Source: Actinomycetota bacterium
GTDB taxonomy: Bacteria; Actinomycetota; Humimicrobiia; Humimicrobiales; Humimicrobiaceae
NCBI GenBank assembly: GCA_028718045.1
Contig: JAQUMQ010000001.1
Span: forward strand, 1-25,904
Length of the DNA: 25,904 bases
Direction of reading: 5' to 3'
Program-made: the position numbers and the translations under genes
The notes under the pieces: model-generated
Database searches by the model: none
Seen by the model: only the letters and a program-made list of their open reading frames with translations
Told to the model about the DNA's origin: nothing
Shown here: positions 1 through 25,904 of the stretch, piece after piece
Numbering within the stretch: the stretch's first letter is position 1
How the letters are laid out: every line of letters begins with the position of its first letter

Positions 1-1
1 C

Positions 2-139
2 AAAGTGTTATTTATTTCGACCGTAAATCCCATATGGGCAAGCGAACTGAGTCTGATGTCTCAGGATATAATAAATAAGATAAACAGTTATTTAAATGAG
101 GACATTGTTTGCAAATTAAGGGTCAGGCCCGATCTTTAA
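2..139 (+). CDS. 3' end of a DciA/DUF721-family protein (partial, runs off left edge; not in ORF track)
   Basis: My translation: KVLFISTVNPIWASELSLMSQDIINKINSYLNEDIVCKLRVRPDL*. It matches the DUF721 pattern (L.v.v.s..WA.EL....~i..kin..l...v..i). Its position just before gyrB fits dnaA-dnaN-recF-DUF721-gyrB. Confidence 0.75.
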   Translation, partial: KVLFISTVNPIWASELSLMSQDIINKINSYLNEDIVCKLRVRPDL

Positions 140-244
140 GCTGATTGAATTATAAAATGATCGTAATCTTTAAAATCAACGAAATCAACAAACTATGAGT
201 GCCGTTTATTGTTTATAAATTTTGTCAATATATTCCAAAAGTAA

Positions 245-273
245 GTGAAATTAATCTTAAAGTCTGGTATAAT
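245..273 (+). promoter_or_regulatory. Putative sigma70-type promoter for gyrB
   Basis: GTGAAA (245-250), 17-nt spacer, TATAAT (268-273) preceded by TG at 265-266 (extended -10). Confidence 0.55.
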
Positions 274-358
274 ACACTCAATAATTAACGTACGATTAAA
301 TAATTTAAGCTTGAATAAATTTTATTAATTTTGTTTGGGTAATAAGTTTAATAATTGA

Positions 359-2320
<1,962 letters not shown>

Positions 2321-2325
2321 TTTAT

Positions 2326-2355
2326 AAATTCCGGCATAATCATTTCCGGATTTTT
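2326..2355 (+). terminator. Weak hairpin or possible terminator between gyrB and gyrA
   Basis: AAATTCCGG ... CCGGATTTT (8 of 9 pairs, 11-nt loop) ending in a T run. Confidence 0.3.
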
Positions 2356-2454
2356 AAGATATATGCACGATATATTTTTTACGATTTTTTACGAATGTAA
2401 ATTTTTTAAACAGTAAATAAATTTTATACAAAATTTTTAATTATAAGGAAATGA

Positions 2455-4887
2455 ATGGTTTTTGAAATAAGAGGAAAAATTAAAAATGTCGGCATAGAGT
2501 CCGAAATGCAGGACAGCTATTTAAGCTATGCCATGAGTGTTATTGTAGGTCGCGCACTTCCAGACGTAAGAGATGGGCTCAAACCTGTTCACCGAAGAAT
2601 CTTGTATGCTATGAATGATATGGGGATGAGGCACAATACTCCTTTCAAAAAAAGTGCCCGTATCGTTGGCGAGGTTTTGGGAAAGTATCATCCTCACGGA
2701 GATACCGCAGTTTATGATTCCATGGTTAGGATGGCTCAGGATTTTTCAATCAGATATCTTTTAGTTGATGGTCATGGAAATTTCGGTTCGATAGACGGTG
2801 ACAGTCCTGCAGCCATGAGGTATACGGAAGCAAGGCTTTCTGAGTTTGCCGAAGAATTGCTTACCGATATGGATAAGGAAACCGTTGATTTTATCGATAA
2901 CTTCGACAGCTCATTAAAGGAACCGGTAATTCTTCCCGCAAAAATTCCGAATCTGCTCGTAAACGGTTCTTCAGGTATTGCGGTTGGAATGGCAACGAAT
3001 GTCCCGCCGCATAACTTGGGAGAGGTAATCGATGGAGTCATAGCTTATATAGACAATAAAGATATATCGATATCGGACCTGCTTAAAAAAGTCAAGGGAC
3101 CGGATTTTCCTACTGGCGGCAAAATTATGGGTATGAAAGGTATAGTAAATGCTTATAATACGGGAAGGGGTATACTTACCGTCAGAGGCAGCGTTCACAT
3201 TGAACAAACCAAAAAGCAAAGACAGCAGATAATAATAAGCGAAATACCTTATCAAGTTAATAAAACGACACTCATAGAAAAAATAGTAGAAAATGTTAAG
3301 GAAAAAAGGATCGAAGGTATCAGTGACTTAAGAGACGAATCCGATAAAAGCGGAATGAGGATAGTCATAGAAGTCAAAAGAGAAGCCGACCCCAATATAG
3401 TAATTAATCAGCTTTATAAACATTCACAGCTTGAATCAACTTTTGGGGTAATCATGCTTGCCTTGGTTAATGGTATTCCAAGGACCTTGAATTTGAAAGA
3501 AATGATTTGTGAATTCGTAAAGCATAGATATGATGTCGTCGTAAAAAGGACAAAATATGAGTTGAGGAAAGCCGAAGAAAGAGCTCACATACTGGAAGGC
3601 TTGCTTATCGCTCTTGATAATCTTGATGCCGTAATAAAACTCATTAGGTCTTCAAAAGATGTTCCTACCGCGAAAGAAGGTCTTGTGTCCAAGTTCAATC
3701 TGACTGAAATCCAGGCACAAGCGATACTCGAAATGAGGCTGCAAAGGCTTACTGCTCTGGAACGCGACAAGATAAAACTTGAGCACAAAGAGCTTACGGA
3801 GAAGATAAAGTATCTTAAGGAACTACTTGAAAACGATGATTTGCTTTACGGTGTTATAAAAGATGAACTAAAGGAAATAAAGAAGAAATATGCGGACGAG
3901 AGAAGATCAGAAATAACGGCTGAAGTATCTGATCTTGAAATAGAAGATCTTATTGCAGAGGAAGAAAACGTAATTTCTATCACACATAGTGGTTATATAA
4001 AAAGGCTGCCTGTCACGACATACAGGAAACAAAACAGAGGAGGCCGCGGAGTAACGGGTATGAATCTTAAGGAAGAAGACTTCGTCGAGCATTTATTCAT
4101 ATCTTCAACCCATAATTATATAATGTTCTTCTCGAATTTTGGCAAGGTATACAGGCTTAAGGTATTTGAAATACCCGAAGGAAGCAAAGCTTCGAAGGGT
4201 AAGGCAATCGTGAATATACTGCCTTTTAAACAAAATGAAAAGGTAATGGCTGTAATTGCGGTTAAAGAATATGGCGAAGATGATTATTTGATAATGGCAA
4301 CAAAGAAAGGTTACGTCAAAAAGACTTCGATAAAAGAATATGATACTTCAAGAAAAGAAGGAATTGCGGCAATTACCTTAAAGGAAAAAGACGAGCTTAT
4401 CGAAGTTAAAAAAACAAGCGGAAAAGACGATGTTATGCTTATTACCAAAAATGGGCAATGCATTAGATTTAGCGAAACCGATTGCAGACATATGGGCAGG
4501 ACCGCTCAAGGCGTTATAGGAATGAGGCTCAAAAAGGGCGATGAAGTTTTGGCAATGGCTGTAGTCAGAGATATTAACAGTGACTTGTTTGTCCTAACCG
4601 ATAACGGATATGGCAAAAGAACTCCCGTTTCCGATTTTACGAGATTTCATAGAGGTGGCAAGGGTGTAAGAGCCATAATAATTACAGAGAAAAAAGGCAA
4701 GATATCCGGTGCGGGCATTTTAAGAGAGGATTATGATGTAATGATAATGTCGATAAACGGCATTCTCATACGGATCAATGCAAGCAACATATCAAAATAC
4801 GGAAGAGCAAGTCAGGGAGTGAAATTAATGAATCTTGAAGAAGGTGATAAAGTTGCTTCGGCTGCATTTGTGGCTCCGGAAGACTAG
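2455..4887 (+). CDS. gyrA: DNA gyrase subunit A
   Basis: Motifs [19 protein letters not shown] and catalytic AAMRYTE. The GyrA-box QNRGGRG distinguishes it from ParC. C-terminal beta-pinwheel repeats present. Confidence 0.98.
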
Positions 4888-5146
4888 GGCTATGTGGTTT
4901 TCGGCTGCATTTTGATTTTAATATAAAACAAACTTTAATGGTATTTAGCAATATTTTTAATTCTTTTTTATTTTATTGTTTTAATTGTTGGATATAAATA
5001 ATATAATATTTTTAATAAAAAACCGTGTAAGAGATATTTAAGGAAAAATACAGGTTTATTTCTCATCTTTTTATTATAATTTTATTGGTTTTGAAAATAA
5101 GAATTATTTAACAAGTTTATTAATTGGCGACAGGAGGAACAGGGAA

Positions 5147-5536
5147 ATGGCAGAACAAAAACAAACAGTGGTAGATGCGGAATTTAACGCAAAAAGTTCT
5201 ACAGGAATGGAACCAAAAATAGCGTGTCTTTTAGCTTATTTATTTGGCTGGCTTGGCGGACTTATCATTTTTTTGATTGAAAAGGAAAACAAGTTTGTAA
5301 AGTTCCATGCACTTCAAGCCTTGATACTTGGTATAATAGAAATAATATGCTTTATCGGCATTTCTGTATTGTTGGGAATGATTCCTTATGTCGGATGGTT
5401 CTTATTTTCATGGCTAGGTTGGGTTCTTGGTGCAGTGTGCTACATATTTGCGATTATAGCAATTATTAAGAGCTTCAATGGTGAAAGATACTACATTCCA
5501 TTTCTGAGAAGTTTGGTTAATAAATACAATAAATAA
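5147..5536 (+). CDS. DUF4870-family small membrane protein
   Basis: Pattern ACLLAYLFGWLGGLIIFLIEKENKFVKFHALQA, three hydrophobic segments, C-terminal YYIPF; AGGAGG SD upstream. Confidence 0.75.
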   Translation: MAEQKQTVVDAEFNAKSSTGMEPKIACLLAYLFGWLGGLIIFLIEKENKFVKFHALQALILGIIEIICFIGISVLLGMIPYVGWFLFSWLGWVLGAVCYIFAIIAIIKSFNGERYYIPFLRSLVNKYNK

Positions 5537-5548
5537 TCGATTTTTCAC

Positions 5549-5609
5549 AATAAACTTACTGAAGCATATTTTTTTATTTAAGTTTAGCTCTTCGGTAAGT
5601 TTATTTTTT
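5549..5609 (+). terminator. Hairpin or likely terminator after the DUF4870 gene
   Basis: AATAAACTTACTGAAG (5549-5564) pairs with CTTCGGTAAGTTTATT (5590-5605): 16 bp with one G-U, followed by a T run. Confidence 0.55.
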
Positions 5610-5664
5610 ATTATAAAAATTACCTTAAATTTTAAATCAAAAAATAATTTAAGGAGGGTGATGC

Positions 5665-6114
5665 ATGGATAAAACAGTAGTTCAAAGAAGAATAATAAAG
5701 AGCATAAGCGAGTGGTCTGTCTTTAAAATTGCCATTGTGGCTTACTTGATCGTTTTTATACTTTCTGTAATAATTTTTGGGATTATTGCTGTTATTACAT
5801 GGGCGGGATTTAAAGCTTCCGGAATCAATTTAAATAATCTGTTTGCCAATACGAATTTTGGATCCATGCTTTCGGGATTTGGAATAAAGTTGCCTAATTT
5901 GAATATTGTTTTTGGGACGGGCGGTATTGTAGGGATAGTATTATTTATAGTATTCGGACTGCTTTTTTCGGTGGTTTATGCTGCGATAGCTGTTTTTTGG
6001 ACATGGATATTTAATGTGATTATAAAAATAAGCGGTGGTCTTGAAATAAGATATACTGAAAGAATAACCAAGGTCGAAAATAAAATCCTCGAAAATACCC
6101 CGACAAATAATTAA
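5665..6114 (+). CDS. DUF3566-like membrane protein
   Basis: N-terminal ISEWSVFKI and C-terminal IFNVIIKISGGLEI resemble DUF3566. It sits between gyrA and tRNA-Ile, as in Actinomycetota; AAGGAGG SD upstream. Confidence 0.65.
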   Translation: MDKTVVQRRIIKSISEWSVFKIAIVAYLIVFILSVIIFGIIAVITWAGFKASGINLNNLFANTNFGSMLSGFGIKLPNLNIVFGTGGIVGIVLFIVFGLLFSVVYAAIAVFWTWIFNVIIKISGGLEIRYTERITKVENKILENTPTNN

Positions 6115-6251
6115 TTAAGCATAAATATAGTATCTGATTATTGCCCTTAAAATTCACAAATATATTTTGCTGCCAGTGTTGTATTGTCTGACGGTGTAGC
6201 ATTTATGCTTCAAGCATTCTTTTATAAGGTGATTCCTAAGGTAATTAGTCA

Positions 6252-6280
6252 TTGACAAAAGTGCAGCAAATTGATATTTT
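6252..6280 (+). promoter_or_regulatory. Putative sigma70 promoter for the tRNA pair
   Basis: TTGACA (6252-6257), 17-nt spacer, TATTTT (6275-6280) with TG at 6272-6273. Confidence 0.6.
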
Positions 6281-6303
6281 ATCGCTTGCATGTTTTTTCT
6301 TTA

Positions 6304-6380
6304 GGGCGTATAGCTCAGTTGGTTAGAGCGCGTCCCTGATAAGGACGAGGTCTCTGGTTCGAGTCCAGATACGCCCACCA
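6304..6380 (+). tRNA. tRNA-Ile (GAT)
   Basis: 77-nt cloverleaf: acceptor GGGCGTA/TACGCCC, anticodon stem CGTCC/GGACG with loop CTGATAA, T-arm GGTTCGAGTCC, encoded CCA. Confidence 0.98.
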
Positions 6381-6451
6381 ATTGACATTTGATTTTTTTT
6401 TATTTTTTATATATCCTTATCATTTGTCATAGATGGCGTAACCTGATATGT

Positions 6452-6527
6452 GGGGGTGTAGCTCAGCTGGGAGAGCACCTGCCTTGCAAGCAGGGGGTCA
6501 GCGGTTCGATCCCGCTCATCTCCACCA
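6452..6527 (+). tRNA. tRNA-Ala (TGC)
   Basis: 76-nt cloverleaf: acceptor GGGGGTG/CATCTCC with the G3:U70 alanine identity pair, anticodon stem CCTGC/GCAGG with loop CTTGCAA, encoded CCA. Confidence 0.98.
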
Positions 6528-6550
6528 TTTAAGAATTTTAAAGAACTTCC

Positions 6551-6641
6551 GGTTCCTCGCCAAAAACAGGTTCTTCGCGGTTCTTCGCCAATTAACGGGG
6601 GCATTAGTTCTAATGGAACTCCACCAAAAACGGGGGCATTA
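6551..6641. repeat. Cluster of short direct repeats downstream of tRNA-Ala
   Basis: GGTTC(C/T)TCGC at 6551, 6569 and 6579; AACGGGGGCATTA at 6594 and 6629; palindrome CATTAG-TT-CTAATG at 6602-6615. Confidence 0.7.
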
Positions 6642-6996
6642 ATCCTAACAGCACAGAGCTCTAACTCTTAACCTGTAGTTTTCAAAGTTCCGGAATTTTT
6701 CTAAATAACGGGACATTTCGCTCTGACAATAGGTTCCAAGTTCCGTCACCAAGTTTTTTACGACAATAATGTCAACTGATTTTATGATATTTAATAATAT
6801 GATTATTGGTTTTTGGATAATTATTTTTACTTCTTATTGCTGAAAATAATCATTGATTTTATTCGTTTTGTAACCAGTTGATTCTTTTTAAAATTTAAAA
6901 AATTAATAAAATTTTTGGTAAAATAATTATTCAGGATTAAAAAAATTTTATACAACGATACTTTTAAAAAAGAAAAGGTTGCTTAAGGAGAAAATT

Positions 6997-7923
6997 ATGG
7001 AATATAAAGATAAATTCAAATATGGCGGATGGGAAAACTGCATAAGGCTTAGCAACGGTAAAATTGAATTGGTTGCCACAACCGATGTAGGTCCCAGAAT
7101 AATAAGATTGGGAAAAGTTAACGGCAAGAACCTTTTTAAAGAATTTAAAAATCAGCTTGGTTCAAACGGCGGTGGCGAATGGAAATCATATGGCGGAATA
7201 AGGTTATGGCACGCACCCGAATCATCTCCAAGGACTTACTGCCCTGATAATTTTCCTGTTGGATATTTTTGGGACGGCAAAACATTGAAATTAAGCCAAA
7301 AAACAGAAAAGACAACCGGCATTAAAAAAGAAATGGAAGTCAGCATGGATGAAAATAATAATTATGTTAAGATAGTTTACAGGCTTATTAATAAAAATTT
7401 ATGGGATATCGAAATTTCACCATGGGCGATTACAGTAATGGCTGAGAATTCCTTGGCGATTGTCCCTCAAGAGCCGTATCGATGCGGAAGGGAAAATCTT
7501 TTACCTGTCAGACCTTTATCGTTATGGGGTTATACAAAAATGCAGGATTCAAGGTGGACATGGGGTGACCGATACATTATTCTTAAGCAGGATCCCAAAT
7601 CAAGATCAAACCAGAAAATAGGCGTTTTAAATTCTGCCGGATGGATGGCAGGATATAACGAGGGGGAAGTATTGATAAAAAGATATGACTTTAATTCCGA
7701 ATTTTATTACCCTGATTTCAATTGCAACACCGAGGTATATACTGACCAGGATATTCTGGAACTTGAAACATTAGGACCCCTTACCATACTGGAACCGGAA
7801 ACCGAAATAGAGCATATAGAGCATTTATTTTATTTTAAAGCATTTATCGAAAATACAGAAAAATCCATAGATGATAATTTGATTCCGCTTATAAAAGAAA
7901 CTGACAAATTTATAAACTTTTAA
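6997..7923 (+). CDS. Conserved hypothetical protein, DUF4380-like (possibly galactose-mutarotase-like beta-sandwich)
   Basis: Motifs GWENCIRLSNG, DVGPRII, GG.RLWHAPE, RTY.PDN, ELETLGPL. ATG 6997 follows AAGGAG (track start TTG 6979). Fold call is from memory of the family. Confidence 0.6.
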   Translation: MEYKDKFKYGGWENCIRLSNGKIELVATTDVGPRIIRLGKVNGKNLFKEFKNQLGSNGGGEWKSYGGIRLWHAPESSPRTYCPDNFPVGYFWDGKTLKLSQKTEKTTGIKKEMEVSMDENNNYVKIVYRLINKNLWDIEISPWAITVMAENSLAIVPQEPYRCGRENLLPVRPLSLWGYTKMQDSRWTWGDRYIILKQDPKSRSNQKIGVLNSAGWMAGYNEGEVLIKRYDFNSEFYYPDFNCNTEVYTDQDILELETLGPLTILEPETEIEHIEHLFYFKAFIENTEKSIDDNLIPLIKETDKFINF

Positions 7924-7985
7924 AAGAGTATCTGTGCAAATCAAAGCAAATCCAGGTTGTAATTAATTAATCCGGAGATATCTGC

Positions 7986-9044
7986 ATGATATCAAAAAAA
8001 ATAACGACAGGTGAGACGATGCCAAAAGAAGTGGCACAAAAAGAAATGACGCCAAAAGAAATAATATTAAATATCCTCAACAAGAAAAAAGTTCCCAGAT
8101 GCGGTGTGGCAAATCCCGTATCTTCGATAACCGTCGAGCAGATGAAAATAATGAATTCCTTTTTTCCCGAAGCTCATTATGATGCCGGGAAAATGTATGA
8201 ACTTTCAAGAGCCAATTATGAAATACTTGGCTTTGATGCGATAATGCCTGTTTTCAGCGTCGTAATCGAATCTCATGCTCTCGGCTGCACAATAGATTGG
8301 GGCAGGCCCGATATGATGCCTCAAATTTTAGGAAAGCTATGGAAGAATTATGATGATATCAAAATCAATAAAGATTTTTTATCAAACAATGCCGCTAAAG
8401 CTGTCCTTGAATGCATATCTTTGCTTAAAAACAATTATCCGGATGTTGCCATAATAGGAAAGGTTTTTGGACCATGGACACTTGGTTATGATCTTTTCGG
8501 CGTAGAGGATTTTCTTATAAAAACCATAACAAATCCAAATGAAGTGAAAAGCATTTTAAATAAGCTTAGCAAGGTAACTGTCAGGTTTGCCAATGCTCAA
8601 ATCGAAGCAGGAGCAGATGTAATTACCGTTGCCGACCATGCAACAAAAGATCTATGCAGCCCTCTTGCATATAGGGATTTTTTGATTCCCATCCATTCAA
8701 TGCTGGTTAAAAAAATAAAAGCTCCGATCATTCTTCATATATGTGGCGATATCGTAGACCGGATAGAATATATATGCCAGACAAATGTTTCTTCATTTCA
8801 TTTTGAATCAAAAGTCGATGCATGCCAGGCGGTTAAGATAAGCAACGGCAGGATCAAACTTATAGGCAATATCAATAACTCGTCGACTCTTCTTTTTAAA
8901 ACCCCCAAAGATGTTAAAAAAGAAGTGGAATATGCAATAAAATGCGGAGTTGACATTATTGGTCCCGAATGCGCGGTACCTTTAACCACACCTCTGGAAA
9001 ATTTAAAAGAAATCACATATGTCACAAAAAATCATAAACATTGA
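7986..9044 (+). CDS. MtaA/CmuA-family methyltransferase (uroporphyrinogen decarboxylase superfamily, MT2 type)
   Basis: Motifs GKVFGPWTL, AQIEAGAD, ILHICG (His/Cys at 8736/8742), GNIN and IIGPECAVP (Cys at 8970). GGAG SD 8 nt upstream; alternative starts at 8019 and 8046. Confidence 0.85.
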   Translation: MISKKITTGETMPKEVAQKEMTPKEIILNILNKKKVPRCGVANPVSSITVEQMKIMNSFFPEAHYDAGKMYELSRANYEILGFDAIMPVFSVVIESHALGCTIDWGRPDMMPQILGKLWKNYDDIKINKDFLSNNAAKAVLECISLLKNNYPDVAIIGKVFGPWTLGYDLFGVEDFLIKTITNPNEVKSILNKLSKVTVRFANAQIEAGADVITVADHATKDLCSPLAYRDFLIPIHSMLVKKIKAPIILHICGDIVDRIEYICQTNVSSFHFESKVDACQAVKISNGRIKLIGNINNSSTLLFKTPKDVKKEVEYAIKCGVDIIGPECAVPLTTPLENLKEITYVTKNHKH

Positions 9045-9255
9045 CCCGTAAAGCGCATTTTTAAGTTCTGTCGCAAGATATATTCCCCATTTTAAGCCAT
9101 GGTCGGTATTTTATCTCATATGTAGCTATTTTATTATACTATTAATCAGTAAATAGTATTACTTTTTAAAAATCATAGATTTTATAAGTTTGATATTATA
9201 TAATCAAACAAAATTTTATGTGAATTATTGGAGAATTTACTTATTAAAATAGTCA

Positions 9256-10119
9256 GTGGAAAAATTAGTTTTTTTTAATACAAAAGGCGGAACCGGCAAA
9301 ACAACTTTTTGCTTTAACTATGGTTGTTATCTCGCAACTGTAAAAAAGAAAAAAGTTCTAATGATGGATTTTGATCCTCAGGCAAATCTGGCTTTTTCTT
9401 TTGGAAAAGTTCCGGCAAAGGGAACATCGTGCTGCCTCGATAACCTTATTTTAAACTACCTTAAGGGAGAAAAGAAAAATTTTGATGATTACCTGGTTTC
9501 TATTAAAGACGGCCTCTTTTTGCTGCCGTGTTCAAACAATATCTCCCTTATAGAGGAATACCTTACAAATCATATAATAAACAAAGAACAGACCAAAACG
9601 GATAGCGGCGAAACAATTAAAAATCCTGCCATAGAGAGAAATAATATTTTATTAAACATTTTAGCCGAATCAATCAAATCCGATGATTTCGACTACATTT
9701 TAATTGACAGCCAACCAAATTTTTCGCTACTTTCGACAACGGGTATTGTTTTTACCGGAAATATCATAGTGGTTATGAAAGCCGAACCTTACTCAATGAT
9801 TGATATTGAATATCTAAAAAAGATAATAAATAATCTTAACAAGAAATTTTCGGCGGATATAAAGATCACGGGAGTTATTATAAATGCTTATGAAGGAAGA
9901 AAAAAAGTTGCAGTTTCGACGGTAAAAGAAATAGAGGATAAATATAGCAATAAAATAAAGATATTTAATCAAAAAATCAAATATCTTTCTCAATACCAAA
10001 ATTCCATTGCTTTAAATAAAGAGGCTGTTTTTGATGTATATCCTAAATCGGAAGCTTCTAAAAACATATTAAGTCTTTTTAGCGAGATCGACAGTGAGAT
10101 AATTTTTAGCAGCCAGTGA
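9256..10119 (+). CDS. ParA/Soj-family ATPase (orphan, no N-terminal HTH)
   Basis: Deviant Walker A KGGTGKTT, DFDPQAN, Walker B YILIDSQP. GTG start; TATAAT at 9199-9204 upstream. Confidence 0.9.
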   Translation: MEKLVFFNTKGGTGKTTFCFNYGCYLATVKKKKVLMMDFDPQANLAFSFGKVPAKGTSCCLDNLILNYLKGEKKNFDDYLVSIKDGLFLLPCSNNISLIEEYLTNHIINKEQTKTDSGETIKNPAIERNNILLNILAESIKSDDFDYILIDSQPNFSLLSTTGIVFTGNIIVVMKAEPYSMIDIEYLKKIINNLNKKFSADIKITGVIINAYEGRKKVAVSTVKEIEDKYSNKIKIFNQKIKYLSQYQNSIALNKEAVFDVYPKSEASKNILSLFSEIDSEIIFSSQ

Positions 10120-10171
10120 TTTTTAATCGTTTGTTGTTTTTATATTATTAGTTTGTTTTTAAGGAGATGTC

Positions 10172-10567
10172 ATGACAAATTCCGATTTTTATTCTAACGG
10201 TGATTTGAAAGATAAACCGGCAGATCAGAAAAATGGCGCACAGAAAACTTTGCTTACTATCAAAGGCAGCAGCGCAAAGGTTGAAGGTAAGTTAAAAATT
10301 TCGAATTCGGTTGAAGTAGACTGCGAAGTCGTGGGTGAGCTTGATGTCGGCGGCGAATTGGTAATCCAAAGATCAGGCAACGTTACTGCCAATATCAAAA
10401 CGAATAATGTTGTCATAAAAGGTGAATATAAAGGAAATATGGAAGCTGCCGGCAATGTCCAAATTATGGAAACAGGCAAAACCAGCGGTAATATAAAAAC
10501 GGATTCGCTCATAATCGAAAAAGGCGGTATATTCTCAGGAAATGTAGAAAGAATAACGGAAAACTGA
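10172..10567 (+). CDS. Bactofilin (polymer-forming cytoskeletal protein)
   Basis: Beta-helix periodicity (VEGKLKIS..VEVDCEVVGEL..LVIQRSGNVTANI..VVIKGEYKGNM..GNIKTDSLIIEKGGIFSGNV); AAGGAG SD upstream. Confidence 0.9.
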   Translation: MTNSDFYSNGDLKDKPADQKNGAQKTLLTIKGSSAKVEGKLKISNSVEVDCEVVGELDVGGELVIQRSGNVTANIKTNNVVIKGEYKGNMEAAGNVQIMETGKTSGNIKTDSLIIEKGGIFSGNVERITEN

Positions 10568-10767
10568 AACATATAAATTCAATATCTTGCTTGGTATCCA
10601 TTTTAAAACATTTTCAAAACCTGCATTATGGTTTAATATTACATTCGAATAAAATGCTTTCGATTTTTAAAAAATACTTGATAGCATGCAAACACGAGAA
10701 ACGGGACAATAAAAAAATTGACAATAGGTATATTGCCGCATATATCATAAAAACTTTATATTAGATC

Positions 10768-11244
10768 ATGACAAAAATATGGCTGGAGTTTTTTCTAGGT
10801 AAAATAGGAAGATATTTAATCGATTTTTTTGCAAAATATTATATGTGGATAATTCCATTTGTTTTTGCTTACGGTATCTTCATGAGTCTTGCGTCATATA
10901 ATTTAAGAAGAATTGAAAAAAAGATAAATTACGAAATCATCAATCAGACAAAGCATCTTTTAAGGAGAAATCCAAAAGCTAATTTCACAAGCATAGTCGA
11001 AAATATAGTAATTAACTGGGAAGATATAACCAAGCTTTATTCATTCTTTCCATATGTTGCAAATGAATTTGATTTGTGGGTTACGCAAGCAAGTCCTGCT
11101 AAGGTGCGTACTCTCATAATGGGAGATAAGAACAGAATAAGGCTCGTGCTTGAACGCAAAAACATTTTTTTTGCGGAAGATAAAAGAAATGCGAGAAAAA
11201 ATTTATATCTCGATTATATAAACAAGATATTTAGACAAAGATAA
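10768..11244 (+). CDS. Hypothetical protein with an N-terminal hydrophobic (membrane-anchor) segment
   Basis: 158-aa ORF filling the gap; hydrophobic YYMWIIPFVFAYGIFMSLA. TTGACA at 10718-10723 upstream; no SD seen. Confidence 0.7.
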   Translation: MTKIWLEFFLGKIGRYLIDFFAKYYMWIIPFVFAYGIFMSLASYNLRRIEKKINYEIINQTKHLLRRNPKANFTSIVENIVINWEDITKLYSFFPYVANEFDLWVTQASPAKVRTLIMGDKNRIRLVLERKNIFFAEDKRNARKNLYLDYINKIFRQR

Positions 11245-11260
11245 CATTTTAAAAATTGTT

Positions 11261-12562
11261 TTAAGAAAACAGTTTAAGAATCGGCTTCATTATCTGAGTC
11301 AAAATCCAATATATGATATTTGATCCCATATCCAGGCTTGAAGCTTTGTTATAACCTTCAATAATCTGAGCGGGTTCTTTTGCCAGAAAATTCGTTATAA
11401 AAGTAATCATATCTGTCGTAATCAGCAATACTACCGGTATTATTATCAATGCGGATATGAAACTTCTAAAGATGTCGCCACGGGACGGACATACCGCCCA
11501 AACAAGTATCAAAGGAATCGTTATAAGACCTGCACTCGGAAGTATCTTATTGCCCGGCAGGATAGATGCTATATATACTGTTAAAGGTATCATTATCGTA
11601 GTGAGTCCTATGACTGAGGCATTGCCGGCAACTACAATCGAATTGAGCCCAATATATATTTCTCTTTTCGTAATCTTGCTGTTTATAAATGTTCTAATGT
11701 CATCGATTATCGGTATCACGCCTTTGTAAAGAAGAGTAACCGAGCGTGGCATCAGGATCGTAATGACACACATGTATAAACCGGACAAAAAAGCATATCC
11801 CAGGTTTGGCCAGAAATTAAGGGTAAAATTCCTATATTTTGTTATCAAACCTATTATGAATCCAAGAATGAACCCAATGACCATGGGTTCTCCCGCAACA
11901 CCTAATTTATACTGTATTTCCTCGTAAAATATATTCAGTCTTTTTATGAAAGGAATTTTATTTAAAATAAAATTTACGAAATTCGAGACAGGAGCCCATA
12001 CTATTGTTTGGGGTTGCGGATTGGAAATTCCTTTGATTCCATAGTAACTCTCAAGATAAGGACTGTAAATATCTGCCAATACGAAAGAAATTGTTGCAAT
12101 AACGCATGAAAATAAAATTCCCAGCCACATTATTCCTGTTACTTCGTAAATAAAAATACCGGAAAACATAAAAAGCCATAAATTCCATATATCGATATTA
12201 ATTGTTCTGGTAAGTCTCAGCAATAGCATTAATATGTTAAGAGCTATCAATATGAATGCCAGCTGTAAAACAAAAGGATTGTATATGTCCATTTTTTGAG
12301 CAACGAGCCAGCCGATATCTATTGCTTGAAATTTTTTATTGGTAATCGCAAGGATGGTATTGATTACCGGGTTAAAAAAATTGATGTAAAAACCAAGAAG
12401 AAACGAAAAAGTAATCAATCCTAAATAGACATATACGGAATTTATCAGTAAAGTCAGCTTATTTCTTGTTGTTATAAGTCCTATCAAAAATAAAATTATC
12501 GGTATAAGGCCGGCAGGGCCAATTTCAGCAAAAATTTTTATTGTTTTATATAAAATTTCCAT
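11261..12562 (-). CDS. PTS galactitol-family IIC-like permease (GatC homolog), divergent
   Basis: 433-aa polytopic membrane protein with GatC-like IDIGW, NIDIWN, GEPMVIG, LMPR, IYIGL, LPGNKILP and GDIFRS. Confidence 0.85.
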   Translation of the reverse strand: MEILYKTIKIFAEIGPAGLIPIILFLIGLITTRNKLTLLINSVYVYLGLITFSFLLGFYINFFNPVINTILAITNKKFQAIDIGWLVAQKMDIYNPFVLQLAFILIALNILMLLLRLTRTINIDIWNLWLFMFSGIFIYEVTGIMWLGILFSCVIATISFVLADIYSPYLESYYGIKGISNPQPQTIVWAPVSNFVNFILNKIPFIKRLNIFYEEIQYKLGVAGEPMVIGFILGFIIGLITKYRNFTLNFWPNLGYAFLSGLYMCVITILMPRSVTLLYKGVIPIIDDIRTFINSKITKREIYIGLNSIVVAGNASVIGLTTIMIPLTVYIASILPGNKILPSAGLITIPLILVWAVCPSRGDIFRSFISALIIIPVVLLITTDMITFITNFLAKEPAQIIEGYNKASSLDMGSNIIYWILTQIMKPILKLFS

Positions 12563-12731
12563 ATATACAGATATATCTCTGTGTTTTTTTTAAATCTTTC
12601 GATAAAAAGCCGAATAAAGTAAAAATGCTTTTTACAATATATCAAAAATAATAATATTATTTAACATAAGTGGTAAATTTTATTATTGTCTAAAAATTAT
12701 TAACAAGGGTGAAGCTGTCGTTTATTTGTCG

Positions 12732-12784
12732 ATAACTTCGTATGTGATTCCGATACGAAGACTTATTCGAGATAATGAAGTTAT
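12732..12784. other. loxP-like palindromic element
   Basis: ATAACTTCGTAT (12732-12743), 9 nt, ATACGAAG (12753-12760), AC, TTAT; a second GAAGTTAT at 12777-12784. The sequence is directly seen; function unknown. Confidence 0.4.
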
Positions 12785-12794
12785 GCGTATATTA

Positions 12795-12859
12795 ATTAAA
12801 TTGCATGGATGCAATTTAATGCATTTAACTTTGACTTTTTGTTTTTGCAGTAATAAAAT
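12795..12859 (+). promoter_or_regulatory. 26-bp palindromic operator-like site plus sigma70 promoter for the E2 gene
   Basis: ATTAAATTGCAT-GG-ATGCAATTTAAT (12795-12820), then TTGACT (12831-12836), 17-nt spacer, TAAAAT (12854-12859). Confidence 0.6.
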
Positions 12860-13017
12860 ATATGGAATTTTTAATTATGATATTAAAATAATTACCGGTG
12901 AGTAAACAATAGTTTTATGATAAAATTTGATTTTGTATTCATTTTGTTATCAACTTTTTGATTTTTTATTCTGGTTTAAATTATTACATTATTCTTTATT
13001 TTCGAGAGGAGATCATA

Positions 13018-14406
13018 ATGTATGAAGTCTTAATGCCCAAGATGGGTGAAACGATGGAGAAAGGTACCATTGAAAAATGGAGGAAAAAAGAAGGAGACAA
13101 GATTGAAAAAGGAGATATACTATACGATCTTGCAACAGACAAGGTATCTCTTGAAGTAGAATCATTTAACTCGGGCTATTTGAGAAAGATATTAAGAAAT
13201 GAGGGGGAAGAAGTTCCGATAATGGAAGTGATTGCCTATATCGGCGAAAAAGATGAGCCCATACCTTTAGAAAATCAGGCTTCAAAATCAAAACCTGCGG
13301 AAGACCAACTTAAGGCAAAAGAAAAACCGGAACGTGAAAATAAGGATAAGGTTCAAGCCCAACCTTTTAAAGCTGAATCAGAAAGGATATCCATTTCTCC
13401 TGTGGCAAAAAATCTTGCCGAAGCTAACAAGATCGATATTTCAAAAGTTAAAGGAACAGGTCCGGAAGATAGAATAATCAGAAAAGACATAGAAGCTTTG
13501 ATCTTATCCAAAAAAGAAAAAAGTGAAAGGATTTTCATATCTCCTTTGGCAAGAAAGACAGCGACTGATCTTGGGATAGACTACAAAACGGAAAACATAA
13601 CCGGTTCGGGTCCCTCGGGAAGAATAGTGCATTCCGATATTTTGTCATTTTCAAAAGCCTCCGAAGCATTAAAAGAACAGAAAGCGCCTATCGTTGCGGA
13701 GGGTAAAGAAATTAAGATTTTATCTTCGGCACCGCTTAAAGGCGCACGAAAGGTTATCGCCAATAAAATGATTCAGTCAAAAAAAGAAATACCTCATATT
13801 ATCTGTAATTGTGTTTGCGATGTCAGCAGTCTCATATCGTTAAGAACCAGATTAAAAGATAAGCTTGAAAAAAATTATGGAATAAAAATTACTTATACCG
13901 ATTTTATAATTAAAATTACTTCGGTTGCATTGCACGAATTCAGATCGATAAATTCATCATTTCAAAATGACAATCATATTATTTATGAAGACATCAACAT
14001 AGGTATGGCTACCGCAGTAAATAATAGCCTCATTGTTCCTACGATTTATAATGCAGATACACTTGGTATTCTTGAAATTGCAAAAAAAAGAACCGAGCTT
14101 GTCCAAAAGGGGAGAGACGGAAAACTATCCCTTGATGAGGTAACGAACGCAACATTTACAATTTCCAACTTGGGAATGTATGGTGTAAGATCATTTACCG
14201 CAATAATCAATCCTCCTCAAGGCGCAATTATGATGGTTTCCGAAATGTATGAATCTCCTGTTGCCGTTGACGGGAAAGTCGAGATAAGAACGCTCATGGA
14301 AATAGGAGTTGCGGTAGATCATAGGATTATTGACGGAGCGCTTGCGGCGCAATTCCTGCGTAGAGTCAAGGAACTTGTGGAAAATCCCGAGATGTTGATA
14401 TTATAG
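13018..14406 (+). CDS. Dihydrolipoamide acyltransferase (E2) of a 2-oxoacid or acetoin dehydrogenase complex
   Basis: Lipoyl domain (TDKV, Lys at 13141), two peripheral subunit-binding domains, catalytic TFTISNLG, NPPQ and DHRIIDG. ATG 13018 follows GAGAGGAG (track start 12958). Confidence 0.95.
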   Translation: MYEVLMPKMGETMEKGTIEKWRKKEGDKIEKGDILYDLATDKVSLEVESFNSGYLRKILRNEGEEVPIMEVIAYIGEKDEPIPLENQASKSKPAEDQLKAKEKPERENKDKVQAQPFKAESERISISPVAKNLAEANKIDISKVKGTGPEDRIIRKDIEALILSKKEKSERIFISPLARKTATDLGIDYKTENITGSGPSGRIVHSDILSFSKASEALKEQKAPIVAEGKEIKILSSAPLKGARKVIANKMIQSKKEIPHIICNCVCDVSSLISLRTRLKDKLEKNYGIKITYTDFIIKITSVALHEFRSINSSFQNDNHIIYEDINIGMATAVNNSLIVPTIYNADTLGILEIAKKRTELVQKGRDGKLSLDEVTNATFTISNLGMYGVRSFTAIINPPQGAIMMVSEMYESPVAVDGKVEIRTLMEIGVAVDHRIIDGALAAQFLRRVKELVENPEMLIL

Positions 14407-14506
14407 CTTTTGCCAATTGTTTTTTTATTATTTTTTTGAATGGGAAATTTTTAAAAAATGAGGTTTTTATTTATACAATAATATTTGTTTTAATTAACGC
14501 TGCCTT

Positions 14507-14515
14507 TGGTATAAT
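14507..14515 (+). promoter_or_regulatory. Extended -10 promoter element upstream of the zinc-ribbon gene
   Basis: TGGTATAAT, an exact TGnTATAAT match. Confidence 0.4.
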
Positions 14516-14631
14516 TGCTTTTGAAACGATATTGATTTAATATCTTTTGTTTAATGTTTTTTATTTTGACATATAAAAACAGTAAATATGATTTCTATAT
14601 ATTATAACTGATAATATTTTTTTTATGTAAA

Positions 14632-14961
14632 ATGCTAAAAGATGAAGAAACAAAAATTGTTCTTTTTTGCATAAATTGCAATTCGGACACGGAGCATACC
14701 GTTAGTTATATAGGCGAATATTTAAAAAGTATACAGTGCAACAAATGCTTAAAAAAAATTGAAATAGACAGAAGGCATTTAAGAACAGTTTTTGCTGAAG
14801 ATTTTATAGATAGAATTCTTTCGAAACCTCATAGAATGTCCCGTGATTTTAAAGAAGCTATGGCTTATCTTGTTCCGTTTTTTCCAAAAAGGCTATTTAA
14901 GGAACCTAAAAAGGTAATAAAGGAAATAATTGAAGTGTTGAGGAAAAAAAACGGGGAATAA
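14632..14961 (+). CDS. Small zinc-ribbon hypothetical protein
   Basis: CINC...CNKC (two CxxC) followed by a helical tail (RILSKPHRM). It resembles, from memory only, small uncharacterised Firmicutes proteins annotated 'bh protein'. Confidence 0.7.
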   Translation: MLKDEETKIVLFCINCNSDTEHTVSYIGEYLKSIQCNKCLKKIEIDRRHLRTVFAEDFIDRILSKPHRMSRDFKEAMAYLVPFFPKRLFKEPKKVIKEIIEVLRKKNGE

Positions 14962-15123
14962 ATCGACAATTATATATCAAGATTCTGGTTTGATAGTTTG
15001 TTCGATTATTTTTTTATTATTGTCAGCGTAAAGTTTTAATTATTTTTTTTTGCTCTTTTTGGATATTTTTATTTGGATGAGCACTTTTAATATTTTATTT
15101 TTTGTCTTTGGAGGGTAAATCTC

Positions 15124-16518
15124 ATGGCGGAAGTAAAAAAAGCAGATGTAGCGATTCTTGGTGCAGGACCTGGTGGTTATGTTGCGGCAATTAGGGCTAA
15201 AAAGCTCGGATTAGACGTGATTCTGGTCGAAAAAGAGAACTTGGGCGGGGTCTGCCTTAACTGGGGGTGCATACCGACAAAAGCACTTGCACATACAGTT
15301 GAAGTAATCGAGACGGTAAAAAAATCGCAAGAGCTTGGCATCAATATTTCGGCAGCGGAAACGGACTTTGGAAAAGTAATGGAACGGAAAGATAAGATTG
15401 TAAATATTCAAAGAGCAGGGCTTGAATATAATTTTAAAAAGAATGGGATTGAAATAGTCAGAGGGACAGGCAAGCTGGCTTCCAAAGATAAGATTATCGT
15501 AAAAGGAAATGCCGGAACGGAAGTCGAAATAAATGCCGAAAATATCATTCTGTCGACAGGCTCTCATGCATCAAGTGTTCCCCCTTTCATTCTTGACAAT
15601 GAAGGAATTTTAGATAACGTAGGTATTTTATCGCTTAAAGAACTTCCGAAATCCATGCTTGTAGTTGGCGGAGGTGTAATAGGTTGTGAATTTTCAAGCA
15701 TATTTTCTGCCTTGGGTACAAAAATTACAATTGTTGAAATCATGCCGAGAATTTTGCTGAATGAAGATGAAGAAGTTTCCGAACTTATAAAAAAAGTTTT
15801 TGTAAAAAAAGGTATAAATATCTATACAAATGTTACGGTAAAAGAAGTCAAGAAAGTAAATAATCAATATATGTGCCTGTTAAGTAACGGAGAATCGGCA
15901 ACGTTTGATAAGATTCTTGTTTCGGTCGGAAGAAAACCCAACACGAAAGACATCGGTTTGGAAGATATAGGAGTTAAGCTTGACGGCAAAGGCTTTATCG
16001 CTGTGGATAAATATCTAAAGACAAGTATCGATAATATATTTGCAATAGGTGATGCGGTAGGCGGTTATCAGCTTGCTCACGTTGCTTCATCGGAAGGGCT
16101 TGTTGCGGTTGATAATATTAAAGGAAAAAATAAAGAAATGAATTATGGTGTAGTACCATGGGCTATTTTTACGATTCCGGAAGTAGGAACTGTAGGTCTT
16201 AACAAAAAACAAGCAGAAGAAAAGGGTTATGATGTATGTACGGGAATATTTCCGTTTAAAAACAGCGGCAAAGCTTATGTCGTGCAGGAAACCGAAGGAT
16301 TTGTCAAAATATTCACCGATTCTTCTACAAAAGAAATTCTTGGTTCGACGATAGTTGGCCCCAGAGCATCCGATCTTATACATGAAATAGCGGTAGCAAT
16401 GCATGGTGAGCTTACGGCTGATTATGTTGCAAATGCAATTCATGCTCATCCAACCCTTTCGGAAGCAGTGATGGAAGCAGCCGAGGATTGCTTTGGACTT
16501 GCAACGCACAAGGTTTAA
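15124..16518 (+). CDS. lpdA: Dihydrolipoamide dehydrogenase (E3)
   Basis: FAD motif GAGPGGY, redox disulfide GGVCLNWGCIP, NAD motif GGGVIGCE, C-terminal HAHPTLSE; GGAGG SD upstream. Confidence 0.95.
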   Translation: MAEVKKADVAILGAGPGGYVAAIRAKKLGLDVILVEKENLGGVCLNWGCIPTKALAHTVEVIETVKKSQELGINISAAETDFGKVMERKDKIVNIQRAGLEYNFKKNGIEIVRGTGKLASKDKIIVKGNAGTEVEINAENIILSTGSHASSVPPFILDNEGILDNVGILSLKELPKSMLVVGGGVIGCEFSSIFSALGTKITIVEIMPRILLNEDEEVSELIKKVFVKKGINIYTNVTVKEVKKVNNQYMCLLSNGESATFDKILVSVGRKPNTKDIGLEDIGVKLDGKGFIAVDKYLKTSIDNIFAIGDAVGGYQLAHVASSEGLVAVDNIKGKNKEMNYGVVPWAIFTIPEVGTVGLNKKQAEEKGYDVCTGIFPFKNSGKAYVVQETEGFVKIFTDSSTKEILGSTIVGPRASDLIHEIAVAMHGELTADYVANAIHAHPTLSEAVMEAAEDCFGLATHKV

Positions 16519-16661
16519 AAAATTCTAAAAATTGATTTTTATATAGGCATTTTATATAAATATCCTCATGCAAAAAAATGTTATAAAAACGTAAACTGAC
16601 GGCATGATAGTATCTTAAATGCTATTTGCCGTAATATTGATTAATCTTTTTAGCCGAATGG

Positions 16662-17468
16662 ATGGTTTTAATAATGCATAAATACAGATTGCTGGTTACT
16701 GATGTCGACGGTACCTTGCTTGATCATAATTCCAAATTAACGGAATTAAATAAGAAAGCTCTTACTGATTGTATTAAAAATGGAATAGATGTAACTATTG
16801 CGACAGGTAAGACCATAGACTCAATAATGTTCATAATCAGGGAACTTTGCTTAACGCTTCCGCAGATAACCATGAACGGAGCTGTCATTGTTACTCCCGA
16901 AGGGAAGATATTGGATACCACTGGATTTCCATTGCAATTATATCTGGAATTTATTAGGGATGTCAGGTCGAAAGGGTACGAACCTACAGTTGCAACCGTT
17001 GACGGTAAGATATATTGTAAAGAATACTCCCAGAATATGAAACACATGTTAGATGTTGGAGAAAAGATTACAAAGGTTGATGATATAGAATCGGATTTTT
17101 TCATTAAAAATACGGTAAGCATATCTGTTCCGATGCTTGCAACAGATCCGATGGATAATTATATAAGGAAAAAATTCGGTAAGGTGTTACAGGTTGTACG
17201 TTCGGGAGAATATTTTTTCGATATCCTTAATCTTAAAGCTTCAAAAGGAAACGCTTTAAAAAAGCTCATCAAAGAACTTGGGATAAAAAAAGAAGAAGTA
17301 GTTGCTTTTGGCGACAGTCATAACGATATAAGTCTTTTTAAAGAATCGGGTTGCAAGATAGCGGTTAAAAATTCTTTTCCGGAACTTATCGAAATTGCAG
17401 ACATCGTTGCTGATGAAAATTATAAATCCGGGCTGGGCAAAGCCATTTACGAGCATATATTATTTTAA
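16662..17468 (+). CDS. Cof-type HAD-IIB hydrolase (probable sugar or small-molecule phosphatase)
   Basis: Motif I DVDGTL, motif II ATGK, ITMNGA, motif III/IV KGNAL and GDSHND. ATG 16674 is an alternative start. Confidence 0.9.
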   Translation: MVLIMHKYRLLVTDVDGTLLDHNSKLTELNKKALTDCIKNGIDVTIATGKTIDSIMFIIRELCLTLPQITMNGAVIVTPEGKILDTTGFPLQLYLEFIRDVRSKGYEPTVATVDGKIYCKEYSQNMKHMLDVGEKITKVDDIESDFFIKNTVSISVPMLATDPMDNYIRKKFGKVLQVVRSGEYFFDILNLKASKGNALKKLIKELGIKKEEVVAFGDSHNDISLFKESGCKIAVKNSFPELIEIADIVADENYKSGLGKAIYEHILF

Positions 17469-17881
17469 AAAGCTTACTTAAATAAATAAAAAACCAAAAA
17501 AAATTATATCTTAATAAGAATATATAAATTTTAAAAAAATTATCAATGCACATATAGATAATAAAAAAGTTTCATAATATGCTTTTTTGTTTTTAGTATA
17601 TACTATCTTTTCTTATATATTTACTCATTTTTTATATACCATCAATATTTAAAATAGGTATTCAAACTTAATAAAAACATATAATAAACTTATTTTTAAT
17701 ATCGATTGCTATTTACATTTCACTTAGGTTTATTTTTTATCTGCTGCTGATAAATTTTCTTTTCATCCCTTTGTTAAATAATATTTTCCTTAAAAAGCTA
17801 TAAGGTAAAAATTTCGCAGAATAACAAAATAATAAAAAAATAGATTGAAAATTAAATAAAGATAATATAATATATAAATAT

Positions 17882-17908
17882 ATACGGAATACCGTATTTT
17901 GTATACAA
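17882..17908. promoter_or_regulatory. Putative GntR operator(s) just upstream of the gntR SD
   Basis: ATACGG-AATA-CCGTAT (17882-17897) and perfect TTGTATACAA (17899-17908). The latter fits the GntR GT-Nx-AC pattern. Confidence 0.5.
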
Positions 17909-17923
17909 TATTTAGGAGGTACT

Positions 17924-18601
17924 ATGAGTTTCAATAGTAAAATTTCAAAAATAGAGCGTAATTATTTAAATGAAGAAGCATATAAAATTCTTAAAGAGTC
18001 TATTCTTTCAGGTAATTTAAAACCGGGAGAACGGATAATTGAAGATAATTTAGCTTCAAGCATGCAAATAAGCAGGACTCCCTTGAGGGAAGCATTAAAT
18101 AAACTTAAATCTGAAGGTATGGTTTGTTATGATTCCAACAAAAAGCTTGTAGTAAGTGAGTTGTCGATAAAGGAGTTAGACGATCTTTTTGGAGTAAGAA
18201 TAGCTTTGGAATGCTATGCCGCTCGCCTTGCATGCAAAAATATAACCAAAGAGGAAATGGAAAAGCTTTGGAGCAATATAGAGGATACTCAAATTGCAAA
18301 TGAAAGTAAAGATTATAAAAAAGTAGTTGTATTGAATGGAGAATTTCACGACATACTTGCACGTTCAAGCCGTAATAATTGTATCGTAAACATGCTGAAT
18401 AGCCTTAAAGAACAAATAGACAGATATCGAAGAATGGTTATTTGGAATGTAGAGGAAGCAGAACGTTCGCTTAACGGCCACAAAGCTATTTATGAAGCCT
18501 TGAAAAATAATGATTCCAAAAAAGTTTCAGATATTAGTGAGTACTATATTAATCTTGCAAAGGAGGGGGTATTAAAAAGAATCAGTAATTACAATTTATA
18601 A
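17924..18601 (+). CDS. GntR-family regulator (FCD/FadR subfamily)
   Basis: Winged HTH (LKPGERI.E..LA..MQISRTPLREAL) and FCD-type NGEFH...H; AGGAGG SD upstream. Confidence 0.93.
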   Translation: MSFNSKISKIERNYLNEEAYKILKESILSGNLKPGERIIEDNLASSMQISRTPLREALNKLKSEGMVCYDSNKKLVVSELSIKELDDLFGVRIALECYAARLACKNITKEEMEKLWSNIEDTQIANESKDYKKVVVLNGEFHDILARSSRNNCIVNMLNSLKEQIDRYRRMVIWNVEEAERSLNGHKAIYEALKNNDSKKVSDISEYYINLAKEGVLKRISNYNL

Positions 18602-18810
18602 ATATATAATTTATTTAAAAGGAGGATGAAATAGAAAATGTAATATGCGGTAAAAAAAATGAATCGGGAGGTGGTGGATATTTCAAAATAATCTATAGAT
18701 AATTCTGGATTTAAGATTTTAAAGCAACCTATATTTTACTTTTATAATCTGAAATCTAAATTCAAGTAAATAATTGTAAAGAGGTAAAAAATATGAGGAG
18801 GTCATAAAAC

Positions 18811-20457
18811 ATGCGTTTACCAATAAAGATTATGATAGTATTGTTGCTATGTCTAGCGCTTGTATTGTCTGCTTTTGGTTGTAAAACAACTCCCGTAGCA
18901 ACAACTTCAGAAACTACTGCGGTGTCCGAAACAACAGCAATCGAGACTACGACAGCTGATGAAAAAACTTCTGATAATACATCTTCTAAAGACACACTAA
19001 TATTTAACTTAGATGTGGATATTACTGGTGGGCTTGATGCTACTCAGACACTTGAGACTACCGGTCTTAAAGTTTCTACTTTAATTAGCGAAACTCTGGT
19101 TGGAATTGATTGGGAAACAAATGAAGCATACCCAATACTTGCAGAATCTTATGATGTAGCAAGCGATGGGAAATCTATAACATTTAAAATCAGGGAAGGT
19201 GTAAAGTTCCAAGATGGCACCGAATTGAATGCGGATGCTGTTTTATTTAATTTCAACAGAGTAACAGATACGAATAATGAATATAACAAACAAGGGAATT
19301 TTCCATATGCATCATATATAGCCGATTTAAAAATGGAAAAAATCGACGATTTTACAGTTCGTGTTTCAACTGATATTCCGGACCCAATGCTTTTATGGAA
19401 AATGGGTCTTTACTCCAGCTATATCCAGAGTCCAACTGCTGTAGAAAAATATGGCAAAGATTACACCTTAAATCCTGTAGGTACTGGTCCTTATAAATTC
19501 ATTTCATATGAACAAGGAGTAAAAGCCGTACTTGAAAGAAATGAGGATTATTGGGGGGATAAGCCGGCAATTAAAAACATAATATTTAAAATTAATCCGG
19601 ATAATCAATCAAAAATTGCGGATTTGTTAGCAGGAAATGTTGATGTAATTACGCGAGTACCAGCGGATCAAATTGCTGTTCTTGAAAAAACTTCTGGAGT
19701 AAAAGTATATAAATTTCCTACAATGGTTAATGAATTTTGGGTATTTAACTGCTCTAAAGAAGCTTTGAAAGATAAAAGAGTTAGGCAAGCTCTAAACTAT
19801 GCTTATGATAAAAAAAAGTTGGAAGAAGTCAACCAAGGAAGGCTTGTTGCACAGTATTATCCATGGGTTGAAGGTGCTTCTGCTTTTAATTCCGATGTAC
19901 AAAGATATGACTATGATCCTGAAAAAGCAAAGCAACTGCTAAAGGAAGCTGGATATGAAAATGGTCTGAAACTTACTTTAGTAACCAATCCTGATGATTC
20001 ATATAAACCTTGGTATCTTTTATTGCAACAGAATTTAAAAGATGTCGGTGTGGATCTTGAGATCAAAGTTATTGATTCGGCTTCTTTTTATGATCCAAAG
20101 GTTGGCGTATTCAATAAGGACACTTTTGATTTATGTTTGTCAGGATGGGCTACTCCATATCCGGACCTCGGTGCTTATTTTCAAAGATGGTACTCAAAAG
20201 ATAAATCACCTGATGGATGGAATATATCGCAATATGAAAACGCTGATGCAGATAAGATAATGGAACAAGCTAAAAATATGATGGATAAGGCACAGCGTGA
20301 TAAATTGCTTGAAGAACTCCAGGTAATTATAGCTGATGATCCTCCATGGATATTTAGTGTCAGGAATATGTTTGTTGTGGCTGCTCGCGATGATGTTGAG
20401 GGATTATATATAAGACCAAATTGGATATCTGATCTTACAAGAGCATATTTTAAATAA
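18811..20457 (+). CDS. ABC transporter substrate-binding lipoprotein, family 5 (Dpp/Opp/Nik type)
   Basis: Lipobox LSAFGC, Thr-rich linker, FKIREGVKFQDG signature, PVGTGPYK; GAGGAGGT SD upstream. Confidence 0.93.
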   Translation: MRLPIKIMIVLLLCLALVLSAFGCKTTPVATTSETTAVSETTAIETTTADEKTSDNTSSKDTLIFNLDVDITGGLDATQTLETTGLKVSTLISETLVGIDWETNEAYPILAESYDVASDGKSITFKIREGVKFQDGTELNADAVLFNFNRVTDTNNEYNKQGNFPYASYIADLKMEKIDDFTVRVSTDIPDPMLLWKMGLYSSYIQSPTAVEKYGKDYTLNPVGTGPYKFISYEQGVKAVLERNEDYWGDKPAIKNIIFKINPDNQSKIADLLAGNVDVITRVPADQIAVLEKTSGVKVYKFPTMVNEFWVFNCSKEALKDKRVRQALNYAYDKKKLEEVNQGRLVAQYYPWVEGASAFNSDVQRYDYDPEKAKQLLKEAGYENGLKLTLVTNPDDSYKPWYLLLQQNLKDVGVDLEIKVIDSASFYDPKVGVFNKDTFDLCLSGWATPYPDLGAYFQRWYSKDKSPDGWNISQYENADADKIMEQAKNMMDKAQRDKLLEELQVIIADDPPWIFSVRNMFVVAARDDVEGLYIRPNWISDLTRAYFK

Positions 20458-20469
20458 TATTATGATTTA

Positions 20470-20509
20470 TAATGGGTAGGATACATCATTATATCATTCC
20501 TACCCATTA
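20470..20509 (+). terminator. Intercistronic stem-loop after the substrate-binding protein gene
   Basis: TAATGGGTAGGA / TCCTACCCATTA, a perfect 12-bp stem with 16-nt loop and no T tail. Typical of mRNA-stabilising or attenuating hairpins after SBP genes. Confidence 0.6.
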
Positions 20510-20521
20510 ACAGAAACAAAA

Positions 20522-21490
20522 ATGAAAAAATATATCATAAAGAGACTAATATCAATAATACCTGTGCTAATAGGCATATCAATAGTTGTGTTTTTTTTAA
20601 TAAGGATGATTCCAGGTGATCCTGCCTCATTAATGTTAAGCAGTTCGCAGTCGTCCGACCCTCAATTCATAGCTAAGTTTAATGCTGAGTATGGTTTAGA
20701 TAAACCAATTATAGTTCAATATATAATGTGGATGAAAAAAATGGTTACCGGCGATATGGGTGATTCCATTTTTTTAAGAGATAAAGTCATTAGCATAATA
20801 TTAAAAAAATTTCCGGTTACGTTAACATTAACCATAGGTGCGTCATTAGTTGTTGTCGTGGTAGGGCTCTTGATTGGGGTTTTTGCTGCTGTTATATCAA
20901 GCAGCGGGAAATATAAAGCGGTTGATAAAATTTTATCAGCTGTTCCAATAGCCGTATTGACGATACCAGATTTTGCGCTAGGGCTTTTTCTTATGTTTGT
21001 TTTTTCAGTTAAACTAAATTTACTGCCACCTGTGGGTTTTGAGTCAGTGAGTGGAAATACCAATTATTTAGATGTGATTAGACATATGATATTGCCTTCA
21101 CTTACATTAGCAGGCGCATCATCAGCAGCAACCGTAAGATTGGTACGGTCATCAGTACTTGAAGTGATAAGAGAAGAATATATAATAGCCGCAAATGCAA
21201 GAGGAATAAAACCCATCAGGATTTTGTTCGGTCATGTATTGAGAAATGCGCTTATACCAGTTGTAACTAATACAGGGGTTATGTTTGGAAGCATGTTGGG
21301 AGGGGCGGTTATCGTAGAAACGATATTTGCATTACCCGGTATGGGTAAAATGATGGTTGATGCAATATTGATGAGAGACTATCCAATGGTCCAGGGAGGA
21401 GCATTATTTATCGCATTTTCCTATGTGTTAATAAATTTGATTGTTGATTTCTCCTACTCTTTAATTGATCCGAGAATAAAATATGAATGA
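20522..21490 (+). CDS. ABC permease, DppB/OppB type
   Basis: PGDPA, GDMGDS, EAA loop (EEYIIAANARG) and HVLRNAL. Confidence 0.93.
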   Translation: MKKYIIKRLISIIPVLIGISIVVFFLIRMIPGDPASLMLSSSQSSDPQFIAKFNAEYGLDKPIIVQYIMWMKKMVTGDMGDSIFLRDKVISIILKKFPVTLTLTIGASLVVVVVGLLIGVFAAVISSSGKYKAVDKILSAVPIAVLTIPDFALGLFLMFVFSVKLNLLPPVGFESVSGNTNYLDVIRHMILPSLTLAGASSAATVRLVRSSVLEVIREEYIIAANARGIKPIRILFGHVLRNALIPVVTNTGVMFGSMLGGAVIVETIFALPGMGKMMVDAILMRDYPMVQGGALFIAFSYVLINLIVDFSYSLIDPRIKYE

Positions 21491-21506
21491 TCAAGGTTGG
21501 TTGTAA

Positions 21507-22349
21507 ATGACCGATAAAAATAAAAGAAGAAAAAAATTAAAAAATAAACTATTTCTTATCTCAGTGATTTTTATTGCTGTGATTGCATTGTCTGCAATAT
21601 TTGCTGAATATATAGTTCCTTATGATCCTGATTATGTAGACATAGACAGCAGGTTATTACCGGTTGGCAGTCCAGGACATATCTTGGGTACCGACAATGT
21701 AGGCAGAGATATAGCAAGCAGACTTATTTATGGTGCAAGAGTTTCGCTTATCGCCGGTATTGTACCTTCTATTTTAGCAATGCTAATAGGAGCAATTATC
21801 GGATTAATTTCTGGTTATATCGGAGGTGTGCTAGATAATATAATAATGAGAATAGTTGATATAATGCTTGCTTTTCCTTTTATGCTTCTTGCTCTGGTTT
21901 TTGTAACTGTCTTGGGACCTTCTTTGAAAAATGCCGTTTTAGCAGTAATGATTGCGACTGTTCCAAGAAACATAAGATTGATACGAGGAGAGACGCTTTC
22001 GCTAAAAGAAAGAGAATTCGTAAGTGCATGTAAAATTCTCGGCTACAGTAAACCTAGAATATTAATAGGCGAGCTTTTCCCTAATGTTTTTGCGACAGCG
22101 GGTACTATTATTGTCAGTGACATTTCTTTAATGATTCAAGCAACTGCAGGATTAAGTTTCTTGGGATTGGGAGTGCAGCCACCTATTTCAGACTGGGGTT
22201 CTATGGTAAATGAAGGGAGAGCATATTTAAATACTGCACCGCATATACTTTTAGCTCCGTGTACCTTAATTGCATTGATTTGTTTTTCATTTGCCATAAT
22301 TGGCGACGAGCTGTACAAAAAATACAATCCTCAGCTTAGTAAGATATAA
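21507..22349 (+). CDS. ABC permease, DppC/OppC type
   Basis: LGTDNVGRD, GARVSL, EREFVSACKILG and SFLGLG. Confidence 0.93.
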   Translation: MTDKNKRRKKLKNKLFLISVIFIAVIALSAIFAEYIVPYDPDYVDIDSRLLPVGSPGHILGTDNVGRDIASRLIYGARVSLIAGIVPSILAMLIGAIIGLISGYIGGVLDNIIMRIVDIMLAFPFMLLALVFVTVLGPSLKNAVLAVMIATVPRNIRLIRGETLSLKEREFVSACKILGYSKPRILIGELFPNVFATAGTIIVSDISLMIQATAGLSFLGLGVQPPISDWGSMVNEGRAYLNTAPHILLAPCTLIALICFSFAIIGDELYKKYNPQLSKI

Positions 22350-22352
22350 ATT

Positions 22353-23354
22353 ATGAAAGTAGTTGAAAGTATGGATGAACTCTTAAAAGTCTGTAATTTA
22401 AAAACTTATTTTAAAAATGAAGATAATATATTAAGAGCAGTTGATGGCATAAGCTTTGAAATTTCAAAAGGTGAAATGGTAGGGCTGGTGGGAGAATCGG
22501 GCTCAGGTAAGAGCGTTACATCATTATCTATATTAAAATTGATCAGTCCTCCAGGATATATCGCGGGAGGAAGAATTTTTTATAAAGGGCGTGACTTATT
22601 AAAATTAAATGATAAAGAAATGCAAAAAATAAGAGGAAAAGAAATAAATATGATTTTCCAGAAACCTATTACGTCAATAAATCCTGTTATATCAATCGGC
22701 AATCAATTAATGGAAAATATTATTACACATCAAACTGTAAATAAAAGAGAAGCGGAAAGAATAGCTATAGAGTATCTTGATAAAGTCGGTATCGCGGATG
22801 CCAAATTGAGATTAAAGGAATATGCTCATCAATTTAGTGGGGGAATGTGTCAGAGAATCATGATAGCTATGGCATTATGCTGTAACCCCGGGCTGTTGAT
22901 TGCGGACGAACCCACTACTGCCCTGGATGTAACCATACAAGCTCAGGTACTAGATCTTATTAGGCAGATAAACAAAGATTTTAAAACAAGCATTCTTTTA
23001 ATAACACATAATCTTGGACTGGTGTTTGAATCATGCACTAAAATATTAGTTATGTATGCAGGCCAGATAGTTGAGCAAGCAGAGACAACTGAACTATTTA
23101 ATAATACTTTACATCCTTATACTAAAGCATTGCTCAGATGCATACCAAAGATTGAAAGCAATGAAGATATTATACCGCTTGAAGGGAAACCTCCTTTGAT
23201 GACTGAAGAAATAGCTGGTTGCGAATTTGCACCAAGATGCAGATATCAGATGGAAAAATGTTATAAAGAAAAACCATCGATAATCAATGTTTGCCTTAAT
23301 CATAAAGTAAGGTGTTTTAAATACACAAAAAAGATTGAGGAGAATAATGGTTAA
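22353..23354 (+). CDS. ABC ATPase, DppD/OppD type
   Basis: Walker A GESGSGKS, FSGGMCQR, DEPTTALD. Four C-terminal Cys (C-x5-C-x6-C-x17-C), the pattern that binds [4Fe-4S] in characterised DppD proteins. Confidence 0.93.
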   Translation: MKVVESMDELLKVCNLKTYFKNEDNILRAVDGISFEISKGEMVGLVGESGSGKSVTSLSILKLISPPGYIAGGRIFYKGRDLLKLNDKEMQKIRGKEINMIFQKPITSINPVISIGNQLMENIITHQTVNKREAERIAIEYLDKVGIADAKLRLKEYAHQFSGGMCQRIMIAMALCCNPGLLIADEPTTALDVTIQAQVLDLIRQINKDFKTSILLITHNLGLVFESCTKILVMYAGQIVEQAETTELFNNTLHPYTKALLRCIPKIESNEDIIPLEGKPPLMTEEIAGCEFAPRCRYQMEKCYKEKPSIINVCLNHKVRCFKYTKKIEENNG

Positions 23355-24306
23355 TATAAAGGATAATATAATATGTCTCGAAAATATAGTAAAGGATTTT
23401 CGCAGATCGAATTTTAGTGCAAGTGGTAAGCTTAGAGCTCTAAGCAACATCAATTTAAATTTAGGTTATGGTGAAACTCTTGGTATAGTGGGAGAAAGCG
23501 GCTGTGGGAAATCGACACTCGGCAAGATTATCGTGAGTCTTGAAAAGCAAACAGAAGGAAAGCTTTATTATAAGGGCATAGACCTTTCAAGTTATAGCAG
23601 AAATGAATTTAGAATTTACAGAAAAGAAGTACAAATGATATTTCAAAATATAAGTGCATCATTAAATCCTAGAAAAAAAATCGGGAGTCTCCTTAAAACA
23701 CCTATGCTTATTAATAAAATAGAATCTATTGCTAACATAAAAAACAAAGTTATGAGCTTGCTAGAGGAAGTAGGTTTAGATGAAAATACTTATTATAGAT
23801 GGCCTTCTGAACTTAGTGGAGGGCAACAGCAGAGAATAGGAATATGCCGTGCACTTTCCATGAAACCGAAAATACTTGTAGCCGATGAACCGACATCTGC
23901 CTTGGATGTTTCTGTTCAAGCACAAATAATAAGGCTTTTAAAGCAGTTGAAAAAAGAGTATGGATTTAGCTTAATATTTATTTCTCATGATCTTGCCGTA
24001 GTTAAAAACATAAGTGATAAAGTAGCGGTTATATATCTAGGACAGATAGTCGAACAGGCACAGACAAATGAATTGTTTAGTAATCCGTGCCATCCATATA
24101 CAAAAGTTCTGCTGTCTTCAATACCCACAACAAATCCGAATAAAAAAAGCGAAAGACTGAAAATTGACGGCGAGATAAAGGAAGTCCATGACAGAAAGAT
24201 ATGTCCTTTTTATGATAGATGTTTTTTAAAAAAGGATATTTGCGGGATTAAGAATCCGGAATTTAGAGAAGTTAACGACAATCATATGGTTAAATGTCAT
24301 ATATAA
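23347..24306 (+). CDS. ABC ATPase, DppF/OppF type
   Basis: GESGCGKST, LSGGQQQR, DEPTSALD and a C-terminal 4-Cys cluster. ATG 23347 follows GAGGAG (track start 23335). Confidence 0.93.
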   Translation: MVNIKDNIICLENIVKDFRRSNFSASGKLRALSNINLNLGYGETLGIVGESGCGKSTLGKIIVSLEKQTEGKLYYKGIDLSSYSRNEFRIYRKEVQMIFQNISASLNPRKKIGSLLKTPMLINKIESIANIKNKVMSLLEEVGLDENTYYRWPSELSGGQQQRIGICRALSMKPKILVADEPTSALDVSVQAQIIRLLKQLKKEYGFSLIFISHDLAVVKNISDKVAVIYLGQIVEQAQTNELFSNPCHPYTKVLLSSIPTTNPNKKSERLKIDGEIKEVHDRKICPFYDRCFLKKDICGIKNPEFREVNDNHMVKCHI

Positions 24307-24493
24307 TAAGGAATATTAATTAAGGTACGATTTGAAAGGTAAAAATTTGTTATTCGATGAATGTGTTAACAATGTATGAAACAATAGAAAATAAATACAA
24401 ATATTAGAGTATATGGCAGAGGTCTTTTAATAAATTTTTATTTATATCAAGAATAATATTTAAACCCTAATTAAATTGATAGGTAGGAGTTAA

Positions 24494-25904
24494 ATGGAGA
24501 AATTTTTTAAAAGTAATTTTAGGTTCAATATATTGAAAAGTGATGAAATCAAAGAAATTTTTAATGCGAGCATGGATATATTAGAAAAAACAGGAGTAAA
24601 AGTATTTAGTACAGAAGCAGTAGAAATATTTAAAAAGAATGGTTGTATTATAAAAGATGACAATATAGTGCATATTCCAAATTCATTGGTAAAAAGTACT
24701 TTAAATAGTATACCTGAAAGAATAACTATATATAATAGAATTAGCGAACCGGCAATGATTATGGAAGATGGGATAATTCATTATGGAACTGGTTCAGATT
24801 GCCCAAATTTTATAGATCCTTATACTCAAGAAAGAAGACCCTCCACTAGTCAAGATGTCATAAATTCTGCGATAGTATCCGATCATCTTAATGAGATAGA
24901 TTTTCATATGTCTTTAAGCAGAGCAAGCGAAAAATCACCCGAGAATCATTTAATTCATCAATATGCGTTAATGTTAAAAAATACTATAAAACCATTAATT
25001 GTAACTGCAAAAAATAAAAATAATTTGGAGAAAATCTATAGTATTGCAGCATTGATAAGCGGGAGTAAAGAAGATTTTAAATTAAAACCAAATTTTATTT
25101 TGTATCTTGAACCAAGTTCTCCTCTTATGCATTCTAAGGATGTTTTAGAAAAATTAATTTTTTCTGTTGAAAATGATATTCCATTGATCTATGCTCCATG
25201 TCCTATGGCTGGTGCAACATCTCCAGTAACAAAAGCTGGTACTCTGGTCATTGCTCTTTGTGATTCACTTTCTGGAATAGTTTTGACTCAATTAATCAAA
25301 CCTGGCGCTCAGGTGTTTATGGGAGGAGTTATTTCAAATTTGGATATGTCAACATTAATAATGCCTGGTGCTTCACCTGAATTTTTATCTATGTCAGTAG
25401 CGCTGACTGAGATATCCAGAAATTTAAAAATTCCCATGTTTTCTACAGCAGGATGTACAGATGCAAAAACAGTAGACGAACAAGCAGCGATAGAAGTAAC
25501 TGATTCAATAATATTTGCGGGTCTTTCTGGTGCAAATATTATACATGACCTGGGATTTTTGCAATCATCCTTAACTGGTTGCCTTGAACTAGTAGTAATG
25601 TCCAACGAGATAATTAGAAAAATGAAAAAAGTATTCGAGGGGATAAAAGTAAATGAGGCAACTCTTATGAGGGATGTAATTAATAAAGTAGGTCCTGGTG
25701 GTAATTATCTACTTGAAGATTCAACCGTAAGATTATTTAAAAAAGAATTCTTTTTCCCAAAATTATTCAATAGAGATAATTATGAAAATTGGTTAAAAAA
25801 AGGAAGCAAACCTTTAAAAGATAGACTTAATGAAGAAGTATTGTTTATTTTAGAAAATCACAAAACAGAGAAGATTGAAAGTATAGTCAATAATAAAATT
25901 AATA
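24494..25904 (+). CDS. MttB-superfamily (trimethylamine methyltransferase family) corrinoid methyltransferase, non-pyrrolysine; partial, runs off right edge, not in ORF track
   Basis: SD AGGAG, then ATG 24494 and 470 codons with no stop. Motifs ILEKTGV, YGTGSD, EPSSPL, MAGATSPVT.AGTL, QLIKPG, DM..GASPE, AGCTDAK..DEQA.IE, GANIIHDLG and VGPGG. Confidence 0.9.
   Translation, partial: MEKFFKSNFRFNILKSDEIKEIFNASMDILEKTGVKVFSTEAVEIFKKNGCIIKDDNIVHIPNSLVKSTLNSIPERITIYNRISEPAMIMEDGIIHYGTGSDCPNFIDPYTQERRPSTSQDVINSAIVSDHLNEIDFHMSLSRASEKSPENHLIHQYALMLKNTIKPLIVTAKNKNNLEKIYSIAALISGSKEDFKLKPNFILYLEPSSPLMHSKDVLEKLIFSVENDIPLIYAPCPMAGATSPVTKAGTLVIALCDSLSGIVLTQLIKPGAQVFMGGVISNLDMSTLIMPGASPEFLSMSVALTEISRNLKIPMFSTAGCTDAKTVDEQAAIEVTDSIIFAGLSGANIIHDLGFLQSSLTGCLELVVMSNEIIRKMKKVFEGIKVNEATLMRDVINKVGPGGNYLLEDSTVRLFKKEFFFPKLFNRDNYENWLKKGSKPLKDRLNEEVLFILENHKTEKIESIVNNKIN

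What the first reader, a model, noticed from the sequence alone, without database searches (positions are those of the whole stretch)
9256..10567. Orphan ParA-like ATPase plus bactofilin two-gene unit: candidate positioning or cytoskeletal system
Seen: the ParA-family gene is followed after 52 bp by a bactofilin with its own SD and no obvious terminator between them. No parB, parS, chemotaxis or microcompartment genes are in the window. Known: orphan ParA/MinD ATPases position cargo (McdA, ParC, PpfA, PomZ), and Myxococcus BacNOP filaments recruit ParA via PadC, but those genes are not a simple parA-bactofilin pair. Inference: a dedicated module in which the ATPase positions, or is scaffolded by, bactofilin polymers. 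I do not know of this being described in an actinobacterium-like host.
Basis: partly seen in the sequence, partly recalled or inferred. Interest (0 to 1): 0.7.

Follow-up and report, generated by a model that had tools for sequence, protein, structure and literature searches.

The report
ParB-less ParA ATPase paired with bactofilin
An uncultured low-GC actinobacterium (Candidatus Humimicrobiaceae) carries a ParA-type positioning ATPase that is always followed by a bactofilin cytoskeleton gene; the two are inherited, diverge, decay and disappear together, which points to an undescribed ATPase-controlled bactofilin system, though no physical interaction has been shown.

Summary
Window 9256-10119 encodes an intact ParA-type ATPase. 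After 52 bp, with a strong SD and no terminator, 10172-10567 encodes a complete bactofilin.

The host is a Candidatus Humimicrobiaceae MAG, so "actinobacterium-like" is right despite 34% GC.

- **Isolated clade:** the ParA scores 449 bits to its own profile; the next protein among 1.84 billion representatives scores 145.
- **Adjacency:** in 35 species genomes and 3 metagenome contigs it is always followed, on the same strand, by an orthologous bactofilin, while the flanking genes differ.
- **Co-evolution:** the two trees are congruent.
- **Co-occurrence:** among 80 family genomes, 41 have both genes, 34 neither, 4 the bactofilin only and 1 (a cut contig) the ParA only. Nine genera contain both states.
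- **Co-decay:** one genome has both genes broken.

The genome has a separate canonical gidB-parA-parB set and no second ParB, so there is no PadC-type adaptor.

The window's pair is a derived paralogous copy. Its bactofilin lost the family's acidic tail with a C-terminal LxL peptide. A long-tailed copy persists elsewhere, next to the relic of a deleted ParA.

Best reading (inferred): a nucleoid-bound ParA positions or regulates the bactofilin polymer, much as PomXYZ or McdAB work. The complex prediction gave no answer. The scan's first readers noted the same family in three other genomes.

The parts
9176..9204 (+). Promoter-like element upstream of the ParA gene: TAGATT (9176-9181), 17-nt spacer, TATAAT (9199-9204), about 52 nt before the start codon.
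   Evidence: The TATAAT hexamer and the upstream box are conserved in the alignment of the three genomes of this clade, G000, G005 and G001. The -35-like box matches the consensus in only 3 of 6 positions, so the consensus scan did not list it. Function is inferred, not shown.
9256..10119 (+). ParA-type ATPase ('ParA-S', 287 aa, P0001). It has a GTG start, no SD, a deviant Walker A K10-GGTG-K15-T, D38/D40, Walker B D151, the family-specific SNNIS motif at 93-97, and R214 at the position of the Arg in Soj's 'MYDGRT'.
   Evidence: Pfam AAA_31 98 bits. No NCBIfam model reaches its cut-off. The invariant residues come from the 28-sequence alignment A1. AlphaFold2 model: pLDDT 83.8, pTM 0.86. The nearest solved folds are T. 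thermophilus Soj, ParA 8ray and HpSoj, then McdA; MinD and FlhG rank lower. R214 alignment.
10120..10171 (+). 52-bp intergenic spacer with a strong Shine-Dalgarno (AAGGAG, 10161-10166) for the bactofilin. No terminator.
   Evidence: Sequence read directly. No terminator-like site. Fold z-score -0.2. The same asymmetry holds across the family: no SD before any of 18 ParA genes, a strong SD before nearly all partner bactofilins.
10172..10567 (+). Bactofilin ('BacS', 131 aa, P0002). It has a disordered-looking N-terminal tail (residues 1-25, MTNSDFYS..., Lys13/15/20/25) and a bactofilin beta-helix domain at residues 32-125 (nt 10265-10546). It lacks the acidic C-terminal tail and the terminal LxL peptide of its orthologs.
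   Evidence: Pfam PF04519 79 bits, profile positions 4-97 of 98. All invariant core residues are kept in alignment A2. The tail-less state is shared only with G001 and G005.

Best explanation
This is a dedicated ParA-bactofilin module in which the bactofilin takes the place that ParB, McdB, MinE or PomX hold in other ParA/MinD systems. Shown: the two genes form an evolutionary unit. They are always adjacent, they co-diverge, and they are lost and decay together. The ATPase has every catalytic residue of an ATP-dependent dimerising ParA and a Soj-like fold. Inferred: the ParA dimer binds the nucleoid non-specifically, through the conserved Arg at the Soj DNA-binding position and no membrane helix. 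It then interacts with the nucleotide-independent bactofilin polymer. The polymer, through a terminal peptide, stimulates ATP hydrolysis. The resulting ParA gradient places, spaces or splits the bactofilin scaffold in the cell, in the way the PomX/Y cluster or carboxysomes are moved. The scaffold would in turn mark a site for division or wall growth in an organism where no MinD-type hit reaches its family cut-off. The ATPase is made in small amounts (no SD; GTG start here, and GTG or TTG in 4 of the 17 other ParA genes checked) and the polymer in large amounts (strong SD, ATG). In this particular genome the pair is a derived paralogous copy. Its bactofilin has lost the acidic tail and C-terminal LxL peptide. 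The ancestral ParA next to the long-tailed bactofilin BacL has been deleted. So the window's ParA is the only bactofilin-linked ParA left, and it probably serves a mixed BacS/BacL polymer, possibly with the membrane-type BacX.
For: Adjacency: the ParA ortholog is followed on the same strand by the orthologous bactofilin in 15 of 15 loci, 3 of 3 metagenome contigs and 30 of 30 loci of the class-wide census. Meanwhile the flanks differ: URO-D here, RtcB in L032, HcyBio in L034 and L036.

Co-divergence: the ParA tree and the bactofilin tree have the same major clades.

Co-occurrence in 80 family genomes: 41 both, 34 neither, 4 bactofilin only, 1 ParA only (cut contig). Both states occur in 9 genera.

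Co-decay: in G007 the ParA is frameshifted and the bactofilin has an in-frame TGA at an invariant Gly.

Not the chromosome ParA: gidB-parA-parB lies on contig C149, and only one ParB_N is found in the genome.

Active-site and fold: K10, K15, D38, D40 and D151 are invariant. The fold is nearest Soj/ParA, then McdA. R214 aligns with the Arg of Soj 'MYDGRT', which from memory of Hester and Lutkenhaus 2007 is the non-specific DNA-binding Arg R189 of B. subtilis Soj. The last helix is part of the fold rather than a separate amphipathic tail.

Translation asymmetry.

Precedent: architecturally diverse partners, including the filament-former PomX, activate their ParA/MinD ATPase through a short charged terminal extension grafted onto a polymer or interaction domain (PMC7993993).
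Against: No physical interaction is shown by any result here. Because the genes are adjacent, one deletion removes both, so joint loss is weaker evidence than it looks. Related genomes are also not independent samples. Four genomes keep the bactofilin without the ParA (G003, G004, G013, G079; 79-97% complete), so the polymer does not strictly need the ATPase. The N-terminal tails of the partner bactofilins are not clearly richer in positive charge than those of ParA-less paralogues, so an N-terminal activating peptide is not evident. The best candidate ParA-linked feature, the C-terminal LxL peptide, is missing from the window's own bactofilin and is retained in three ParA-less genomes. DNA binding rests on one aligned arginine. 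Co-transcription is not demonstrated.
Confidence: 0.5

Rival explanations
1. The bactofilin is an anchor rather than cargo. The polymer, membrane-attached through its N-terminal hydrophobic doublet or through co-polymerising BacX, sequesters or parks the ParA at a defined place. This would be the role BacNOP-PadC, PopZ, TipN or DivIVA play for chromosomal ParA, but here binding would be direct, with no adaptor. The ParA's real cargo would be something else, such as the chromosome, the Tad pilus machinery or an unknown complex.
For: There is precedent for ParA decorating bactofilin filaments in Myxococcus (PMC5703909). Most partner bactofilins start with MVFS[GS][KR] or MAFQSK, which resembles the hydrophobic doublet plus positive residue that targets bactofilins to membranes (10.1101/617639). 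A membrane-type BacX (MFSKK) is usually encoded convergently nearby.
Against: No second conserved partner or cargo gene accompanies the pair, and the flanks vary freely. The genome already has a canonical ParAB and another Soj-like orphan. In known ParA/MinD systems the neighbouring gene encodes the activator or adaptor, not merely an anchor. The asymmetry that the ParA is essentially never seen without the bactofilin fits both readings.
Confidence: 0.2
2. The ParA is an assembly regulator rather than a positioner. The ATP-bound dimer would cap, sever, bundle or inhibit bactofilin polymerisation, or its membrane attachment, at particular places. This is the way MipZ and MinCD act on FtsZ. It would give a nucleotide switch to a polymer that has none.
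For: Bactofilins polymerise without nucleotide, and no dedicated regulator of assembly is known. The expression asymmetry, little ATPase and much polymer, fits a catalytic regulator. The bactofilin can exist without the ParA (4 genomes), as expected for an accessory regulator.
Against: No evidence for any effect on polymerisation. The conserved Soj-type Arg and Soj-like fold suggest a nucleoid-bound gradient former. That is compatible with a MipZ-like inhibitor but not needed for simple capping.
Confidence: 0.15
3. There is no direct functional link. The pair would be a conserved but fortuitous operon, or the remnant of a mobile or plasmid partition cassette in which the ParA once served a lost centromere-binding protein.
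For: The nearest outgroup ParA (P0247) sits beside a ParB_N gene on what looks like a mobile element. The distribution within the family is patchy. Within the window's genus the pair has moved or duplicated to a new site.
Against: Adjacency holds in 38 of 38 loci across ParA divergence down to 47% identity, with changing flanks. The trees are congruent. Both genes are broken in G007. No iterons or centromere-like repeats lie around the pair, and no parS. The window is chromosomal and origin-proximal, beginning with gyrB-gyrA. All catalytic residues are kept.
Confidence: 0.05

Closest known systems
PomXYZ division-site positioning system of Myxococcus xanthus (PMC7993993)
   Same: In both, an orphan ParA/MinD-type ATPase with no ParB is encoded beside a protein that polymerises without any cofactor. 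In PomXYZ the DNA-bound ATPase dimer is recruited to the polymer cluster, which activates it and is thereby moved on the nucleoid. This is the closest analogue for how the module may work.
   Different: PomX is a coiled-coil protein, not a bactofilin. Two activators, PomX and PomY, are needed there. PomX has a clearly conserved, positively charged N-terminal peptide, which is not evident here. There is no specific sequence kinship between this ParA and any characterised subfamily: no NCBIfam model reaches its cut-off. Nothing here has been tested experimentally.
BacNOP-PadC-ParABS scaffold of Myxococcus xanthus (Lin et al. 2017, PMC5703909) and the parA3-parB-bactofilin operon of Bdellovibrio (PMC7186360)
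   Same: These are the only described functional or genomic links between a ParA ATPase and bactofilins. In Myxococcus, ParA decorates bactofilin filaments.
   Different: There the ParA is the canonical chromosome-segregation ParA working with ParB/parS. Binding to the bactofilins needs the ParB-like adaptor PadC. Here the ParA is a separate, family-specific paralogue, and the genome's single ParB lies with another ParA. No adaptor gene is conserved next to the pair, and no parS is nearby.
McdAB carboxysome positioning (PDB 6nop/6non; review PMC9178275)
   Same: Both are two-gene ParA-like plus unrelated small partner modules. McdA is among the nearest solved folds after Soj. The partner self-associates and stimulates the ATPase on the nucleoid.
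   Different: McdA lacks the signature lysine, which this ParA has (K10). The cargo there is a microcompartment, and no microcompartment genes were seen in the window. McdB is not a bactofilin.
Chromosomal Soj/ParA (T. thermophilus Soj 1wcv/2bek, ParA 8ray, H. pylori Soj 6iub)
   Same: Best sequence and structure matches: E 4e-15 to 5e-19, TM-score by target 0.83-0.87. Same deviant Walker A, catalytic Asp residues and aligned Arg.
   Different: Only about 20% identity. No ParB partner. ParA_partition scores 59 bits against a cut-off of 180. The genome has its own canonical ParA at 228 bits to AAA_31.
ParA-bactofilin modules noted by this scan in other phyla (e1-984677 in a gammaproteobacterium; e1-2085395, e1-2207978 and e1-2101526 in Nitrospinota)
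   Same: A divergent orphan ParA/MinD-like ATPase is constantly linked to a particular bactofilin, which suggests the pairing recurs in bacteria.
   Different: They occur in other phyla. The gene order differs or further partners are present (an L,D-transpeptidase in Nitrospinota). These are unchecked AI notes. I did not test homology with this family, and the profile search shows no close relative outside Humimicrobiaceae.

Membership tests
ParA/MinD (deviant Walker A, SIMIBI) ATPase superfamily | Deviant Walker A KGGxGK[ST] with the signature lysine | tested here: met
   K10-G-G-T-G-K15-T-T is invariant in 28 orthologs.
ParA/MinD (deviant Walker A, SIMIBI) ATPase superfamily | Walker A' (switch I) aspartates and Walker B aspartate | tested here: met
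   D38, D40 and D151 are invariant.
ParA/MinD (deviant Walker A, SIMIBI) ATPase superfamily | Family profile above the curated cut-off, and a ParA fold | tested here: met
   AAA_31 98 bits (cut-off 27) and CbiA 73 bits. AF2 model pTM 0.86; Foldseek probability 1.00 to Soj, ParA and McdA.
Chromosomal ParABS system (Soj/ParA with ParB/Spo0J and parS) | Adjacent ParB (ParB_N + HTH) partner | tested here: not met
   The downstream gene is a bactofilin. The only ParB_N in the genome is on contig C149, beside another ParA. The assembly is 88% complete.
Chromosomal ParABS system (Soj/ParA with ParB/Spo0J and parS) | parS centromere nearby | tested here: not met
   No match to TGTTNCACGTGAAACA at up to 3 mismatches anywhere in the window.
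Chromosomal ParABS system (Soj/ParA with ParB/Spo0J and parS) | Curated equivalog score | tested here: not met
   ParA_partition NF041546 scores 59.5 bits against a cut-off of 180. All other NCBIfam models are far below their cut-offs.
MinD / FlhG branch | C-terminal amphipathic membrane-targeting helix separate from the fold | tested here: not met
   The last helix (266-285) is the packed C-terminal helix of the ParA fold, and nothing follows it. minD_bact TIGR01968 scores 32.5 bits against a cut-off of 212.9. MinD and FlhG structures rank below Soj and McdA.
MinD / FlhG branch | MinC/MinE or flagellar partner genes adjacent | tested here: not met
   The neighbours are a URO-D-family gene upstream and a small membrane protein and PTS EIIC downstream.
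Bactofilin (PF04519) | Complete bactofilin beta-helix domain above the cut-off | tested here: met
   79 bits (cut-off 27.9), profile positions 4-97 of 98, residues 32-125. All invariant core residues are kept.
Bactofilin (PF04519) | N-terminal membrane-targeting motif (hydrophobic doublet followed by a positive residue at the very N-terminus; 10.1101/617639) | tested here: inconclusive
   P0002 starts MTNSDFYSNGDLKDK: the aromatic doublet is at residues 6-7 and the first Lys at 13. Orthologs in other clades start MVFS[GS][KR], and the genome's BacX starts MFSRK, which is canonical.
BacNOP-PadC-ParA scaffold (Myxococcus) | ParB-like adaptor PadC linking ParA to the bactofilins | tested here: not met
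   No ParB_N-domain gene lies in the locus or in any related locus examined. There is a single ParB_N in the genome.
BacNOP-PadC-ParA scaffold (Myxococcus) | The ParA involved is the chromosome-segregation ParA | tested here: not met
   A separate canonical gidB-parA-parB set exists. P0001 is about 25% identical to the other ParA-type matches found in related genomes.
ParA/MinD positioning systems with a non-ParB activator (PomXYZ, McdAB, ParFG) | Partner encoded next to the ATPase and co-inherited with it | tested here: met
   38 of 38 loci, congruent trees, and a co-occurrence table of 41/1/4/34.
ParA/MinD positioning systems with a non-ParB activator (PomXYZ, McdAB, ParFG) | [quoted passage not shown] | not testable with these tools
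   The N-terminal tail has Lys13, 15, 20 and 25, and a conserved [KR] precedes TLLT. ParA-less paralogues have similar tails. An ATPase assay is needed.
ParA/MinD positioning systems with a non-ParB activator (PomXYZ, McdAB, ParFG) | ATP-dependent non-specific DNA (nucleoid) binding of the ATPase | tested here: inconclusive
   R214, kept as R or K throughout alignment A1, aligns with the Arg of Soj 'MYDGRT' in PDB 1wcv and 8ray. Its role in DNA binding is recalled from the literature, not tested here.
BacA-LmdC type bactofilin/cell-wall-enzyme modules | M23 peptidase or other wall enzyme encoded with the bactofilin | tested here: not met
   No such gene is next to the pair in the window or in L032, L034 or L036.

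The most novel reading that the evidence does not exclude
Bactofilins can be true ParB-equivalents. On this reading the polymer is both the cargo and the ATPase-activating partner of its own dedicated ParA. The result would be a self-positioning, nucleoid-surfing cytoskeletal scaffold that marks the division or growth site in a deep-branching actinobacterial lineage where no MinD-type hit reaches its family cut-off. The conserved acidic tail ending in [DE][DE]x[LM]x[LI]-COOH would be a new kind of ParA-interaction or regulatory peptide. In the window's genus this function would have been split between a tail-less bactofilin next to the ParA and an unlinked tailed one. Together with the unrelated ParA-bactofilin pairs the scan noted in other phyla, this would make nucleotide-driven positioning of nucleotide-independent polymers a recurrent bacterial principle.
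Probability: 0.3. Interest if true: 0.8.

Novelty: new variant of a known kind. Interest (0 to 1): 0.62.

Why it matters
Bactofilins are widespread cytoskeletal polymers that assemble without nucleotide. How cells decide where, and how many, such scaffolds form is largely unknown. The only described link to a ParA runs through the chromosome-segregation machinery and a ParB-like adaptor.

A ParA that is dedicated to a bactofilin, with no ParB and no adaptor, would add a new class of partner to ParA/MinD positioning systems. It would also give bactofilins an energy-driven control.

The comparative signal is unusually clean, so the module is a well-defined target for simple heterologous experiments even though the hosts are uncultured. 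It may also bear on how deep-branching Actinomycetota, which carry MreB and DivIVA but where no MinD-type hit reaches its family cut-off, organise division or growth.

The natural variation found here gives ready-made genetic contrasts:
- tailed versus tail-less partners;
- genomes with the bactofilin only;
- deleted and decayed ParA copies.

Tried and rejected
**Complex prediction.** I sent a typical pair from one contig: ParA P0018 in two copies with ATP and Mg, plus long-tailed bactofilin P0198, both with alignments. The score was 0.00 and the verdict 'no answer', which is neither support nor evidence against. The window's own pair was not sent, because only one job was allowed.

**Public RNA data.** Two true RNA libraries each hold one short contig: 10257-10526 in the bactofilin and 9874-10042 in the ParA. 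The only contig reaching across the spacer comes from a library that is probably DNA. So neither expression nor co-transcription is shown.

**Hairpin or terminator search between and after the genes.** Nothing beyond chance.

**Centromere-like repeats, iterons or an operator around the pair.** Only short chance-level repeats. An 8-bp inverted repeat I saw at about 9139-9162 is not conserved in G005 or G001, so I dropped it.

**Nearest outgroup ParAs.** None is next to a bactofilin, so the pairing could not be traced beyond this family.

**N-terminal positively charged activating peptide specific to ParA-linked bactofilins.** Not distinguishable from ParA-less paralogues.

**C-terminal LxL peptide as a strict ParA marker.** Rejected as strict: it is kept in ParA-less G003, G004 and G079, and it is absent from the window's copy.

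**Flagellar link (B. subtilis BacEF precedent; Humimicrobiia are often flagellated).** Not pursued. No flagellar genes lie near any locus examined.

**PF27030 ('AbpE_bact').** The family could not be searched because it is not in the local Pfam copy.
Full report
**1. What is in the window**

ORF 9256-10119 (+, 287 aa, GTG start) matches Pfam AAA_31 (98 bits) and CbiA (73 bits). ORF 10172-10567 (+, 131 aa) matches Pfam Bactofilin (79 bits) over almost the whole profile. The genes are 52 bp apart. AAGGAG lies 5 nt before the bactofilin ATG. No terminator-like site lies between or behind them, and the RNA folds of both regions are no better than shuffled sequence.

The rest of the window, in order:
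- gyrB, gyrA, DUF4870, DUF3566, tRNA-Ile and tRNA-Ala;
- a DUF4380-like gene and a URO-D-family gene;
- the ParA-bactofilin pair;
- a small membrane protein and a PTS EIIC;
- E2 and E3 of a 2-oxoacid dehydrogenase, a HAD hydrolase and a GntR regulator;
- an Opp-type ABC transporter and an MttB-family methyltransferase.

I saw no ParB, chemotaxis or microcompartment gene among these, and no parS-like site.

**2. Host**

The window is about 34% GC, which does not look actinobacterial. However, the names that sources attach to the orthologs are 'Candidatus Humimicrobiaceae', 'Candidatus Hydromicrobium' and 'Actinomycetota bacterium', in the class Candidatus Humimicrobiia. The gyrB-gyrA-DUF3566-tRNA-Ile-tRNA-Ala order is the classical actinobacterial origin-side synteny.

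The genome is a MAG: 1.89 Mb, 341 contigs, 88% complete. Near-identical DNA occurs in landfill, soil, sludge and digester metagenomes.

**3. The ATPase**

The deviant Walker A with its signature lysine (K10-GGTG-K15-T), D38/D40 and the Walker B D151 are invariant in 28 orthologs. So is a family-specific SNNIS motif at 93-97.

No NCBIfam model comes near its cut-off. The best is ParA_partition, at 59 bits against 180.

An AlphaFold2 model built on the ortholog alignment is confident (pLDDT 83.8, pTM 0.86). Its nearest solved structures are T. thermophilus Soj, ParA 8ray and H. pylori Soj, with TM-score by target 0.81-0.87. McdA and the delta protein follow. MinD, FlhG and FleN rank lower.

The C-terminal helix belongs to the fold, and no MinD-like amphipathic tail follows it.

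R214, in the conserved 'E-[KG]-R-K-K', aligns with the Arg of Soj 'MYDGRT'. From memory (Hester and Lutkenhaus 2007), this is the residue needed for non-specific DNA binding in B. subtilis Soj (R189). This is a lead, not a test.

**4. An isolated clade**

A profile of the family was run against 1.84 billion representative proteins. It scores 449 bits on the family's own representative, and the next full-length protein scores 145 bits. In the 5.8-billion-sequence collection, 246 proteins match at E ≤ 1e-20; the 120 best are 49-99% identical and about 280 aa long, and every taxon name that sources give them, bar one Clostridia label, is from this lineage.

Three of the nearest outgroups were looked up. 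One is followed by a ParB_N gene. None has a bactofilin neighbour.

**5. The genome's other ParA-type genes**

- Contig C149 carries gidB, a canonical ParA (228 bits to AAA_31) and a full ParB (ParB_N, HTH_ParB, ParB_C).
- Contig C6 carries a second Soj-like orphan next to a DegV gene.
- Others are a MinD/CpaE-like protein next to a TadA/VirB11-like secretion ATPase, and an Mrp/ApbC protein.
- Nothing reaches the MinD cut-off.
- Only one ParB_N domain is found in the assembly, so no PadC-like adaptor is detectable.
- MreB and DivIVA are present.

**6. Conservation of the pair**

In the first sample of relatives, all 15 genomes with the ParA ortholog (47-73% identity) had an orthologous bactofilin (51-67% identity) immediately downstream on the same strand. 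The gaps were 29-177 bp. Three long metagenome contigs show the same arrangement with quite different flanks:
- RtcB upstream in L032;
- HcyBio upstream in L034 and L036;
- URO-D upstream in the window.

A census of all 87 species-level genomes held for the class found the ParA in 42. All of these lie in one family, with none in the 7 genomes of the two sister families. All 30 loci returned had the downstream bactofilin. In total that is 35 species genomes plus 3 contigs, with no exception.

**7. Co-divergence, co-occurrence and co-decay**

Maximum-likelihood trees of the ParA and of the bactofilins have the same major clades.

With a bactofilin profile, the best E-values in the family are bimodal: at most 1e-54, or at least 1e-36. 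This separates the ParA-linked type, which I call BacL, from a second type, BacX.

The cross-table for the 80 family genomes:

| | BacL present | BacL absent |
|---|---|---|
| ParA present | 41 | 1 (G095: 67% complete, ParA cut by a contig end) |
| ParA absent | 4 (G003, G004, G013, G079) | 34 |

Nine genera contain both 'both' and 'neither' species, so joint loss or gain happened repeatedly.

Two caveats apply. Adjacent genes are removed by one deletion, and kin are not independent samples.

In G007 (96% complete) the ParA has a frameshift near residue 125, and the bactofilin has an in-frame TGA at the invariant Gly of 'TLLTIxG'. Its congener G023 has no ParA and only a bactofilin fragment.

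**8. Features of the partner bactofilin**

Outside the window's small clade, the ParA-adjacent bactofilins are 140-191 aa long. They carry an acidic, low-complexity C-terminal tail that ends in a conserved peptide [DE][DE]x[LM]x[LI]-COOH, for example EDTLEL, DDSLKL, EENLSL or EDNMKL. Extra ParA-less paralogues in G006, G008, G014, G017 and G013 lack this peptide. ParA-less G003, G004 and G079 keep it.

Most of these bactofilins begin MVFS[GS][KR], MAFQSK or MSLGGNIFS. This resembles, without strictly matching, the 'hydrophobic doublet followed by a positive residue' shown to bind membranes in other bactofilins (10.1101/617639).

A second bactofilin, BacX, often lies convergently within 1.5 kb: 19 of the 30 loci. 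In the window's clade it starts with the canonical MFSKK.

**9. The window's copy is derived**

In both trees the window's genes group with those of G001 and G005 on long branches. Their bactofilins are 131-138 aa long and lack the tail and the terminal peptide.

G000 also has a long-tailed BacL, split by a contig break. Contig C307 ends with MSLGGNIFSS...NVQI. Contig C164 begins ...KKNEYES...DEKDEDTLEL. A small membrane protein, a PRK04334-type protein and the convergent BacX (P0242, MFSRK) follow it.

Upstream of this BacL lies HcyBio on the opposite strand. That is exactly where L034 and L036 have HcyBio, then ParA, then BacL. In G000, however, only 300 bp separate the two genes. Those 300 bp hold a decayed remnant of a ParA 3' end, 'SFILKHYKSSISINNNPVF' followed by stops. 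G003 shares this remnant, and G005 keeps only the last 19 codons of a ParA.

G002, in the same genus, still has ParA followed by long BacL. G001 appears to have both kinds of pair, but it shows 5% contamination.

So the window's pair is a paralogous or relocated copy. In G000 and G005 it is the only bactofilin-linked ParA left. G001 shares the window's exact flanks, and G005 does not.

**10. Expression signals**

A TATAAT box at 9199-9204, with a conserved box 17 nt upstream, is shared by the three genomes of the clade.

Across the family, none of 18 ParA genes has a recognisable SD, and five use GTG or TTG starts. Nearly all partner bactofilins have an AGGAGG-type SD and an ATG. This fits a scarce ATPase and an abundant polymer.

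Public RNA libraries hold only single short contigs in each gene, which shows nothing about co-transcription.

**11. Interpretation**

What is shown is an evolutionary unit made of an intact, Soj-like, ParB-less ParA and a bactofilin. What is inferred is the mechanism.

In every characterised ParA/MinD system, the neighbouring gene encodes the protein that both links the ATPase to its cargo and stimulates it. Such activators are architecturally diverse. They include the cofactor-independent filament former PomX (PMC7993993).

The most economical reading is therefore that the bactofilin is this partner. Nucleoid-bound ParA would position, space or split the bactofilin scaffold. I give this about 0.5.

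The alternatives:
- The bactofilin merely anchors or parks the ParA, a PadC-less version of the Myxococcus arrangement (0.2).
- The ParA regulates bactofilin assembly (0.15).
- There is no direct link (0.05).

The asymmetry in the cross-table, with the bactofilin present without ParA in four genomes but ParA without the bactofilin in none that can be trusted, says the ATPase is the accessory part. The single complex prediction gave no answer, and I do not count it either way.

**12. Novelty**

Full-text searches found ParA-bactofilin links only in two forms: the Myxococcus BacNOP-PadC-ParABS scaffold, and the Bdellovibrio parA3-parB-bactofilin operon. I found no description of a ParB-less, adaptor-less ParA dedicated to a bactofilin, and nothing on the cell biology of Humimicrobiia.

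Earlier notes of this scan record the same family in three other genomes, at first-reader stage only. They also record unrelated orphan ParA-bactofilin modules in a gammaproteobacterium and in Nitrospinota. These are unchecked leads, but they suggest the pairing may recur.

I class the finding as a new variant of a known kind: a ParA/MinD positioning system with a new class of partner.

Noticed in passing
window 377-6527: gyrB, gyrA, DUF4870, DUF3566, tRNA-Ile(GAT) and tRNA-Ala(TGC) form the classical actinobacterial origin-side synteny, here in a genome of only about 34% GC. This is a reminder that GC content misleads for this deep-branching class.
   Followed up: partly
window 24494-25903 (Rfam hit at 25454-25553): An MttB-family (trimethylamine methyltransferase) gene runs off the window end. 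It carries a PYLIS_3 'pyrrolysine insertion sequence' hit (42 bits, cut-off 38), yet the frame is open with no in-frame TAG in the part held. It may be a non-pyrrolysine MttB homologue, or the hit may be a conserved coding-sequence echo. The URO-D-family gene at 7986-9044 could belong to the same methyltransferase metabolism rather than to haem synthesis.
   Followed up: no
G000 contigs C307 (2492-2790) and C164 (1-171); loci L068, L067: The two contigs are neighbours. A long-tailed bactofilin (BacL) is split by the contig break: its N-terminus and core are at the end of C307, and its acidic tail ending in EDTLEL is at the start of C164.
   Followed up: yes
L068 (G000 C307) 2229-2285; L111 (G003) 2161-2280; L112 (G005 C164) 34-90: Decayed remnants of a ParA 3' end lie directly upstream of the long-tailed bactofilin. 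G000 and G003 share the same remnant, with stop codons. G005 keeps only the last 19 codons. These are footprints of deletion of the ancestral ParA.
   Followed up: yes
L055 (G007 C5), about 1500-2740: Both genes of the pair are broken in a 96%-complete genome. The ParA is frameshifted near residue 125, and the bactofilin has an in-frame TGA at an invariant glycine. Sequencing error cannot be excluded, but the breaks are in two genes and of two different kinds.
   Followed up: partly
L034 9624-10394; L036 9871-10638; L067 (G000 C164) 588-1355: A protein of about 255 aa sits between BacL and the convergent BacX in several genomes of one clade. It is of the PRK04334 'hypothetical protein' type (207 bits, below the 271 cut-off), and the source annotation labels it PF27030 AbpE_bact. 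In G000 a 72-aa predicted membrane protein precedes it. Whether these genes belong to the module is unknown.
   Followed up: partly
G008 contig C9 (L065 and nearby); G006 C119 (L064): There are local expansions of tail-less bactofilin paralogues without a ParA: four copies on G008 C9, two of them nearly identical, and two in tandem in G006.
   Followed up: no
window 12958-16518: E2 (lipoyl, E3-binding and catalytic domains) and E3 of a 2-oxoacid dehydrogenase complex are separated by a 109-aa ORF with no family match. No E1 genes are in the window.
   Followed up: no

Follow-up and report, generated by a model that had tools for sequence, protein, structure and literature searches.

An E1-less E2, zinc-ribbon and E3 gene set in a Humimicrobiia genome: a probable trimmed remnant of a larger uptake and dehydrogenase block

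Genes for the E2 and E3 components of a lipoamide-dependent dehydrogenase stand near a Gat-family permease gene, with no E1 gene beside them, in the 25,904-nucleotide stretch of DNA analyzed here (the window). It comes from GCA_028718045.1, a Humimicrobiia (UBA1414-class) actinobacterial MAG (completeness 88%, contamination 2.4%, 341 contigs). The locus raised the question of whether its six genes jointly serve an undescribed lipoate-dependent route or are what is left of something larger. Our analysis indicated that the locus is probably a trimmed remnant of a larger block for sugar-alcohol uptake and a pyruvate/acetoin-type dehydrogenase, with E1 encoded elsewhere.

Gene content of the locus and its missing parts

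The six genes of the initial annotation proved real, every open reading frame being confirmed at the positions below.

10768-11244, + strand: hyp158, a 158-aa hypothetical protein, family-restricted, with no family match above cut-off
11261-12562, - strand: EIIC-GAT permease of a Gat-family PTS, orphan (PF03611, 144.7 bits)
12563-13017, no strand: AT-rich spacer between the divergent EIIC and E2 genes, from reading of the sequence
13018-14406, + strand: E2 dihydrolipoamide acyltransferase, 462 aa (PF00198, PF02817 twice, PF00364)
14632-14961, + strand: hyp109, the 109-aa "bh protein", with an Elf1-like C4 zinc ribbon (CxxC-x19-CxxC)
15124-16518, + strand: E3 dihydrolipoyl dehydrogenase (TIGR01350, 528.3 bits against a cut-off of 408.8)
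16662-17468, + strand: Cof-type HAD-IIB phosphatase (TIGR00099, 157.9 bits against a cut-off of 137; PF08282)
17882-17897, + strand: terminator-like hairpin 3' of Cof (consensus match only)

The six genes do not form a single co-oriented module. The hyp158 and EIIC genes are convergent, the EIIC and E2 genes are divergent, and only E2, hyp109, E3 and Cof share a strand, giving at least three transcription units. The hairpin is the sole + strand terminator-like site from E2 to a GntR gene, such consensus matches being no commoner here than in shuffled sequence. The region is made up of three units that are mutually unrelated or loosely related: hyp158, EIIC, and E2-bh-E3-Cof.

The hyp158 protein, with an N-terminus that is hydrophobic by eye, gave no significant family in profile searches, the one weak match (ECF-S) falling below cut-off. 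In a sample of the phylum, homologues were present in 28/28 genomes of the same family and in 0/372 from other families; they evolve at a dN/dS of 0.09-0.15, and the gene is convergent with the EIIC gene at 29/30 loci. Its proposed role as an accessory subunit was not supported, given this restriction to its own family, its strand opposite EIIC and its linkage to EIIC instead of E2/E3. It is a family-specific gene (Humimicrobiaceae-like) outside the dehydrogenase unit.

The E2 protein has the domains of its family: one lipoyl (PF00364), two peripheral-subunit-binding (PSBD; PF02817) and one catalytic (PF00198, 263 bits). A TDKVS lipoyl site, a DHRIIDG motif and two PSBD motifs are present, the lipoyl-lysine and catalytic motifs having been checked in the window copy. 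The mechanical open reading frame (12958-14406) opens at a TTG at 12958, and the true start is likely the ATG at 13018, downstream of the ribosome-binding site GAGAGGAG. With 368.9 bits against TIGR01349, E2 remained below the equivalog cut-off of 445. The CLNWGC redox disulfide, the HPTLSE motif and a score above the TIGR01350 cut-off identify E3 as a dihydrolipoyl dehydrogenase, and a genome-wide tblastn search found no second Lpd, leaving E3 as the only lipoamide dehydrogenase found. Cof has a DVDGT nucleophile motif and scores above the TIGR00099 cut-off, as a Cof-type HAD-IIB phosphatase should; its gene comes after E3 in several genera, as seen in G011, G012, G019 and G018, and in G003 and G005 of the same genus.

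The reported absence of E1 and lipoate ligase genes held up in a profile search of the contig, in which neither PF00676 nor the LplA/B catalytic domain was present. Remnants of E1, DUF3786 or ligase genes were absent from the spacers of the window (tblastn, E<=10), and no Rfam family matched the EIIC/E2 spacer (12563-13017), which is the position of (SorC/DUF3786)-E1α-E1β in relatives. A complete PDH/Aco-type operon, with E1α and E1β adjoining E2, occurs in those relatives and is lacking at the window locus.

The reported lack of PTS IIA and IIB extended from the window to the whole 88%-complete genome. A functional galactitol-family PTS was taken as EIIC plus IIA, IIB, HPr and EI, of which IIA, IIB and EI (PF00359, PF02302, PF05524) were not found. 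Nor were EI and IIA found in three other genomes of the genus, the search for IIB within the genus having covered the window's own genome. The EIIC protein itself scored 274 bits against TIGR00827, under its cut-off of 542. In genera g12 and g17 its orthologue is immediately preceded by EIIA, and these genomes contain EI; EI was detected in only 2/17 genera, both with EIIA adjoining the EIIC orthologue. We conclude that EIIC is an orphan, remaining after the lineage lost EI and IIA (IIB likewise not being found).

Gene loss in the genus and the proposed use of E2 and E3

Relatives in the same family carry, on one strand, (PfkB, two Zn-ADHs, SorC) E1α, E1β, E2, bh, E3 and Cof, with an LplA/B-type ligase on the opposite strand between bh and E3, and this dehydrogenase block and a Gat-family PTS stand back to back. 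A fuller layout is that of genus g12, in which PfkB, two Zn-ADHs, SorC, E1αβ, E2, hyp109, the ligase and E3 are divergent from EIIA-EIIC. Outgroup families f2 and f3 have SorC-E1α-E1β-E2-(E3)-bh, and in genus g14 and part of g3 bh-E3 alone is left at the locus. The window's genus, with six species, has lost E1αβ, the ligase, and both IIA and EI of the PTS, keeping EIIC, E2, bh, E3 and Cof. As kin genomes are non-independent, the synteny counts exaggerate how many separate events took place. The suggestion of a fragmented remnant agreed with these layouts, as relatives have E1α-E1β directly 5' of E2 and LplA/B between hyp109 and E3. The ancestral operon would have been (SorC)-E1α-E1β-E2-bh-[LplA/B]-E3-Cof, from which the window's genus would have deleted E1αβ and the ligase at this site, the E2/E3 core staying functional to judge from its sequence.

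The order hyp158-EIIC-E2-bh-E3 with no upstream E1 recurs in four further species of the genus, each known from independent MAGs, and a short contig of a fifth has the order E2-bh-E3 and no ligase. Because the E1-less layout is common to other species, it does not appear to be an assembly artefact. A chimeric contig, or E1 genes lost by misassembly, would be in keeping with a fragmented and slightly contaminated MAG, and with the E1β and E2 on contig C72, which are closer to genus g14 than to their own genus. However, the contig is unbroken over both junctions, with ordinary AT-rich spacers, and together with the shared gene order this makes an assembly or binning error extremely improbable.

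As the initial annotation had supposed, E1 is encoded elsewhere, by three E1αβ pairs on other contigs. The pairs on C4 and C276 have no adjoining E2, and a paralogous E2 accompanies the pair on C72. C276 is cut at the contig edge inside E1β, on the downstream side, so an E2 could follow there; likewise, as the genome is 88% complete and in 341 contigs, additional E2, E1 or PTS genes could have escaped assembly. The window E2 clusters with E2s of the same genus (100/100), within the clade of family operon E2s (100/99), and is by this grouping the orthologue of the operon E2, that of C72 being a paralogue. The E1α of C72 is sister to the operon E1α clade in the tree, so the "loss" could partly represent relocation.

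Across 40 family genomes there were about 160 E1α matches to about 55 E2 matches, roughly 3:1, with 8 to 1 in G019 and 14 to 3 in G024 (all are matches, not copy numbers). These counts and the gene order suggested that E2, with its two PSBDs, and the single E3 may act in trans for the E1αβ pairs on other contigs, and E3 may also reoxidize the glycine-cleavage H protein, as GcvH is present in the genome.

Alternatively, the cluster could be a decaying, non-functional leftover, with E2 and bh idle and E3 kept for glycine cleavage. The family does show independent locus reductions, including the bh-E3 remnants of g14 and part of g3, and with GcvH present E3 alone would be useful. However, in four further species of the genus, those with E2 seen whole, the protein is intact (61-80% identity), and E2 nests with the functional operon E2s, bh is under strong purifying selection (dN/dS ~0.045), and the genome has orphan E1αβ pairs needing an E2. 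We regard decay of the whole cluster as improbable.

The remaining alternative was that the six genes work jointly in a lipoate-dependent route, as yet undescribed, whose substrate is a polyol or derives from a sugar phosphate. EIIC would import the substrate, a TPP-dependent E1 encoded elsewhere would cleave a sugar-derived alpha-hydroxyketone, and E2 and E3 would make the acyl-CoA, with Cof and the two hypotheticals as accessories. Several observations are consistent with such a route. The Gat-family PTS adjoins the E1αβ-E2-bh-E3 block across the family, and in g12 EIIA, PfkB, two Zn-ADHs and SorC are part of the block as well. In a low-GC lineage that is unrelated, E3 is likewise joined with EIIA-EIIC-IIB, Zn-ADH, two SDRs, SorC and bh, and Cof-type phosphatases were seen close to bh in three lineages. 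Elsewhere in the genome, the E1αβ pairs sit amid sugar genes: C72 has an FGGY kinase and a transaldolase-like gene, and C4 has a split transketolase, an SDR and a sugar-binding protein. A module of E1αβ and a transaldolase-like gene is kept in 13/17 genera. Every E1α also scored below the PDH equivalog cut-off (355-372 bits against TIGR03182, cut-off 393.85).

However, IIA, EI, the kinase, the dehydrogenase, SorC and E1 are gone from the locus in the genus or were not found in the genome, which leaves the window by itself unable to encode the route. A Gat PTS with Zn-ADH and PfkB also matches the classical galactitol/tagatose route to triose phosphates, in which case the linked complex would be an ordinary pyruvate dehydrogenase. 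In addition, hyp158 is family-restricted and convergent with EIIC, and the units lie on different strands. An active route from the six genes alone was not supported, since g12 has genes for IIA, the kinase, the dehydrogenases, SorC, E1 and the ligase that this locus lacks in the window's genus; the polyol link itself kept moderate support from the low-GC lineage, with its Gat-type PTS, Zn-ADH/SDR, SorC and bh beside E3. The refuting conditions named in the initial annotation were half borne out, with E2 and the E1s scoring as generic proteins of the PdhA/AcoA type, below equivalog cut-offs. Overall, we consider the six-gene route unlikely, and a trimmed remnant with E1 elsewhere the preferred reading.

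The bh family

The hyp109 protein is called "bh protein" by NCBI, and matches of that name share 70-90% identity with it. Its nearest Atlas clusters are labelled "Bh protein", and a Fusibacter "bh protein" is among the representatives of the family. It belongs to this family by full-length similarity, by its four Cys and by the TKPxR and LPxR-x3-KPxR motifs. In the alignment the four Cys are invariant and H22, Y26, R61, K65, P66, P85, R87 and P92 are nearly so; the Elf1-like C4 zinc ribbon leads into a basic C-terminal part with two helices (AF2 model of hyp109, pLDDT 84.6). Within the window's genus, conservation of bh exceeds that of E2 and of E3.

At 23/28 informative family loci, E2 lies immediately 5' of bh; at the other 5, bh-E3 is still there and E2 has been lost from the site. 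Distant homologues (25-35% identity) in other families of the phylum are near E1α-E1β-E2 at 11/14 loci, with SorC at 10 of the same 14. Metagenome contigs of low GC showed two settings: in one, bh overlaps a gene of LplA type that is divergent from E1αβ; in the other, it comes after SorC and closes a Gat-PTS/Zn-ADH/SDR operon whose start lies just beyond an E3 gene. This co-localization in distant lineages supported the earlier proposal that hyp109 is an accessory of the lipoamide system. Judged by sequence and gene neighborhood, bh appears to be a widespread, uncharacterized family that travels with dehydrogenase operons.

Any role given to bh is a guess, because searches gave no informative structural or family match; hyp109 had no Pfam or NCBIfam match, which weakens membership in the LplB-like domain family PF10437 and leaves a functional analogy untouched. 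As a conserved accessory of the lipoamide system, bh would most likely be a small protein-binding or regulatory factor. A complex adaptor or assembly factor is our leading, still tentative, candidate, closely followed by a nucleic-acid-binding regulator; a lipoylation helper seems doubtful. The family is a worthwhile lead from a locus otherwise mostly explained by gene loss.

Comparison with known systems

In UBA1414 genomes, a Gram-positive-type pyruvate dehydrogenase operon has been annotated (PMC7325909). The pdhABCD operon of Bacillus subtilis (E1α, E1β, E2, E3) resembles the relatives in their heterotetramer-type E1αβ and the order E1α-E1β-E2-...-E3, and the window in an E2 with lipoyl, PSBD and catalytic domains and an E3 of the TIGR01350 type. 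Unlike pdhABCD, the window site has no E1αβ, its E2 has two PSBDs, and a zinc-ribbon gene (in relatives also the opposite-strand LplA/B ligase) lies between E2 and E3; E1α and E2 are below PDH equivalog cut-offs, and the excess of E1α over E2 matches in the family is a further difference.

The acoABCL clusters of B. subtilis, Pelobacter carbinolicus and Clostridium magnum share AcoA/AcoB-like E1αβ, a full-length E2 and E3. Aco clusters carry linked butanediol dehydrogenases, and some relatives have linked Zn-ADH/SDR genes. However, the regulator here is of the SorC family, whereas that of aco is the sigma-54 AcoR, and the block, which has no AcoX, stands in linkage with a Gat-family PTS, PfkB and Cof.

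The Gat-family EIIC is shared with E. coli gatYZABCDR and the Listeria pentitol PTS, and in g12 and the low-GC lineage it is accompanied by EIIA, polyol-phosphate dehydrogenases of the Zn-ADH type and a PfkB kinase; among the Gat-linked blocks, IIB was identified only in the low-GC lineage. In contrast to those systems, only EIIC is left in the window, no aldolase was seen in the block, and the block is spatially fused to a lipoamide-dependent dehydrogenase operon. In the quinocarcin pathway (QncN/QncL/QncM), a TPP-dependent E1 passes a two-carbon unit from a ketose phosphate to a lipoyl-E2. This would be a pure analogy for the speculative ketose-cleaving reading; the locus here has no carrier protein or NRPS context.

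Finally, bh resembles Elf1/ELOF1 (PF05129) in its C4 zinc ribbon and similar size. Profile matches to PDB Elf1 chains were weak (E 0.008-0.08, below family thresholds), as was the structural alignment of bh residues 1-50 (Z 4.1); the window protein was unmatched to PF05129 in Pfam, and duplicated family members matched it below threshold. Unlike Elf1, bh is bacterial, is encoded in a metabolic operon, and carries K-P-x-R motifs in its basic two-helix C-terminal part.

Gene content of the cluster and its surroundings

The window, an entire 25.9-kb contig of a fragmented metagenome-assembled genome (1.89 Mb, 341 contigs, 88% complete), opened with gyrB-gyrA followed by a DUF4870/DUF3566 pair. 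The six genes of interest were arranged as follows.

Features of the six-gene cluster in the window
10768-11244, plus strand, open reading frame of 158 aa (hyp158)
11261-12562, minus strand, Gat-family PTS permease (EIIC)
13018-14406, plus strand, E2 acyltransferase from an ATG start (the mechanical open reading frame begins at TTG 12958)
14632-14961, plus strand, 109-aa protein (hyp109) with the pattern CxxC-x19-CxxC
15124-16518, plus strand, E3, above the dihydrolipoyl dehydrogenase equivalog cut-off
16662-17468, plus strand, Cof-type HAD phosphatase, above the subfamily cut-off

Alignment of orthologues and the ribosome-binding site GAGAGGAG indicated that ATG 13018 is likely the true start of E2. 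The expected motifs were present in E2 (lipoyl TDKVS, DHRIIDG and two peripheral-subunit-binding domains, PSBDs), in E3 (CLNWGC and HPTLSE) and in the Cof phosphatase (DVDGT). A domain search confirmed the initial annotation of E2 and E3 without E1 or lipoate ligase, as neither domain was found anywhere on the contig. The six genes alternate in strand, and only E2-hyp109-E3-Cof could be carried on one transcript. A promoter and terminator scan of this AT-rich DNA was uninformative, and the Rfam search found no regulatory RNA within the cluster.

Outside the cluster, two tRNA genes (6304-6377 and 6452-6524) lay between the DUF3566 and DUF4380 genes. The DUF4380 gene and an MtaA/CmuA-family methylcobamide methyltransferase gene (TIGR01463, above cut-off) occupied 6979-9044, near replication-origin genes. 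A ParA-like ATPase gene and then a bactofilin gene followed at 9256-10567, a pair also found in a second species of the genus and absent at that position in other genera. Rfam matched PYLIS_3, the pyrrolysine insertion element of mttB, at 25454-25553 (42.2 bits; gathering threshold, 38 bits), within an MttB-family open reading frame (24494-25903) that had no in-frame stop over 470 aa on the contig. Either this frame encodes a non-pyrrolysine MttB-superfamily methyltransferase, the PYLIS_3 match being fortuitous or a relict, or the TAG lies past the contig end. Together, the DUF4380, MtaA/CmuA-family and MttB genes suggest methyl-group metabolism.

The locus in related genomes

The hyp109 gene was present in 22 of 24 sampled genomes of the same family and also in two sister families. 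The usual family order was hyp158, EIIC, (DUF3786), E1α, E1β, E2, hyp109, an LplA/B-type ligase, E3 and Cof, with EIIC (convergent with hyp158) and the ligase in reverse orientation. The block was fuller in one genus, g12, where a single strand held genes for PfkB, two Zn-ADHs, a regulator of the SorC family, E1α, E1β, E2 and hyp109; EIIA-EIIC ran divergently from these genes, and the ligase and E3 lay past them. Sister families f2 and f3 carried SorC-E1α-E1β-E2-(E3)-hyp109, and parsimony points to SorC-E1αβ-E2-hyp109 as the ancestral arrangement.

The absence of E1αβ 5' of E2 and of the ligase was common to four other species of the window genus; a fifth, on a short contig, likewise showed the order E2-hyp109-E3, and two species had a different E1αβ 3' of E3. 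An assembly artefact as the cause of the E1-less layout was excluded by its recurrence in these species. The spacers of the window cluster held no remnants of E1, DUF3786 or ligase. Reduction had gone further in genus g14 and part of g3, where only hyp109-E3 was left beside EIIC. In trees of E2 and E1 that did not include reference PdhC, AcoC or BkdB sequences, the window E2 grouped with same-genus E2s (100/100) within the operon-E2 clade of the family (100/99), and a second E2 of the genome, on contig C72, was a paralogue.

Documented losses of genes, step by step within one genus, account for E2/E3 standing without E1 and EIIC without IIA/IIB. What had looked like an "incomplete module" is an operon of a known kind, reduced in this lineage, plus a PTS permease left orphaned. 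Two readings had been offered initially: that the six genes formed an undescribed lipoate-dependent route, or that they were a fragmented remnant. The fuller block in relatives and the E1-less layout across the genus favoured the remnant; taken alone, the cluster is not a new pathway.

No IIA, IIB or EI was found in the 88%-complete genome. Within the family, EI was confined to g12 and g17, exactly the genera in which an EIIA gene lies directly 5' of the EIIC orthologue, which indicates that the orphan EIIC is the leftover of a formerly complete Gat-type PTS. EIIC remained intact across the family at 47-82% identity, with one possible frameshift, and this conservation is compatible with, though not proof of, a PTS-independent carrier role. 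The locus is a clear example from nature of EIIC being kept once the rest of the PTS was lost. In another genome (G269, L163:13124-14962), a 612-aa amino-acid permease with a fused C-terminal PTS EIIA_2 domain adjoined the hyp158 gene, and similar open reading frames of 611-631 aa supplied the sole EIIA_2 match in several genera otherwise without EI.

Homologues of hyp158 were found in every one of the 28 family genomes sampled, and the 372 genomes sampled from the rest of the phylum yielded none. In 29 of 30 loci the gene and EIIC were convergent, regardless of the gene on the other side of hyp158. On inspection the N-terminus of its product was hydrophobic, and Pfam and NCBIfam gave no usable family match, even at E≤10. 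The proposal that hyp158 is an accessory of E2/E3 found no link in its favor, and we treat this protein as a family-specific neighbour whose convergent partner is EIIC.

The bh protein and its neighbourhoods

Among named relatives of hyp109 the closest, at 88% identity, was that of Candidatus Humimicrobium oleiphilum UBA1414, and others were proteins of Actinomycetota MAGs and Ca. Calidifonticultor; the window genome is accordingly assigned to the low-GC class Humimicrobiia. A paper on UBA1414 genomes lists the genes simply as "PdhABCD" (PMC7325909). Close homologues are named "bh protein" in NCBI records and sometimes "Elf1" at JGI. An exhaustive phmmer search yielded 120 bh clusters at 50% identity, including one from Fusibacter (Bacillota), with most members at about 100-125 aa; Atlas neighbours were "Bh protein" clusters, commonest in Bacillota. 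No Pfam or NCBIfam model matched the family, even at E≤10, and a literature search on "bh protein" returned nothing relevant.

Four cysteines were invariant in the bh alignment, and H22, Y26, R61, K65, P66, P85, R87 and P92 were nearly so, the near-invariant residues making up TKPxR and LPxR-x3-KPxR motifs. The AlphaFold model (pLDDT 84.6) was a four-stranded zinc ribbon with two long helices; searches with it by Foldseek against the PDB and by VIA-align wide gave nothing above Z 4.2 or E 0.28, and a profile search against the PDB returned weak Elf1 matches only, for the ribbon. The C-terminal half of hyp109 was basic (pI 10.2), and within the genus dN/dS was ca. 0.045, its conservation exceeding that of E2 and E3. 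A check of longer proteins turned up no bh-E1 fusion, a weak negative result, and the long "matches" of a representative search were LRR/NACHT or repeat artefacts. One 287-aa protein (P0158) joined an N-terminal bh-like zinc ribbon to an SRP54-type GTPase domain. An in-frame TAG in bh homologues of another family (f4) was an ordinary stop codon, and a metagenome scan with a single bh protein found nothing.

In other families of the phylum (GC 55-74%), E1α-E1β-E2 lay within a few kb of bh in 11 of 14 loci; bh was often directly 3' of E2, SorC was present in 10 of the 14, and further neighbours included HMGL-like, PTS EI and PPDK genes. Low-GC metagenome loci were more varied: in two, bh overlapped the start of an LplA-type gene (then HD and Cof), divergent from E1α-E1β-SorC; in one, it was convergent with an E1α-E1β-E2-E3-SorC operon; and four carried E3 / EIIA-EIIC-IIB-(Zn-ADH-SDR-SDR)-SorC-bh. 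Across the lineages sampled, bh was always close to at least one lipoamide-system gene and often beside SorC. Two unpublished genomes (G144 and G048) contributed just two additional rows to a tally, and none of the claims depends on them. These neighbourhoods in distant lineages supported the suggestion that hyp109 is an accessory of the lipoamide system, and lent moderate support to a functional tie between Gat-type polyol uptake and the dehydrogenase block. As a ranked guess, bh would be an adaptor or assembly factor, then a nucleic-acid-binding regulator, then a lipoylation helper.

E1αβ modules elsewhere and the E2/E3 core

The E1 components were expected to lie elsewhere, and three E1αβ pairs were located on other contigs of the window genome.

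E1αβ pairs of the window genome
Contig C72: FGGY kinase-E1α-E1β-transaldolase-like-E2
Contig C4: sugar-binding protein, SDR, MBL, DUF4432, split transketolase, E1α-E1β, racemase; no E2
Contig C276: class-V aminotransferase-E1α-E1β, then the contig end

All were generic PdhA/AcoA-like and below equivalog cut-offs. The C72 E1α was sister to the operon E1α clade of the family, so part of the apparent loss of E1 from the locus may be relocation. A module of E1αβ with a transaldolase-like gene occurred in 13 of 17 family genera, mostly without E2. Its third gene encodes a 397-aa transaldolase/FSA-family protein (C72 locus L008; relatives L081-L091); E2 lay downstream in the window genome and g14, and an FGGY kinase upstream in the window genome. 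The first 58 residues of the C276 aminotransferase fragment matched the end of contig C38 at 100% identity, and the two contigs are probably joined there; they shared no exact end overlap. An end-overlap join of C276, which ends in E1β, to an E2-bearing contig was attempted and none was obtained.

Across 40 family genomes there were ca. 160 E1α against ca. 55 E2 matches (matches, not copy numbers), with single genomes at 8 against 1 and 14 against 3. This large excess of E1αβ, many of them in sugar clusters, over E2/E3 suggests the sharing of one acyltransferase core and possibly new E1 substrates out of sugar metabolism. E3 was the sole lipoamide dehydrogenase found in the window genome, in which GcvH was present, LipA was not found (88% completeness) and an LplA/B catalytic-domain fragment ended contig C248. 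In the simplest reading, which is inferred, the E2/E3 core retained in the window genus would serve in trans the E1αβ modules located at other sites in the genome, and E3 would additionally serve glycine cleavage.

Two tandem PSBDs were seen in E2 of the window genus and several other genera (e.g., genomes G019, G008 and G015), and one in g3, g5 and most of g8; E1α matches tended to be more numerous in two-PSBD genomes, but related genomes are not independent. Separately, contig C261 (496-3042) encoded a lipoyl-type domain of 79 aa standing alone, with 61% identity to that of the window E2; 3' of it lay small open reading frames resembling EutN/PduN and one resembling RnfC/PduS, both judged only by eye. 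A microcompartment-type locus that has a lipoyl carrier of its own may be present here.

A broader hub-and-spoke arrangement in Humimicrobiaceae is conceivable, and we consider it improbable as a whole. A single E2/E3 core with a duplicated PSBD, which persists even at loci stripped of E1, would act for many AcoAB-like E1αβ clients (up to ca. 14 matches per genome) within clusters for sugars and polyols (transaldolase-like, transketolase, FGGY/PfkB kinases, Gat PTS, SorC). Some E1s would act on sugar-derived alpha-hydroxyketones rather than pyruvate, and bh would be a subunit or regulator of such SorC-linked complexes that is conserved widely and had so far gone unrecognised.

The bh, E1-excess and EIIC leads are amenable to heterologous systems despite the organisms being uncultured. 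In several families of Actinomycetota, and in low-GC metagenome contigs, the strongly conserved bh zinc-ribbon family is genomically tied to genes for E1αβ-E2, SorC, LplA and E3, and NCBI and Atlas records add Bacillota members. As a lead, bh is a candidate partner, conserved and uncharacterised, for operons of the AcoAB/PdhAB type linked to SorC.
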